Shown one piece after another: positions 1 to 64,000 of a DNA stretch of 64,000 bases. Under the pieces are notes generated by a model, which had not been told where the DNA came from, ran no database searches, and saw only the letters and a list, made by a program, of their open reading frames with translations. Numbering within the stretch: the stretch's first letter is position 1; each line of letters opens with the position of its first letter. This DNA comes from an uncultured delta proteobacterium (GTDB lineage: Bacteria; Myxococcota; Myxococcia; SLRQ01). The DNA lies in assembly GCA_963727485.1 (NCBI GenBank), contig CAVSGM010000002.1, positions 416,001 through 480,000 on the forward strand, read 5' to 3'. A program made the position numbers and the translations under genes.

Positions 1-1324
1 TCTCCACCTGGGCCTCCCAGAGGGCGAAGCTGGTGCGCGGTCCCACGTGGCCGCCGCACTCGCGGCCCTCGAAGACGAAGCGCCGGGCGCCGTCCTTGAG
101 GAAGAGCTCGAGGAGCCCCGGGGACGGCACGTGGAGGAAGGTGGGGATGCCCGCGGCCTCGAGGGTGCGGGCCTGGGCCGGGCGGCCGCCGGCGATGAGG
201 GCCGCCGGGGGGTGCACCGCCTCGATGGCGGCGAGCTGCTCGGCCCGGAGCGCCGGGGGCACGAAGCCGAGGATGCCCACGCCCCAGGGCCGGTCGCCGA
301 GGCGCTGCTTCGTCTCCTCGAGGACCTTCCGGGCCCGGTCACCGGGCATCAGCGAGAGGGCGAGGAACGGCAGCCCGCCCCCGGCGCTCACCGCGGCGGC
401 GAAGGCGGGGACGTCGCTGACCCGGGTCATGGGGCCCTGGGCCACCGGGTACTCGAGGCCGTGGGTGCGGGCGACGCCGGCGCCTGGGGCCAGGGGCTTG
501 ACCGCCCGGGCCTGGCGCAGGTGGGCCCCGATGGCGGCCTCGAGGCCCCGGACCAGAGCCCCGGCGGTGGTGAAGCGCCTGGCCAGCGGCGCGGCGAAGG
601 CGGCGTCCTGCCCCGCCGGGAGGAGCGCGTCCTCGAGGGCCTCGGCGGCGCCGAGGGTCCCCGGGAGCCCGACCGCCAGGTCGTCCACCGGGAGGTTCGG
701 GCGCACGTAGACCCGGTAGCCCGCGCGGATCTCGGTCTCGCTGCCGTCCATGGCGGCGATGGCGCCCTTCACCGCGTCGGGGAGGCCCGACTCACGCACC
801 AGGGCGAGCTGGGCGTCGAGGACCACGCCGGTGGCGCCGCCCACGACGCAGGCGGCCGCGGTGCGCAGCCCCACCCCGCCCTGGACCCAGATCGGCCGGT
901 CGGTGACCCGGCGCAGGCGCTGGAGGAGGACGAAGCTCCCCTCCTCGCCGACCCGGCCGCCGCTCTCGTGGCCCTTGGCGACGAGGCCCGCGGCGCCGGC
1001 GGCGAGCGCCGCCCGGGCCTCGGCCTCGGAGGTGACCTGGACCAGGACCCGGCGGCCGGCGAACGGCCCCAGGTCGCGCCCGGCGTCGACCAGGAGGGTG
1101 GCGGCCTCCGCCGGGAGCGCCGGGACCTCGACGCCCTCGGGGATGCGGACGCCGAAGGGGACGCCCGTCGCCTGCAGGTGTGCCAGCGCTTCGGCCGCCT
1201 CGGTGGCGTCCCGCCCCAGGTCGAGGATCCCCAGCCCCCCGGCCCGGCTGACGGCCTCCACCAGGGCGGCGTCGGCGCGCTCGAAGGGGCAGAGCCCCAG
1301 GATGAGGTCGCGTGGATCCGCCAT
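1..1324 (-). CDS. 5' part of a large type I PKS/FAS-like enzyme with tandem N-terminal FabK/nitronate-monooxygenase-like (FMN TIM-barrel) domains; runs off the window
   Basis: Not in the ORF track (open end). Translated by hand from ATG at 1324: MADPRDLILGLCPFE...LVAKGHESGGRVG...PVAQGPMTRVSD...LHVPSPGLL...FVFEGRECGGHVGPRTSF. Two NPD-like repeats like this are typical of the N-terminus of this PKS class. The PKS identity is inferred because no KS domain lies inside the window. Confidence 0.7.
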   Translation of the reverse strand, partial: MADPRDLILGLCPFERADAALVEAVSRAGGLGILDLGRDATEAAEALAHLQATGVPFGVRIPEGVEVPALPAEAATLLVDAGRDLGPFAGRRVLVQVTSEAEARAALAAGAAGLVAKGHESGGRVGEEGSFVLLQRLRRVTDRPIWVQGGVGLRTAAACVVGGATGVVLDAQLALVRESGLPDAVKGAIAAMDGSETEIRAGYRVYVRPNLPVDDLAVGLPGTLGAAEALEDALLPAGQDAAFAAPLARRFTTAGALVRGLEAAIGAHLRQARAVKPLAPGAGVARTHGLEYPVAQGPMTRVSDVPAFAAAVSAGGGLPFLALSLMPGDRARKVLEETKQRLGDRPWGVGILGFVPPALRAEQLAAIEAVHPPAALIAGGRPAQARTLEAAGIPTFLHVPSPGLLELFLKDGARRFVFEGRECGGHVGPRTSFALWEAQVE

Positions 1325-1367
1325 GCCGTCGCCGCTGTCTGAAGCTCCCGACCCCCGGGATCTCCAG

Positions 1368-1376
1368 AAGATAGCA
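1368..1376 (-). promoter_or_regulatory. putative extended -10 element (TG-C-TATCTT) for the PKS-like gene
   Basis: The minus strand reads CGTGCTATCTT about 45 nt upstream of the ATG. Confidence 0.35.
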
Positions 1377-1494
1377 CGGATCCTGGAGGTATCGCCTTAC
1401 CGTCCGCCGGGGGCAGGGGGCGTCCGATCTCCGGACGATTTCCCGCCCGTTTCGGGACCCGGATCGGGGGCGGGGCTGGCGGCACGGGCCTCGG

Positions 1495-1996
1495 CTTGAA
1501 GGCGAAGGGGAGGACGAGCTCCACGTCGTCATCCGCCGCGGGCTGGGGGAAGCGCCAGCCGGCGACGAGGTCGAGGACGCAGCGGCTGAGGGCGTCACCC
1601 GGCGGGATCTTCGGAGGTGGCGTCGACGCTCGGGCCGGTGACCGAGCCGTCGGGGTTCACCGGGACGCGGACGACCAGGACGCCCGTGAGCTTGGGGTGG
1701 TCGTGGAGCGCGTGCTCGTAGCAGGCCTCGAGGGCCTTGGCGTGGGTGGCGACGACGGCGCGGATGGCCGGGGCGGAGAGGCCGGCGCTGCGGGGTTGCG
1801 TGCCCTTGGCAGAGCCCCGGGCACCTTGTGGTCCGGATTGCCCGCTTCCCGCCGCCGAGGTGGAGGCCGTCCCGGAGTTGGATGCCCGACCCGCGGCGGT
1901 GGAGGTGGTGCAGGCCGAGATGAGGGCCGTGGCGACGAGTGGCACGGCGCAGGAGAGAACGGCCCGTTGGACGACGCGCCTGCGGGGTCCCGTCAC
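1495..1996 (-). CDS. AgmX/PglI C-terminal (TonB-C-like) domain lipoprotein, frameshifted near 1605; 3' end uncertain
   Basis: Lipobox-like LISAC and IRAVV...LEACYEHAL...LTGVLVV...VNPDGSV. The domain continues in another frame as DALSRCVLDLVAGWRFPQP...VELVLPFAF. Confidence 0.6.
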
Positions 1997-2032
1997 CGGG
2001 GGGGCCGGCGACCTTAGCCGGCGGTGCCGGCT

Positions 2033-3178
2033 CTAGCGCGCCCCCAGGATCGACGCGGCGATGACCACCCGCTGGATCTCGCTGGTCCCCTCGTAGATCT
2101 CGGTGATCCGGGCGTCGCGGTAGTGCCGCTCCATGGGGTACTCCAGCGAGTACCCGTTGCCGCCGAAGATCTGCAGGGCCTGGTGGGTGACGAAGGTCGC
2201 GGTCTCGCTCGCGTAGACCTTGGCCATGGCCGACTCCTTGGAGTGGCGCACGCCCTGGTCCTTCAGCCACGCGGCCCGCCAGGTGAGCAGCCGCGCCGCG
2301 TCGAGGCGGGTGCCCATGTCGGCGAGCTTGAACTGGATGGCCTGGAGCTTGGCGATGGGCCCGCCGAAGGCCTCGCGCTCGAGGGCGTAGTCGCGGGCCT
2401 TCTCGAAGGCGGCCTGGGCGATGCCCAGCGCCTGGGCGGCGATGCCGATGCGCCCGCCGTCGAGGGTGCTCATGGCCACCTTGAAGCCCTCACCGTGCTT
2501 CCCCAGGACGTTCTCCTTGGGGACCTTGCAGTCCTCCATGAAGATCGCCGAGGACCAGGCGGCGCGGATGCCCATCTTCTTCTCGGGGGACGAGACGTTG
2601 AACCCCGGGGTCTTGGTGTCGACGATGAAGGCGGTGATGCCCCGGGTGCCCTTCTCGGGCTCGGTCATGGCGAAGACCACCGCGCCGTCGGCGCTGGGCC
2701 CGTTGGTGATCCAGTTCTTGGTGCCGTTGAGCACGTAGTGGTCGCCCTCGATGCGGGCGGTGGTCTTCTGGGCCGCGGCGTCGGAGCCGGCCTGGGGCTC
2801 GGTGAGGCAGAAGCACCCGAGCTTCCTCCCCTGGGCGAAGGGGGTGAGCCAGGTCTGCTTCTGCGCCTCGGTGCCGAAGCGCTCCACCGGGTCGCAGTAG
2901 AGGGAGTTGTTCACCGACATGATGACGCCGGTGGAGGCGCAGCCGCGGCTGACCTCCTCCATGGCCACCGCGTAGGCCACGTGGTCCATCCCCGCCCCAC
3001 CCCATTCCTCGGGGACGGCGACGCCCATCAGACCCAGCTCCGCCAGCCGCGGGAGGACCTCGGCGGGGAAGTGCTTCTCCTCATCCCAGCGGCCGGCGTT
3101 GGGGGCGAGCTCGCGGTCGGCGAGCTCCCGGACGGTCCGCCGAAGCATCTGCTGCTCTTCGTTCAGCTCGATCTGCAT
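2033..3178 (-). CDS. acyl-CoA (butyryl-CoA-type) dehydrogenase
   Basis: FCLTEPQAGSD, LNGTKNWITNG, GGRIGIAAQALG and IYEGTSEIQR motifs. Confidence 0.95.
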   Translation of the reverse strand: MQIELNEEQQMLRRTVRELADRELAPNAGRWDEEKHFPAEVLPRLAELGLMGVAVPEEWGGAGMDHVAYAVAMEEVSRGCASTGVIMSVNNSLYCDPVERFGTEAQKQTWLTPFAQGRKLGCFCLTEPQAGSDAAAQKTTARIEGDHYVLNGTKNWITNGPSADGAVVFAMTEPEKGTRGITAFIVDTKTPGFNVSSPEKKMGIRAAWSSAIFMEDCKVPKENVLGKHGEGFKVAMSTLDGGRIGIAAQALGIAQAAFEKARDYALEREAFGGPIAKLQAIQFKLADMGTRLDAARLLTWRAAWLKDQGVRHSKESAMAKVYASETATFVTHQALQIFGGNGYSLEYPMERHYRDARITEIYEGTSEIQRVVIAASILGAR

Positions 3179-3221
3179 GGCACGTCCTTTCGGCGGGTCC
3201 GCCGCCGGGTGAGCGGTGAAC

Positions 3222-4010
3222 CTAGTGGCCGGTGAACTCGGGCTTGCGCTTCCCCAAGAACGCCTTCATCCCCTCGCGCATGTCGCTGGTGCCGAAGAGG
3301 AGCCCGAAGGCCTGCTGCTCCATCTGGTTGGCGGCCCGGAGCCCCTCGTCGTAGCCGAGCTCGGTGACCCGCTTCGCCTGGGCCACCGCCAGTGGCGCCT
3401 TGGCGGCGATCTCCTGGGCCTTGGCCATGGCCTTCGCCCGCAGCGTCTCCAGGGGGTAGACGTCGAGGACCAGGCCGATCTCCTTGGCCTTGGCGGCGTC
3501 GATCATCTCGCCGGTGTACATCAGCTCCCGGGCGCGCTGGAGGCCCACCCGGCGGATGAGGCGCTGGGTGCCGCCGAAGCCCGGGGTGACCCCGAGGTTG
3601 ACCTCGGGCTGGCCGAAGCGCGCGTTCTCCGAGCAGTAGGCGAGATCGCAGGCGAGCATCAGCTCGCAGCCGCCGCCGAGCGCGTAGCCGTTGACCGCGG
3701 CGATGACCGGGAAGGGCACGGCGGTCAGCAGGTCGAAGACCCGGTGACCCAGCGCGGAGAACGCCCGGGCGTCCTCGACCCCCAGCTCGACCATCTCGGA
3801 GATGTCGGCGCCGGCGACGAAGGCCCGGTCGCCGGTGCCGGTGAGGACGATGACCCGGGTCTCGTCCCGGTGGTCGTGGTGGAGCTCGGTGAGGCAGGCC
3901 TTCAGCTCCCGGAGGGTGTGGGAGTTGAGGGCGTTCATCGCCTTGGGCCGGTTGATGGCGATGGTGACGACGAAGCCTTCGCGCTCGACGACCAGGTTGT
4001 CGTAGGTCAT
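3222..4010 (-). CDS. crt: enoyl-CoA hydratase (crotonase)
   Basis: INRPKAMNALN, AFVAGADI, NGYALGGGCEL, FGQPEVNLG. Start moved to ATG 4010, which follows a GGAGG RBS. Confidence 0.9.
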   Translation of the reverse strand: MTYDNLVVEREGFVVTIAINRPKAMNALNSHTLRELKACLTELHHDHRDETRVIVLTGTGDRAFVAGADISEMVELGVEDARAFSALGHRVFDLLTAVPFPVIAAVNGYALGGGCELMLACDLAYCSENARFGQPEVNLGVTPGFGGTQRLIRRVGLQRARELMYTGEMIDAAKAKEIGLVLDVYPLETLRAKAMAKAQEIAAKAPLAVAQAKRVTELGYDEGLRAANQMEQQAFGLLFGTSDMREGMKAFLGKRKPEFTGH

Positions 4011-4021
4011 GGGGACCTCCT

Positions 4022-4876
4022 TCAGCTCTCGTAGGTGTAGACGCCGCGGCCGCTCTTCCGGCCGTACCACCCGGCGTCGACGTACTGGCGCAGCAGCGGG
4101 CAGGGCCGGTACTTGGCGTCGCCGAGGCCCGTGTGGAGGACCTCCATGATCGCCAGGCAGGTGTCGAGGCCGATGAAGTCGGCGAGGGTGAGCGGCCCCA
4201 TGGGCTGGTTGGTGCCGAGCTTCATCCCGGTGTCGATGTCCTCGGCCGAGGCGACGCCCTCCATCAGGGCGTAGAAGGCCTCGTTGATCATCGGCAGGAG
4301 GATGCGGTTGACCACGAAGCCCGGGTAGTCGCGGCTGGTGCTCACCGTCTTGCCCAGGGTCCCGGCGAGGCCGAGGGTGGCCGCGTGGGTCTCCTCGGAG
4401 GTGGCGATGCCCCGGATGACCTCGACCAGCTTCATGATCGGCACCGGGTTCATGAAGTGCATCCCGATGACCTGCTCGGGGCGCCCGGTGGCCGCGGCGA
4501 GGCGGGTGATGGAGATGGACGAGGTGTTCGACGCCAGGATCGCCTCGGGGCGGAGGATCCCGTCGAGCTCGGCGAAGAGCCGGGTCTTGATCTCCTCGTT
4601 CTCGATGATGGCCTCGACCACGAAGTCGCAGTCCTTCAGGGCCTTGAGGTCGGTGCCGCTGGTGATGCGTCCGAGGGCTTCGTCCTTGCCGGCGGCGTCG
4701 AGCTTCTCCTTCTTGACCAGCCGGTCCAGGCTCTTGCCGATGCCGGCGAGGCCCCGCTCGACGAAGCGGTCCTCGGTGTCCACCAGGTGCACCTTCAGGC
4801 CCGACTGGGCCGCCACCTGGGCGATGCCACTGCCCATCTGTCCGGCGCCGACGACGCCGAGGGTCTCGATCTTCAT
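4022..4876 (-). CDS. hbd: 3-hydroxybutyryl-CoA dehydrogenase
   Basis: [11 protein letters not shown]ossmann motif, [26 protein letters not shown]. Confidence 0.93.
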
Positions 4877-4975
4877 CAGAGCCTCCTCGTGGCCAGGGCG
4901 CCCGGGGCGCCCCGCGCGGTTGGGGCCCGGGTTATAGGTCTGGGGCCGGCCGAGGTAAAGGCCGGCGTCCGGGCC

Positions 4976-5347
4976 TCACCGGGCGGCGAGGTAGACCACC
5001 ACGTCGCCGGGCTGCGAGGCGTCGAGGTGGCGCTCGACCACGGTGACCTTGCCGCCCAGGTGGGTGATCCGGGCGGTGAGCAGCAGGTCCTTCGGGGGCA
5101 CGGCGATCTCGTGGGTCACCCGCTCCGGCGCCTGGCCCGGCGCGAAGCTCCAGTGGCTCTCACGGACCAGGGTGTCGCCGGCGTGGTAGGCGACGGTCAG
5201 GCCCACGTCGGTGCCCCGGCCGGCGCCCAGGTCGTAGGAGAGGGTCCGCTTCACCGGGACCCCCGGCCGGCGCATGAACCACAGGGCCCCGGCGATGCCG
5301 ATGGCGAGCACCACCAGGGCCGGCACCCGGCGCTTGGGACGGCTCAT
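4976..5347 (-). CDS. hypothetical membrane-anchored protein
   Basis: ATG at 5347 (MSRPKRRVPALVVLAIGIAGALWF) overlaps, as ATGA, the alternative-frame stop of the upstream gene. Confidence 0.6.
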   Translation of the reverse strand: MSRPKRRVPALVVLAIGIAGALWFMRRPGVPVKRTLSYDLGAGRGTDVGLTVAYHAGDTLVRESHWSFAPGQAPERVTHEIAVPPKDLLLTARITHLGGKVTVVERHLDASQPGDVVVYLAAR

Positions 5348-5794
5348 CCGTCCTCGACCTCGTCGACCTCGTCGAGCCCGGCGCCCGGCCCCGCGCCGGG
5401 TCTTCACCGACTTCGACTCGACCTTGGGGATGACCTCGCCGTCCTCGTTGCGGCGGAACGCCAGGGTGGCGTTCACGTCCACGGTGATCCCGGCCAGGGC
5501 CTTGGAGAGCTCGCCGGCGATGTTGGCGTGCTCGAGGAAGCGCCGCAGCTCCAGGGCGATCATCTTGAAGAGCTCGGCCCGGGCCTTCTCGCTCTGGGCC
5601 AGGAGGTTGCCCACCGCCTCGCGCGGCAGCTTCAGGTCGCCGACGACGTTGCGGATGCCCTCCTCGGTCATGAACAGGGCCCCGACCCCGGCGAGCGCCA
5701 GCTTCTTCACCGCGTCGGGGACGAAGCCCTCGATGCGGGAACGCACCCGGTCGGTGTCGGGGTCGCGCCCGGGTCCCTTGTCCTGCTCTGGCAT
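5344..5794 (-). CDS. phasin-like conserved hypothetical protein, probably frameshifted near 5385 (appears fused to the downstream gene in the ORF track)
   Basis: KKLALAGVGALFMTEEGIR amphipathic segment. An alternative frame ends LDEVDEVEDG-stop exactly over the next ATG. Confidence 0.55.
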
Positions 5795-5807
5795 GCGGCC
5801 TCCTGGG

Positions 5808-6257
5808 CTACTTCTTGAGATTGAGCGTGAACTGTACCCCAGGGCGGTTGCTCGCGTGGCCCGCGGCGTCGGTGACCTCGAGGTCCACCCAGAAGGTCAT
5901 CCCGTCGGTGACGTTCGCCAGCTGCAGGGGGGCGTCGACGTACATCACCCCCGCCGCCGCCGAGGCATCGAGCTTCGAGGCCTGGAACACCGTGGCCAGG
6001 GCCTCGTCCTGCACCAGGGTCTTCTGGTCGAGATAGAGGGTGTAGGTCCCGTTCCCCAGATCGCCGTCGGTGTCGCTGAAGTCCACGGCGAGCTTGAGCA
6101 GGAACGGGTCCTGGGGCGCCTGGCAGGCGTCGGAGGTGGCGCACCGGAGCCCGGTGAGGTGGGGGGTGCCCGGAGGCGGCCCGCAGGCGGCGACCCCGAG
6201 GACGAGCCCGAGGACCACGACGAGGCCCGGGGCCCAGCGCAGGGGCGCCCGGCCCAC
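5808..6257 (-). CDS. hypothetical lipoprotein (beta-sandwich-like)
   Basis: The GTG overlaps the mrp stop codon; lipobox LGVAAC; FSDTDGDLG motif. Confidence 0.65.
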   Translation of the reverse strand: MGRAPLRWAPGLVVVLGLVLGVAACGPPPGTPHLTGLRCATSDACQAPQDPFLLKLAVDFSDTDGDLGNGTYTLYLDQKTLVQDEALATVFQASKLDASAAAGVMYVDAPLQLANVTDGMTFWVDLEVTDAAGHASNRPGVQFTLNLKK

Positions 6258-7360
6258 TAGGGGACCATCCGCAGGATCGGCGCCTCGTCCTTGCCGGCGC
6301 CGACGGCCTCGACGCTCACCCGGTGGGCGACCTGCCGGGCGACCTCGAAGATGGCCTTGGCCTCGGCGCCCTCGGGCTCGGCGAGGACGATGGGCCGGCC
6401 CACGTCGCCGCTCTCGCGCACCGCGGCGTGGAGGGGCACCGCCCCCAAGAACGGGATCCCCGCGCCCTCGGCGTAGCGCTCGCCGCCGCCCCGGGCGAAG
6501 ACGTCGGTCTCCTCGCCGCAGTGGGGGCAGACGAAGAAGCTCATGTTCTCCACCACGCCGAGCACCGGGACCCCGACCTTGTCGAACATCCCCTTGGCGC
6601 GCTTCACGTCGGCGAGCGCCACGTCCTGGGGGGTGGTGACCAGCACCGCCCCGGCGGCGCGGACCTGCTGGGCGATGGTGAGCTGCACGTCGCCGGTCCC
6701 CGGCGGCAGGTCGAGGACCAGGTAGTCGAGCTCGCCCCAGTCGACGTCCCGGAGGAACTGCACCAGGGCCTGGTCGAGCATCGGGCCCCGCCAGATCATG
6801 GCCTGCTCGGGCTCGACCAGGTAGCCGATGGACATGGTCTTCAGGCCCCGGCCCACCACCGGGTCGAGGTGCTTGCCGTCGGCGCTGGTGGGCTTCTCCT
6901 GGGCGATGCCCAGCATGGTGGGCACCGAGGGGCCGTAGACGTCGGCGTCGAGGATGCCGACCTTGGCCCCGAGCTGCTGGAGGGCCATGGCCAGGTTCAC
7001 GGCGATGGTGCTCTTCCCCACCCCGCCCTTGCCGGAGCCCACGAGGATCACGTTGCGCACCGACTCGGGGAGGATCCGCCCGCCGCCGAGGCCCCCGCCG
7101 GTGACCTCCCGGACCGAGGCGGTGAGGTTCACCGCCACCTCGGTGACCCCGGGGAGCTTCTCCACCGCCTCCCGGGCCTGGGACTCGAGGACCTCCTTGA
7201 TGGGACACGCCGGGGTGGTGAGATCGAGGGTGAAGGCGACCTTCCCGCCCTCGATCTTCACGTCCTTGACGAAGCCCAGGCTCACCACGTCCTGGTGGAG
7301 GTCCGGATCCTGAACGGCGCGCAGCGCCTGGCGAACGGCGTCCTCGGTGACCTGGCTCAT
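6257..7360 (-). CDS. mrp: Mrp/NBP35 (ApbC) iron-sulfur cluster carrier ATPase
   Basis: LTTPACP N-terminal domain, SGKGGVGKST Walker A, DLPPGTGD, ENMS.FVCPHC. Confidence 0.93.
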   Translation of the reverse strand: MSQVTEDAVRQALRAVQDPDLHQDVVSLGFVKDVKIEGGKVAFTLDLTTPACPIKEVLESQAREAVEKLPGVTEVAVNLTASVREVTGGGLGGGRILPESVRNVILVGSGKGGVGKSTIAVNLAMALQQLGAKVGILDADVYGPSVPTMLGIAQEKPTSADGKHLDPVVGRGLKTMSIGYLVEPEQAMIWRGPMLDQALVQFLRDVDWGELDYLVLDLPPGTGDVQLTIAQQVRAAGAVLVTTPQDVALADVKRAKGMFDKVGVPVLGVVENMSFFVCPHCGEETDVFARGGGERYAEGAGIPFLGAVPLHAAVRESGDVGRPIVLAEPEGAEAKAIFEVARQVAHRVSVEAVGAGKDEAPILRMVP

Positions 7361-7464
7361 CTCGCGACTGGCTCCTTGATGCGGGTAGGCCCCGCGGGGT
7401 GCGGGGATCATCGGTGGCCCCGGACGACCGGTCAAGGCTGGCGGCCGGGGCGATGGGAGGGGGG

Positions 7465-8127
7465 TCAACGCAGGGCGGCGACGTGCCAGGCCCCGGCCTC
7501 GAGCACGAGGCGCAGGCGCTGGCCGCCGCCGAGGGGAAGATAGGCCCGGTCCGCGGTCACGACCACGGTGGCGCCCCCGGTGAGGGCGGCGCGGACCCGG
7601 TCCACCGCGCCCCGGGCGGCGCTGGCGGCGGCGCGGTAGTCGCGGGCGAGGCGCGCCGGGGTGTAGCGGGCGCGCAGGGCGCCCGAGAGGGCCGCGTAGG
7701 CGGCCTGGAAGTCCTCGCGATCCACCGCTTGGACGAAGGCCGCGGCGGCGGCCCGGGCGGCGGCGGCGGCGCCCGGAGACGGGATCGGGCCCTGTGGCGG
7801 GAGCACCCCCCAGCCGGCGCCCCGGGCCTCGAGCACCGGGTGCGCCGGGTCCGAGGCCGGGGCCACCACCAGGTCGGTGGCCGCGGCCCGGGCGGCGGCC
7901 GCCCCCTGGCGCCGGGCGGCGGGGGTGGCGTAGTGGGCCCCGAAGGCGGCGCGGCTCACCTTCCGCCGGTAGGCCGGCGCGGTGAGGGCGTAGGCCCGGT
8001 CGAGGCGCCCGGCGTCGAGGGCCCGGGCGTAGGCGTCGAGGGTCGCCGCCGGGCCCTTCGGGGGGACGCAGGCGGCGGCGAGGACGAGGGCCGCCAGGGA
8101 GGCGGCGACCAGGAGGCGCCGGCCCAT
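7465..8127 (-). CDS. hypothetical lipoprotein
   Basis: Signal peptide with lipobox LAAAC; two similar NTF2-like repeats (AYAL...YR). Confidence 0.65.
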   Translation of the reverse strand: MGRRLLVAASLAALVLAAACVPPKGPAATLDAYARALDAGRLDRAYALTAPAYRRKVSRAAFGAHYATPAARRQGAAAARAAATDLVVAPASDPAHPVLEARGAGWGVLPPQGPIPSPGAAAAARAAAAAFVQAVDREDFQAAYAALSGALRARYTPARLARDYRAAASAARGAVDRVRAALTGGATVVVTADRAYLPLGGGQRLRLVLEAGAWHVAALR

Positions 8128-8136
8128 GGGGGCGAT

Positions 8137-9906
8137 CTACCACCCCCGGCGGCGCAAGGGCCACACCGCCCACACCGACGCCGGGCGCCTCGCCGCGGCG
8201 AGCGCCCAGGCGAGGTCGAAGCCGGCGTCCTCGTCGAGGACCCGGCCGCCGGCCAGCGCCCCCACGACCTCCCCGGCCCGGGGGGCGAGGCCCATGCGCC
8301 GGATGAGCCGGGGCAGGAGGGCCGGCCCGGCGGTCTCGAGGACCACCAGCTCGGTGTGGGCCTCGGGGGCCAGCCCGGCCATCTCCCGGGCCCGGGCCAC
8401 CGCGTCCTCGAAGCCCCCGAGCTCGTCCACCAGGCCCACCTTCTCGGCCCGGATCCCGGTGTAGACCCGGCCCTCGGCGCGGCGGGCGACCTCGGCCTCG
8501 TCCATGCCCCGGCCCTCGGCGACCCGGGCGATGAAGTCGGCGTAGATCTCGTCGAGGTCCCGGTCCATGGCCGCCCGCTCGCCGTCGGTGGGCGCCCGGC
8601 TCGGGGTCCCCAGGGCGGCGTTCTCGCCCCGGGCGAGGATCTCCCGGGTGACGCCGACCTTCTCCAGGAGCCCGGAGACGTCGAAGAGGGCGGCGATGAC
8701 GCCGATGGAGCCGGTGAGCACCGCCGGGCTGGCGACGATCCGGCTGGCCCCGGCGGCGACGTAGTAGCCCCCGGAGGCGGCGACCGAGTCGAGGAAGGCG
8801 ACCACCGGCTTCTTCTCGGCGGTCCGGCGCACCTCGCGCCAGATGAGGTCCGAGGCGAGCGGCGAGCCCCCCCGGGAGTCGACATGGAGGACCACCGCCT
8901 TCACCGACGGCTCCTCCCGGGCGACCTCGAGGCTCTCGGCCACCGAGCGGGCCCCGGCGACCCGGCCGCCGGTGGCCAGGATCCGGCTCTCGCCCTCGGT
9001 GATGAGGCCCCGCACCGGCACCACCGCCACCAGGCGCCGGCGCCGGAGCACCGGCTTCCAGTCGATGGGCTCCCGGCGGGTGGCGCGGTAGCCGGCCCAG
9101 GGGGCCAGCCGCGCCTTCCTCTGCCCCTCGGCCGCGAGCCGGGCCGGGAGCTCGTCGCCGTAGCACACCCCGTCGGCGAGGCCGGCGACCACCGCCCGGC
9201 GCGCGGTGTAGGGCCCGTCGTCGACGCGGGCCCGGGCGGCGTCCCGGTCAATCCCCCGGCCCTCGGCCACCGCGTCCAGGAGGCGGTCGTAGAGGTCGTC
9301 GAGGATGCCGTCGAGGTCCTCCCGGGCCTCGGGGCTCATCCCGTCCCGGGAGGCGATCTCGCCGGCGGACTTGTAGGCCCCGCGCTGGAACACCGTGGCC
9401 CGGGCCCCGACCTTCTCCAGGGCGGCCCGCGCGGTGGTCCCCTCGACGGCGAAGCCCCGGAGGTCGAGGCGGCCCGCCGGCGCCAGGAACGCCCGGTCGG
9501 CGGCGAGGAGGAGCAGCGCCTCCCGGGTCCCGGCCTCGGGGGTCCAGACCACCACCTCCTTGCCCGCGGCCCGGAGCCGGGCGAGGTGCTCCCGGAGGGC
9601 GTCGACCTTGGGGAGGTCGGCCTCGAGATCGACCAGGCGCAGCACCACCCCCCGGACCCGCCGGGCCCCGGCGAGGGCGTCGAAGCGCCGGCCCAGGGTC
9701 TGGAGATCGTCGCTGGTGGGACGTCCGGCGACGCGATCGAAGAGGCGCCGCAGCCGCGGGACCGGGCGGTAGGCCAGGTGCCCGGTGAGCTCGAAGGTCA
9801 CGTAGTCGGGCGCCTGGGGCTTGATCCACAGGGTCTTGAGGAGGTTCTGGGTGCCCGTGAAGAGGGCGACCACCAGGTTTCGGACGAGGGTGACCAGGAC
9901 GCGCAT
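8137..9906 (-). CDS. sppA: signal peptide peptidase SppA (S49, two-domain)
   Basis: YKSAGE, VDSRGGS, AASGGYYVA, TGSIGV, AEGRVYTG, GLVDELGG. Confidence 0.9.
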   Translation of the reverse strand: MRVLVTLVRNLVVALFTGTQNLLKTLWIKPQAPDYVTFELTGHLAYRPVPRLRRLFDRVAGRPTSDDLQTLGRRFDALAGARRVRGVVLRLVDLEADLPKVDALREHLARLRAAGKEVVVWTPEAGTREALLLLAADRAFLAPAGRLDLRGFAVEGTTARAALEKVGARATVFQRGAYKSAGEIASRDGMSPEAREDLDGILDDLYDRLLDAVAEGRGIDRDAARARVDDGPYTARRAVVAGLADGVCYGDELPARLAAEGQRKARLAPWAGYRATRREPIDWKPVLRRRRLVAVVPVRGLITEGESRILATGGRVAGARSVAESLEVAREEPSVKAVVLHVDSRGGSPLASDLIWREVRRTAEKKPVVAFLDSVAASGGYYVAAGASRIVASPAVLTGSIGVIAALFDVSGLLEKVGVTREILARGENAALGTPSRAPTDGERAAMDRDLDEIYADFIARVAEGRGMDEAEVARRAEGRVYTGIRAEKVGLVDELGGFEDAVARAREMAGLAPEAHTELVVLETAGPALLPRLIRRMGLAPRAGEVVGALAGGRVLDEDAGFDLAWALAAARRPASVWAVWPLRRRGW

Positions 9907-10036
9907 GGCTCGGCTCCCGCGCCACTATAGTCCACCGGAGGCGTCAGGCCCGCCGGGGACGGGCCGTCGCGGGACCATCGCCCCCCTTGGCCCTCCGTTG
10001 ACCCCCATGAACCGGCACCGGTATCATCCCTCACCA

Positions 10037-10534
10037 ATGCGCGCCCTACTCCGACTGGTCCTCCTCCTCGGGGTCCTCGTCGTCTCCGCGCCCGCCCTGG
10101 CGAGCCCGGCCGCCGCGGGTCACCGCCCCCCCCCGACCCACTCCGGCCTCCGCAACTTCGGGGGATCGGCCCAGCCCCTCGGCTCCGATGACACGGGCTA
10201 CTCGCCCATGGCGATCGTCTTCCTCGGGGTCCTCGCGGTGGTGGCCTTCGGGATCTGCGCGCTCATCTTCAAGCGGATCGCCCAGGACATGGGGCTGCCC
10301 GCGGACGAGGAGGAGCTGGCGACGGTCTCGGGCGCGGTGGGGGTGAGCCCCCGGGAGACCGTGTTCAACGCCGTGTCCCGGGCCGGCTCGTGGGTCACCC
10401 CCGGACGGGTGGCCATGGGCGCCGGCATCAGCACCCAGGAGGCCGAGGGCTTCCTCGAGGAGCTCGCCCGCGACGGCCGGGTCAAGGCCGGGCGCGACAA
10501 GCAGGGCCGCATCCTCTACCGGCTGCCGACATGA
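10037..10534 (+). CDS. hypothetical protein with signal peptide, TM helix and C-terminal winged-helix-like segment
   Basis: MRALLRLVLLLGVLVVSAPALA; TM AIVFLGVLAVVAFGICALIF; VTPGRVAMGAGISTQEAEGFLEELARDG. Confidence 0.6.
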   Translation: MRALLRLVLLLGVLVVSAPALASPAAAGHRPPPTHSGLRNFGGSAQPLGSDDTGYSPMAIVFLGVLAVVAFGICALIFKRIAQDMGLPADEEELATVSGAVGVSPRETVFNAVSRAGSWVTPGRVAMGAGISTQEAEGFLEELARDGRVKAGRDKQGRILYRLPT

Positions 10535-11202
10535 GCGACGTGGCCACCTCCGGACCCAGCTGCCCCGACTGCGGCGGCGCCTTCACCGAGGGCCCGCTGT
10601 GCAGCTACTGCGGCAAGGGGCTGCGCTTCGCCGGCGAGGGCTTCGTGTTCCAGGAGAGCCGGGTCACCTGCCCCCTGTGCCGGGTGGCGCTCCACCAGAT
10701 CGACTTCCACGGGGTCGCCATCGACACCTGCAGCACCTGCGAGGGCGCCTGGTTCGACCTCGGCGAGATCGAGCAGATCCTCCAGGCGGCACGTCAGGCC
10801 GTCAAGGAGGACCGCTTCGTCCCCACCCCCATCGAGGCCGCCCCCGGGGTCGAGCCCCCGCCCCGGGACCGGGCCTACCTCCCCTGCCCCCGGTGCGGCA
10901 CCCTGATGAACCGCCAGAACTGGGATCGCCGCTCGGGGATCCTCGTCGACTCCTGCCACTCGTGCGGCGTCTGGCTCGACGGCGGGGAGCTGGCCCAGAT
11001 GCGCTCCTGGGGGGCCCGCACCCCCGAGGGCGCCCCGCCGCCCCCCGAGGAGCCGAAGCCCCGCGCCGATCCCCTGGCGCGCACCTCGGTGTGGACCCAG
11101 GACGTCAGCGGCTACGGGAGCCTCGGCGGCCACGGCTGGGCCAACCACTCGGCCTTCGGGGGCCTGCTCACCTCGCTCCTCGAGTCGCTCTTCCGCTTCT
11201 AG
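10531..11202 (+). CDS. zf-TFIIB-like multi zinc-ribbon protein
   Basis: Six CxxC pairs; two copies of the IDxCxxC.G.W(F/L)D.GE motif; ATGA overlap with the upstream gene. Confidence 0.8.
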   Translation: MSDVATSGPSCPDCGGAFTEGPLCSYCGKGLRFAGEGFVFQESRVTCPLCRVALHQIDFHGVAIDTCSTCEGAWFDLGEIEQILQAARQAVKEDRFVPTPIEAAPGVEPPPRDRAYLPCPRCGTLMNRQNWDRRSGILVDSCHSCGVWLDGGELAQMRSWGARTPEGAPPPPEEPKPRADPLARTSVWTQDVSGYGSLGGHGWANHSAFGGLLTSLLESLFRF

Positions 11203-11221
11203 CGCGGTCAGCCGCGCGCGG

Positions 11222-12604
<1,383 letters not shown>

Positions 12605-12681
12605 GTGGGTCCTCTCGTCCGGCGGGCGAGCCTACGGCGAAGGCCACGGCGGGTAAAGCGACCGGCCGGGATCCGGGCGGG

Positions 12682-13707
12682 TCAGCGCTTCGGGGCCCGG
12701 GTGCCGCCGTCGGCCGGGGCGCCGGTGCCGCCGTCGGCCGGGGCGTTGGCCCCCGGGGCGCCCTGGCCCCCGGGGGCGCCCGGCCCCCCCGCAGGCGCCT
12801 TCGCCGCCGGCGCCCGCACCTCCACCTGGGGGACCTTCCCGGTGATCCGGACCCCCTTGGGGAGGGTCAGCTCCACCTCGACCCGGGCCTTCCCCCCCGG
12901 GCCCGGGAGGGCGTCGGCGGGGACCCGGGCGGTGAGCCCCCGGGCCTCGAGGCGCTCCACCGCCGTGTGGGGGCCGCGGACGGTCACCGAGACGTGATCC
13001 GGGTGGACGGTGGCGCCGCCGGGGGCCTCTACCGCCACCCCGTCGATGCGCCGCTCGAGGCCCTCCTCGATGACCGGCACCGTCACCGTCACCGGCTCGC
13101 GCTTCTCCCGGCTCACGTGGGGCCGCTGCACCAGGACCCGCACCTGGGCGGTGACGTCGGCGGTGGCCCCCTCGATGTCCACCGGCTCGGTGGTCACCTC
13201 GGTCAGGGTCGAGAGGTCGCTCTCGGCGCCCTTGAGGGCCACGGTGGACGGAATCACCTTCGGCGCCCCGGCGTGGAAGCCCGCCGCCGGCTCCCCGCGG
13301 ACGGTGGCCACCACGTGGACCTTCCGGGTGATGGTGGCCTCGAGATCGAGGCTCAGGGCGGCGGGGATGATCGAGGTGATGCGCAGGCCCGGCGGGAGGC
13401 GGATGGCCTCCTCGTCGAGGTAGTAGGTGAGCGGCCCGGCGCCGTAGCCGGTGAGGTCGACCTCCACCGGGGGCACGTCCCGGCGGGTGACGCCGCTGAC
13501 CGCCGACCAGGGGCCGGTGACCACCACCTTGAGGCGGTCGGGGACGGTGGTGACGTTCATCATGTCCGCCGGGAGCTCGAGGACCAGGCGCGGGGTGACG
13601 GTGGTGGTCACCTGCCGCTCGCCCTGGACGTAGACGTAGAGGATCACCGCCAGGGCGGCGGCGATGACCTTGAGGGTCCAGTTCTCGAGGAAGATCCGGC
13701 GGAGCAT
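12682..13707 (-). CDS. cdaR: CdaR / YbbR-domain regulator of diadenylate cyclase
   Basis: N-terminal ENWTLKVIAAALAVILY TM segment, YbbR-like beta repeats, and position between cdaA and glmM. Confidence 0.85.
   Translation of the reverse strand: MLRRIFLENWTLKVIAAALAVILYVYVQGERQVTTTVTPRLVLELPADMMNVTTVPDRLKVVVTGPWSAVSGVTRRDVPPVEVDLTGYGAGPLTYYLDEEAIRLPPGLRITSIIPAALSLDLEATITRKVHVVATVRGEPAAGFHAGAPKVIPSTVALKGAESDLSTLTEVTTEPVDIEGATADVTAQVRVLVQRPHVSREKREPVTVTVPVIEEGLERRIDGVAVEAPGGATVHPDHVSVTVRGPHTAVERLEARGLTARVPADALPGPGGKARVEVELTLPKGVRITGKVPQVEVRAPAAKAPAGGPGAPGGQGAPGANAPADGGTGAPADGGTRAPKR
12698..12745. repeat. 24-bp tandem duplication encoding an APADGGT linker in the CdaR C-terminus
   Basis: CCGGTGCCGCCGTCGGCCGGGGCG occurs twice. 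Confidence 0.7.
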
Positions 13708-13711
13708 GGCG

Positions 13712-14533
13712 TCAGGTGGGGCCGGTGAGGCTCCGGCGCAGGCGGCCGAAGAGGCCCGGGTTCTCGGGGGCGACGAGGGCCAGGAGGACCTTGCGCAGGG
13801 TCGCCTGATCCATGTCCCGGGTGAGCTGTCCCTCGAGGGCGAGCGAGATCTGGCCCCGCTCCTCGCTGACCACCACCACCGCCGCGTCCACCTCCTCGGA
13901 GAGGCCGAGGGCGGCGCGGTGCCGGGTCCCGAGGTCCCGGGCCACGGTGGGGCTGGAGGTGAGCGGGAGGAAGACGGCGGCGGCGGCCAGCCGCCCCTTC
14001 TGGATCACCGCGGCCCCGTCGTGGAGCGGCGAGGCCGGGTGGAAGATGGAGAGGAGCAGCTCCCGGCTCACCTCGGCGTCGAGGCGGACCCCCTGCCCCA
14101 CGTAGTCGTCGAGGTCGGCGGTGCGCTCGACGACGATGAGGGCCCCGAGGCGCCGGCTGGCCAGCGCCGCGGCGCCCTTGACCATCTCCTCGACCCGGGC
14201 GGTCTCGGCGCCGGGGTCCTGGGCCCCGAGGAAGCTGGTGCCCCCGAGGCGCTGGAGCCCCCGACGGATGTCGTGCTGGAAGAGGACGATGACCGCGAAG
14301 ATGAACGAGTAGGACAGGAAGTTGCCGATGAGCCAGTGGAGGGTGGTCAGGCCCAGGAGCCGGCTGGCGAAGAAGGCCCCGATGATGAGGAAGAGGCCCA
14401 TGAGCATCTGGATCGCCCGGGTGCCCTTGATGAGCAGGAGGATCCGGTAGATGACGTAGTAGACCAGCAGGAGGTCCACGGCGCGCAGCGCCCACTGGAC
14501 CCAGCCGGTGGCGTCGCCGAGACGGGCGAGCAT
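13712..14533 (-). CDS. cdaA: diadenylate cyclase CdaA (DacA)
   Basis: Three N-terminal TM helices; LHDGA and LGTRHRAA catalytic motifs; VSEERG. Confidence 0.93.
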   Translation of the reverse strand: MLARLGDATGWVQWALRAVDLLLVYYVIYRILLLIKGTRAIQMLMGLFLIIGAFFASRLLGLTTLHWLIGNFLSYSFIFAVIVLFQHDIRRGLQRLGGTSFLGAQDPGAETARVEEMVKGAAALASRRLGALIVVERTADLDDYVGQGVRLDAEVSRELLLSIFHPASPLHDGAAVIQKGRLAAAAVFLPLTSSPTVARDLGTRHRAALGLSEEVDAAVVVVSEERGQISLALEGQLTRDMDQATLRKVLLALVAPENPGLFGRLRRSLTGPT

Positions 14534-15750
14534 CAGAAGGCCTCGCCTTCGGCGTCGGCGGCGCGGATGGCGTCGGCCACGGTGAGGGCCTGGACCGCCT
14601 CGGCGACGTCGTGCACCCGGAGGAGGTGGGCGCCGCCGAGGGCCGCGGCGGTGACGGCGGCGAGGGTCCCGGGGAGCCGGTCGGCGGCCGGGGCGCCGGT
14701 GAGCTTGCCGATGAACGACTTGCGCGAGGGGCCCACCAGCACCGCCCGGCCGAGGCTGGCGAAGGCCGGGAGGCGCCGGAGGAGGACCAGGTTCTGCTCG
14801 GCGGTCTTGGCGAAGCCGATGCCCGGGTCGACGACGATGCGCGCCGGGTCGACGCCGGCGGCCTCGGCCCGGGCGACGGCGGCGGCGAGCCCCTCGAGGA
14901 CCTCGCCCACCAGGTCCCGGTAGCCGGTGCGCGCCTGCATGGTCCGCGGATCGCCGCGCAGGTGCATCACCACCACCGGGACCCGGGCCTCGGCGACCAC
15001 CGCCGCCAGCTCGGCGTCGGCCTCGAGGCCGGAGACGTCGTTGACCAGGGCGGCGCCGGCGTCGAGGGCGGCCCGGGCCACCGCGGCCTTGGTGGTGTCC
15101 ACGGACACGGGCACCTTGCCCTGCGCCAGCCGGCGGATCACCGGCACCACGCGCTCGATCTCCTCGGCGGCGGAGACGGCGGCGGCGCCCGGGCGGGTGG
15201 ACTCGCCACCCACGTCGAGGATCGCGGCGCCGGCCGCGGCGAGGGCCTCGCCCCGGGCCACGGCGGCGCCGGGGTCGAGGTAGCGGCCCCCGTCGGAGAA
15301 GCTGTCGGGGGTGACGTTGACGATGCCCATGACGTGGGCCTTGCGGCCGAAGCCCAGGCGGGTGGCGCCCAGCTCCAGGGGCGGCGGCGGCGCGGCGCCC
15401 CGGGAGAGGCAGCGGGTGAGCGCGGCCACGGCGTCGGCGACGCCCGGGTCGTCGGTGGTGGCGGCCAGCCGGCTCGCCAGGGCGAAGACCGACCACTGGC
15501 TCCCGGCCACCAGCGCCGCGTCGCCCCCGGCGGCGAGGACCACCGGATCCGCGGCCTCGTCCTCCGGCGCCCGCCCCGCCTGGCGCAGGGACTCGGCGAC
15601 CCCGGGCGGGAGCCCCGTGAGCAGCACCTGCGCCGGCCGGGCCACCGCCTTGGCGACCTGCTTGGCGGTGCCGTCGGGCAGCCCCACGCGGCGCAGGTGG
15701 GCGCGGGCCTCATCCAGGCCCTCGAGGATCACCCGGCGGGCGAGCAACAT
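14533..15750 (-). CDS. folP: dihydropteroate synthase with ~130-aa N-terminal extension
   Basis: [46 protein letters not shown]. Confidence 0.95.
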
Positions 15751-15845
15751 GGCGCCTCTATAGCACGGGCCCGGCTGGAGGCCAGCGGGGCCCGGGCGTC
15801 ACGGGGCGCCCCGTCCGGGGCGCGACGGCTCGAGCCCGCGGCCGG

Positions 15846-17773
<1,928 letters not shown>

Positions 17774-17900
17774 GGGACTCCCTCGACGGCTGTAGCCTCG
17801 GAATTCTGCGCGGTTCTAGCACACGGGATCGAAGCGCGACAACACGGGGGGGCTAGGAGCCCCAGGCGCGAACGGCGTGGCTTCATAGTTGTCTAAACCC

Positions 17901-19298
17901 CTAACCGCCGTTGTCCCGTCGGGCTTCCGCGGGGGCCACCGGGGCGTCCTCGAGGTAGCGGAGGGTCCAGGACGGGGCGGTGACCGGGGGGGGCACGGCG
18001 ATCCGGACGCCCAGGATCCAGAGGACCGAGTCGCCCTCGGGGCCCCGGGCCACCAGCAGCGGCACGGCGCCCCGCGACGGCCTCGGCACCCGCGCCGCCT
18101 GCAGGAGCCGGGCGACCTTGGGGCCCCCGGCGAGGCGATCGCCGGGCGCGGGCCCCCGGAGCAGGAGGCGGTACGGCGCCGCGGGCACCGGGAGCACCAG
18201 GTGGCCAGCGCCGCCGGGGGTCACCTCGAGGACGCCTCGGCCCGGCAGGGGGTAGCGCCCCGGTCCAGGGACCTCGCGCTCGGCGAGGACGGGCCAGGGG
18301 CCCCGGCCGAAGAAGAGCCACCCCAGGGACCGCTCGGCGACCACGCCCCCGGGGAGGGTCGCCTGGGCCCCCTCGCCGGCGCCCCGGGCCAGCTCGAGGA
18401 GGGCGTCGAGGTGGGCGCCCTCCACGGGATCCACCGGGCCCGCCGCCGCCTCGCGCCAGGCCCGGGCCAGGATCCGCCGGGCCAGCGGCGCCGGGGCCGC
18501 GGCGAGGACCGCCGCCGAGAGGCCCCCCTCGAGGCCCGGGCCCCGGCCGGTGGCCCGGCGCCGCACCTCCGCCGCCAGGTCGTCGAGGAGGGCCGCCTCC
18601 TCGGCGGCGAGGGACGCAAGGCGCCCCAGGGCCTCCACCGCCGAAGGGTTCAGCTCACCGGCCAGGGCCGGGAGGAGACGCTGGCGCACCCGGACCCGGC
18701 GGAAGGCGTCCCGGTCGTTTGAGGGATCGTGGCGGACCGGGAGGTCGTGGGCCGCGCACCAGGCGGCGAGGACCTCCCGGCGGCAGGCCAGCAGCGGCCG
18801 GATCACCTGCCCGTGGCGCCGGCGGATGCCCGCGAGCCCCGCCGGCGTGGTGCCCCGGCCCAGGCGGAGGAGCACGGTCTCGGCCTGGTCGGTGGCGGTG
18901 TGGCCGGTGGCGACCCGGTCGGCGCCGACCTCCTGCCGGAGCCGCTCCAGGGCCCGGTACCGGGCGCGCCGGGCGGCGGCCTGGACGCCCCCCGGTCCCT
19001 CGACCTCGACCCGGGCGAGGCGGAAGCCCACCCCGAGCCGATCGGCGAGGGCGGCGACCGCGTCGGCGTCGGCGGCGCTGTCCGGTCGCAGGCCGTGGTC
19101 CACGTGGGCCGCCACCACCGAGGCCACCCCCAGGCCGGGGCCGAGGGTCGCCAGGGCGTGGAGCAGGGCGGTGGAGTCGGGCCCGCCGCTGGCGGCGACG
19201 AGGATCCGGGCGCCGCCGGGCCACAGCCCGTCGGCAGCGGCCGCCCGGAGCGCCGCCTCCACGGCCGCGAGGGCCTCGGGGCTGGCAATGGGGTGCAT
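17901..19298 (-). CDS. tilS: tRNA(Ile)-lysidine synthetase
   Basis: SGGPDS PP-loop, HVDHGLR, ATGHTATDQAET, RPLL, DPSN; lies upstream of ftsH. Confidence 0.92.
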   Translation of the reverse strand: MHPIASPEALAAVEAALRAAAADGLWPGGARILVAASGGPDSTALLHALATLGPGLGVASVVAAHVDHGLRPDSAADADAVAALADRLGVGFRLARVEVEGPGGVQAAARRARYRALERLRQEVGADRVATGHTATDQAETVLLRLGRGTTPAGLAGIRRRHGQVIRPLLACRREVLAAWCAAHDLPVRHDPSNDRDAFRRVRVRQRLLPALAGELNPSAVEALGRLASLAAEEAALLDDLAAEVRRRATGRGPGLEGGLSAAVLAAAPAPLARRILARAWREAAAGPVDPVEGAHLDALLELARGAGEGAQATLPGGVVAERSLGWLFFGRGPWPVLAEREVPGPGRYPLPGRGVLEVTPGGAGHLVLPVPAAPYRLLLRGPAPGDRLAGGPKVARLLQAARVPRPSRGAVPLLVARGPEGDSVLWILGVRIAVPPPVTAPSWTLRYLEDAPVAPAEARRDNGG

Positions 19299-19305
19299 GG
19301 GGGGT

Positions 19306-19334
19306 TTGTGGGATTTGGGCGTTCGGCCTATTGT
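19306..19334 (+). promoter_or_regulatory. sigma70-type promoter, TTGTGG-N17-TATTGT
   Basis: -35 at 19306-19311, exact 17-nt spacer, -10 at 19329-19334; points away from tilS. Confidence 0.6.
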
Positions 19335-19339
19335 AGGAG

Positions 19340-19577
19340 ATGCGGCAGGAAAGGGCCCTAAGGTCGGAGTTCCGACCTGGAATGCGGGTCTCAGTGGCCC
19401 TGTTCAGGACGAAGCGAGCAGCAGAATGGGATCCGGGGAACCCCCTCCCCCCCGGGTTCCGGGGGCGGCCGGTCCGAGCGGGCCGGCGCCCCAAACCTCT
19501 TCGATGGGATGGACTCTGGGGATCCCCCTCCCCCTAGGGTCCCCGGCCTCCGCGCCCCGCGCGGGGGCCGGTTTTTT
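19340..19577 (+). ncRNA. putative structured small RNA with two tandem C-rich-loop hairpin modules
   Basis: Bounded by a promoter and an intrinsic terminator. Hairpins at 19361-19378, 19437-19460 (loop CCUCCCCCCC), 19462-19492, 19518-19544 (loop CCCUCCCCCUA) and 19543-19571. Confidence 0.6.
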
Positions 19578-20526
19578 CCGTCGTCGGGACCCGGGCGCCG
19601 CCGTCCGGGTCCCCCGCGCCGCCGTCCACCACGGCGCGACCGCCGTCGGGGGCCGCCGCGCCGCCGGCCCCGCCGCTCCGCCCGCCGCCCCGCCGTCCGC
19701 CCCGCCGTCCGCCCCGCCGTCCGCCCCGCCGTCCGCCCGCCCCACCCTGCGCGCCGCCCCCGAGGTTCGCCGCGAGCCACGCCGAGATGACGGCCCCGCC
19801 CACGCCGAGGGACCGGCTCCGGTCCGGGGTCATGCGCAGGGCCACGGCCACCAGGCGCCCCCGGGTGTCGAAGGCGGGGATGCCGTTGAGGGCCTGCCCC
19901 GAGAGGTAGAGGGTGGGCCCGTCGACGAGGGCCGCGGCGAGGCGGACCGACGCGGCGTCCCCCTCGAGGGTGGCGGGCATGACCACCTCCGAGGCGTTGG
20001 CCTCCCCCGCAGGCGGCGGCACCGGGCCCACCCCGACGACGGCCTGGAGCTTGGGCGCCTTCGCCGGCTCGAAGGTGAGGAGCGCCAGGCCCACCCGGGC
20101 ATCGACCTTCCGGACGCGCAGCGGCAGGTGCCGGCCGCTCCGGAGGACCGCGTAGACGCGGGTGGCCCCGGTGAGGTACCGGGCGGTGGTGAGCAGCACC
20201 CCTGGGGCGACCACCGTCCCCCCGCCGTCCTCGACGCGCAGGTTGTCGGGGTCGTAGGGGGGCGGGGGCACGTGGACCGTGTCCACCCGGACCACCCGGC
20301 GGGCCAGGTAGTACGCCAGGTCGATCTGCTGCTGGGTGTAGCGCAGGTCGAAGCCGCCGTCGGGGACCTCGAGGTCCTGCGAGGGCGGCGGCCAGGGGGC
20401 GTTGAAGCGGGCGCGGTGCGGCACCCACCAGCCGTGGCCCCCGCCGGCCCCGAGGAGGAGCACCGTCGCCGCGAGCCCCGCGGCCACCGCCGCCAGGGCG
20501 GCCCCGAGCCGCGCGCGGCCCCTCAC
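19534..20526 (-). CDS. exported trypsin-like (S1C) fold protein lacking the catalytic triad; low-complexity tail, 3' end uncertain
   Basis: Signal/TM segment; GTVVAPGVLLTTARYL, DARVGLALL and LNGIPAFDTRGRLVAV match the trypsin_2 pattern with H, D and S replaced; GTGA overlap with the polymerase stop. Confidence 0.6.
   Translation of the reverse strand: MRGRARLGAALAAVAAGLAATVLLLGAGGGHGWWVPHRARFNAPWPPPSQDLEVPDGGFDLRYTQQQIDLAYYLARRVVRVDTVHVPPPPYDPDNLRVEDGGGTVVAPGVLLTTARYLTGATRVYAVLRSGRHLPLRVRKVDARVGLALLTFEPAKAPKLQAVVGVGPVPPPAGEANASEVVMPATLEGDAASVRLAAALVDGPTLYLSGQALNGIPAFDTRGRLVAVALRMTPDRSRSLGVGGAVISAWLAANLGGGAQGGAGGRRGGRRGGRRGGRRGGGRSGGAGGAAAPDGGRAVVDGGAGDPDGGARVPTTEKTGPRAGRGGRGP
19543..19577 (+). 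terminator. Rho-independent terminator
   Basis: CCGGCCTCCGCGC-ccc-GCGCGGGGGCCGG stem (one G-U pair) followed by TTTTTT. Confidence 0.75.
19687..19734. repeat. 12-bp tandem repeat x4 (GCCCCGCCGTCC)
   Basis: Four perfect copies, read directly. Confidence 0.9.
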
Positions 20527-22262
20527 TCCTTGGCCCAGTGGTCGGCCACGGTGACGTCGACCACCGTGGGCACGGACGCGAGGAAGGCGTCGCCGGCGGC
20601 GACCATCTCCCGGCGCAGGACCTCGGCGGCGGCCTCGGCGTCGCCCTCGGCGGCCTCGACCACCAGCTCGTCGTGGACCGAGTTCACCAGGAAGGCGTCG
20701 AGGCCCTCGCGCCGGAAGGCCCGGGCGGCCCGGGCCATGGCGAGCTTGGTGATGTCGGCGCTGGTGCCCTGGATGGGCATGTTCCGGGCGACCCGCGAGA
20801 GGGACGACCGGCGCTCGGGATCGTCGGTGCCGTCGAGGTAGAGGCGCCGGCCGGCGAGGGTCACGGCGTAGCCCCGACCGAGCCCGGCCTCGGCGGTTTC
20901 CTCAAGGAACGCGCGGATCTTGGGGTAGGTCTTGAAGTACTGCTCGAGGAGCTTCTCCGCCTCGGGGACCGGGATCTCGAGCTGCCCGGCGAGGCCCGCG
21001 GCGCCCATGCCGTAGACCAGGCCGAAGTTGATGGCCTTGGTCCGCGCCCGGAGCTCCGGGTTCTCGGTCTTGCTCACCGGCTTGCCAAAGAGCCGGCTGG
21101 CGACGATGGCGTGGAGGTCGCCCCCGTCGGCGAAGGTCTTGACGAAGACCGGGTCGCCGCTCATCTCGGCGAGGATGCGCAGCTCGCAGGTGGCGTAGTC
21201 GGCGGTGACCATCCGCCGGCCCGCCGGCGCGGCGAAGGCGGCCCGGAAGGCGTCCCCGTGCTGGATGTTCTGGAGGTTCGGGTCCTGGCAGCTCGCCCGG
21301 CCGGTGGAGGCGCCGATCTGGCGGAACCGGGGGTGGATGCGCCCGGTGACCGGGTGGATGTGGGCCAGGAAGCCCTCGCCGTAGGCCGAGAGGATCTTCT
21401 GCTGGGCCCGCCAGGCGAGGAGCCCCCGGGCCACCGGGTGGTCGACCCGCGAGAGGGTCTTCTTGGAGAGGTCGGGCAGCTCCTCGTAGCCGAGGCGGGC
21501 GAAGACGTCCCGGAGCTCGGTCTCGGACTCGTAGTTGACCTGCACGTTGCCGAAGAGGTCGCCGCCGACCACCGGCAGCAGCGCCTTCTCCAGATCCTTG
21601 CGGGCGGCGTCCCGGGCGGCCCCGGCCCCGGCGAGGATGGCCTCCCAGGCGACGCGGTCGAGGTTGATCCCCCGCCACTCGAGCTCGGCGAAGGCGTCGA
21701 CGGCGGCGCCCTCGATCTGGGCCACCCGGGACAGGCCCGCCCGCTCGATCTCCGGGGCCTGGGCCACGAAGAGGTGCCAGGTGGCGAGCACGTCGTCGAG
21801 GGCGTACTCGATCTGGCTCTCGGTGAGGGTGCCCTCGAAGCCCACGAAGGTGGTGCGCTCGGCCTTGTCCAGGGAGATGCCCACCCGGCGCTCGGCGCTG
21901 GCCTTGAGGGTCCGGGGGCCGATCTTGCGACCGCCGGCGATGAGCATCTCCAGGAGCATGGTGTCCTGGGGACGGCTGACCTCGAGGCCCAGCTTCTTGA
22001 GGAACTTGAGGTCGAACTGGGCGTTGTGGAAGACGGTGATCCCCGGGCGCTCCAGCACGGCCTTCAGGGGCGAAAGGTCGGAGATCTGCCGGGCGTCCAC
22101 GGCGACCCGGAGCCGGTCGTCGCCGATCTGGATGAGGAGGGTCTTGTCCCGGTGGGGATCGAGGCCGGTGGTCTCGAGGTCGCAGGCGAGGACCGGGCGG
22201 CCCTCGAGGCGCCTGACCGCCTCCCGGAGGGCGGCGTCGTCCTGGATCATCCGCAGGTCCAC
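20523..22262 (-). CDS. family A DNA polymerase, Klenow-like (3'-5' exonuclease plus polymerase, no 5'-3' nuclease domain)
   Basis: ExoI DLETTGLD, ExoII HNAQFD, ExoIII YALDD; STGRASCQDPNLQNI; motif A DYATCELRILA, motif B RTKAINFGLVYG, motif C VHDELV. Start is GTG 22262 or ATG 22250. Confidence 0.9.
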   Translation of the reverse strand: MDLRMIQDDAALREAVRRLEGRPVLACDLETTGLDPHRDKTLLIQIGDDRLRVAVDARQISDLSPLKAVLERPGITVFHNAQFDLKFLKKLGLEVSRPQDTMLLEMLIAGGRKIGPRTLKASAERRVGISLDKAERTTFVGFEGTLTESQIEYALDDVLATWHLFVAQAPEIERAGLSRVAQIEGAAVDAFAELEWRGINLDRVAWEAILAGAGAARDAARKDLEKALLPVVGGDLFGNVQVNYESETELRDVFARLGYEELPDLSKKTLSRVDHPVARGLLAWRAQQKILSAYGEGFLAHIHPVTGRIHPRFRQIGASTGRASCQDPNLQNIQHGDAFRAAFAAPAGRRMVTADYATCELRILAEMSGDPVFVKTFADGGDLHAIVASRLFGKPVSKTENPELRARTKAINFGLVYGMGAAGLAGQLEIPVPEAEKLLEQYFKTYPKIRAFLEETAEAGLGRGYAVTLAGRRLYLDGTDDPERRSSLSRVARNMPIQGTSADITKLAMARAARAFRREGLDAFLVNSVHDELVVEAAEGDAEAAAEVLRREMVAAGDAFLASVPTVVDVTVADHWAKE

Positions 22263-22278
22263 GTCGGCGCCCTCTATA

Positions 22279-22372
22279 TCAGACCCCCCTGACCCCGACC
22301 CGGCCCGCGGCGGTTTTCTTGATGGACTCCTACCCTCACCTACACTGGACCACGTCAGACCCCCTTGACCCC
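22279..22372. promoter_or_regulatory. pair of 18-bp direct repeats (TCAGACCCCC(C/T)TGACCCC) in the polymerase/RHH divergent intergenic region; candidate operators
   Basis: Copies at 22279-22296 and 22355-22372 are 17/18 identical; each contains a TCA..TGA dyad. Confidence 0.6.
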
Positions 22373-22394
22373 ACATCCCACGACAGGAGCCCAC

Positions 22395-22574
22395 ATGCGC
22401 GGCACCAAGAAGCGAAGCATCTACGTCCCCGCCGACATCCTCGAGGAGATCGAGCACGAGATGCAGCGGCAGGAGCGGACCATGTCCTGGCTGGTGCAGC
22501 AGGCCTGGCGCGTCGCCCGTCCCACGATCCAGAGCCTCCCCGGGGTCGAGGATCACTTCTCCGGCGTGGCCTGA
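22395..22574 (+). CDS. CdbA-family (TIGR04563-type) ribbon-helix-helix small protein, divergent paralogue
   Basis: KKRSIYVP...RQERTMSWLVQQAW aligns with the cdbA gene at 24754; AGGAG RBS. Confidence 0.85.
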   Translation: MRGTKKRSIYVPADILEEIEHEMQRQERTMSWLVQQAWRVARPTIQSLPGVEDHFSGVA

Positions 22575-22578
22575 TCCC

Positions 22579-22839
22579 ATGACCCGCCGCCTCCTCGCCG
22601 CCGCCGTCGTCGCCTGCGCCCTGGCCCTCCCCGGCCTGGCGCGCGCCGGCGGCGGCGCCGCCCCCCACGTCCTCCTCGGGGACTTCGCCCGAGGCCCCGC
22701 CCCGGCCTCGGTGGTCGACGCCCTGGCCGCCGACGAGGCCCGGCGCGACGCCAAGCGGCCCCACGTGCAGCCCACCGCCGCCGACCGGCTCCGCGCCGAG
22801 CGCCTCCTGGTCGAGGCCGCCCGCCTCGACCGCCGCTGA
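22579..22839 (+). CDS. small secreted hypothetical protein
   Basis: Signal peptide MTRRLLAAAVVACALALPGLARA; begins 4 nt after the RHH gene. Confidence 0.5.
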   Translation: MTRRLLAAAVVACALALPGLARAGGGAAPHVLLGDFARGPAPASVVDALAADEARRDAKRPHVQPTAADRLRAERLLVEAARLDRR

Positions 22840-22911
22840 GCCGGGCCACCGGCCCGCTCACCCCGCGCCCTGCCATACGGCACCCGACCGGACTGCCACC
22901 TGGCAGCCGGC

Positions 22912-24678
22912 CTAGGGCTGGCAGATCACCGGCCCGGTGTAGGCCCCGGTCGGCGTCCCCGCGGTGAACGCCGAGACGGTCACCGGGCTCACCCCCAGGT
23001 CCAACGTGGCCTGGTACCAGCCCCCGACGGCGCTCTTCTGGAAGGTCACCGTCTGCGTCGACACCACCGTCCCCCGGTGGTCGACCTCGAGGGTGGCGTC
23101 GAAGCTCGCCGGCTGGACCCCGTGGTCGGCGAAGTAGTTCACGCCGATGACGTAGTGCTCGCCGGGGACGATCTGCGCCTGGCCCATGCGGATGGTCTCC
23201 AGGCGCACGTCGGTGGTTCCCGGGCGGATGGACTGGCCCAGGTTGTCGAAGACCAGGAGCGGGTCGTCGGCGTGGATCCCGTCGGCGTTCAGCTTGCCGT
23301 CGCCGGTGGTGTCCGGGCCCCAGTCGAGGACCGGCACCCCCGGGCTCTTCGGAGCGCAGGTGTCCCAGTAGCAGTCCAGGGTCTGGCAGAAGCGCACGCC
23401 CCCTGGGGCGATGAGGTGGAGGTCGAGGTCCGCGTCCACGTGCCAGGCGAGCTGCACGGTGAGGTCGTCGGCGGGGACGGCGTTCACGGTCACCGCCGCC
23501 GGTGGCGAGGTGAGCCCCTGGGGGTCGGCCACGGTCAGGGCCACGGTGTAGGTGCCCACCGCGTCCACGTCGACGTAGGGCGGCGGGTCCCCGGAGCCCG
23601 GCGCCGGCCCGAAGGCGGGGTTGGCCACCGCGGCGCCCGAGAGGGCCGGCTCCCCGGTCAGCGACCAGGCGTAGGTGAGCGGATCGCCCTCGGGATCGCC
23701 GGAGCAGCTCGAGGTCGGGTGGGCGGTGAAGACCACCCGGTCGCCGGGGCCGGCCTGGGGGTTCGCCGGGTCGGCGGGCGTCGCCACGCTCCCGTCGCCG
23801 TGGACGATCTGGACCGCCGCGGCGCAGGCCGTGGGGGCCTGGTTCGGGGCCACCGTGGCCGAGAGGTCGACGCAGGCGGTGGGCTGGTCCGGGTCGTTGG
23901 AGGCGATCTCGAGCTTCCCGGTGACCGCGCCGGTGCCCGCGGCCGGGGCCGCGAAGGCCAGCGGCAGATCCACCCCGCCCCCGACGACGATCTTCGTGCC
24001 GGTGAGGTCCTTGCCCGCCGAGAACCCGGCGGCGGTGGTGCCGGGGGCCGGGGTCACCGCGTCGACGGTGAGCTTCGCCTGTCCGACGTTGCGCACCAGG
24101 ATGCCCGCGGTGGCGCTCCCCCCCGGGGCCACGTGGCCGAAGTCCACGGCGAGACACTGGCCCGGGGCGGCGCAGTCCGGGGTGGTCTGGCCGGCGGCCA
24201 GCGGGTGGCACAGGGCGATGTGCGCCGCCTTGCCGGTGCCGGTGAGGGGGATCGAGAGGTCCCCGGCGGTGGCGGTGCTGTGGATCACCAGGGTCGCCGC
24301 CGCGTCCCCGACGGCGCTGGGGTCGAAGCCCACCTCGAGGGTCACCGAGGCCGCCGGGCCCAGGGCCGCCTTGGCCGGGAGCGCCGGGGCCACGAAGGCG
24401 CCCTTCCCCGCCCCCGTGAGCTCGAAGCCCTTGAGGGTGACGCCGCCGGTCCCGGTGACCTTCAGCCCCAGGGTCTTGCGCGTGGTCTCACCCACCGGGG
24501 CGTCGCCGAAGGCCAGGGCCGAGGGCGTCGCCTGGAGGACGTAGGTGAGCTTCGACACCGTCGGGCCGCTGCAGCCGGCCGAGCTGCCCAGGAGGGCGGC
24601 GCCGAGGATCCCCGCCCCGAGGAGGGCCAGGACGCCGGACCGCGCCGCCGGGGGGTGGTATCGTACCTTTCGCGCCAA
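22912..24678 (-). CDS. surface lipoprotein with tandem Ig-like (choice-of-anchor D/ASPM) domains, a PKD-like domain and a DLDLH (YfaP-like) domain; start uncertain
   Basis: Lipobox SAGC; two LAFG/VDFG...SNDPD Ig repeats; SGDPEGDPLTYAWSL; LAWHVDADLDLHL. Confidence 0.7.
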   Translation of the reverse strand: MARKVRYHPPAARSGVLALLGAGILGAALLGSSAGCSGPTVSKLTYVLQATPSALAFGDAPVGETTRKTLGLKVTGTGGVTLKGFELTGAGKGAFVAPALPAKAALGPAASVTLEVGFDPSAVGDAAATLVIHSTATAGDLSIPLTGTGKAAHIALCHPLAAGQTTPDCAAPGQCLAVDFGHVAPGGSATAGILVRNVGQAKLTVDAVTPAPGTTAAGFSAGKDLTGTKIVVGGGVDLPLAFAAPAAGTGAVTGKLEIASNDPDQPTACVDLSATVAPNQAPTACAAAVQIVHGDGSVATPADPANPQAGPGDRVVFTAHPTSSCSGDPEGDPLTYAWSLTGEPALSGAAVANPAFGPAPGSGDPPPYVDVDAVGTYTVALTVADPQGLTSPPAAVTVNAVPADDLTVQLAWHVDADLDLHLIAPGGVRFCQTLDCYWDTCAPKSPGVPVLDWGPDTTGDGKLNADGIHADDPLLVFDNLGQSIRPGTTDVRLETIRMGQAQIVPGEHYVIGVNYFADHGVQPASFDATLEVDHRGTVVSTQTVTFQKSAVGGWYQATLDLGVSPVTVSAFTAGTPTGAYTGPVICQP

Positions 24679-24689
24679 GGGAGGCAATC

Positions 24690-24719
24690 TTGACACAAAC
24701 GCAGCCGGTGTCGTACCTC
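24690..24719 (+). promoter_or_regulatory. putative cdbA promoter (perfect TTGACA -35, weak -10)
   Basis: TTGACA at 24690-24695, about 60 nt upstream of the ATG; GGGAG RBS follows. Confidence 0.4.
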
Positions 24720-24753
24720 CCTTCGGGGCGCATCCACTGCCCTGGGAGACCCA

Positions 24754-24960
24754 ATGGCCGGCACCGACAAGCGAAAGCAGAGCCTTTACTTCCCCGAGGA
24801 CATGCTCAAGGAGATCCAGGAGGAGGCGGCCCGGCAGGACAGGTCCCTCTCGTGGGTCGTCCAGCAGGCGTGGCGCCTCGCCCGTGGCGAGATCACGAAG
24901 TTCCCCTCGGTGAACGACGTCATCGGCGGCAGCGACGACATCCGCGGCCGGGACGAGTAG
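24754..24960 (+). CDS. cdbA: c-di-GMP- and DNA-binding ribbon-helix-helix nucleoid-associated protein CdbA
   Basis: MAGTDKRKQSLYFPEDMLKEIQEEAARQDRSLSWVVQQAW, recognised from memory as nearly identical to Myxococcus CdbA. Confidence 0.85.
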   Translation: MAGTDKRKQSLYFPEDMLKEIQEEAARQDRSLSWVVQQAWRLARGEITKFPSVNDVIGGSDDIRGRDE

Positions 24961-25011
24961 ACGCCCCGGCCGCACCGGCCTCCGGGCCGGCCCCCCGCCG
25001 ACGCCCCGGGA

Positions 25012-25863
25012 TCACTGGCAGTTGACCAGCTTGATCCGGTCGCCGACCTTCGGCGCCACGTAGGGCTGCGCGGCGGACGACTTCAGCTTCAGGTAGTCCT
25101 CGGCCACCTGCCAGCTGAACTCCCCCAGGCTGCTCTGGCCGATGAGCCCGGCGAGGGTGGCGTAGTCGTCGTTGCCCTGGGGCTGGATGAGGAAGTCGTT
25201 GGTGGCCAGGCGGTAGGGGGTCGTGGTGTCGGTGCGGGAGACGGCGTTCCCGCCGAGCATCACGTCCGAGACCCGGCTGCCCGCCTGGGTGATCTGGCCG
25301 CCGGAGACCTGCTGGGCGGTCTGGCTGCAGTCCACGGTGAACGAGAGCCCGGCGGAGACCTGGAGGAAGAAGCCCCGGGCCGGATCCTTGGGGTCCTTGA
25401 GGGCCGACACCGAGTGCTCGAGGACCTGGTAGAGCTGCTGTCCGTCGAGCTCGACCACCACCACCCGGTTGGTGAAGGGGTAGACCTCCCGGAGATCGAC
25501 CCGGCGGATGGGCGGCGGGTTGTCCTTGGCCCCGGGGAGGCTCGAGACGCTGCTGCAGAAGCCCTCGTCGCGGATGCCCCCGGCGTTCTCGAAGGCGGCG
25601 TCCACCGGCGGCACCCCGGCCCGGTAGCTGGGGTTCGCCGGGTCGTTGAAGGCGTCGGCGTCGGCGTCGGCGATGAGGTCGCCGAACGCCGTCTCCCGGG
25701 TGCGGACGTCCTCGCGCTTCACGGTCATCGGCTGGGCGAGGTAGCCGATGATCTGCTCGGGATCGACGAGGTCGGCCGGGGCCGAGCAGTCCTGGTTGTA
25801 GGCGAGGCAGCCCCCGAGGAGGACCGCCGCGGTGCCGAGACCGAGGAGGAGCGCGCGTTGCAT
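25012..25863 (-). CDS. lipoprotein consisting only of a 5'-nucleotidase C-terminal (substrate-binding) domain
   Basis: Lipobox LLGGC; VRTRETAFGDLIADA, NAGGIR, YPFTN, FLQVS, YRLATNDFL. Confidence 0.85.
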   Translation of the reverse strand: MQRALLLGLGTAAVLLGGCLAYNQDCSAPADLVDPEQIIGYLAQPMTVKREDVRTRETAFGDLIADADADAFNDPANPSYRAGVPPVDAAFENAGGIRDEGFCSSVSSLPGAKDNPPPIRRVDLREVYPFTNRVVVVELDGQQLYQVLEHSVSALKDPKDPARGFFLQVSAGLSFTVDCSQTAQQVSGGQITQAGSRVSDVMLGGNAVSRTDTTTPYRLATNDFLIQPQGNDDYATLAGLIGQSSLGEFSWQVAEDYLKLKSSAAQPYVAPKVGDRIKLVNCQ

Positions 25864-25871
25864 GGCTGGCC

Positions 25872-28391
25872 TCACCACCGGGCCCTCGCGGTGAACCGGG
25901 CGGAGAGGCCCGGCCCCGGGAGCAACCCGGTGATCCGGTCCGGCCGGGGCACGGCGTCGAGGTAGGTGCTGTCGAGGAGGTTTTCCAGGGTGAGGGCGAA
26001 GGTGAAGTGCCGGGCCACCGGCCGGGTGATGAGGGTGGCGTCGAGGAGGGCGTAGGCGGGGATGGAGAAGCGCCGGAGGGCCTCGAGCTGGCTGCGGGCG
26101 TCGTTGCGCCGCTCGGCGCCGAAGGTGGCCCCGAGGTGGAGATCGAACATGCCCGAGAGGGCGAGCTGGGCCTCGAGGATGAACCGGAGCTGGGGCACGT
26201 CGGTGAGCAGGTCCTTCCCCGGGGGCGCCTGGGTGTCGAGGCCCCGGAACCAGGCCATGGCCGCGGAGATCCGGTCCCGGGGCGAGAGGTCGATTCGCCC
26301 CTTGCCCTCGACGCCGAAGACCCGGGTCTCGGCCCGGTTGGTCAGGGGCGTGACGTTCCCGGTGAGGTCGATGGCCTCGATCCGCCCCTGGAACTGGTTG
26401 AAGAAGCCGTTGACCTCGAGGTGAACGCGGTGGTGCTCGAAGCCGTCGAAGGTGTGCTCGGCGGCGACCTCGACGGTGCGGGTGTGGACCGGCTGGAGCG
26501 TCGAGCTCCCCACGAAGCGCCCCCGGGAGTACCCGCCCTGGACCACCACGCTGGTCAGCTCCTCGAAGGTGGGCACCCGGAAGGCGGTGCCGTAGAGGAC
26601 CTTGAGGCTCCAGGCGCTGGTGGGCTGCCACACCAGGGCCAGGCGGGGGTCGAGGGCGAAGGCGGTGCCCGCGGTGCCCACCTTGGCCGCCGGGTCGTCG
26701 CGCCCCACCCCGCCGGAGAAGAGGTCGCCCCGGAGGCCGGCGGTGAGCTCGAGGCCCGGGACCAGGACCCAGGCGTCCTGGAGGAAGACGCCGAGGGCGA
26801 GGCGCTGGGTGAGGCCCGGGTCGTCCGCCGGGAACACGACCCCGGCGGGGACGGTGGTCTTCGCCAGGGGATCCCCGGTGGACGGGTCGAAGTTGACCCC
26901 GTAGCTGAAGAAGTTCAGGGCCTGCACCGAGAGCTCGGCGCCAGTGGTGAGGCGGTTGCCGGCGAAGAGGGGGAAGCGCCCGAGGACGCTGCCGCCGACC
27001 TGCCGGGTGCCGGTGCGGGTGCGCTCCAGGACGCCCTGGGGGAAGGCCTGGCCCGCGGCGGTGGTGAAGGGCGCCGGGGAGAGCTGGAAGAGGCGGTCGG
27101 TGCGCTGGTAGTCGCCGGAGAGGCGGAAGACGACCTCGCCGGAGCCCGCCGGGAGGGTGTAGGCCACATCGCCCAGGCCCATCAGCCAGGTGAGGTGCGA
27201 GGCCGGGCCCAGGGTGTCGAAGGCGCCGATGAGCGCCGCCCGATCCTGCCAGAACCCCCGGAGCGACCAGGTGAGCAGCCCCGGGCCCACCGGGTGCCGG
27301 CCCCGGAGGCCCGCGTCGGCGAGGAGGTGGCGGTCGTCGGTGCGCCCGATGGGGGCGGTGTTGGTGGCGTGGTAGGCGTCGTGGAGGACCGGCTGGCTGT
27401 ACCCCTGGCCCCCCTGGACGTCGGCGTCGGCGCGGATGAGGCCGCCGCGGCCCACCCGGACGCCCCACCCCAGGTGGCCGCCGTCCACCCCGAAGGTGTC
27501 GAGGTCCTCGGCGAGCTGGACCCCGAGCCGGGACGAGGGGATGACGTTGATCACCGCCAGGAAGGCGCCGCCGCCGTAGAGGGCCGCGCCGGGGCCGCGG
27601 ATGATCTCGACCCGGGCGAGGTTCTCGACGGGGAGCTCGTAGAGGTTCCGGCCGTCGTAGAGGTTGGAGAGGCGGTGGCCGTCGTAGAGGAGCAGGACCT
27701 CCGGGTCGCTGCGGATGCCCCGGACCGCCAGGCGCCAGAAGCCCTGGACGTCCCGGGAGGTCTCGAGGCCGGGGATGGTCTTGAGGACGTCGACCAGGGT
27801 CCGGGCGCCCATCTCCTGCATCTGGCGCCCGGTGATCACCGAGACCACCGCCGGCGCCCGGTCCACGGACTGGGAGGTCAGGGTCGCGAGGCGGGTGGCG
27901 GCGACCGGGGCGAAGGTGGGGACCGGGATCGCCGCCCGGGTCGCCGCGGCGCCCGCCTTGGCCTTCGGCGGCGCCCTGGAGGCCCTCGGGGGCCGGGCCC
28001 GGGCGAGGTTCCCGGTGACCACCCGCACCCGCTGGGGCTGGGTCCGGGAGGCGAAGATCGCCTGGGCCGGGCCGTCGTCGTGGATCCAGACGACGTAGTA
28101 CTCCACCGCCGGCGGGCGGACCTGGGCGGCGGGGATCACCGCCTGGTAGGTGTCCCCGTAGACCGGCTTCACGGGGACCGCGCGCCAGACGGGATCGCCC
28201 GGGTGGCGGTAGCGGACCTCCACCCGGTCCCCGGGGCCGGCGCCCACGAGGCTGCCCCCGAGGACGAGATCGGCGTCGGCGTGCTGCACGTCCGGCGGAG
28301 TGTGGAGAAACGCCACCCAACCCTGGGCGAGGACCGGACTCCCCAGCCAGGCCGTGACCGCGACCGCCATGGCGAGGAAGCGTACGCGCAT
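25872..28391 (-). CDS. TonB-dependent receptor with an extra N-terminal domain
   Basis: Signal peptide; plug motifs APAVVSVIT, LKTIPG and RVEIIRGPGAALYG; LYGTAFRVP; ENLLD; C-terminal aromatic residue (W). Confidence 0.9.
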   Translation of the reverse strand: MRVRFLAMAVAVTAWLGSPVLAQGWVAFLHTPPDVQHADADLVLGGSLVGAGPGDRVEVRYRHPGDPVWRAVPVKPVYGDTYQAVIPAAQVRPPAVEYYVVWIHDDGPAQAIFASRTQPQRVRVVTGNLARARPPRASRAPPKAKAGAAATRAAIPVPTFAPVAATRLATLTSQSVDRAPAVVSVITGRQMQEMGARTLVDVLKTIPGLETSRDVQGFWRLAVRGIRSDPEVLLLYDGHRLSNLYDGRNLYELPVENLARVEIIRGPGAALYGGGAFLAVINVIPSSRLGVQLAEDLDTFGVDGGHLGWGVRVGRGGLIRADADVQGGQGYSQPVLHDAYHATNTAPIGRTDDRHLLADAGLRGRHPVGPGLLTWSLRGFWQDRAALIGAFDTLGPASHLTWLMGLGDVAYTLPAGSGEVVFRLSGDYQRTDRLFQLSPAPFTTAAGQAFPQGVLERTRTGTRQVGGSVLGRFPLFAGNRLTTGAELSVQALNFFSYGVNFDPSTGDPLAKTTVPAGVVFPADDPGLTQRLALGVFLQDAWVLVPGLELTAGLRGDLFSGGVGRDDPAAKVGTAGTAFALDPRLALVWQPTSAWSLKVLYGTAFRVPTFEELTSVVVQGGYSRGRFVGSSTLQPVHTRTVEVAAEHTFDGFEHHRVHLEVNGFFNQFQGRIEAIDLTGNVTPLTNRAETRVFGVEGKGRIDLSPRDRISAAMAWFRGLDTQAPPGKDLLTDVPQLRFILEAQLALSGMFDLHLGATFGAERRNDARSQLEALRRFSIPAYALLDATLITRPVARHFTFALTLENLLDSTYLDAVPRPDRITGLLPGPGLSARFTARARW

Positions 28392-28527
28392 CGCTGGGCG
28401 ATGTTCCCCGGGCGTGGGGCAGCGTGTCAACTCGGGCGCGTACGGGGCGGCCCCCCGGGGCGGGCTTTGACGCCAGGCGCCCGACCCGGGTACAAAATTT
28501 CCAGGCACCCGTCCCCCGGAGACCGCG

Positions 28528-31500
28528 TTGACCGACCCCCAGGCCCGGCTCGACGAGCTGGCGCAACAGGTCGCCGCCGACCCCGGCGGCCCCCGATATC
28601 CGGCGCTCGCAGATGCGCTCATCGGCCTCGGTCGCTACGACGAGGCGGTGGGGGTGTGTCAGCTCGGCCTCGCCAACACGCCCCGGGACGACGGGTACCG
28701 GAGCCTCGCCGAGGCCCTGCTCCTCTTGAACCGGGCCGACGAGGCCTTCGACGCCGTGGAGCAGGCCCTGGCCGGGGCCCACGAGGACCCGCGCTCCCTG
28801 CGCCTCCTCGGGGCCTGCCACCTGGCCATGGGGCGGCCCGATCTCGCCCAGCCGGTCCTCGAGCGATTGGCGCGCCTCGATCCCTCGGACATGGTCACCC
28901 TCGACCTGCTCACCCGGACGGCGATCCAGGCGTCCGGGGCCGGCGCCCTCGCCCCGGAGGCGGCCGGTGCGGCGCCGCCCGCCGACGCCGCGGCCCCCTG
29001 GGACCCCGGCGACGGGGACCAGGCCTGGAGCTTCCAGGGGACCGACGTCCTGGTCGACGGCTCCGAGGCCGCCCCCGGGGAGCTCTCCCTCGACCTCGGC
29101 GGGCCCCCGACCGCGGGCGCCCAGGATCCCGGCGGCGCCGACGACCTCGAGCCCCTCGAGCTCGATCTCGGCGGGGCGCCCGAGGCCGGTGTCCCCGGCG
29201 CGGACCCGCCCGGCGACCCGTTCCTCGGCTTCGGCCAGGGCCCCGACCTGGGCGGCCCGGCCCCGGGCTTCGATCCGGCCCCAGGGCCACCGTCGGCGTC
29301 CCGTCCCGCCGCGCCGTCGGCGTCCCGTCCCGCCGCGCCGTCGTCCTGGCCGGCCCCGCCGCAGGCCCCTCCCGCCGCGCCGTCCTCCCGTCCGGTCCCG
29401 CCCTCTGCCCGTCCGGTCCCGACGGGCCCCCGCCCCCCGGCCCCGACGCCGGTCGATGCCGCCCGGAAGCGCCAGCTCCTCATCGCCGGCGCCGCCGGCG
29501 CCGGCGTCCTGCTCCTGGTCATCGCCGGCTTCGCCATCCGCGGCGCCCTCCACCACCGGCACCTCTCGGCGGCCCTGGCCACGGCCACCGCCGCCTACCA
29601 GCACCACGACTACGCCGGCTACCGGAACGCCCAGCACGCCCTGAACCGGGCCCTGGCCCTCGACCCCATGAACCCGAAGGCCCTGGGCCTCGACGCCTTC
29701 GTCTCCGCCCGGCTCTTCGCCGACTTCGCCGGGGGGACCGAGGACCTGGTCCGGGCCCAGGAGCGCCTCACCGACGCCGAGCGCCTGCCCCAGGAGCCCC
29801 CCAGGGCCCTCGCCGCCCGGGCCCTCCTCGACCTCCACGCCGGGCGCCCCGGGGACGTGGTCCTCGCCACCGGCAAGGGCCTCGCCCACGACCCCGGGAG
29901 CCTCGAGCTCCAGTGGATCCAGGCCCGGGCCGAGTACGAGCTCGAGCGCCCGGACCTGGCCCTCTCGAGCCTCGCCGCCCTCGCCAAGGGCGGCTTCCTC
30001 CCGGCGGCGACGAGCCTCGCCGCCCTCCAGGTGCGCCGGCACCACCCGGGCAAGGCCGCCGCCACCCTCGCCGCGGTCCTCGACACCCACCCGGCCTACG
30101 TCCCCGCCCTCACCGCCTACCTCGCCGCCGCCGTCTCCGGCCACGCCAAGGCCGACGCCGCCCTCGCCGCCGTGGAGAAGCTCGGCGGCAAGCTCGCCCA
30201 GGTGGCCTCCCCGGACGAGCAGTGCCGCATCCACCTCGCCCAGGCCCGCCTCGCGGTGCGCGCCGGCCGCCCCGCCGACGCCGCCGCCGCCGAGGACGCC
30301 GCCCGGTCGGTGGAGGCCGCCCCCGACTGCCTCGCCGACCTCGGCCGGGAGCTCGCCTGGCGCGGACGTCCCCGGGCCGCCGCCGAGGTCCTGGCCACCG
30401 CCGCCGACGCCCTCGACGCCGACGCCCCCGAGCGCGCCGCCCGCCTCCGCCTCGCCGCCGTCGCCGCGGCCCTCGACGCCGGCCAGTCGGCCCGGGCCCA
30501 GGAGATCCTCGCCAAGGCGCCCCCCGACGCCGACGCCAAGGTCCTCACCGCCCGGGCCCAGCTCGCCGACGGCCACGCCGACCTCGCCGCCCGGACCCTG
30601 GCCCCCCTGCTCCGCCACCGGCGCCCGCCCCTCGCCGCCCTCGCCGTGGGCACCGACGTGGCCCTGGCCCGGGGCGACGCCGCCACCGCGCGCCGGGACG
30701 CCGCTCGGGCCCGGCGCCTCGCCCGCCGCGACCGCGCCGACGGCGCCCGGGCCCTCCTCGCCGTGGGCCAGGCCCGGTCCGCCGCCGCCCTCGCCTCCCG
30801 GGCCCTCGCCCGCGACCGGGCTCCCGGCTACGGCCTCCTCACCCTCGCCGGCCGGGCCGAGGTCGCCGCCGGGCACCTCGACCGGGGCCTCGGCGACCTC
30901 GAGCGGGCCCTGACCATGAACCCGGCGGCGCCGGGGGCGGTGGACGCCTACCTCGCCCTGGCGCCCCCGGACCGGGCCCGGACCTTCCTGGGCAAGCTCC
31001 CGGCCCCCGACGGCCCGGCCCTGGCGGCCCTCGCCGACCTCGACGCCGGGGACGCCGCCGCCGCCAAGGCCGACCTCCAGGGTGCCAAGGGCGCCGACAC
31101 GCCTCGGGTGGCGGTGGCCCGGGCACGCCTCGACGCCGCCCACGGCGAGGCGGGGGTCCTGGGACGCCTGGAGAAGCTCAAGGACGCCCACCCGGCGGAT
31201 CTCGACGCCCTCGTCGCCTTCGCCGACGCCGCCCTCGCCGGGGGCCGGATTGGCGACGCCGCCGACGCCTACCAGAAGGCCCTCCACCGGGACCCGGGCC
31301 TCATCCGCCCCCGGGTGGGCCTGGCGGTGGCCCAGGTCCTCGGCGCCGCCTCCGACGCCGGCGCCGCCGCGAGCGCCACCCGGGACGCCGAGACCTGGGT
31401 GGGCCGTCACGGGGTCTCGGGCCCCCTGGCCGGCCGGGTCCACGCCGCCCGGGCCCTGGCCTGCGCCACCATCTCCGACGGCCGCTGCACCCGCCGGGCC

Positions 31501-31782
31501 CTCGCCGAGGCCACCCGGGCCGCCCCCCACGACGCCCGGACCCTGCTCCTCGCCGGGCGGGCCCTCGAGCAGCTCGGGGACTACCGTGCGGCCCGCGCCC
31601 GCTACCAGGCGGCCTCGACCCTCCCCGGCGGCACCGAGGGCCTCCTCGACCTCGGGCGCCTCGCCGCCGCCGGCCACGCCCCGACCGCCGGCGCGGTGGC
31701 GGCCCTCAAGCAGTTCCTCGAGTCGGACCCGGAGGGCGCCCGGGCCGGCGAGGCGAGGCAGGCCCTCGCCAAGCTGCACTGA
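28528..31782 (+). CDS. large bitopic tetratricopeptide-repeat protein
   Basis: N-terminal TPRs, Pro-rich linker, one TM helix (LLIAGAAGAGVLLLVIAGFAI), long Ala-rich TPR array. Confidence 0.75.
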   Translation: MTDPQARLDELAQQVAADPGGPRYPALADALIGLGRYDEAVGVCQLGLANTPRDDGYRSLAEALLLLNRADEAFDAVEQALAGAHEDPRSLRLLGACHLAMGRPDLAQPVLERLARLDPSDMVTLDLLTRTAIQASGAGALAPEAAGAAPPADAAAPWDPGDGDQAWSFQGTDVLVDGSEAAPGELSLDLGGPPTAGAQDPGGADDLEPLELDLGGAPEAGVPGADPPGDPFLGFGQGPDLGGPAPGFDPAPGPPSASRPAAPSASRPAAPSSWPAPPQAPPAAPSSRPVPPSARPVPTGPRPPAPTPVDAARKRQLLIAGAAGAGVLLLVIAGFAIRGALHHRHLSAALATATAAYQHHDYAGYRNAQHALNRALALDPMNPKALGLDAFVSARLFADFAGGTEDLVRAQERLTDAERLPQEPPRALAARALLDLHAGRPGDVVLATGKGLAHDPGSLELQWIQARAEYELERPDLALSSLAALAKGGFLPAATSLAALQVRRHHPGKAAATLAAVLDTHPAYVPALTAYLAAAVSGHAKADAALAAVEKLGGKLAQVASPDEQCRIHLAQARLAVRAGRPADAAAAEDAARSVEAAPDCLADLGRELAWRGRPRAAAEVLATAADALDADAPERAARLRLAAVAAALDAGQSARAQEILAKAPPDADAKVLTARAQLADGHADLAARTLAPLLRHRRPPLAALAVGTDVALARGDAATARRDAARARRLARRDRADGARALLAVGQARSAAALASRALARDRAPGYGLLTLAGRAEVAAGHLDRGLGDLERALTMNPAAPGAVDAYLALAPPDRARTFLGKLPAPDGPALAALADLDAGDAAAAKADLQGAKGADTPRVAVARARLDAAHGEAGVLGRLEKLKDAHPADLDALVAFADAALAGGRIGDAADAYQKALHRDPGLIRPRVGLAVAQVLGAASDAGAAASATRDAETWVGRHGVSGPLAGRVHAARALACATISDGRCTRRALAEATRAAPHDARTLLLAGRALEQLGDYRAARARYQAASTLPGGTEGLLDLGRLAAAGHAPTAGAVAALKQFLESDPEGARAGEARQALAKLH
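29290..29345. repeat. 24-bp tandem repeat encoding PSASRPAA
   Basis: CCGTCGGCGTCCCGTCCCGCCGCG twice plus a partial copy. Confidence 0.75.
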
Positions 31783-31815
31783 AGCGCTCGAAGTTCGGAC
31801 GTCGCAGTTCCACAG

Positions 31816-33453
31816 ATGGGAAGTCGCAGGACACCGGGCAGGCCCCGGCGCCCCTCCCCGAGGAGCGGTCGCCGGGAGCTGGTCACCCTCCACCGGGCCA
31901 TCTGGCGCCGCCAGCGCCAGGAGATCAACGCCGCGGTGGCCGGCCAGACCTCGAGCTTCCGCAGCTACGAGATCACCTACCAGCGGGAGGTGCGCACCTA
32001 CCGCCGGGCGTTGGGCCTGGAGGCGGTGCACCGGCGCCTCGCCCTTGCCGACGTGGTCTACGTGGGCGACTACCACACCCTCCCGCAGGCCCAGGGCGCC
32101 TACCTCGAGCTGGTGCGCCAGGCCCTGACCCTCGACCGCCCGGTGGCCCTGGCCCTGGAGTTCGTCCTCTCGGCCCACCAGGGGATCCTCGACGACTGGC
32201 TCGCCGGGCGGCGCTCCGAGGCGCGCTTCCTCGAGGGCATCGGCTACCCGGGGCACCACGTGTTCCCGGTGTGGCCCGGGTTCCGCCCCATCCTCGAGCT
32301 CGCCCGGGCCGAGGGCCTCCCGGTGGTGGCCATGGATCTCGCCGGCGCCAGCCTCCGGCGCCGGGACCGCCACGCCGCCGCCCGGGTCGCCGGCCACCTC
32401 GCACGCCGCCCCGGCGACCGGGTGATGGTCCTCGCCGGCCAGCTCCACGTGGCCCCGCCCCACCTCCCGGCCCGGGTCGCCGAGGCCAGCGTCGCCGCCG
32501 GCCGCCCGCCCCCGAGGCCGCTGGTGGTCTACCAGAACTGCGAGGAGATCTACTGGCAGCTCGCCCGCCGGGGCCGGGAGCACGCCACCGAGGCGGTGGA
32601 CCTCGGCCCCGAGGCGGTCTGCCTCATCAACACCTCCCCGGTGGTGGCCCAGCAGAGCTTCCTCACCCACCTCCACGGGGACGTCGCCGACGGAAGCCTG
32701 GAGACCGCCCCGGAGCGGACCTTCAAGCAGATGTGCGAGGTCCTCGCCGGCTTCCTCGACCTCGACGTGGGCGACGCCCTCGACCGGGTGACGGTCCACA
32801 GCCTCGGGGACCTCTCGTTCCTCCACGACCTGCGGCGCCGGGGCACCTTCCCCGCCCGGGACCTCGACTACATGGCGCGGCAGATCCTCGCCAGCGAGAG
32901 CTACTACATCCCCCGGGCGCAGGTGGTGTACCTGGGGACCCTCTCGGTGAACCACGCCGCCGAGGAGGCCGCCCACTTCCTGCGCCACGTGTGCACCGAC
33001 GACGACGGGGACCGGGACGGGCTCATCGACGCGTTCTACGCGCGGGTCCTCAACGAGGCCCTGGCCTTCTTCGGGAGCAAGGTGGTCAACCCCCGGCGGC
33101 GGGCCACCGACGAGGCGACCCTCGCGGCGCTGGTGACCGCCTGGGACGAAGGCGAGCGCGAGGGGCTCCGGGGGCCGGAGGTCGAGGCGGCCAGGCTCAC
33201 CCTCGGGCACCTGGCCCTGGAGCGCGGCGCCCGTCCCCGGGGCCTGCGCCAGCGCCTCTACGGCGCCCCGGACGCGGACCTCTTCAACGCGGTGACCCAC
33301 CTTCTGGGCTACCTCCTCGGCGAGGCCCTCTACGACGGGATGCGCCGGGGGCGGCTCACCAAGCAGGCCCTGCGGGAGCTCTTCCTCGATCCCCTCGACG
33401 AGGACGGGGACGCCTTCCACGCCTACTTCTACCTGGCGTCGGCGCTCCGCTGA
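31816..33453 (+). CDS. ChaN/TIKI-superfamily domain protein with a long C-terminal extension and no signal peptide
   Basis: VVYVGDYH, LALEFV, PILELAR...PVVAMD, RRRD, VLAGQLHV pattern. Confidence 0.65.
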   Translation: MGSRRTPGRPRRPSPRSGRRELVTLHRAIWRRQRQEINAAVAGQTSSFRSYEITYQREVRTYRRALGLEAVHRRLALADVVYVGDYHTLPQAQGAYLELVRQALTLDRPVALALEFVLSAHQGILDDWLAGRRSEARFLEGIGYPGHHVFPVWPGFRPILELARAEGLPVVAMDLAGASLRRRDRHAAARVAGHLARRPGDRVMVLAGQLHVAPPHLPARVAEASVAAGRPPPRPLVVYQNCEEIYWQLARRGREHATEAVDLGPEAVCLINTSPVVAQQSFLTHLHGDVADGSLETAPERTFKQMCEVLAGFLDLDVGDALDRVTVHSLGDLSFLHDLRRRGTFPARDLDYMARQILASESYYIPRAQVVYLGTLSVNHAAEEAAHFLRHVCTDDDGDRDGLIDAFYARVLNEALAFFGSKVVNPRRRATDEATLAALVTAWDEGEREGLRGPEVEAARLTLGHLALERGARPRGLRQRLYGAPDADLFNAVTHLLGYLLGEALYDGMRRGRLTKQALRELFLDPLDEDGDAFHAYFYLASALR

Positions 33454-34154
33454 CCCTCGAGGAGGTGGGCGAGGCGACGGCCCACGGCGTCGGCGACCTC
33501 GGCGAGGCCGGCCCGGAGCATGGGACGCGGCCGGGCCCGGTAGGCCGCGACGTCGAAGCGCCCGGCGGGGGCCCCGGGGTGGGCGCTGAAGTCGACCGAC
33601 ACCCGGCTCGACCAGAGGACGTCGCCGCCGGGGACCGCCCGGAGCCGCGCCTCGACGACCATCCAGAAGCCACCGGGGTGCTCGGCGCCGTCCTTCCGGA
33701 CGCCCCAGCGGACGATGTGCAGGACCAGGGCCGCGTCGACCTTCAGGGGGGCGAGGCGATCCAGCTGCAGGCCGTCGCCCCGGGCGAGGAGGCTCCCGAG
33801 GGCCGAGGAGACGGCCAGGGGGTCGGCGACGGCGAAGGGCGGGTGCGCCAGGTGGCTGACCACCGCGCCCCGGACCAGCTGCTCCAGCTCGTACACGCTC
33901 ACCGAGCGGTCGAGGGCGGCCTCGATGCGGCCGTCGGCGCGGGTCGGGGTCCCGCCGAGGGACCGGGCCGCGAGCGCGTCGCCCCGGGCCACGTAGGCCA
34001 CCGGCGGGCCCTCGCGGCGGGCGATGATGGCCACCCGGTGGAGGCGCCCGGCCAGCCCCGAGGGCAGCGGCGCGCCATGGGCGCAGCCGGCCACACAGGC
34101 CGCCGCCACCACGAGGAGAACCGGGCCGCCTGGCCCACGCCGGGAGGTGCGCAT
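33429..34154 (-). CDS. hypothetical lipoprotein
   Basis: Lipobox VAGC; CsgG/DUF799-like pattern (VDAALV...VEARL...VLWS). Confidence 0.6.
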   Translation of the reverse strand: MRTSRRGPGGPVLLVVAAACVAGCAHGAPLPSGLAGRLHRVAIIARREGPPVAYVARGDALAARSLGGTPTRADGRIEAALDRSVSVYELEQLVRGAVVSHLAHPPFAVADPLAVSSALGSLLARGDGLQLDRLAPLKVDAALVLHIVRWGVRKDGAEHPGGFWMVVEARLRAVPGGDVLWSSRVSVDFSAHPGAPAGRFDVAAYRARPRPMLRAGLAEVADAVGRRLAHLLEGQRSADAR

Positions 34155-34261
34155 GGGACCGCTTCTACCGCGCCCCCGGCGTCTTGTCAGCGCCGTGGGG
34201 GGCGCGATAGGTTGCCCCGTCCCACGCGGCCGCGGGGGCGATCTCTCCACGGAGGACGGGC

Positions 34262-35425
34262 ATGCGGCAGGGTTTTCTTCGGACGACGATGGTGGGTCTC
34301 TCGGTGGTGGCGCTCTGCGCGGTGGGGGGCTGCAAGAAGTCCCAGCCCGCGCGCCCGCACCCGGCAAAGCCGGCGGCGAAGGCCAAGCCGGCGGACGCCT
34401 CCCGCACCCCGGGCGCGGCGCCCACGGCGACCGCCTCGGTCCACGGCAAGAGCGATCCCCTCTGCGTGGGGCCCATCGACATCAAGCCCCCCAAGACCTT
34501 CGACCTCGCCGACTGGCACGTGAAGACCGAGGGCTACCGGGTCACCCTCACCCCCAAGACCCCCAAGAAGGGCAACCTGGTCCTCGGGGTGATGAGCGAC
34601 ATCAAGGAGGACACCGGGGAGAACCTCTTCAACCTCCAGCGTGACATCGCCTGGTTCAAGAAGCAGGGCGCGCAGGCGGTGGTCATCGCCGGCGACACCG
34701 GCGAGACGGTCCCCTCGATCACCCACTCCCTCGACGCCATCGCCGCGCCGGGGTGGCCGGTGTTCGTCATCGTGGGCAACCGCCCGGCCCGGGACGTCTA
34801 CGCCGACGGCGTCGCCGGGGCCCAGAAGGATCACCCCAACGTCTTCGACCTGAACCAGCGGCGCCTGGTGCGCCTCCCGAACGTCAGCCTGGTCAGCGTC
34901 CCCGGCTACTACGACCCCCGCTTCCTCCACCACCAGAGCGGCTGCCAGTACTTCGTCGAGGACGTCGACGCCACCCAGAAGATGATCGCCAGCGACGTGA
35001 AGGGCCCGGCCATCCTCATCAGCCACGGGCCCCCGCGCGGGACCACCGAGCAGGCCATCGACAACGCCACCCAGGCGGGGAACACCGGCGACCCGAACCT
35101 CAACACCCTGATCACCGCCGACCACGTGGCCTACGGGATCTTCGGGAACATCGAGGAGGCCGGCGGCAAGGCCACCGACCTCACCGGCGAGAACCTCGTC
35201 GACCCGGGGAAGTTCGTGAAGTCGTTCTACCTGAACCCCGGGCCCGCGGACTCGGTGGGTTGGGAGATGAACGACGGCACCGAGTCCCACGGGATGGTGG
35301 CGGTGATGACCGTCCGCCCCGACGGGATGGCGAGCTACCAGGTCAACCGCCTGGCGCCGCTGACCCAGGCCCAGGAGGCCGAGGCGGCGAAGCTCACCCC
35401 CAAGGACGACAAGGGCGGCGAGTAG
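34262..35425 (+). CDS. calcineurin-like metallophosphoesterase-fold lipoprotein with altered metal ligands
   Basis: Lipobox VGGC; motifs SDIK, AGD, GNR, SHGPP, GNIEE, LNPG. Confidence 0.75.
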   Translation: MRQGFLRTTMVGLSVVALCAVGGCKKSQPARPHPAKPAAKAKPADASRTPGAAPTATASVHGKSDPLCVGPIDIKPPKTFDLADWHVKTEGYRVTLTPKTPKKGNLVLGVMSDIKEDTGENLFNLQRDIAWFKKQGAQAVVIAGDTGETVPSITHSLDAIAAPGWPVFVIVGNRPARDVYADGVAGAQKDHPNVFDLNQRRLVRLPNVSLVSVPGYYDPRFLHHQSGCQYFVEDVDATQKMIASDVKGPAILISHGPPRGTTEQAIDNATQAGNTGDPNLNTLITADHVAYGIFGNIEEAGGKATDLTGENLVDPGKFVKSFYLNPGPADSVGWEMNDGTESHGMVAVMTVRPDGMASYQVNRLAPLTQAQEAEAAKLTPKDDKGGE

Positions 35426-35428
35426 ACG

Positions 35429-36130
35429 CTACTTCTGGCGGACCTTCGCCAGGTAGGCGTCCCGATCGATGACGCCCTGCTCCACCAGGAGCTCGACCAG
35501 GGCCCGGAGGGCCTTGAGCTCGCTGTGGACGGTGCGCTCGAGATCGGACAGACCCCGCGCCACGTCGCCTGTGGGCGCGGGGGCCTCGGCGGGGGGAGCC
35601 TCCGCCGGGTCGTACTCCACGTCGCCGGTGCCCCGGAGGCCGTAGGCGGCCGGGTCGAGGGTGTCCGAGGAGACGGTGCTCTCGCCGTAGTAGTAGCGGC
35701 GGATCGCCCGGTCGATGGCCGAGGCGCTGGCGACCACCGGCTGCACCTTGAGGCCGGTGCGGAAGCTGACCTCGTCGAGGGCCTCCCAGCCGGTGGGGTC
35801 GGCGGTGGCCACGTGGAAGGTGCGGGTGTCGTCGTCCCGGGAGACCGGGAAGAGCCCGTAGCGCTCGCAGAGGTTCACCGGGAGGAGCCGGGCCACCTCC
35901 CGGGGCAGCTCATCCTTGTCGAGATCCACCCGGGGGATGCCGAGCTGCTTGGAGAGGGCCTTGACCATCAGGTCCTCGGAGAGGAAGCCCATGTCCACCA
36001 GGATGCGGCCGAGCTTCCCGCCCCACTTCTGCTGCTCGGCCAGGGCCGCCTCGAGGTGGGTCTCGTCGAGGACGCCGGCGGCGACGAGGAGCTCGCCGAG
36101 GCGCATGCGGCGGATGAAGGAGGTGCTCAT
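35429..36130 (-). CDS. stand-alone MshEN (GspE N-terminal) c-di-GMP receptor-like protein without an ATPase domain
   Basis: RLGELLVAAGVLDETHLEAALAEQ followed by KLGRILVDMGFLSEDLMVKALSKQ; ATADP. Confidence 0.85.
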   Translation of the reverse strand: MSTSFIRRMRLGELLVAAGVLDETHLEAALAEQQKWGGKLGRILVDMGFLSEDLMVKALSKQLGIPRVDLDKDELPREVARLLPVNLCERYGLFPVSRDDDTRTFHVATADPTGWEALDEVSFRTGLKVQPVVASASAIDRAIRRYYYGESTVSSDTLDPAAYGLRGTGDVEYDPAEAPPAEAPAPTGDVARGLSDLERTVHSELKALRALVELLVEQGVIDRDAYLAKVRQK

Positions 36131-36234
36131 GGCGGGGGGTCCAGGGGGGCCAGGATACGCGCGGCCCACGGCGGCCCGCAAGAAACGGACCCCACCCCGG
36201 GGACCCTGCCCCTGCCCCCCCGACCCGCCCGGCG

Positions 36235-37677
36235 CTAGACCAGGAGGTCGCCCGGGTCGAGCTCGAGGCCCGGGCCGCCGGTCGCCCGGGCGGCGTTGGC
36301 CTGGGACCGGCTCTCGGTGAGCTCGCTGACCACCTCGAGGATCTGGGGGTGGGTCATGATGAGCTCGTTGAAGGCCTCGGTGGGCAGGCGGAGGAGCACG
36401 CACTCGCGGAGGGTGCGCACCGTGGCCGTGGCCGGCTGCCGGGTGAGGACGCTCATCTCCCCGAAGACGTCGCCCTCGTGGAGACGGGCGAGGGTCTCCT
36501 CCGCGAAGCCCGCGCCCCGGGTGACGGCGACCTCGCCGCTCATCACCAGGTAGAGGCCCCCGGAGGGCTGGCCCTCCTCGATCACGGTCTCGCCGGCGGG
36601 GACGGTCATGGCGTTGAAGCGCTGGACCAGCGTCCGGCGCTGGGAGCGATCGAAGGGCCGGAAGATGGGGCTGGTGGCCATGAGATTGGCCAGGAGCCGC
36701 TGGCGGTAGAAGCGCTCGAGGGCCGCCTGCACCGAGGGGTGGTCGGCGGCGAGGCGCTCGAGGAGGGCGCGGTCGAGCTCGAAGAGCTCCACCGGGGTCT
36801 CGCAGGTGACCGTGGCGCTCCGGGGCGCGTCGGAGAGGAGCGCCATCTCCCCGAAGAAGTGCCCCTCGTCGAGGTGGGCGAGCTCCAGGGTCTCGCCGCC
36901 CACGTCGCGGGTGACCACCAGGGTGCCGTCGGCGACCACGTAGAAGGCGTCGCCCTGCTCGCCCTGGCGGACCACCACCGCGCCCGGGTCGAGGCGCCGG
37001 TGGCGCATCTGCTCCATGAGGGCGATGAAGGCGTCCCGGGCGAGGTCGGAGAACAGGGCCATCTCCGGGAGGACCTCGAGCTGGGGCGCCGGCGGGAGCG
37101 GCGGGGGCTCGATGGCGCTCACGTCGATGGGCTCGTCGCCGAGGGAGTCGAGCTCGAGGAGGATCTCCTCGTCGTCGTCGTCGCCGGTGTCCACCTCGGC
37201 GACCACCAGGGCCTCGTCGGCGTCGGCCGTGGCGTCGGCAGCGACGTCGGGCGCCGGCGCCGCCGCCTCGGCGACGGCCTCGGCCACCGCCTCGGCGGCC
37301 CGGCCCCGGGGGGCCACGCGGTCGGGGAGCGGACGCTCCGGCGGCGGCGGGTGCCCGTACTTGCGCGCGTAGAGGTCGGCGACCAGGGCCTGGGTGTCCG
37401 TGTGGCCCGGGTCCACCTCGAGGATCAGCCGGCAGGCGGCGATGGCCTTGAGGAGGAGCCCGTCCCGGGCGTAGAAGCCCGCGACCTCCCGGTAGCAGCT
37501 CACCGCCTTCGCCGGCTGGTCGACCTTGCGGTAGACGTCCCCGAGGCGCAGGCGGCTGGAGAGGTCGGACGGGTCCTTCTCGACGATCTTCTGCCAGGCG
37601 AGGAGCGCCTTGTCGTACTTCCCCTTGGCGTAGTACTTCGCCGCCGAGTCCTTGAGGCGCCGGAGGGCGTCACCCAT
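36235..37677 (-). CDS. TPR protein with tandem cyclic-nucleotide-binding domains
   Basis: N-terminal TPRs; FFGEMALLSDAPRSATV and VFGEMSVLTRQPATATV. Confidence 0.88.
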   Translation of the reverse strand: MGDALRRLKDSAAKYYAKGKYDKALLAWQKIVEKDPSDLSSRLRLGDVYRKVDQPAKAVSCYREVAGFYARDGLLLKAIAACRLILEVDPGHTDTQALVADLYARKYGHPPPPERPLPDRVAPRGRAAEAVAEAVAEAAAPAPDVAADATADADEALVVAEVDTGDDDDEEILLELDSLGDEPIDVSAIEPPPLPPAPQLEVLPEMALFSDLARDAFIALMEQMRHRRLDPGAVVVRQGEQGDAFYVVADGTLVVTRDVGGETLELAHLDEGHFFGEMALLSDAPRSATVTCETPVELFELDRALLERLAADHPSVQAALERFYRQRLLANLMATSPIFRPFDRSQRRTLVQRFNAMTVPAGETVIEEGQPSGGLYLVMSGEVAVTRGAGFAEETLARLHEGDVFGEMSVLTRQPATATVRTLRECVLLRLPTEAFNELIMTHPQILEVVSELTESRSQANAARATGGPGLELDPGDLLV

Positions 37678-39868
37678 GGTGGGCTCCCTTGGCCGAGGGG
37701 TTGGCGGCCACCCGCACCCGGCGGTCGTAGTCACCGGCGAGGGCGCCGAGCCAGGGGTCGTCGATCCCGAGGCGGCGCATGGCCCGGGCCGCCGCCGCCC
37801 GGACCTCGGGGCGATGGCTGTGGAGGGCGTGGCCGAGGGCGGCGGAGATGGCCGGGTCCCGGGCCTTGAGGCGACCGAGGGCCTCGATGGCGGCGACCTG
37901 CCCCGCGGGGTCGGGCTGGGCCACCAGGCGGGCCAGGGCCCCGGCGGCGGACTTGCCCCCCACCGCGCCCAGGGAGGTGGCCGCCTCGTCCGCCGCCGGC
38001 CCGTCGAGGAGCGACGCCAGGGCGGTCTCGGCCTTGGCGCCCCCGAGGACGCCGAGGGCGTGGGCCACCGCCGGCAGGGCCTCGGCGGGCACCCGGGACG
38101 CGGCGGTGACCAGGGCCCCGAGGCCGGCCTTGCGCCCGGCCAGGGCCTCGGCGGCGGCGTCGATGACCTCCGGGGGCCCGGTGGGATCGAGGGCCCGCTC
38201 CAGGAGGGCCTCGGCGGCCTTCCCGGGCACCTCCCCCACCGCGGTCACCGCCGCCACCCGGACCGCCACCGCCGGGTGCGCGAGGAGCCCCCGGAGCGCC
38301 GGGAGGGCGTCGGCCCCCTGGAGGCGCCCGGCGGCGAGGGCTGCGGCGGCGAGGAGGTCGTCGAGGTGGGGCGCGAGGTCCGGGACCAGCTCCACCCGCG
38401 CCAGGGGCGAGGCGTCGGTGAGGCCCGCGAGGGCCTGCTTCTGCAGGGCCCCGGCGTCCGCGGCCGGGAGGCCCATCTGCTGCCGGCGCTTGGCCGCCAG
38501 CTTCGCCCGGTAGGTGGCCACCTTGTGCATCAGGTCGTTGAACCGCTTGTCGTAGCGCTGGCCATCGGCGCCAGCCTCCGACCCGGGGTCGCCCCCGTCG
38601 GCGCGGGCCGGGGCGGTGCCCCACCCCGGGTCGGTGGGCAGGGGCCCGGAGACCCACTCCTGCCGGCCCTGGGCGTCGACGGCCTCGAGCCGGGCCAATG
38701 CGGCGCCGGCGGCCTGGGCGAGGCCCGTGACGTCGGCGGCGGCGGCGGCGCGCCAGGCGGCCGCGGAGATCTGGGGGTCGGGATCGGCGACGAGCTTCTG
38801 GAGCTCCTTGGCCGCCGGGGCGGTCAGCGCCGACGCGCCCACGACCCGGATGAGCTCGAGGGCCGGGAGGGCCTCGGCGCCGCCCCGGGCGAGGGCCCGG
38901 GCGACCACCGGGCCCAGGTCGCAGGAGGTGCCCAGGGCCACCGCGGCCTGGGCGGCGGCGCCGGCGACCGGGACCACCACCGCCTGGGAGGCGACGGTGC
39001 ACAGGGCGGCCCCGGCCTTGGCCGGGGCGCTGCGGCCCAGGCGACGCAGGGCGGCCACCGACTCCTGGGCCGACCCCTGGCCCCCCTCGAGGGCGGCCTT
39101 CTGGAGGGCGGGGATGGCCTTGGGATCGCCGAGGGCCCCGAGGGCGTCGGCGGCGGCGCGCTTGAGCGCCGGGTAGTCCTCGGCGAGGACCCGGGTGAGG
39201 GGCGCCACGGCCCGCGCGTCCCCGGCGGCGCCGAGGCCCCGGGCCGCCGCGGCGGCCAGGGAGATGGACCGGTCGGCGAGGAGCGGCAGGAGGGCTCGCA
39301 CCGCCTCCTTGCGCCCGGAGCGCCCGAGCTCCTCGGCGGCGCCGATGCGCTCGGCCTGGGTCGGCCCGCCGACGGCGGCGAGGAGCCGGTCGAGGCGCCG
39401 CCTGGCGGCGTCGGCCACGGCCTTGGAGGGGGCGCCGGTGTGGCCCTCGAGGGCCCGGGCCACGGCGTCCCGGGCCGGACCGTCGACCCGGGCGTAGGCG
39501 AGCTCGAGGTAGGCCACCGCCTTGGGGGTGCCCTGGACCCCCAGGGCCGCCGCGGCGGCCTCCTGGACCTTGGTGCTCGGGTCCGAGAGGAGGCCCTGGA
39601 AGAGGTCGGCGAGGTGGCGGTCCTTGAGGTGGGCCAGGGCGTCGATGGACGCGACCCGCACCTTGGACGCCGGGTCGTGGAGCCCGCTCAAGGCCAGGAC
39701 CCGGATGGCCTCGGGGGTGCCGATGCGCCCGAGCTCCCGGGCGGCGCCGACCCGCTCGGGCACGAACTGGCTGTGGGCCAGCCGATCGCGGGCGAGGGGC
39801 AGATCATCGTGGCAGCCGGCGGCGCCGGCGAGGGCCAGGACCAGGAGCCAGGGGCCGAGCCGTCTCAA
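37670..39868 (-). CDS. HEAT-repeat lipoprotein
   Basis: Lipobox AAGC; many R..AA.ALG.LG repeats. Confidence 0.8.
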   Translation of the reverse strand: MRRLGPWLLVLALAGAAGCHDDLPLARDRLAHSQFVPERVGAARELGRIGTPEAIRVLALSGLHDPASKVRVASIDALAHLKDRHLADLFQGLLSDPSTKVQEAAAAALGVQGTPKAVAYLELAYARVDGPARDAVARALEGHTGAPSKAVADAARRRLDRLLAAVGGPTQAERIGAAEELGRSGRKEAVRALLPLLADRSISLAAAAARGLGAAGDARAVAPLTRVLAEDYPALKRAAADALGALGDPKAIPALQKAALEGGQGSAQESVAALRRLGRSAPAKAGAALCTVASQAVVVPVAGAAAQAAVALGTSCDLGPVVARALARGGAEALPALELIRVVGASALTAPAAKELQKLVADPDPQISAAAWRAAAAADVTGLAQAAGAALARLEAVDAQGRQEWVSGPLPTDPGWGTAPARADGGDPGSEAGADGQRYDKRFNDLMHKVATYRAKLAAKRRQQMGLPAADAGALQKQALAGLTDASPLARVELVPDLAPHLDDLLAAAALAAGRLQGADALPALRGLLAHPAVAVRVAAVTAVGEVPGKAAEALLERALDPTGPPEVIDAAAEALAGRKAGLGALVTAASRVPAEALPAVAHALGVLGGAKAETALASLLDGPAADEAATSLGAVGGKSAAGALARLVAQPDPAGQVAAIEALGRLKARDPAISAALGHALHSHRPEVRAAAARAMRRLGIDDPWLGALAGDYDRRVRVAANPSAKGAHHG

Positions 39869-40803
39869 CGTCGTGAACCTCCCTTGCCCGGGGGCTTGCG
39901 CCGGCCGCCGCCTGCGGGGGGCTTGCGCCCACCGGACCGCGGGGCCGACCCGCCGCCGCCCTGCTTCGCCCCGCCCGGCCGGGCGGCGGGCTTGGCCCCG
40001 GCGTCCCTCGGGGCCCGACGATCCGGGCGTTTGCCCGCCGGGGCGCCCTTCCGGGGCGCCGGACCGGACTTCGGGGCCCCCTTGGCGGAGGCCTCGAGGA
40101 CGCGGACCTCGGCGGCGGTGAGGGGGCGCAGCTCCCCAGGCTCGAGGCGCTCGAGGAGCACCCCCCCGTAGGCCACCCGGCGCAGGCGCTGGACCGGGTG
40201 CCCCACCGCCTCCAGGAGCCGCTTGACCAGGTGCGGCCGCCCCTCGGCGACCACCACCCGGACCCAGGTGTTCTTCTTGGCCCGGCCCACCCGCTCCACC
40301 GACTCGGGCCGGGCCATCCCGTCCTCGAGGCGGACCCCGGCGCGCAGGGCCTCGAGGACGGCCTCCGAGGGCGCCCCCCGGACCTTGGCGTCGTAGGTGC
40401 GCGGGACCCCGTAGCGCGGGTGGGTGAGGCGGTTGGCCAGGGCGCCGTCGTTGGTGAGCAGGAGCAGCCCCTCGGCGTCCCAGTCGAGGCGCCCCACCGG
40501 GAAGATCCGCTCGTCGACCTCCCGGGCGAGGTCGCCGACGCAGGGCCGGCCCTCGGGATCGGAGAGGCTGGTGATCATCTTCGGGGGCTTGTGGAGGGCG
40601 TAGTAGACCGGCTCCTCGGCGAGGATGGCCTTCCCGTCGACCCGCACCTCGTCGCGCCCCGGGTGGACCCGGGTCCCGAGCTCGGTGACGAGCTTGCCGT
40701 TCACCGACACCCGCCCGGCGACGATGAGCTGCTCGGCGGCCCGTCGGGAGGCGACCCCCGCCCGGGCCAGGACCTTCTGGAGCCGCTCCCCGGTCTCGGT
40801 CAT
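39865..40803 (-). CDS. rluB: 23S rRNA pseudouridine synthase, RluB/RsuA family
   Basis: [17 protein letters not shown]4 domain; PVGRLD catalytic motif; LLLLTNDG. Confidence 0.92.
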
Positions 40804-41864
40804 GCCTCGGCCGTCTCCTCGGCCTCGTCCCCTGCGGCCGGGGCGCCCTGCCCCTGCTGGCCGTCGAGGGCCTCGGCGACGACCCGGGCCTTGTCCTCGG
40901 TGTCCTTCACCGCGGCGTCGAGGGCCTCGAGGGCGGCCTCGTCCTCGGGGCGGTTGTCGTCGGCGGTCAGGGGCTCGATGCCGTCGAGGATCCCCGCGGG
41001 CTCGGCGGGCGCCTCGGCGGTGGGGGCGCCCTCGGCGTCGGGGTAGCTGTCCTCGACGATGCGCTGGTGCTCCTCGTTGAGCTCGTGGAACTCGCGGAGG
41101 GTGGGCAGGCTGGCGAGGTCCTTGAGGTTGAAGAACTCGAGGAAGGCCCGGGTGGTGCCATAGAGCAGGGGCCGGCCCGGCTCCTCCTTCTTGCCGAGGA
41201 CCTCGAGGAGGCCCCGGTCGAGGAGGGCCTTCATCACCGCCCCGCAGTCCACGCCGCGGATCTCCTCGACCTCGGGGCGGGTGACCGGCTGGCGGTAGGC
41301 GACGATGGCCAGGGTCTCGAGGGCGGCGCGGGTGAGGCGCTGGGGCTTCACCTGGAGGTAGCGCCGGACGAACTCGGAGCTGGTGGGGCAGGTGCGCAGC
41401 TGCCACCCGCCGCTGACCTCGTGGAGGACGATGCCGCTGACCCCCTCGCGGTAGTGGCCGGCGAGCTCGCCCATGGCCGCCCGGATGCGCTTGGGGACGA
41501 GGCCGGTGGCGTCCTGGATGGCCTTCTCCGAGAGGGGCTTGTCGGCGACGAAGAGGAGGGACTCGCAGAGGGTCGACACCCGGACGTCGGAGAGGAGCCG
41601 GGCCTTGGCGGCGAGCTTCTCCCGGGCCGCCGCCACCGGATCGTGGGCCGGGTCGAGGCCCGGGTCCCCGTCGTCGGCGGTCTCGGGGGCCTCGGCCTCG
41701 GCGACCTCGGGCTCGTCGATGTCCGCGGCCTCGGTGGCCTCGAGGGTCTCGGCCTCGTCGGGGACCTCGACCTCGGGGGCCAGGGCCTCCGGGGCCTCCT
41801 CGACCTCCTCGACCTCCTCGACTACCGCCGTCGTGCTTCGCTTTCCGATCATGTGTTCAGTCAC
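40800..41864 (-). CDS. scpB: SMC-Scp complex subunit ScpB with acidic N- and C-terminal extensions
   Basis: [43 protein letters not shown]. Confidence 0.93.
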
Positions 41865-41896
41865 CCGTCCAGTGAGGGGGATCGCGTGTGGAGACG

Positions 41897-42922
41897 TTAC
41901 CGGAAGTCGTCCTGTACGTCGCCCAGATCCGTCTCGTCGAGGCGGTCGGTGCCGGCCACCAGGATGTCGGCGCCGATCTCCTCCTGGCGGATCCGGGCGA
42001 GGCCGAGGCGGGCGAGCTCGAGGAGGGCCAGGAAGGTCACGATGATCTGGGCCCGGACCCGGTCGCCCTCGAAGAGCGAGAGGAAGGTCACGGTGCGGGT
42101 CTTCCGGAGGCGGGCGACCAGCTCCGAGATGCGATTGGAGATGCTCACCCGCTCCATCAGGACGTCGTGGGTCACCTCGACCTTCGCCCGCTTGAACACC
42201 TCGTCGAGGGCCTCGATGAGCTTGAAGACGCTCACCTCCTTGAGGCCGATGTCGCCGTCGGGCAGCGGCACCGGCTCGGGGGCGCCGTCCCGGGCGAACA
42301 CGTCGCGACCGAGGATGTCCTGGCCCCCGAGGGTGTCCGCGGCCTCCCGGTACTTCTGGTACTCCAGGAGGCGCTTGACCAGGTCCTCGCGGGGGTCGCC
42401 GCCCTCGCCCTCTTCGCCCTCGTCCTCCTCGGGCTCGGGGCGCGGGAGGAGCATCCGGCTCTTGATGTGGGCCAACGTCGCCGCCATCAGCAGGTACTCG
42501 CCGGCGATGTCGAGGTTCAGCTCCCGCATCCGGTCGAGCATCTCCAGGTACTTCTCGATGACGAAGGAGATGGGGATGTCGAGGATGTCGAGGCGGTGCT
42601 CGCGGACCAGGTGGAGGAGCAGGTCGAGGGGGCCCTCGAAGACCGGGAGCTGCACCTGGAGGAGGCCCGGGCCGAGGTGCTCGGGCACGGGCCTGCCGTC
42701 GGGGCCCACCGGGCCGGCCGCAGCCTCGCCTTCGCCGCTGGCAGCGCCCTCGCCCGCCGCCGCCGCCGGGCCGGCCGCCGGCGCCTCGGGCGCACCGGTC
42801 CCCTCCGCCGCCCCACGCGACGCCTCCTCAGGGGAGACCGCCTGGGGGGACGCCGCCGCGGGATCCTGCGCCGCGGGCCCGCCACCCTCGTCCGGGGTCG
42901 GGCGCTCGGGGTCGTCCGCCAT
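41897..42922 (-). CDS. scpA: segregation/condensation protein ScpA (kleisin)
   Basis: [37 protein letters not shown]. Confidence 0.93.
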
Positions 42923-43008
42923 CGGAGGGCGTCTATCACGGATCCCGGGGCCCCGTCACCGGCGAAGGCCACCGCCGGGCACCGGGCCCCAGGGCGCCGG
43001 ACCCCAGG

Positions 43009-43365
43009 TCAGCTCCCGTCCTGGGCCGGGTCGAGGTGGAACCGGTGGAGGACCCGGTGGAAGACGGGGGTCAGGAGCACCCCGGCGACCACGATGAAGG
43101 CGAGGCCCCCGACGAGGGCGTCGGCGATGGTGAAGACCTTCCCCGCCGCCGAGTGGACGGGCACCAGGGGCCCGTTCCCGGTCATCACCAGCGACGCGTC
43201 GAGGAAGCCGTCGAGCCACCCCAGGCCCTCGGTGAGGTGGAACCCCACCGCGCCGATGGTGAGCGCCAGGAGGTCGACCCCCACGGCCGAGGCCACCGCC
43301 AGGGCCATGCGCCCGACGAAGCTCGACCGGCTGGCCAGGGGCTGGTGTCGCCGCTCGTAGGTCAT
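43009..43365 (-). CDS. small 2-TM pore-loop (K-channel-like) membrane protein
   Basis: TM, then EGLGWLDGFLDASLVMTGNGP, then AGKVF-TM; start overlaps the xerD stop. Confidence 0.6.
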   Translation of the reverse strand: MTYERRHQPLASRSSFVGRMALAVASAVGVDLLALTIGAVGFHLTEGLGWLDGFLDASLVMTGNGPLVPVHSAAGKVFTIADALVGGLAFIVVAGVLLTPVFHRVLHRFHLDPAQDGS

Positions 43366-44252
43366 CAGGCCCGGGGGTGGTGCTCGGCGTAGAGCTTGCG
43401 GAGCCGGGCCCGGTCGACGTGGGTGTAGATCTCGGTGGTGGCGACGTCGGCGTGGCCGAGCATGGCCTGCACCGCCCGGAGATCCGCGCCCCCCTCGAGG
43501 AGGTGGGTGGCGAAGGAGTGCCGCAGCTTGTGGGGGCTGATTTCCTTTTGGATTCCAGCCACCTTTGCGTACTTCTTCAAGAGCTTCCAGAACCCCTGGC
43601 GGGTCATGGCCCGGGCCCGGTTCGAGGGGAAGAGCGCCCTCGCCGGGCGCCCCCGGAGGATCTCCTCCCGGGGCCCCTCGAGGAAGCGGACGATCCAGCC
43701 GATGGCCGAGCGACCCAGCGGGACCAGCCGCTCCTTGTCGCCCTTGCCCCGGGCCTGGAGGTAGCCGGCCTCGAGGTTCACGTCGTTGAGCTCGAGGCCC
43801 GTCAGCTCGCTGACCCGCAGCCCGGTGGCGTAGAGGGTCTCGAGCATGGCCCGGTCCCGGGTGCCCGCCGGGGTGGTGGCGTCGGGGGCGCCGAGGAGGC
43901 GCTCGACCTCGTCGTGGGTGAGGAAGACCGGGAGGCGACGGGCCCGGCGGGGGGTCTCGAGGTCGGCGGTGGGGTCGCAGTCTGCGAGCTGCTCCCGGAG
44001 GAGGAAGCGGTGGAAGGTGCGGATGGCCGCCAGGGCCCGCGCCTGGCTCCGGGCCGAGAGCCCGTGGTCGGCGAGGACCTTCAGGTGGGCCAGGACGTGG
44101 TCGCGGGTGACGTCCCCGGGGGCGGCGCACCCGGCCTGGGTGAGGCCCTTGAGGTAGCGGTCGAGATCCCGCCCGTAGGCCTCGACGGTGTTCGCCGAGA
44201 GCCCGCGCTCCAGGCGGATGTACGAGAGGTAGAGGTCGAGGAGGTGCTCCAT
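43365..44252 (-). CDS. xerD: site-specific tyrosine recombinase XerD
   Basis: ERGLSANTVEAYGRD, LYATGLRVSEL, GKGDKER, SPHKLRHSFATHLL, LGHA, TTEIYTHV. Confidence 0.95.
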   Translation of the reverse strand: MEHLLDLYLSYIRLERGLSANTVEAYGRDLDRYLKGLTQAGCAAPGDVTRDHVLAHLKVLADHGLSARSQARALAAIRTFHRFLLREQLADCDPTADLETPRRARRLPVFLTHDEVERLLGAPDATTPAGTRDRAMLETLYATGLRVSELTGLELNDVNLEAGYLQARGKGDKERLVPLGRSAIGWIVRFLEGPREEILRGRPARALFPSNRARAMTRQGFWKLLKKYAKVAGIQKEISPHKLRHSFATHLLEGGADLRAVQAMLGHADVATTEIYTHVDRARLRKLYAEHHPRA

Positions 44253-44866
44253 CAGATCGCGTCCACCCTTCCCTTGCCCTCGCGGAGGACCTCGGGCCCG
44301 TCGCCGGTGAGGTCCACCACGGTGGAGACGTCGAAGAGGTTGAGGCCCACGTCGAGGATGAGATCGAGGCCGTGGCCGAGGCGGTCGCGGATCTCCCGCG
44401 GGTCGGCGATGACGGCGCCGTCCTCCTCGGTGGCCGTGGTGGAGAGGATCGGGTGGCCCAGGCCCCGGACCAGCGCCAGGGCGACCTCGGAGTCGGGGAT
44501 GCGCACGCCCACGGTCTTCTGCCGGGTGATGAGGAGCTTCGGCACCTCCTTGGTGGCCCGGAGGATGAACGTGTAGGGGCCCGGCGTGAGCCGGCGCAGC
44601 ATCCGGTACTCGGCGTCGCCGACCCGGGCGAAGCTCGCGGCCTGGGAGAGGCTCTCGCAGAGGAAGGTGACCGGGCGCTTCGGGTCCCGGGCCTTGAGGG
44701 CGTAGAGCTTCTGGGCCGCCTGCTTGTTGAGCAGGTCGCAGCCGATGCCGTAGGCGGTGTCGGTGGGGTAGACCACCAGGCCCCCGCCCTCGAGGACCTC
44801 CACGGCCTGGTCGATGGCCCGCGGCTGCGGGTGCTCGGGGTCGATCTCCTGGAGGCGCGCCGGCAT
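44252..44866 (-). CDS. Sua5/YrdC/YciO family protein (threonylcarbamoyl-AMP synthase-like)
   Basis: YPTDTAYGIGC, PGPYTFIL, VGVRIPD, STVVDL. Confidence 0.9.
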   Translation of the reverse strand: MPARLQEIDPEHPQPRAIDQAVEVLEGGGLVVYPTDTAYGIGCDLLNKQAAQKLYALKARDPKRPVTFLCESLSQAASFARVGDAEYRMLRRLTPGPYTFILRATKEVPKLLITRQKTVGVRIPDSEVALALVRGLGHPILSTTATEEDGAVIADPREIRDRLGHGLDLILDVGLNLFDVSTVVDLTGDGPEVLREGKGRVDAI

Positions 44867-44952
44867 CGGGTCGAGGCTACACCGGGGCCGGTTCCGGTCA
44901 ACTTCGCGGCCGGGCGGTACGCGCCTCGCGGCCCTGGTACAGTCCCGCCATC

Positions 44953-45789
44953 ATGAACGCCTCGACCCTCCCGACGTCCCGCCGACTCCGGTCGCGCACC
45001 CTGGTGGCCGCCGCCTTCTCTTCGCTGGCGATCCTCCTCGCAGGCTGCTTTCCGGCGCCGTCGGGGGATGGCTCGGGGTCGCAGGCGGACGGCGGCGGAA
45101 GCGCTGGCGTCGATGGGGGCGGCGCCACGGACGGGGGTGGCGCCACGGACGGAGGCGCCACCCAACCGGCGTCGCTGCGCATCACCGAGATCAACCCGGC
45201 CGGCCGCTCGGAGCTCATCGAGCTGGTGGCCGTCAGTGGCGGTACCCTCGGCGGCATCACCCTCCAGGAGCTCACCAACTCCGGGTTCTCGTACGCCTTC
45301 CCGGCGGGCTACACCCTCGCTGACAACGACGTGATCGTGCTGCACGTCGGGGGCACCTGCACCGACGTCGCCGGGGATCGCACCTCGTGCGGCAACACCG
45401 CGCCGTTCACCAGCTCGGCCTGGGACTTCAGCGCCCCCGGCGCCTTCACCTTCTAAGGGAAGGTGTTCGAGGTGTTCGGCCCCGATGGCTCCCCCATGGA
45501 CGGCGTCCCCTTCGTGAAGAGCCATGGGGTGATGCCGTCGAGCCTCGTCGCCGCGGTCCAGCAGCTCCAGTCGGACCGCGTCTGGGCCGCGAGCCCCGCC
45601 TGCGTGGACGACCCCTCGACCGGGCTGGCGAAGGATCGCTACTGCCGGAACATCTCGGTGGCCTGGGACAACCTGCTCACCGACGACTCGAACAGCGTGG
45701 CGCGGATCGCGGGATCGTCGCCGCTCACCGTACCGGGCTCGGCCTCGGAGTGGAGCGCGGCCCTGCCGTCGACCTGGGGCACCTACTAG
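44953..45789 (+). pseudogene. lamin-tail-domain-like lipoprotein interrupted by an in-frame TAA at 45454-45456
   Basis: Lipobox LAGC, DGG linker, LRITEIN...ELIEL. The ORFs 44953-45456 and 45463-45789 are in the same frame. Confidence 0.6.
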
Positions 45790-45840
45790 CCGCGAGGCCA
45801 CGAGGCTACCCCGCCCCTGGGTGAACCTCGGCGGGACGCA

Positions 45841-46251
45841 TCAGGGCGTGCAGGTGATCGCCACGTTCGTGATATCGGCGAGGCTGACAATTCCCGAGCC
45901 ATTCGTCACCGTGCAGGTCTGGGTGGGCCCGCTCGGCTCGGTGGTCACGCTCACCGCGTAGACGCCGCCGCTCGCCACCTTCGTCGTGAACGAGAAGCTC
46001 GTCGCGCCCGCGGGGACCGGCAGGTCCTCGCTGCCGTTGTGCAGCACCAATCCAGTGCCGGTCAGGCCCGTGATCGTCCCGCCGATCGCGTAGGTCGATC
46101 CGCCGGACCCGGAGCCGGACCCGGAGCCGCCATCTCCACCCTGCCCTTGCGGCTTGGCACCGCAACCGGCGGTGCCCAGCGCCCCGACCATGGTCGCCAG
46201 GACCAGGCCCCATCCGAACCTGCTACGAAACCCACCACGGAGCGTAAGCAT
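45841..46251 (-). CDS. small lipoprotein with one Ig-like YxIGGTxxGL domain
   Basis: Lipobox TAGC; YAIGGTITGLTGTGLVL...YAVSV..P..TCTVTNGSG...ITNVAITC; less GC-biased codons. Confidence 0.7.
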   Translation of the reverse strand: MLTLRGGFRSRFGWGLVLATMVGALGTAGCGAKPQGQGGDGGSGSGSGSGGSTYAIGGTITGLTGTGLVLHNGSEDLPVPAGATSFSFTTKVASGGVYAVSVTTEPSGPTQTCTVTNGSGIVSLADITNVAITCTP

Positions 46252-46368
46252 AAGACCCTACTTTCTTGCGACGGGTCCACATGCCCAGCTCCAGGGGACG
46301 AGAAGCCATCAGGACTGTCAATGCGGGCGCTGACCAGGATAACCGTTCTCGAGGCCGCCGCGGTGGCT

Positions 46369-49104
46369 TCATGTGGGGCGGAGCTTCTTGAGCTTGTAGA
46401 GCCACTCCAGGGCCTCGCGGGGGGTGAGCCCGTCGGGGTCCACCTCGTCCACCGCCAGGTCCAGAGGCGAGGGCCCGCGCTTGCCGCCGCCGAAGAGCGA
46501 GAGCTGCCCCGCCCCCTCGGCGTCGCCCTTGTGCTTGGCCAGCGCCGGGCGCCCGAGGGCGTCGAGCTCGGTGGACTCGAGGTTCGCCAGGACCTCGGCG
46601 GCCCGGTCGAGGACGCCCACCGGCAGGCCGGCGAGCCGCGCCACCTGGATCCCGTAGCTGCGGTTGGCGGCGCCGGCGACGAGCTTGCGCAGGAAGACCA
46701 CCTGGCCGTTCCACTCGCGCACGGCGACGGTGTAGTTGGCGACGCCGGCCAGCGCCTTCGCGAGATCGGTGAGCTCGTGGTAGTGGGTCGCGAAGAGGGT
46801 CCGGCAGCGCACCCGGTCGTGGAGGTCCTCGGCCACCGCCCAGGCGATGCTCACCCCGTCGTAGGTGCTGGTGCCCCGGCCAATCTCGTCGAGGATGACC
46901 AGCGACCGGTCGGTGGCGCCGTTGAGGATGCTCGCGGTCTCGGTCATCTCCACCATGAAGGTGGACTGGCCCCGGGCGAGGTTGTCCGAGGCGCCGACCC
47001 GGGTGAAGATCCGGTCGCAGAGGCCCACCCGCGCGCGCTTCGCCGGGACGAAGCTGCCCACGTGGGCCAACAGCGCGATGAGGGCGGTCTGGCGCATCAC
47101 CGTGGACTTGCCCGCCATGTTGGGGCCGGTGATCACCAGGAGGAAGCGCTCGCCGCCGACGCTGACGTCGCAGGGGACGAAGGGCCCGGCGCCGCCGCGC
47201 TTCAGCGCCGCCTCGACCACCGGGTGGCGGCCCTCCTCGATGTCGAGCTCCCGGCTCTCGTCGACCACCGGGCGGCACCAGCCCTCCTCGGCGGCGACCT
47301 TCGCCAGCGCCATCAGGGCGTCGAGGTCGGCGACCCGGTCGGCGCGCTCCCGCAGGCTGGTCGCGTGCCCCACCACCTCGGCGCGCAGGTCCTCGAAGAG
47401 CCGGTGCTCGAGGGCCTTGCGCTTCTCCTCGGCGGAGAGGACCTTCCCCTCGTAGCCCTTGAGCTCGTCGGTGATGTAGCGCTCGGCGCCCTTCATGGTC
47501 TGCCGGCGCACGTAGTCGCCCGGGACCTTGTCGAGGTGGCTCTTGGTGACCTCGATGTAGTAGCCGAAGACCCGGTTGTACCGGACCTTGAGTGACCCGA
47601 TGCCCGTGCGCTCGCGCTCGGTGGTCTCGAAGCGGAGGATCCAGTCCTTCCCGTGGGCCGAGAGCTCGATGAGCTCGTCGAGGTCCGGGTCGAAGCCCCG
47701 CCGGAGCATCCCGCCCTCGGTGATGGTCGGGGGCGGGTCGTCGACGAGCGCCGCGTCGAGGCGGGCGCGCAGCTGCGGCAGGCCGTCGAGGCCCGTCGCC
47801 AGCTCGGCGAGGCGGCCGGCCACCCCGGCGTCCGCGAGGCGGGCCTTGAGCTCCGGGAGCACCGCCAGCGACCGCGCCAGGGCCTTGAGGTCCCGGGCGC
47901 TCCCCTGCCCCAGCGCCAGGCGGCCCACCAGGCGCTCGAGGTCGGCGATCTCCCGGAGGGCGTCGCGCAGGTCGTCCCGGAGCACCGCCTGCTCGGCCAG
48001 CGCCGCCACCGCGTCCTGGCGGGCGACGATGGCCTGCTTGTCCTTCAGGGGCCAGGTGAGCCACCGGGCGAGGCGCCGGCCGCCCATGGCGGTCACCGTC
48101 TTGTCCACGATGCCCAGCAGGCTGCCCTGCTTCTTCCCGTCGGCGAGGCTCCGGAGGACCTCGAGGTTGGCCCGGGTGGCGTCGTCGAGGACCAGGTGGT
48201 CGCCGGGGTGGTACACGGACAGGCGGTCGGCGTGGACCGCGTCGCGCTTCTGGGTCCGGGCGGCGTAGCGCAGCGCCGCGGCGACGGCGACGGCCACCAG
48301 GTCGCCCTCGGGGCCGTCGGGGACCCCGTAGCCGGCCAGGGTGTCTACGTGGAGATGGCGCAGCAGGTGGCCCCGGGCGCTGCGCGGGTCCCCGAAGACC
48401 TCGGCGTCGCCTCGCCCCAGCGACGCCGCCGGCACCCGCGCCGCCAGCCCCGCGACCCGGGCCCCCTCGGCCTCGCCCTCGAAGAGCAGCTCCCGCGGCG
48501 CCGCCCGGGCCAGCTCGTCGCCGAGGCCCCGGTCGGAGGCCAGGTGCGCCGCCCGGAGCGCCCCGGTGGACACGTCGAGAAACGCCACCGCCCCGCCCGC
48601 TTCCCCAAGCGCCAGCGCAGCCACCAGCCGCTCGGTGCGCGGGTCCAGGGCGTCGGCCTCCAGCACCATCCCCGGCGTCAGGATCCGCGTCACCTCCCGG
48701 CGGACCAGCCCCTTGGCCTCCGCCGGGTCCTCGACCTGCTCGACCACCGCCACCTTGAGCCCCGCCTCCACCAGCCGGCCGAGGTACGCCTTGGCCGCGT
48801 GGTAGGGGATGCCCGCCATGGGGAAGCGGTCCTCGCCCTTGCCCCGGGCGGTGAGGGTGATCTCCAGGAGCTCCGAGGCCCTCACCGCGTCCTCGAAGAA
48901 GCACTCGTAGAAGTCCCCGAGGCGGAAGAGGACCAGGCAGTCGGCGTTGGCCTGCTTGACCTCCAGGTACTGGGCGAGCATCGGGGTGATGCGCCCGGTC
49001 TTGCGCAGATCGTCGGCGGTGCGGTCCACCGGGACCGGCTCCCTCGCCGTCTCGACCACCCCGGCGCCGTCGCCCGCCGCCGGCTTGCCTCTCGCGCGCG
49101 CCAT
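46369..49104 (-). CDS. mutS: DNA mismatch repair protein MutS
   Basis: TPMLAQY, FRLGDFYE, TGPNMAGKST, STFMVEM, DEIGRGTS, FATHYHEL, SYGIQVA. Confidence 0.97.
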   Translation of the reverse strand: MARARGKPAAGDGAGVVETAREPVPVDRTADDLRKTGRITPMLAQYLEVKQANADCLVLFRLGDFYECFFEDAVRASELLEITLTARGKGEDRFPMAGIPYHAAKAYLGRLVEAGLKVAVVEQVEDPAEAKGLVRREVTRILTPGMVLEADALDPRTERLVAALALGEAGGAVAFLDVSTGALRAAHLASDRGLGDELARAAPRELLFEGEAEGARVAGLAARVPAASLGRGDAEVFGDPRSARGHLLRHLHVDTLAGYGVPDGPEGDLVAVAVAAALRYAARTQKRDAVHADRLSVYHPGDHLVLDDATRANLEVLRSLADGKKQGSLLGIVDKTVTAMGGRRLARWLTWPLKDKQAIVARQDAVAALAEQAVLRDDLRDALREIADLERLVGRLALGQGSARDLKALARSLAVLPELKARLADAGVAGRLAELATGLDGLPQLRARLDAALVDDPPPTITEGGMLRRGFDPDLDELIELSAHGKDWILRFETTERERTGIGSLKVRYNRVFGYYIEVTKSHLDKVPGDYVRRQTMKGAERYITDELKGYEGKVLSAEEKRKALEHRLFEDLRAEVVGHATSLRERADRVADLDALMALAKVAAEEGWCRPVVDESRELDIEEGRHPVVEAALKRGGAGPFVPCDVSVGGERFLLVITGPNMAGKSTVMRQTALIALLAHVGSFVPAKRARVGLCDRIFTRVGASDNLARGQSTFMVEMTETASILNGATDRSLVILDEIGRGTSTYDGVSIAWAVAEDLHDRVRCRTLFATHYHELTDLAKALAGVANYTVAVREWNGQVVFLRKLVAGAANRSYGIQVARLAGLPVGVLDRAAEVLANLESTELDALGRPALAKHKGDAEGAGQLSLFGGGKRGPSPLDLAVDEVDPDGLTPREALEWLYKLKKLRPT

Positions 49105-49165
49105 GGAGCGGCGGATGGTGCCACAGGGGGCCGCGGGGTGTCATCCGGTGTGGTACTTGGGGTGC

Positions 49166-49894
49166 ATGGAAACGACCCGCGCCGACTACGGCCTCGACGC
49201 CCCCGGGGTCATCCGGAACCTCGCGATGTTCGGCGGGGCACTCGTCGCCCTCGGGGGCATGGTGCTCGTCCTCGGCGGGCGGTACGCGGGCCTGTCGAAC
49301 CTCGGCTTCTGGCCCGGGGCTTCGATGCTCGCCGCCGCCGGCCTGATGCTGTGGAGCAGCCGGTCTGGCAAGCGCTCGGCGGCGGAGAAGCTGGTGGACG
49401 GCCTGGGCCTCGAAGGCGGCGAGACCGTCCTCGACGTGGGCTGCGGCCACGGGCTCCTGCTCATCACCGCCGCCCGGGCCCTGACGACCGGCCGGGCCCT
49501 GGGCCTCGACCTCTGGTCCCAGGTGGACCAGCACGACAACCGGCGCGAGGCCACCCTGGCCAACGCCGCCGCCGAGGGGGTCGCCGACCGGGTCGAGGTC
49601 CACGACGGGGACATGCGCGAGCTGCCCTTCGGCGACGCGAGCGTCGACGCGGTGGTCTCGAGCCTCGCCATCCACAACGTCCCGGGGCGGGACGCGCGCC
49701 GGAAGGCCCTCACCGAGATCGCCCGGGTCCTCAAGCCCGGGGGCCAGGTCGCCCTCCTCGACATCGCCCACGTCCACGAGTACGCCGCCGACCTCGAGGC
49801 GGCGGGGCTGATGGAGGTGGACGTCAGCGGTCCCGTTCCCACCGTGTTCCCCATGGCGCGGGTGGTCCGGGGCCGGAAGCCGGCGGCCGGGTAG
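49166..49894 (+). CDS. membrane-anchored class I SAM-dependent methyltransferase
   Basis: YGLDAP, two TM helices, VLDVGCGHG, RVLKPGG. Confidence 0.88.
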   Translation: METTRADYGLDAPGVIRNLAMFGGALVALGGMVLVLGGRYAGLSNLGFWPGASMLAAAGLMLWSSRSGKRSAAEKLVDGLGLEGGETVLDVGCGHGLLLITAARALTTGRALGLDLWSQVDQHDNRREATLANAAAEGVADRVEVHDGDMRELPFGDASVDAVVSSLAIHNVPGRDARRKALTEIARVLKPGGQVALLDIAHVHEYAADLEAAGLMEVDVSGPVPTVFPMARVVRGRKPAAG

Positions 49895-49900
49895 ACGCCC

Positions 49901-50630
49901 GTGGGCCTCTTCGTCGAGGACACCGGCCCCCGGAGCGGGACCCCCGTGGTCTTCCTCCATGGCGGCGGGATCGGATCGCCGGGCGTGGCGCGCCCAGGCG
50001 CAGGCCTTCGCGGACACTCGCTGCCTCTTCGTGGATCTCCCCGAGCACGGGCGGAGCCTGGAGGCGGGCCCCTTCTCCATCGACGGGACCGTCACCGCCG
50101 TGGCCGCCCTCATCCGCGCGCGGGCCCCCGCCGGCCGCGCCCACCTGGTGGGGCACTCCCTCGGCGGCATCGTCGTGCTCCATCTCCTGGCGGCGGCGGC
50201 GGAGGTCGTGGACCACGCGGTCGTCGCCAGCGGAAACCTCCACCCCTCGGCGCTCTACCGGGTGCTCGCCTCCTGGCCCGCCTGCCTCCTGCTCTCGGCC
50301 GCCGGGCGGCTCACCGGCCGGGGGACCCCGGCGGCCGTGCTCCATCGCCTCTATGGCGAGACCCTCCGGCACCTCCGGATCCCCGAGGGGCTCGCGGCGG
50401 CCGAGGCGCCCACCCTCCTCCTCGCCGGGGACCGCGAGCCCGCGTTCCTCCGGGCGTCGAACCGCGAGGTTGCCGCCCGCCTGCCCCACGCCCGGGCCCT
50501 GGTGGTCGCGGCCGCGGGGCACCTCTACCCCTTCGAGACCCCCGAGCGCTTCGAGGCGCTGGTGCGCCGGTGGCTCGCCGACGCTTCCGTCGACGACCTC
50601 GCCGGCGTGCGCCCGGACCCGGGCCCCTGA
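49901..50630 (+). CDS. alpha/beta hydrolase, frameshifted near 49970
   Basis: VVFLHGGG in one frame; DLPEHGRS, GHSLGG and AGH in the next. Confidence 0.8.
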
Positions 50631-50689
50631 GGGCCGCCGGCGACCCCGGGACGGTACGCGCCGGCGCCACCGTGCGATAGAACCCGGCC

Positions 50690-51621
50690 ATGGGATCCGC
50701 CGCCGCCCTGCCCCGCCTCGCCCTGGCGGTCACCCTCGGCCTCGCCCTCGGGGGTCTGCCGGCGGCGGACGCGCGTGCGGACGACGCGACCCGGCAGGAC
50801 CACGTCGCCGACGCCGCGCTCACCGCGAAGCGCGCCGGCGATCCGGCCAAGGCCCTGGCCCTCCGCGAGCGGGCCCTGAAGGCCCTGGAGGGCAAGCCCG
50901 GCTGGCCCCACGCCGCCTACGCCGCCGCCACGGAGGCCCTGGACCTGGGCCGCGACGGCGACGCCAAGGCGCTGCTCCGGCAGGTCGCCTTCGGTCACCC
51001 GGGCGCCATCGACGCCCCCAGGGCCCTCCGCCGCCTGGCGTTCCTCCACCCGAAGGCCGCCCGGGCCTCCTGGTACCGGGACGCCGCCCGGCGCCTCGCC
51101 GGGACACCCGCTCCAGGCCGAGGCGCTGTTCCAGTGCGGCGAGGCGGCCACCGCGGCGAAACAGTGGGCCCTGGCGCTCGCAATGCTACCGTCCCGGTGA
51201 TCCGCCACCACGCCACCGCGCCCTTCGCCGACGAGGCGCTCCTCCACGCCGCCGACGCCTGGCGGGCCCTGGGCAAGGTGAAGGCCGCCGAGGCCCTCTA
51301 CGGCTGGGTGGTCCTGGGGCCGCCGGGGCTGCCGAGGGGCCAGGGCCCGTTCCCCACCCACCTGGCGGCGGACGCGCTGATGGCCCTCGGCCGACTGCGG
51401 GCGAAGGACGACCCGGGCGGCGCCCTCCACGCCTGGCAGAGGCTCCTCGCCGACCACCCCACCAGCCGGCTCTGCGACGACGCCCTCCGGGCCATCGCCC
51501 GCCTCGAGACGAGGCGGGGCCACGACGCCGCCGCGAAGCGCGCCTGGAGCGGCTCCTCCGGGACCACCCCGAGTCCCGCTACGCCGCGGGGCGAAGGCCG
51601 CGGAAGGCGGACCTGCGATGA
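50690..51621 (+). CDS. exported TPR (BamD/YbgF-like) protein with several apparent frameshifts
   Basis: Signal peptide and TPR-like helices. Alternative frames give LQAEALFQCGEAA (about 51110-51180) and ERLLRDHPESRYA, ending with an ATGA overlap at 51618-51621. Confidence 0.55.
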
Positions 51622-52353
51622 TCGCGGTCCAGGAACTCGTCGTCGAGCTCGACGGCCGGCGCGTCCTCGACGGGGTCACCCTCGAGGTCCCCGCCGGGCA
51701 CGCTGACCGCCCTCATCGGCCCCTCGGGCAGCGGCAAGACCGTGCTCCTCAAGGCCCTCTCGGGCCTGCTGCCCATCGCCTCGGGGTCGGTCACCGTCGG
51801 CGGCGAGGAGGTCGCCGGGCGCAGCGAGCGCGACCTGTTCCCGGTGCGCGCGCGCATGGGGATGCTCTTCCAGGGCGGCGCCCTCTTCGACGACCTCACC
51901 GTCGCCGGCAACGTGGGCTTCCCGCTCGCGCGCCGGGGCGTTCCCCCCGAGGAGATCGCCGCCCGGGTCACGGCCGAGCTCGAGCGGGTGCGCCTCGCCG
52001 GGGCCGCGGACCTGATGCCCAGCGCCCTGTCCGGGGGCATGCGCAAGCGCGTGGGCATCGCCCGGGCGCTGGTCGCCGATCCCGAGGTCGCCCTCTACGA
52101 CGAGCCCACCGCCGGCCTCGACCCGGTGACCTCGGCGAAGATCCTGGGCCTCCTGAAGACCGCCCGGGACGAGCGCGGGGTCACCGGGCTGGCCGCCGGC
52201 CACGAGCTGACGAGCCTCCTGCCGGCCTGCGACGCCGTGTGCCTCCTCGACGAAGGGCGGGTGCGCTACCACGGCCCCGTCGCGGGCCTGGAGGCCGCCG
52301 AGGACCCCATGGTCCACGCGTTCGTCACCGGCGAGGAGCGGCCGGCCCCATGA
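51618..52353 (+). CDS. mlaF: MlaF/Mkl-type ABC ATPase, frameshifted near 51700
   Basis: MIAVQELVVELDGRRVLDGVTL, then LIGPSGSGKT, LSGGMRKRVGIARAL, YDEPTAGLDP. Confidence 0.82.
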
Positions 52354-53192
52354 GCCCCGGCGGCCCCACCTCCCCCACGCCTCCCGGCGCGTCCACCGAG
52401 GCCGACGGCCCTACCTTCCCCGGCGCCGGCGTCCTCGCCGCCGTCGGGGCCTTCGCCCTCTCGTTGGCCCGGGAGACCGGCGGCATCGCCCTCGTCGTCT
52501 GGCGCGCCACGTTGGCCCTGCTCCCCCCGCGCACCGACGCCCGGGAGCTGCTCCGCGGCCTCTACCGCTTCGGCATCCAGAGCGTGCCCATCGTCGTCGC
52601 CACCGCCTTCCTCACCGGCGTCATCGTGGTCCTCCAGGCCGCGGTCTACGTGACCCGCTACCGCGCCACCGTCCTCGTCGGCTGGGCCACCGGCTTCACC
52701 ACCTTCCGGGAGATCGGCCCGGTGCTCATCGCCCTGATGATCTCCGGGCGCGTGGGGAGCACCAGCACCGCCGAGCTCGCCACCATGGCCGTCACCGAGC
52801 AGGTCGACGCCCTGCGGGTCCTCGCCGTGGACCCGGTGGCCTACCTGGTCATCCCGCGGATCTTCGCGCTCGTCGCCGTGACCTTCCTGCTCACCGTCAT
52901 CGGCGACGTGCTGGCCATCGCCGGCGGGGCGCTGTCGGCGAAGGTGCTGGTGGGCGTCGGCTTCTCGACCTTCTGGGCCTCGTTCCAGTCCGCGGTCCAC
53001 CTCGCCGACCTCACCCAGGGCCTGGTGAAGTCCGCGGTCTTCGGCTGGGCCATCGGCGTGGTCTCCTGCCACTTCGGCCTCTCCGCCCGGGGCGGCGCCT
53101 CGGCGGTGGGGCGCGCGGTGACCCGGGCGGTGGTCGCCTCGGCGGTGGCCATCTTCCTCCTCGACTACCTGGTCACCAGGCTCCTCACGTGA
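52350..53192 (+). CDS. mlaE: MlaE/YrbE family permease
   Basis: REIGPVL, GRVGS..TAELATM.VTEQVDAL, GGASAVGRAVT. Confidence 0.9.
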   Translation: MSPGGPTSPTPPGASTEADGPTFPGAGVLAAVGAFALSLARETGGIALVVWRATLALLPPRTDARELLRGLYRFGIQSVPIVVATAFLTGVIVVLQAAVYVTRYRATVLVGWATGFTTFREIGPVLIALMISGRVGSTSTAELATMAVTEQVDALRVLAVDPVAYLVIPRIFALVAVTFLLTVIGDVLAIAGGALSAKVLVGVGFSTFWASFQSAVHLADLTQGLVKSAVFGWAIGVVSCHFGLSARGGASAVGRAVTRAVVASAVAIFLLDYLVTRLLT

Positions 53193-53965
53193 CGACGCCG
53201 TCCGAAAGGGGCGCCGCCCTCGCGACCCCCGTCGCCCGCCTCGGCGCCGGCTTCCTCCTCGCCGGCCGGGCGCTCGCCGGCCTGCGCGCCCGCGCCTGGC
53301 CCCGGGGCGAGGTCCTCCGCCAGGCCCACGAGGCCGGGAACCGCTCCATCCTCCTGGTGGCCACCACCCTGGCCTTCGTGGGCATGGTCCTCACCTGGCT
53401 CGCCGGCACCCAGGCCCGCCGCATCGTCGGCGACCTCTCCATCCTCGGGCCCGCGTTCCTCCAGCTGGTCATCCGGGAGTTCGGCCCCATCATCGTGGCC
53501 CTCATGGTCGCGGCCCGGGTGGGCGCGGGCATCGCCGCCGAGGTGGCCACCATGGTCGTCACCGAGCAGGTCGACGCCCTGCGGATGAACGCCGCCGACC
53601 CCATCCGCTGGATCGTCTCCCCGAGGGTGCTGGCGGTGGCCGTCGCCAATCTGGCCCTCACCGTCGTGGGCAGCGCCGTGGCCATCGCCGCCGGGACCTT
53701 CACCGCCTGGAAGAGCTTCGCCCTGGCGCCCCAGGTCTTCCTCGACTTCTCCCTGGTGCACCCGGGCGACGTGGTCACCGCGCTCATCAAGGCGGTGGCC
53801 TTCGGGATCTGCGTCCCGGTGGTCGCCGCCGCCGCGGGCCTCGAGGCCCGGGGCGGTTCCGAGGGCGTGGGCCGGGCGACGACGCGGGCGGTGGTCCTGG
53901 CGTCCATCGGGGTCATCGTCCTCGACGCCGTCATCGGCGGGCTGGCCTTCGGGGTGGGGCTGTGA
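53189..53965 (+). CDS. mlaE: MlaE/YrbE family permease, second copy
   Basis: REFGP, ARVGAGIAAEVATM..TEQVDAL, GGSEGVGRATT. Confidence 0.9.
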   Translation: MTTPSERGAALATPVARLGAGFLLAGRALAGLRARAWPRGEVLRQAHEAGNRSILLVATTLAFVGMVLTWLAGTQARRIVGDLSILGPAFLQLVIREFGPIIVALMVAARVGAGIAAEVATMVVTEQVDALRMNAADPIRWIVSPRVLAVAVANLALTVVGSAVAIAAGTFTAWKSFALAPQVFLDFSLVHPGDVVTALIKAVAFGICVPVVAAAAGLEARGGSEGVGRATTRAVVLASIGVIVLDAVIGGLAFGVGL

Positions 53966-54078
53966 GCCCGGTGGCGGCTGGGGTGCCCTGTTCGCTGTCC
54001 GCGCCGGCCGGCGCGTGGGCGCACCGACCTCCACGACTATGAAACGACGGGTACCGGGAGATCGCCTACACTCCATCA

Positions 54079-56511
54079 ATGGCCAAACGAAGCGTCTTCC
54101 TCGTAGGTGGCTTGGTCGGTCTCGCGCTTGGTGTCGGCGGCTGCGTCCGCGGCGCCAGCAAGGGCAGCCCTGGGCCGACGGGCGGCGGAGGCACGACGGT
54201 CGCACCGTGCGCCGCCACCGACCTCTACGTCGCGCCCGATGGCGACGACGCGAACCCCGGCACCGAGGCCAGGCCGCTGAAGACGCTGGAGGCGGCGCGC
54301 GACGCCATCAGGACCCTGAAGGCGGGGCCGGGGCTCCCCGCGGGCGGCATCGAGGTGTGCCTGCGGGGCGGTCTGTACCTGCGCGACAAGACCTTCGAGC
54401 TGACCGACCAGGACTCGGGCACACCGGACCAGCCGATCGTGTGGCGTGCCTACCAGGGCGAGACGCCGCGCCTCGCCGGTGCGATCCAGCTCGATGCCAA
54501 GGACTTCGCCAAGGTGGACGCGAGCGCGGCGGTCTATCCCCGCCTGGACCCGGCGGCGCGGGGCCACGTGCTGGCGCTCGATCTCACGAAGTACACGACC
54601 GATTACGGCACGCTCGACACGCGCCGCGCCGACAAGGGCGGCAAGAACTCCGCGGCCGAGCTTGCCTTCAACGACACCATGATGCAGCTCGCCCGCTACC
54701 CCGACTACGTGAAACCGAGCGACGTGCCGCTGTATCCAACGGTCATCCACGTCAGCGGCAGCGGCCTGAAGCCCGACGTGAGCGGTACCTATGCCGAGGC
54801 CGGCACCTACAACGGCAAGCCGTACTACAAGCTCGCCGAACCAGAACTGGTTCATCTACTTCCGCGCCCAGAATGCCATCTACTACCTCGCGGACCTGAA
54901 GGCGCTCGGCGGGGCCGGCACCTATGCCTGGTGGAGCCGCGGCGGCACCTACCCGACGGGGACGTACCATCCCGACTCCGGCCACCCGAGCGGAGAGCCG
55001 TACGCCGAGTCCACCGACGACATCGGCTTCTCGCGCATCGCGTCGACTTCGGACGGCACGCACTTCACGTACACGGGCACCCGGCCCGAGCGCTGGGGCG
55101 CGGCCAAGGACATCTACATGATGGGCTACTGGGGCCACCTCTGGGACGCGCGGCATGTCGCGGTGACGAAGATCGACACGGTGAACAAGGTCGTCACCGT
55201 CACCAGCAACCCCTACGGCATCGTGGCCCACGAGCCGTACTTCGCCTACAACCTGCTGGAGGAGATCACCGTGCCCGGCGAGTACTACATCGACCGTGCC
55301 ACGGGCACGCTGTACTTCTGGCCGCCGGGGGACAACCCGCACGGCGAGCTCATGCTCACCATGCTTCAGGACGACCTCGTGCACCTGATCGGCGTCAAGA
55401 ACGTCACGCTGCGCGGCCTGCACTTCGAGCTGGGGCGCGGCGATCTGGTGCGCATCGAAGGCGGCTCGGACGATGTCGTGGAAGACTGTGACCTCGGCGA
55501 CACCGGCGGCGCGGGCGCCAGAGTCAGCGGCGTGCGCAACGGGCTCTCGCACTGCACGGTTCACGACACCGGTGGCACGGGCGTGCTTCCTCTCGGGCGG
55601 GGATCGCAAGAGCCTGACGGCCGGCAACGACTTCGTGAAGAACTGCGACCTCTCGCGCTTCGGCCGCATCTTCTGGACGTACCAATCGGCCGTGAACCTC
55701 ACCGACCCGTCCAGGTGGGATCACGTCGCGAGTGCGGGGAACGTCGTCGCCCACGACCACATCCACGACGCGCCGCATGCGGGCATCCTGTTCTCCGGCA
55801 ACGACCACCACATCGAGTACAACGTGATCGATCACGTGTGCGAGTGGTCGTCGGATGCGGGCGCCATCTACGGCGGACGCGACTGGGGCTATCGCGGCAA
55901 CGAGATCCGCTACAACTTCATCCACGACATCCGGAGCCCGCTGGGGCCCGCGACGCACGGCATCTATCTCGACGACTGCGTCAGTGGTGAGCACGTGTTC
56001 GGCAACGTGCTCTACAAGGCTTCACCCACCTCTGGGATCATGCACGGCGGCGGGCGCGACGACATCATCGAGAACAACATCATCGTGAAATGCGGCCAGG
56101 CGCTGCACACCGACACGCGCGGGACCTCGCGGATCACGCACGACGGCAGCAGCTGGGACCAACTGCATCGCATCGAGGACATGAGCTACACGCAGGACCC
56201 CTGGAAGACCGCGTACCCGGCGCTGGCTGCGATTCCCGACGACTGGTCCGATTCTCGCCGGTTCGCACTGGCTCGAGCCGGAGGGCAGCGTCTTCTCACG
56301 CAACCTCGGGTGGCAGGATGGGCAGTGGACGGTCGAGGCCAGCGGTCACCCGCTCTCGTACTTCGCGGAAATCAAGGACAACGTGGAGAACCAGGATCCC
56401 CAGTTCGTCGACGAGGCAAGCCTCGATCTGGCTCTGAAGCCCACGTCGCCGGCCTTCTCCATCCCGGGCTTCCAGCCGATCCCGTTCAGCGAGATCGGCA
56501 TCCAGAAGTAG
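54079..56511 (+). CDS. right-handed parallel beta-helix lipoprotein (GH141/pectin-lyase-like), split by frameshifts near 54840, 55590 and 56250
   Basis: LYVAPDGDDANPGT..PLKTL..AR, LRGGLY, ARYP, NLLEEI..PGEYY, DAGAIY, GIYLDD, terminal PGFQPIPFSEIG. Confidence 0.8.
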
Positions 56512-56659
56512 CCCTTGGCCCCAGCGGATTCCCCACCGCGGTGGATTTCACTTCGCCCCCCCGCGCGGCGGGGCTATGGAGGACACTCCCGCGTACCCTT
56601 CCCCGAGGACACCGACCTTGAACCGGAATCCCGTCACCCCATCCCTAAGGCCGGCCCCC

Positions 56660-58365
56660 GTGAACGCCCGCACCGCCACTCGCCGCTCCTCGCCATCGTG
56701 GCCGGCCTCGCCGCCCTCGCCGCCGGGTGCAGCCCCACCGCGGGCACCCACCCCGACGGCGGCGCCTCCGACGCCGGCGCAACCGGCACCACCACCGGCA
56801 CCCTCTCGGGCACCGCCTTCGCCGACCTCTGCCACGGCCTCGCCGGCGCCACCGTCTCGGTGGTGGGCACCAGCGTCACCACCACCGCCGACGACGCCGG
56901 CGCCTTCACCCTCCCGGACGTGACCCTCCCGGCGACCCTCGAGGTCTCGGCGCCGGGGATGACCCCCACCCGGACCGCCGAGCTCGACGCCACCACCGGC
57001 ATCGAGGCCTACGCCATCCCCACCGACGTGGTCTCCCAGGTGTACCTCCTCGCCGGCGAGACCGCCGCCCCGAGCCGGGGGGTCGTCGAGGTGACCTTCG
57101 TCAACGACCACCAGCTCCCCGTGGCCGGGGCCACCGTGCGCCTGGTCGACGAGAGCGGCAAGGACCTCGGGCCCCCGAGCTACTTCACCACCACCACCAC
57201 CGCCAGCGGCGAGGTCCTCCCCGGCTTCGACCCCTCGGCGACGGCCACCGCCCCGGTCATGGGCTCGGCAATCTTCTTCGGCGTGCGGCCCGGGCGCTAC
57301 ACCGCGCGGGTTGCGCGCACCGGCTACCAGGTCGAGGACCAGACGGTGGACGTGGCCGCGGGCTCCCTCTCGGTGCTCCGCTTCGTGGGCACCGGCACCG
57401 ACGGCACGGCCCCGGCCAAGGTCTACGGCACCGTCACCGAGGGACCGGCCCTGCCCAAGTACGGCCCGCCCGTCCCCACCGCGGGCGTCCAGGTCACCCT
57501 CCACCTCGCCGGGGGCGACCAGACCGCCACCACCGCCGCCGACGGCAGCTTCTCCTTCGACCTCCCCGACGCCCGGCAGGAGGCGGACCTCACCTTCGCC
57601 GCCAGCGGCGTCCTCACCCAGCGCTCGCCCCTCTTCTGCGCCGGGTCGACCTTCTTCTACTCCGAGGTGCTCAACGACACCTTCTGGTCCCAGGAGTCCC
57701 TCTCGCCGGCGACCCTCGGCGGCCACCTCGACCTCACCAAGGGCCAGGTGGCGCTCTCGGTCCTCGACTCCGTCAACGGCACCACCTTCTCCAAGGGGGT
57801 GCACGTCACGGCGGCCCCGGCGGTCGCCCCGTTCTACGGCCCCGGGACCCCGCCGACCCCCGCCGACCCCTGCGCCGTGGGGAGCTGCCAGTCCCAGTCC
57901 GACTGCGCCACCGACACCTGGTGCGCCCCCGACAACCAGTGCCGGGTGGGCGCCTCGCCGGTGTGCGAGCTGTGCCAGTCCGCCGGGAGCGCGTGCCCCG
58001 CCGGGACCCTGTCCACCAGCTTCCAGGTGGCGAACGGGACCGGCACCACCGTGGGGCCCTGCGTCTGCCTCCAGACCGTCCCCGACTGCACCAGCACCGA
58101 CTGCCCCGCCCACACCGCCTGCCAGCACGACCTGATGCGGGTCCAGGGCGCCACCCCGGGCAGCGGCACCGTGACCGTCCAGGGCGCCATCTGCGCCCCC
58201 GACTACAGCCCCGCCACCGGCACCATCGACGCCCCGGTGGTGTTCCCCAACCTCGCCCCCGGCACCTACACCTTCACCGCCGACGACGGCCGGCCGCCGG
58301 TCCGGGCCCGGGTCGAGGCGGGGGTCGAGGTCGGCGGCGACTGGCGGCCGTCGGCGCTCTTCTAA
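56660..58365 (+). CDS. lipoprotein with repeated carboxypeptidase-regulatory-like (Cna-B) domains and a Cys-rich insert; probable frameshift in the signal peptide near 56687
   Basis: GTG-NARTATRR joins LLAIVAGLAALAAGC; TTADDAGAF, PGRY and TAADGSFSF repeats; Cys-rich block of about 14 Cys. Confidence 0.7.
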
Positions 58366-58397
58366 GCCCGGGCCCCCCGGCCTGGGGCGAACCGCCC

Positions 58398-59144
58398 GTG
58401 ACCATCGAGATCAAGCACCTGACCAAGGCCTTCGGCGCCAAGGTCGTCCTCCGGGACGTGAGCCTCACCGTGGACCCCGGCGAGGTCCTGTTCATCATCG
58501 GCACCTCGGGCACCGGCAAGAGCGTGCTCATGCGCCACGTGGTGGGCCTGCTCAAGCCCGACGCCGGGGAGGTGTGGCTCGACGGCCTCCGGGTCGACGA
58601 CCGCACCGAGAAGCAGCTCTACGAGGTCCGCCGGCGGTGCGGCTTCGTGTTCCAGCACCCCACCCTCCTCGACTTCCTCACCCTCGAGGAGAACGTGGCC
58701 CTGCCGCTCATCAAGCGCCGGGGCCTGTCCCGCGCCGAGGCCCTCGACCGGGCCCGGGACTGGCTCGCCCGGGTGGGCATCGAGGCCGAGGCAGGCCGCC
58801 GGCCCGGGACCCTCGGCGCCGGGCTCCAGAAGCGCGCCGCCATCGCCCGGGCCCTCGCCCTCGAGCCGGCCTACCTGGTCTACGACGAGCCCACCACCGG
58901 CCTCGATCCCGTGAGCGCCCGGCAGGTGGACCGGGTCATCCGGGGCCTCGCCGACGACACCGGGGTCACCTCCGTCGTGGTCTCCCACGACCTGGCGAGC
59001 ATCTTCGGGATCGCCAATCGCATCGCCTTCCTCTACCAGGGCCGGATCCACGCAGAGGGCGCGCCCGCGCACTTCCGGGAGAGCCCCGACCCGGTGGTCC
59101 GCCAGTTCGTCGACGGCCAGGCGGACGGCCCGATGCGGATTTGA
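58398..59144 (+). CDS. mlaF: MlaF/Mkl-type ABC ATPase, second copy
   Basis: GTSGTGKS, LGAGLQKRAAIARAL, YDEPTTGLDP, VSHD, VRQFVDG...GP. Confidence 0.88.
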   Translation: MTIEIKHLTKAFGAKVVLRDVSLTVDPGEVLFIIGTSGTGKSVLMRHVVGLLKPDAGEVWLDGLRVDDRTEKQLYEVRRRCGFVFQHPTLLDFLTLEENVALPLIKRRGLSRAEALDRARDWLARVGIEAEAGRRPGTLGAGLQKRAAIARALALEPAYLVYDEPTTGLDPVSARQVDRVIRGLADDTGVTSVVVSHDLASIFGIANRIAFLYQGRIHAEGAPAHFRESPDPVVRQFVDGQADGPMRI

Positions 59145-59253
59145 TTCCAGGCGGTTACGCCGCCTGGTGGGGCACCCGGGCCCCGCGGCCCCCAAGTCAA
59201 CACCGTGAATCGGGGATGGCGCGCACGCACATCATGCACTACCCCTGAGCACC

Positions 59254-60699
<1,446 letters not shown>

Positions 60700-60729
60700 C
60701 CACGGCCCCCAGGCGTTGTTCCCACGACG

Positions 60730-61173
60730 ATGGATGGCCCGCCGCTTAGCCCCCTGGTGTCCACCCCGGTGATCCCGACCGCCGGCCCCCGGCTGGTCCG
60801 GGACTACATGAGCCGCCACCCGGTCTTCGTGGCCCACGACGAGACCGTCCTCCGGGCCCACCGGGTGATGCGCGAGCACTCGGTGCGACACCTCCCCGTG
60901 CTCCAGGAGGGCGAGCTGGTGGGGCTGCTCACCGAGAGCGACGTCCACCTGGTGGAGTCGCTGCGTTCGGCCGATCCCGCCGAGGAGACGGTGGAGTCGG
61001 CGATGCAGCCCGACCCCTTCGTCGTCGACGCCACCGAGCCCCTGGGCCTGGTGGTCGAGGGCATGATCCGCGGGGGCCACCACGCGGCGGTGGTCCTCGA
61101 GGGGGTCCACGTGGTCGGCGTGTTCACCCACACCGACGCCCTCAAGGCCTTCCTCGACGTCCTCGGGGCGTAG
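60730..61173 (+). CDS. CBS-domain pair protein
   Basis: VRDYMS, VRHLPVL..GELVGLLT..D, VGVFT..D. Confidence 0.88.
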   Translation: MDGPPLSPLVSTPVIPTAGPRLVRDYMSRHPVFVAHDETVLRAHRVMREHSVRHLPVLQEGELVGLLTESDVHLVESLRSADPAEETVESAMQPDPFVVDATEPLGLVVEGMIRGGHHAAVVLEGVHVVGVFTHTDALKAFLDVLGA

Positions 61174-61236
61174 GGGCCCGGGGGCCCGGGCGCACCTCTT
61201 CGGGCAATCCCCCGGGAACCGTGGTATGGCTCTCCC

Positions 61237-62263
61237 GTGTCCGAGCGCGCCCTCGAGATCAAGGTCGGCGCCTTCGTCCTCGTGGCGCTGGGCCTCCTCG
61301 TCGCCCTGGGCCTGGTCCTGGGGAACGTCTCCCTGGGCTCGGGCTACACCGTCCACGTCCAGTACGGCTACTCCGGGGCCATCCACGAGGGCGCCCCGGT
61401 GAAGGTCTCCGGGGTCACCGTGGGCCGGGTGAGCCAGGTCGAGTTCCTCGGCGGCGGCGTCCGGGACGCCCAAGGGCAGCCGCTCCTCGTCCGCCTCACC
61501 CTCACCCTCCAGCCCCGGGCGAAGCCGGTGGTGCGCACCGGGACCCGCTTCGTCATCGGCACCCAGGGGGTCCTGGGCGAGCCCTACCTCGAGCTGGTCC
61601 CCGGCGACCTCCACGGCGCCGAGCTGAAGGACGGGGCCACGGTCCGCGGCGTCGACGCCCCGCGCACCGACCTGCTGATGTCGCGCCTCTACAGCTTCCT
61701 CGACGACCTCGGGGAGGTGATGGGCGACAACAAGGACGTCCTCCGGGACCTCCTGCGCTCCGGGTCCGGCCTGGCGAAGAACCTGGACACGGTGCTCCGG
61801 GACAACCGCACCCAGATCCACCAGGGCCTGGTGAACGTCCTCGCCGCCACCGCCGACCTCAAGCGCCTCTCCGCCGACGCGGCGACCCAGCTCGGGCGCG
61901 GGGGCGACCTCCACGGCCTCATCGCCGACGCCCGGGTCGCCGCCGGGGTCCTGCGCCGGCAGCTCCCCCCGCTCCTCCAGAAGGCCCAGACCATCGGCGA
62001 CGCCCTGGTGAAGCTCTCCAAGGTCTCCGGGGAGCTCACCCCCGAGGACGCCCGGAAGCTCAAGGCGGCGCTGGCCCACTACGAGAAGGTCGGCGAGCGC
62101 CTCGACAAGGTCAGCGCCGACCTCGCGACCCTCGTCGGCCGGGTCGACCGGGGCCAGGGGACGGTGGGCGCGCTCCTCCAGGATGACCAGAATCTACGAG
62201 GACCTCAAGGAGCTGGTCCGGGACCTCAAGGCCCACCCCTGGAAGGTCCTCTGGAAGGAGTGA
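61237..62263 (+). CDS. mlaD: MlaD/MCE family protein with helical tail; extra base near 62190
   Basis: Not in the ORF track. MSERALEIKVGAFVL, GAPVKVSGVTVGRV, QGVLGEPYLELVPG, GQGTVGALL; after the shift, IYEDLKELVRDLKAHPWKVLWKE-stop. Confidence 0.85.
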
Positions 62264-62265
62264 CG

Positions 62266-64000
62266 GTGCGCCGCGCCCTGGCCCTGACGCTGGCCCTGGT
62301 GCTCGTCGCGGGCCTCGCCCGGCCCGCGGCGGCGGTGGACCCGCGCCTCCACTGGCGCACCCTGGTCACCCCCCACTTCCGCATCCACTTCCCCGACGGG
62401 GGCTACCCGGTGGCGCTGAAGGCCGGGCGCGACCTGGAGGCGGCCTACGCCAAGCTCACCGCGCTCCTCGGCCACCACCCCTGGCGGCCGGTGGAGGTGG
62501 TCCTCTCCGACGACGTGGACACCGCCAACGGCTCGGCGACCACCATCCCCTTCCCCCAGATCCACGGCTACATGCACCCGCCGGGGTCCGAGAGCATCCT
62601 CGACGACTACGACGACTGGGAGTGGCTGCTCCTGGTCCACGAGCTCACCCACGTGATGCACCTGGGGACCGTCGGCGGCATCCCGGCCCTGGGGAACACG
62701 GTCTTCGGCCACCTCTTCGGGCCCAACTTCCTCCAGCCCGACTGGATCATCGAGGGGCTGGCCGTCTACTACGAGTCCCTGCTCTCCGCCGGGGGGCGCA
62801 ACCGCTCGAGCCTGGCGTCGATGTACCTGCGGGCCCAGGTGCTGGACCACGGGCGCCTGTGGCCGGTGGACAAGGCCGGCGGCAGCCCGGTGGACTGGCC
62901 CGGCGGCGACGTCTGGTACCTCTACGGGGGGCGCCTGTGGCAGTGGATGGTCGCCCATGCCGGCGACGACGCCCCGGCGCGGCTGAGCCACGACTACGGC
63001 GGACGGCTCTTCCCCTACGCGGTGAACCTCTCGTCGGAGCAGGCGGTGGGGCTGACCTGGCGCCAGGCCTACCGCGCGTGGGCGAAGGAGACGGCCGAGG
63101 CCGACCGGGCCCGCATCGCGGCGGTGAAGGCCGGAGGCGAGCGCCGGGGGCGGCCCCTCACCCACCTGGGGCGCCGGACCGGGGTGCCCCGGTGGCTCCC
63201 GGACGGCTCCGGCCTCCTCCTCTACGCCGACGGCGGCAAGGCCTACCCGGCCCTGCGCCGGCTCGAGCTCCCCCGGAAGACCCCCGCGGGCCTCTCGGCG
63301 CTCCGGCCGGTCCACCGGATCCCCGGCGCCGGGATCTACGACCTCGACCGGGTGGGCCGGGTCCTCGTCTACTCGCGCTCGGACTTCTTCGAGCAGCAGC
63401 AGATCTACGCCGACCTCTGGGCGGTGGGGCTGGGCGGCGGACCGGCGGTGCGCCTCACCCGGGGGATGCGGGCCCGGGACCCGGCGGTCTCCCCGGACGG
63501 CACCCGCCTGGCCTTCGTCGCCGGGCGCCGGGGGGCGACCGCGGTCTACGTGATGGCCGTGGACCTCCGGGACGCCGGGCCGGGTCGGGCGCCGGTGGTG
63601 CGCCTGGGGACCCCGGTGCGCGTCTTCCACCGGACCGACGTCCAGGCCGACCGGCCGGCCTTCTCCCCGGACGGACAGCGCCCTGGCCCTGTCCCTGCAC
63701 CGCCCGGACGGGGGCCGGGACATCGCGCTGGTCGACCTCTCCAAGGTCCCGGTGCCTCCCCCGGACCTCGAGGTGGACGGGCACCGGGCCCTGGCCCTGA
63801 ACGGCGCCCCGGCCCCGCACCGCCCCGAGCGCCCCGACGACCCGGGGCCGGGCCCGGACGGGGTCCGCGGCACCCTGACCTGGGTGACCCGCACCCGGGC
63901 CATGGATCTGGACCCGGCCTTCGACCCCAAGGGCCGGTGGCTCTACTTCACCAGCGACCGCACGGGCATCTACGACGTCTACGCGAAGCCCCTGAAGGCC
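62266..64000 (+). CDS. exported protein with a gluzincin-like HExxH domain and PD40/TolB-like beta-propeller (typical N-terminus of BamA/TamA-family fusions); frameshift near 63685; runs off the window
   Basis: WRTLVTPHFRIHF, ANGSA, LLVHELTHVMH, WIIEGLAVYYES, PAVSPDG, PAFSPDG, FTSDRTGIYDVY. Confidence 0.8.
   Translation, partial: MRRALALTLALVLVAGLARPAAAVDPRLHWRTLVTPHFRIHFPDGGYPVALKAGRDLEAAYAKLTALLGHHPWRPVEVVLSDDVDTANGSATTIPFPQIHGYMHPPGSESILDDYDDWEWLLLVHELTHVMHLGTVGGIPALGNTVFGHLFGPNFLQPDWIIEGLAVYYESLLSAGGRNRSSLASMYLRAQVLDHGRLWPVDKAGGSPVDWPGGDVWYLYGGRLWQWMVAHAGDDAPARLSHDYGGRLFPYAVNLSSEQAVGLTWRQAYRAWAKETAEADRARIAAVKAGGERRGRPLTHLGRRTGVPRWLPDGSGLLLYADGGKAYPALRRLELPRKTPAGLSALRPVHRIPGAGIYDLDRVGRVLVYSRSDFFEQQQIYADLWAVGLGGGPAVRLTRGMRARDPAVSPDGTRLAFVAGRRGATAVYVMAVDLRDAGPGRAPVVRLGTPVRVFHRTDVQADRPAFSPDGQRPGPVPAPPGRGPGHRAGRPLQGPGASPGPRGGRAPGPGPERRPGPAPPRAPRRPGAGPGRGPRHPDLGDPHPGHGSGPGLRPQGPVALLHQRPHGHLRRLREAPEG

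Follow-up and report, generated by a model that had tools for sequence, protein, structure and literature searches.

Several bacterial small RNAs, including 6C RNA, RsaE, RepG and LhrC, expose C-rich loops that are reported to pair with G-rich stretches of mRNAs, often without Hfq, and another small RNA, CcsR, is under the control of a stress sigma factor. In M. xanthus, a model for bacterial multicellular development that is reported to lack Hfq (10.1101/2025.09.11.675593), the characterised small RNA is Pxr, the direct targets of which have long been undefined. A recent origin in a single lineage of myxobacteria has been proposed for Pxr, and a single C-to-A change in its C-rich loop is reported to abolish function (PMC5684412). 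In addition, MXnc1, an intergenic candidate small RNA of M. xanthus, is described as binding close to the Shine-Dalgarno (SD) motif of several mRNAs (10.1101/2025.09.11.675593).

We find that the gap upstream of tilS in the window (the whole 64,000-nucleotide stretch of DNA that was analysed) holds a member of a new, class-wide and uncatalogued candidate family of small RNAs of this familiar design, which is tandem at this locus and has an ortholog in M. xanthus. The original prediction had proposed a structured, noncoding plus-strand RNA with an exposed C-rich loop and a stem in which pairing is under selection. Folding, covariation and the unpaired state of the loop all agree with that proposal, the motifs quoted are present at their positions, and the element is wider in scope than was first supposed. 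The features of the locus are collected in Table 1.

Two hairpins upstream of tilS and the class-wide conservation of the single-hairpin unit

Table 1. Features of the tilS-proximal RNA locus and its neighbours (positions in the window)
Feature	Position	Strand	Basis or remark
Distal sigma70-like promoter candidate, TTGTGG-N17-TATTGT	19306..19334	+	Sequence; predicted
SigR/SigH-type ECF promoter, GGAAT-N18-GTT	19379..19404	+	Predicted start near 19410-19414
C-loop hairpin copy 1, 11-bp stem	19428..19460	+	Loop 19439-19449; folding
GC-rich hairpin after copy 1, without U tail	19462..19492	+	Folding
C-loop hairpin copy 2, 11-bp stem	19511..19542	+	Loop 19522-19531; aligns with the class-wide hairpin
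Intrinsic terminator, 13-pair stem and six T	19543..19577	+	Overlaps 3' end of convergent ORF 19534-20526
tilS, divergent neighbour marking the locus, outside the RNA	17901..19298	-	Pfam PF01171 and PF09179
Convergent ORF	19534-20526	-	No Pfam or NCBIfam match
Family A DNA polymerase gene, beyond the convergent ORF	20523-22262	-	3'-5' exonuclease and polymerase domains
Ribbon-helix-helix genes of CdbA/CdbB type (TIGR04563), two	22395-22574 and 24754-24960	+	

The module does occur twice, as originally read: the pattern ATGGGAT with CCCTCCCC within 25 nt is found at two sites in the 5.55-Mb genome, both of them in this gap, and a blastn search of the same genome gave, among the matches listed, only the self-repeat and short GC-rich matches. 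The U-tailed intrinsic terminator is likewise borne out by a terminator scan, which returned a 13-pair hairpin (19543-19571) followed by a T-run, with 0.1 such sites expected from shuffles. The GC-rich hairpin behind copy 1 is likely a duplicated, inactive terminator stem. The stems had been drawn in registers with folding energies of -11.6 (copy 1) and -14.4 kcal/mol (copy 2), which are 6-9 kcal/mol weaker than the 11-bp stems that form the stable, conserved register (19428-19438/19450-19460 at -21.0 kcal/mol and 19511-19521/19532-19542 at -20.4 kcal/mol). Similarly, ATGGGAT had been counted as part of the module; it overlaps the stem in copy 1, ends before the stem in copy 2 and is lost in relatives, and thus does not belong to it.

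Folding favours an RNA of the plus strand. The region 19428-19577 has a plus-strand folding z score of -3.26, a stability that 0 of 200 shuffles reach, compared to -0.74 on the minus strand, the plus strand folds more stably in 20 of 23 variants, and G-U pairs favour the same strand. In the full RNA, the loops are predicted to be unpaired, with probabilities of 0.98-1.0 for the loop bases of copy 1. The loop has the form C4-8-U-C3-5, is closed by GG and is 10-13 nt long among the orthologs, and none of the 23 aligned variants has lost the U that interrupts the C-run and recreates the anti-SD core CCUCC. Of 136 distinct contexts, 120 share one and the same 13-nt loop, a count biased by the retrieval of many contexts through a scan for that very motif. 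The aligned relatives have a terminator-like stem behind the hairpin, and the Myxococcaceae form of the RNA has three hairpins.

The stem pairing covaries in an alignment of 23 hairpin variants; the full set of 26 also held two loop-length duplicates and a row in the wrong register. The covariation score is 0.370, compared to 0.227 in shuffles, none of 500 of which reaches it, and two-sided changes occur in 4 of the 11 stem pairs, a number reached by 16 of 500 shuffles; these statistics ignore kinship, and related genomes are not independent. The row for copy 2 of the window is misaligned, which counts against structure. Overall, 98.4% of the stem cells are paired, a figure inflated by the preselection of variants for at least 9 of 11 pairs. 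Further two-sided changes are seen by eye in families outside the training set (L337, L339 and L340).

No convincing coding sequence lies within the unit, as the original prediction had noted. The 65-aa ORF at 19340-19537 has a GC3 of 0.71, below that of all 4081 reference genes, and no Pfam match, and loop lengths of 10-13 nt exclude a conserved reading frame; we therefore rejected a peptide product.

As regards the neighbouring genes, the stop codon of the convergent ORF falls within the 3' arm of copy 2 and its final codons are antisense to the terminator; the same ORF carries a 12-bp GGRR-coding repeat near 19690-19740. No 5'-3' exonuclease domain was matched with Pfam in the family A DNA polymerase. 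The two TIGR04563 genes are displaced 3-5 kb from tilS by inserted genes, and ftsH (15846-17773, minus strand) is split into two ORFs that overlap; the reading frame shifts near 16470, through either an assembly error or a real frameshift.

To follow the element through the class, we used a covariance model, R1, built from 11 sequences. R1 matches 140 of the 151 class genomes at E ≤ 1e-5, a count that includes one unpublished genome (G199) and up to seven, the window's own among them, that had supplied training rows. In a sample of the phylum, R1 matches 43 of 47 other genomes of the same class at 58-90 bits, and scores inside the class span 51-92 bits, while only 5 of 103 genomes of other classes match, at 30-35 bits. 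None of these five was accepted as the same element: two are plain terminators and three are C-rich hairpins without tilS in the fetched flanks. The C-rich-loop hairpins with a terminator in three genomes of other classes of the phylum, with no tilS seen in their flanks (L218:1034-1112, L219:975-1052 and L217:1026-1109), are possibly another small RNA family; two of them have a clear sigma70-like promoter by eye, and an exact-pattern search for this hairpin variant found it in 3 of 301 genomes.

The position of the element is also conserved, as shown by a comparison of tilS-upstream regions of the kind suggested in the original prediction. Of 30 fetched tilS loci, 27 have the hairpin upstream; in one of the three without it, the contig breaks off 105 nt from the gene on that side. 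Among the 41 nearest genomes, 36 have the element, which is divergent from tilS in all 36, at 125-299 nt from the tilS match (measured in G031 from an N-terminal tilS fragment); the same orientation is found in 14 of 14 further genomes, and hence in all 50 that were checked. A pattern search of GTDB gave at least 120 matches, and those listed are mostly from Myxococcaceae and Anaeromyxobacteraceae, including M. xanthus AM003 (L062), in which the element sits between tilS and cdbA; this points to Myxococcia as the class. With a hairpin-only model, R2, a search of five genomes recovered the known copy in G024, and there was no convincing copy elsewhere among the 7 of 12 weak matches that were inspected.

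Some records outside the class fit the search pattern. A palindromic repeat in Caulobacteraceae-type and other proteobacterial records (L039, L046, L067, L068, L110, L122, L133 and L145) fits the loop pattern; the five tested score below 19 bits with R1, and the repeat is thus unrelated. Records titled Comamonas sp. (L074, 58.5 bits) and Fredinandcohnia sp. (L033, 72.5 bits, itself a training row of R1) carry the full element, suggesting that DNA of myxobacteria was wrongly labelled or binned.

One hairpin and its terminator form the core unit, and the tandem form is a recurrent but sporadic variant of it. The original reading of a tandem unit was correct in that both copies are real (copy 1, which is not among the training rows, scores 38.6 bits with R1, E 3.8e-6), but the layout is not typical: two full modules are found in 3 of the 140 genomes with the element, G000 (the window's genome), G009 and G212, which belong to three different families. 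G009 and G212 have the layout of the window, with a hairpin, a tail-less second stem and a second copy. In G003 the first copy is degenerate, and the other matching genomes have one module, a count from which weak extra copies may have escaped, since copy 1 of the window was itself missed in large searches. A second copy would be expected to raise dose or avidity.

Promoters and mapped 5' ends

The original prediction had relied on a single promoter, TTGTGG-N17-TATTGT, and a start near 19340. A consensus promoter scanner called no promoters for this sequence, but 66 of 131 distinct contexts have a looser sigma70-like pattern no more than 220 nt from the stem, compared to 4.1 expected from shuffles. 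Overlooked was a nearer and better conserved promoter, the GGAAT-N18-GTT listed in Table 1: GGAA[T/A/C]-N17-19-GTT is found within 100 nt of the stem in 100 of the 131 contexts, whereas 1.9 are expected from shuffles and none is found on the reverse complement. GGAAT-N18-GTT is the reported SigR consensus (PMC2375139), and the RNA is therefore preceded by a motif of the SigR/SigH (ECF12) type. Transcription thus probably starts near 19410, either in addition to the start near 19340 or in its place, and we predict that the RNA would start from this ECF promoter and from a weaker housekeeping promoter.

A candidate for the corresponding sigma factor is encoded in the window's genome at G000:C1:1236520-1237107 (L184), with a zinc-finger anti-sigma gene behind it and GGAAT-N18-GTT before it. 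The product is SigH/SigR-like: its best matches are TIGR02947, at 183 bits (cut-off 251.6), and SigH structures, at E 3e-42. The gene is present in 40 of 41 genomes, and the motif lies upstream of it in 9 of 12 loci, compared to 1 of 12 on the reverse strand. G011, the only genome of the 41 without the factor, is also without the RNA, a single case. The gene order, alanine dehydrogenase (assigned by eye), sigma factor and zinc-finger anti-sigma factor, matches MXAN_4146-4148, and by synteny the pair corresponds to MXAN_4147/4148; we take MXAN_4147 to be rpoE1. This conserved factor would be expected to read the ECF promoter of the RNA. By eye, the anti-sigma factor looks membrane-bound, unlike the soluble RshA, so the signal need not be thiol stress.

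Throughout the window's genome, the GGAAT/GTT motif peaks at spacers of 17-19, and the 38 sites listed there include ones that precede clpS-like and pspA-like genes. The SigH/SigR-like factor and its motif sites are a candidate class-wide stress regulon.

The M. xanthus ortholog can be placed on published 5' ends. In DK1622, tilS is given as starting at 5367386 and cdbA at 5367841 (PMC9548883); the spacing of 455 nt is also that of L062, from which four M. xanthus-like runs differ by 14 substitutions without any gap, and this puts the stem at ∼5367558. In Table S2B of PMC8844925, Cappable-seq 5' ends on the plus strand are listed for each of the five time points at 5367534 and 5367539/40, and these lie 4 and 9-10 nt past the GTT of the promoter. 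Two others, at 5367547 and 5367554, are listed only at 6-24 h of development (PMC8844925 Table S2B). The published ends thus fall 4-24 nt before the stem. The signals are modest, at 32/16, 30/39, 24/18 and 22/10 for 5367554, where the main cdbA start is given 96/143 at 0 h and 14-28 later (PMC8844925), and their authors place them under cdbA, for which starts at -44 and -54 are also reported. The table seems to end ∼310 nt before a gene, and the distal promoter falls beyond that distance. The same source reports a ChIP peak of MrpC beside the ortholog, at 5367509, and a term search of its main text gave no mention of a non-coding RNA (PMC8844925).

In RNA-seq, run X23, the single raw run used for depth (three contig runs carry no level information), shows no peak over the hairpin; depth there is 20-30, the background of both strands, while in cdbA it reaches 719. 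Libraries of this kind often miss RNAs that are short and structured, but the result still counts as a negative one. Coverage of cdbA in X23 begins near L062:645, ∼250 nt past the hairpin, which places the hairpin outside the main cdbA leader. The predicted-sRNA table of PMC9548883 has no entry at the ortholog locus, and we found no description of an RNA at the tilS locus in the literature, where the ncRNA survey of Whitworth and Swain (2020) may list it as uncharacterised. With a conserved promoter and terminator and with 5' ends mapped in M. xanthus, set beside the lack of a peak in X23, the element is likely transcribed as a small non-coding RNA.

Modes of action

The most likely reading, and one that we consider fairly probable, is that of a predicted trans-acting small RNA, the loop of which pairs with G-rich, SD-like stretches of mRNAs. 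The anatomy of the RNA points this way, in that a conserved stem presents a single-stranded C-rich loop, as in the trans-acting C-rich-loop small RNAs, and so do the invariant CCUCC core, the independence from the downstream gene and the precedent of the loop substitution in Pxr. The exposed CCCCUCC loop would pair with SD-like stretches and lower translation, and we infer that it would serve as a base-pairing seed acting in trans without Hfq, no homolog of which was found with PF17209 in the window's genome (93% complete).

After target searches, the anti-SD pairing proposed in the original prediction is still a candidate mechanism. Perfect complements of the loop lie before ATG 90 times in five genomes, compared to 35 control matches; ordinary SD bias explains this excess. 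No conserved target emerged among 61 candidate ORFs of six genomes, the number left by a codon filter in a comparison of exact motifs before ATG, and the one cross-genome pair appeared by eye to be coding sequence. Duplex energies against start regions gave no coherent target set, and the enrichment at SD positions is partly circular, as SD-like starts had been favoured in gene calling.

An alternative, which we consider unlikely, accepts the RNA as real but has a protein, such as one with a KH domain, or one fixed RNA as the partner of its near-invariant loop, so that the RNA would serve as a decoy or scaffold. The identity of the 13-nt loop in most contexts (subject to the bias of the motif scan) and the failure to find a conserved mRNA target both speak for it, and the window's genome encodes a KhpA/B-type KH protein, with no Hfq found; some KH domains bind poly-C. 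Variation of the C-run from 4 to 8 suits pairing as well as it suits protein binding, but retention of the U that creates the anti-SD core in every aligned variant argues for pairing.

We think it distinctly improbable that the element acts in cis, as a leader or attenuator of cdbA, or that it arose as a by-product where the promoter of the divergent tilS lies, with a terminator serving as insulator. The link to tilS does not vary, but three of the genomes sampled, G011, G015 and G025, keep tilS without the element, and a mere terminator needs no invariant loop in a separate hairpin. Similarly, many records of Myxococcaceae and Anaeromyxobacter have cdbA right behind the RNA, and the published 5' ends were assigned to it, but the gene downstream varies, cdbA lies within the fetched locus in only 6 of the 14 further genomes, and the window and its family have a convergent gene next. 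Moreover, cdbA has starts of its own, and its X23 coverage begins past the hairpin. Finally, it is very improbable that the 65-aa ORF is the product or that the element works at the DNA level, through a G-rich site or a hairpin on one strand or the other, since, although an open frame spans the unit and the MrpC peak lies beside the ortholog, the GC3, the lack of a Pfam match and the frame-breaking loop lengths all speak against a peptide, and the G-U pairs and folding favour RNA.

A core function is suggested by the retention of the hairpin in 140 of 151 class genomes, at a fixed locus next to tilS that in M. xanthus also adjoins the essential cdbA. Coordinates, a harmless and genetically tractable organism, a candidate sigma factor, developmental 5' ends and a Pxr-like loop make each of the proposed steps directly testable.

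Comparison with Pxr and other C-rich-loop RNAs

No Rfam family reaches its gathering score in the window or in the orthologs, which answers the check that the original prediction had called for: 10 matches over eight ortholog loci all fall below it, as does the single weak match in the region of the window, that of RF02344 over copy 2. RF02344 (ar14, the Cuckoo/alpha-r14/CcsR family) resembles this RNA in its modular hairpins with anti-SD-like loops, its variable number of modules and its U-tailed terminator. The families differ in the loop, which is C-run-U-C-run here and not CCUCCUCCC; that motif is absent from the 26 hairpin variants, and the degenerate upstream copy in G003 comes close to it. 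In agreement with this difference, the RF02344 scores are 21.8 bits in the window and 23.3 in G003, compared to a gathering threshold of 58.8. This RNA also usually has one module, G000, G009 and G212 being those with two, and belongs to a different phylum, as RF02344 is from the Alphaproteobacteria.

The RNAs 6C, RsaE, RepG and LhrC are from other phyla and loci, and an Rfam search up to E 10 gave no match of this RNA to any of them. Identity with the TRIC-seq candidates of M. xanthus, such as MXnc1, was rejected on position: the loci reported for these lie near MXAN_RS24205 (6.23 Mb) and MXAN_RS10995 (2.64 Mb), and not at tilS-cdbA (5.37 Mb).

Pxr (RF01812) shares more of the design. In both RNAs a C-rich loop closed by GG is presented by the first hairpin (C7-A-C2-4 in Pxr, C4-8-U-C3-5 here) and an intrinsic terminator forms the end; the Myxococcaceae form of this RNA has three hairpins, as Pxr does, and tandem paralogs occur in both (for Pxr, PMC5568312). 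The two differ in locus, as Pxr lies at pxrR/nla19, separate from tilS-cdbA in the same genomes; in promoter, which is sigma54 for Pxr, behind pxrR, and of the ECF/sigma70 type here; and in distribution, since within one family 22 of 23 genomes have Pxr, as against 0 of 18 genomes beyond it, while this RNA is class-wide.

As to the relation to Pxr that had been raised in the original prediction, the comparisons show a likeness of the loop alone. The Pxr model has no match up to E 10 in the window, nor in the window's genome, and its best ortholog score is 22.5 bits (E 3.7), compared to a gathering threshold of 80. In reverse, Pxr scores at most 20 bits with R1, below plain terminators, and nhmmer comparison of the two RNAs gives at most 2.9 bits. 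The mean local score against 10 Pxr sequences is 24.4 for 118 orthologs and 20.1 ± 2.1 for 270 terminator controls, and falls to 17.4 with the loop masked. Thus, as far as alignment can tell, the likeness to Pxr is confined to the loop, with no similarity once the loop is masked; between RNAs as short as these, a deep homology may escape such a comparison.

Three observations concern Pxr itself. Divergent Pxr-like RNAs (L203-L208 and L210) score 36-59 bits, below the Rfam cut-off, and conserve the loop and the 3' end. The Pxr-like RNAs of G019 and G016 have no obvious sigma54 motif by eye, and G034 has two Pxr-like RNAs. Published Northern blots of Pxr show a band of non-Pxr RNA with a probe that covers the C-rich loop (PMC5568312 Figs 3b and 4b), and this band could be cross-hybridisation to the RNA described here.

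In its mode of action this RNA is probably similar to Pxr, but the two are distinct. It is possible, if rather doubtful, that this RNA is an older, class-wide sibling of Pxr, or the source of Pxr, and shares its targets. If so, Pxr would have taken its C-rich seed loop from a stress-sigma-driven RNA, and the two would act on shared G-rich targets in M. xanthus with opposite timing, Pxr in growth and this RNA in starvation. Such timing would fit both the MrpC bound nearby and the new 5' ends of development, and the RNA would then be an overlooked second arm of the switch from growth to development. This RNA thus bears on the origin of Pxr.
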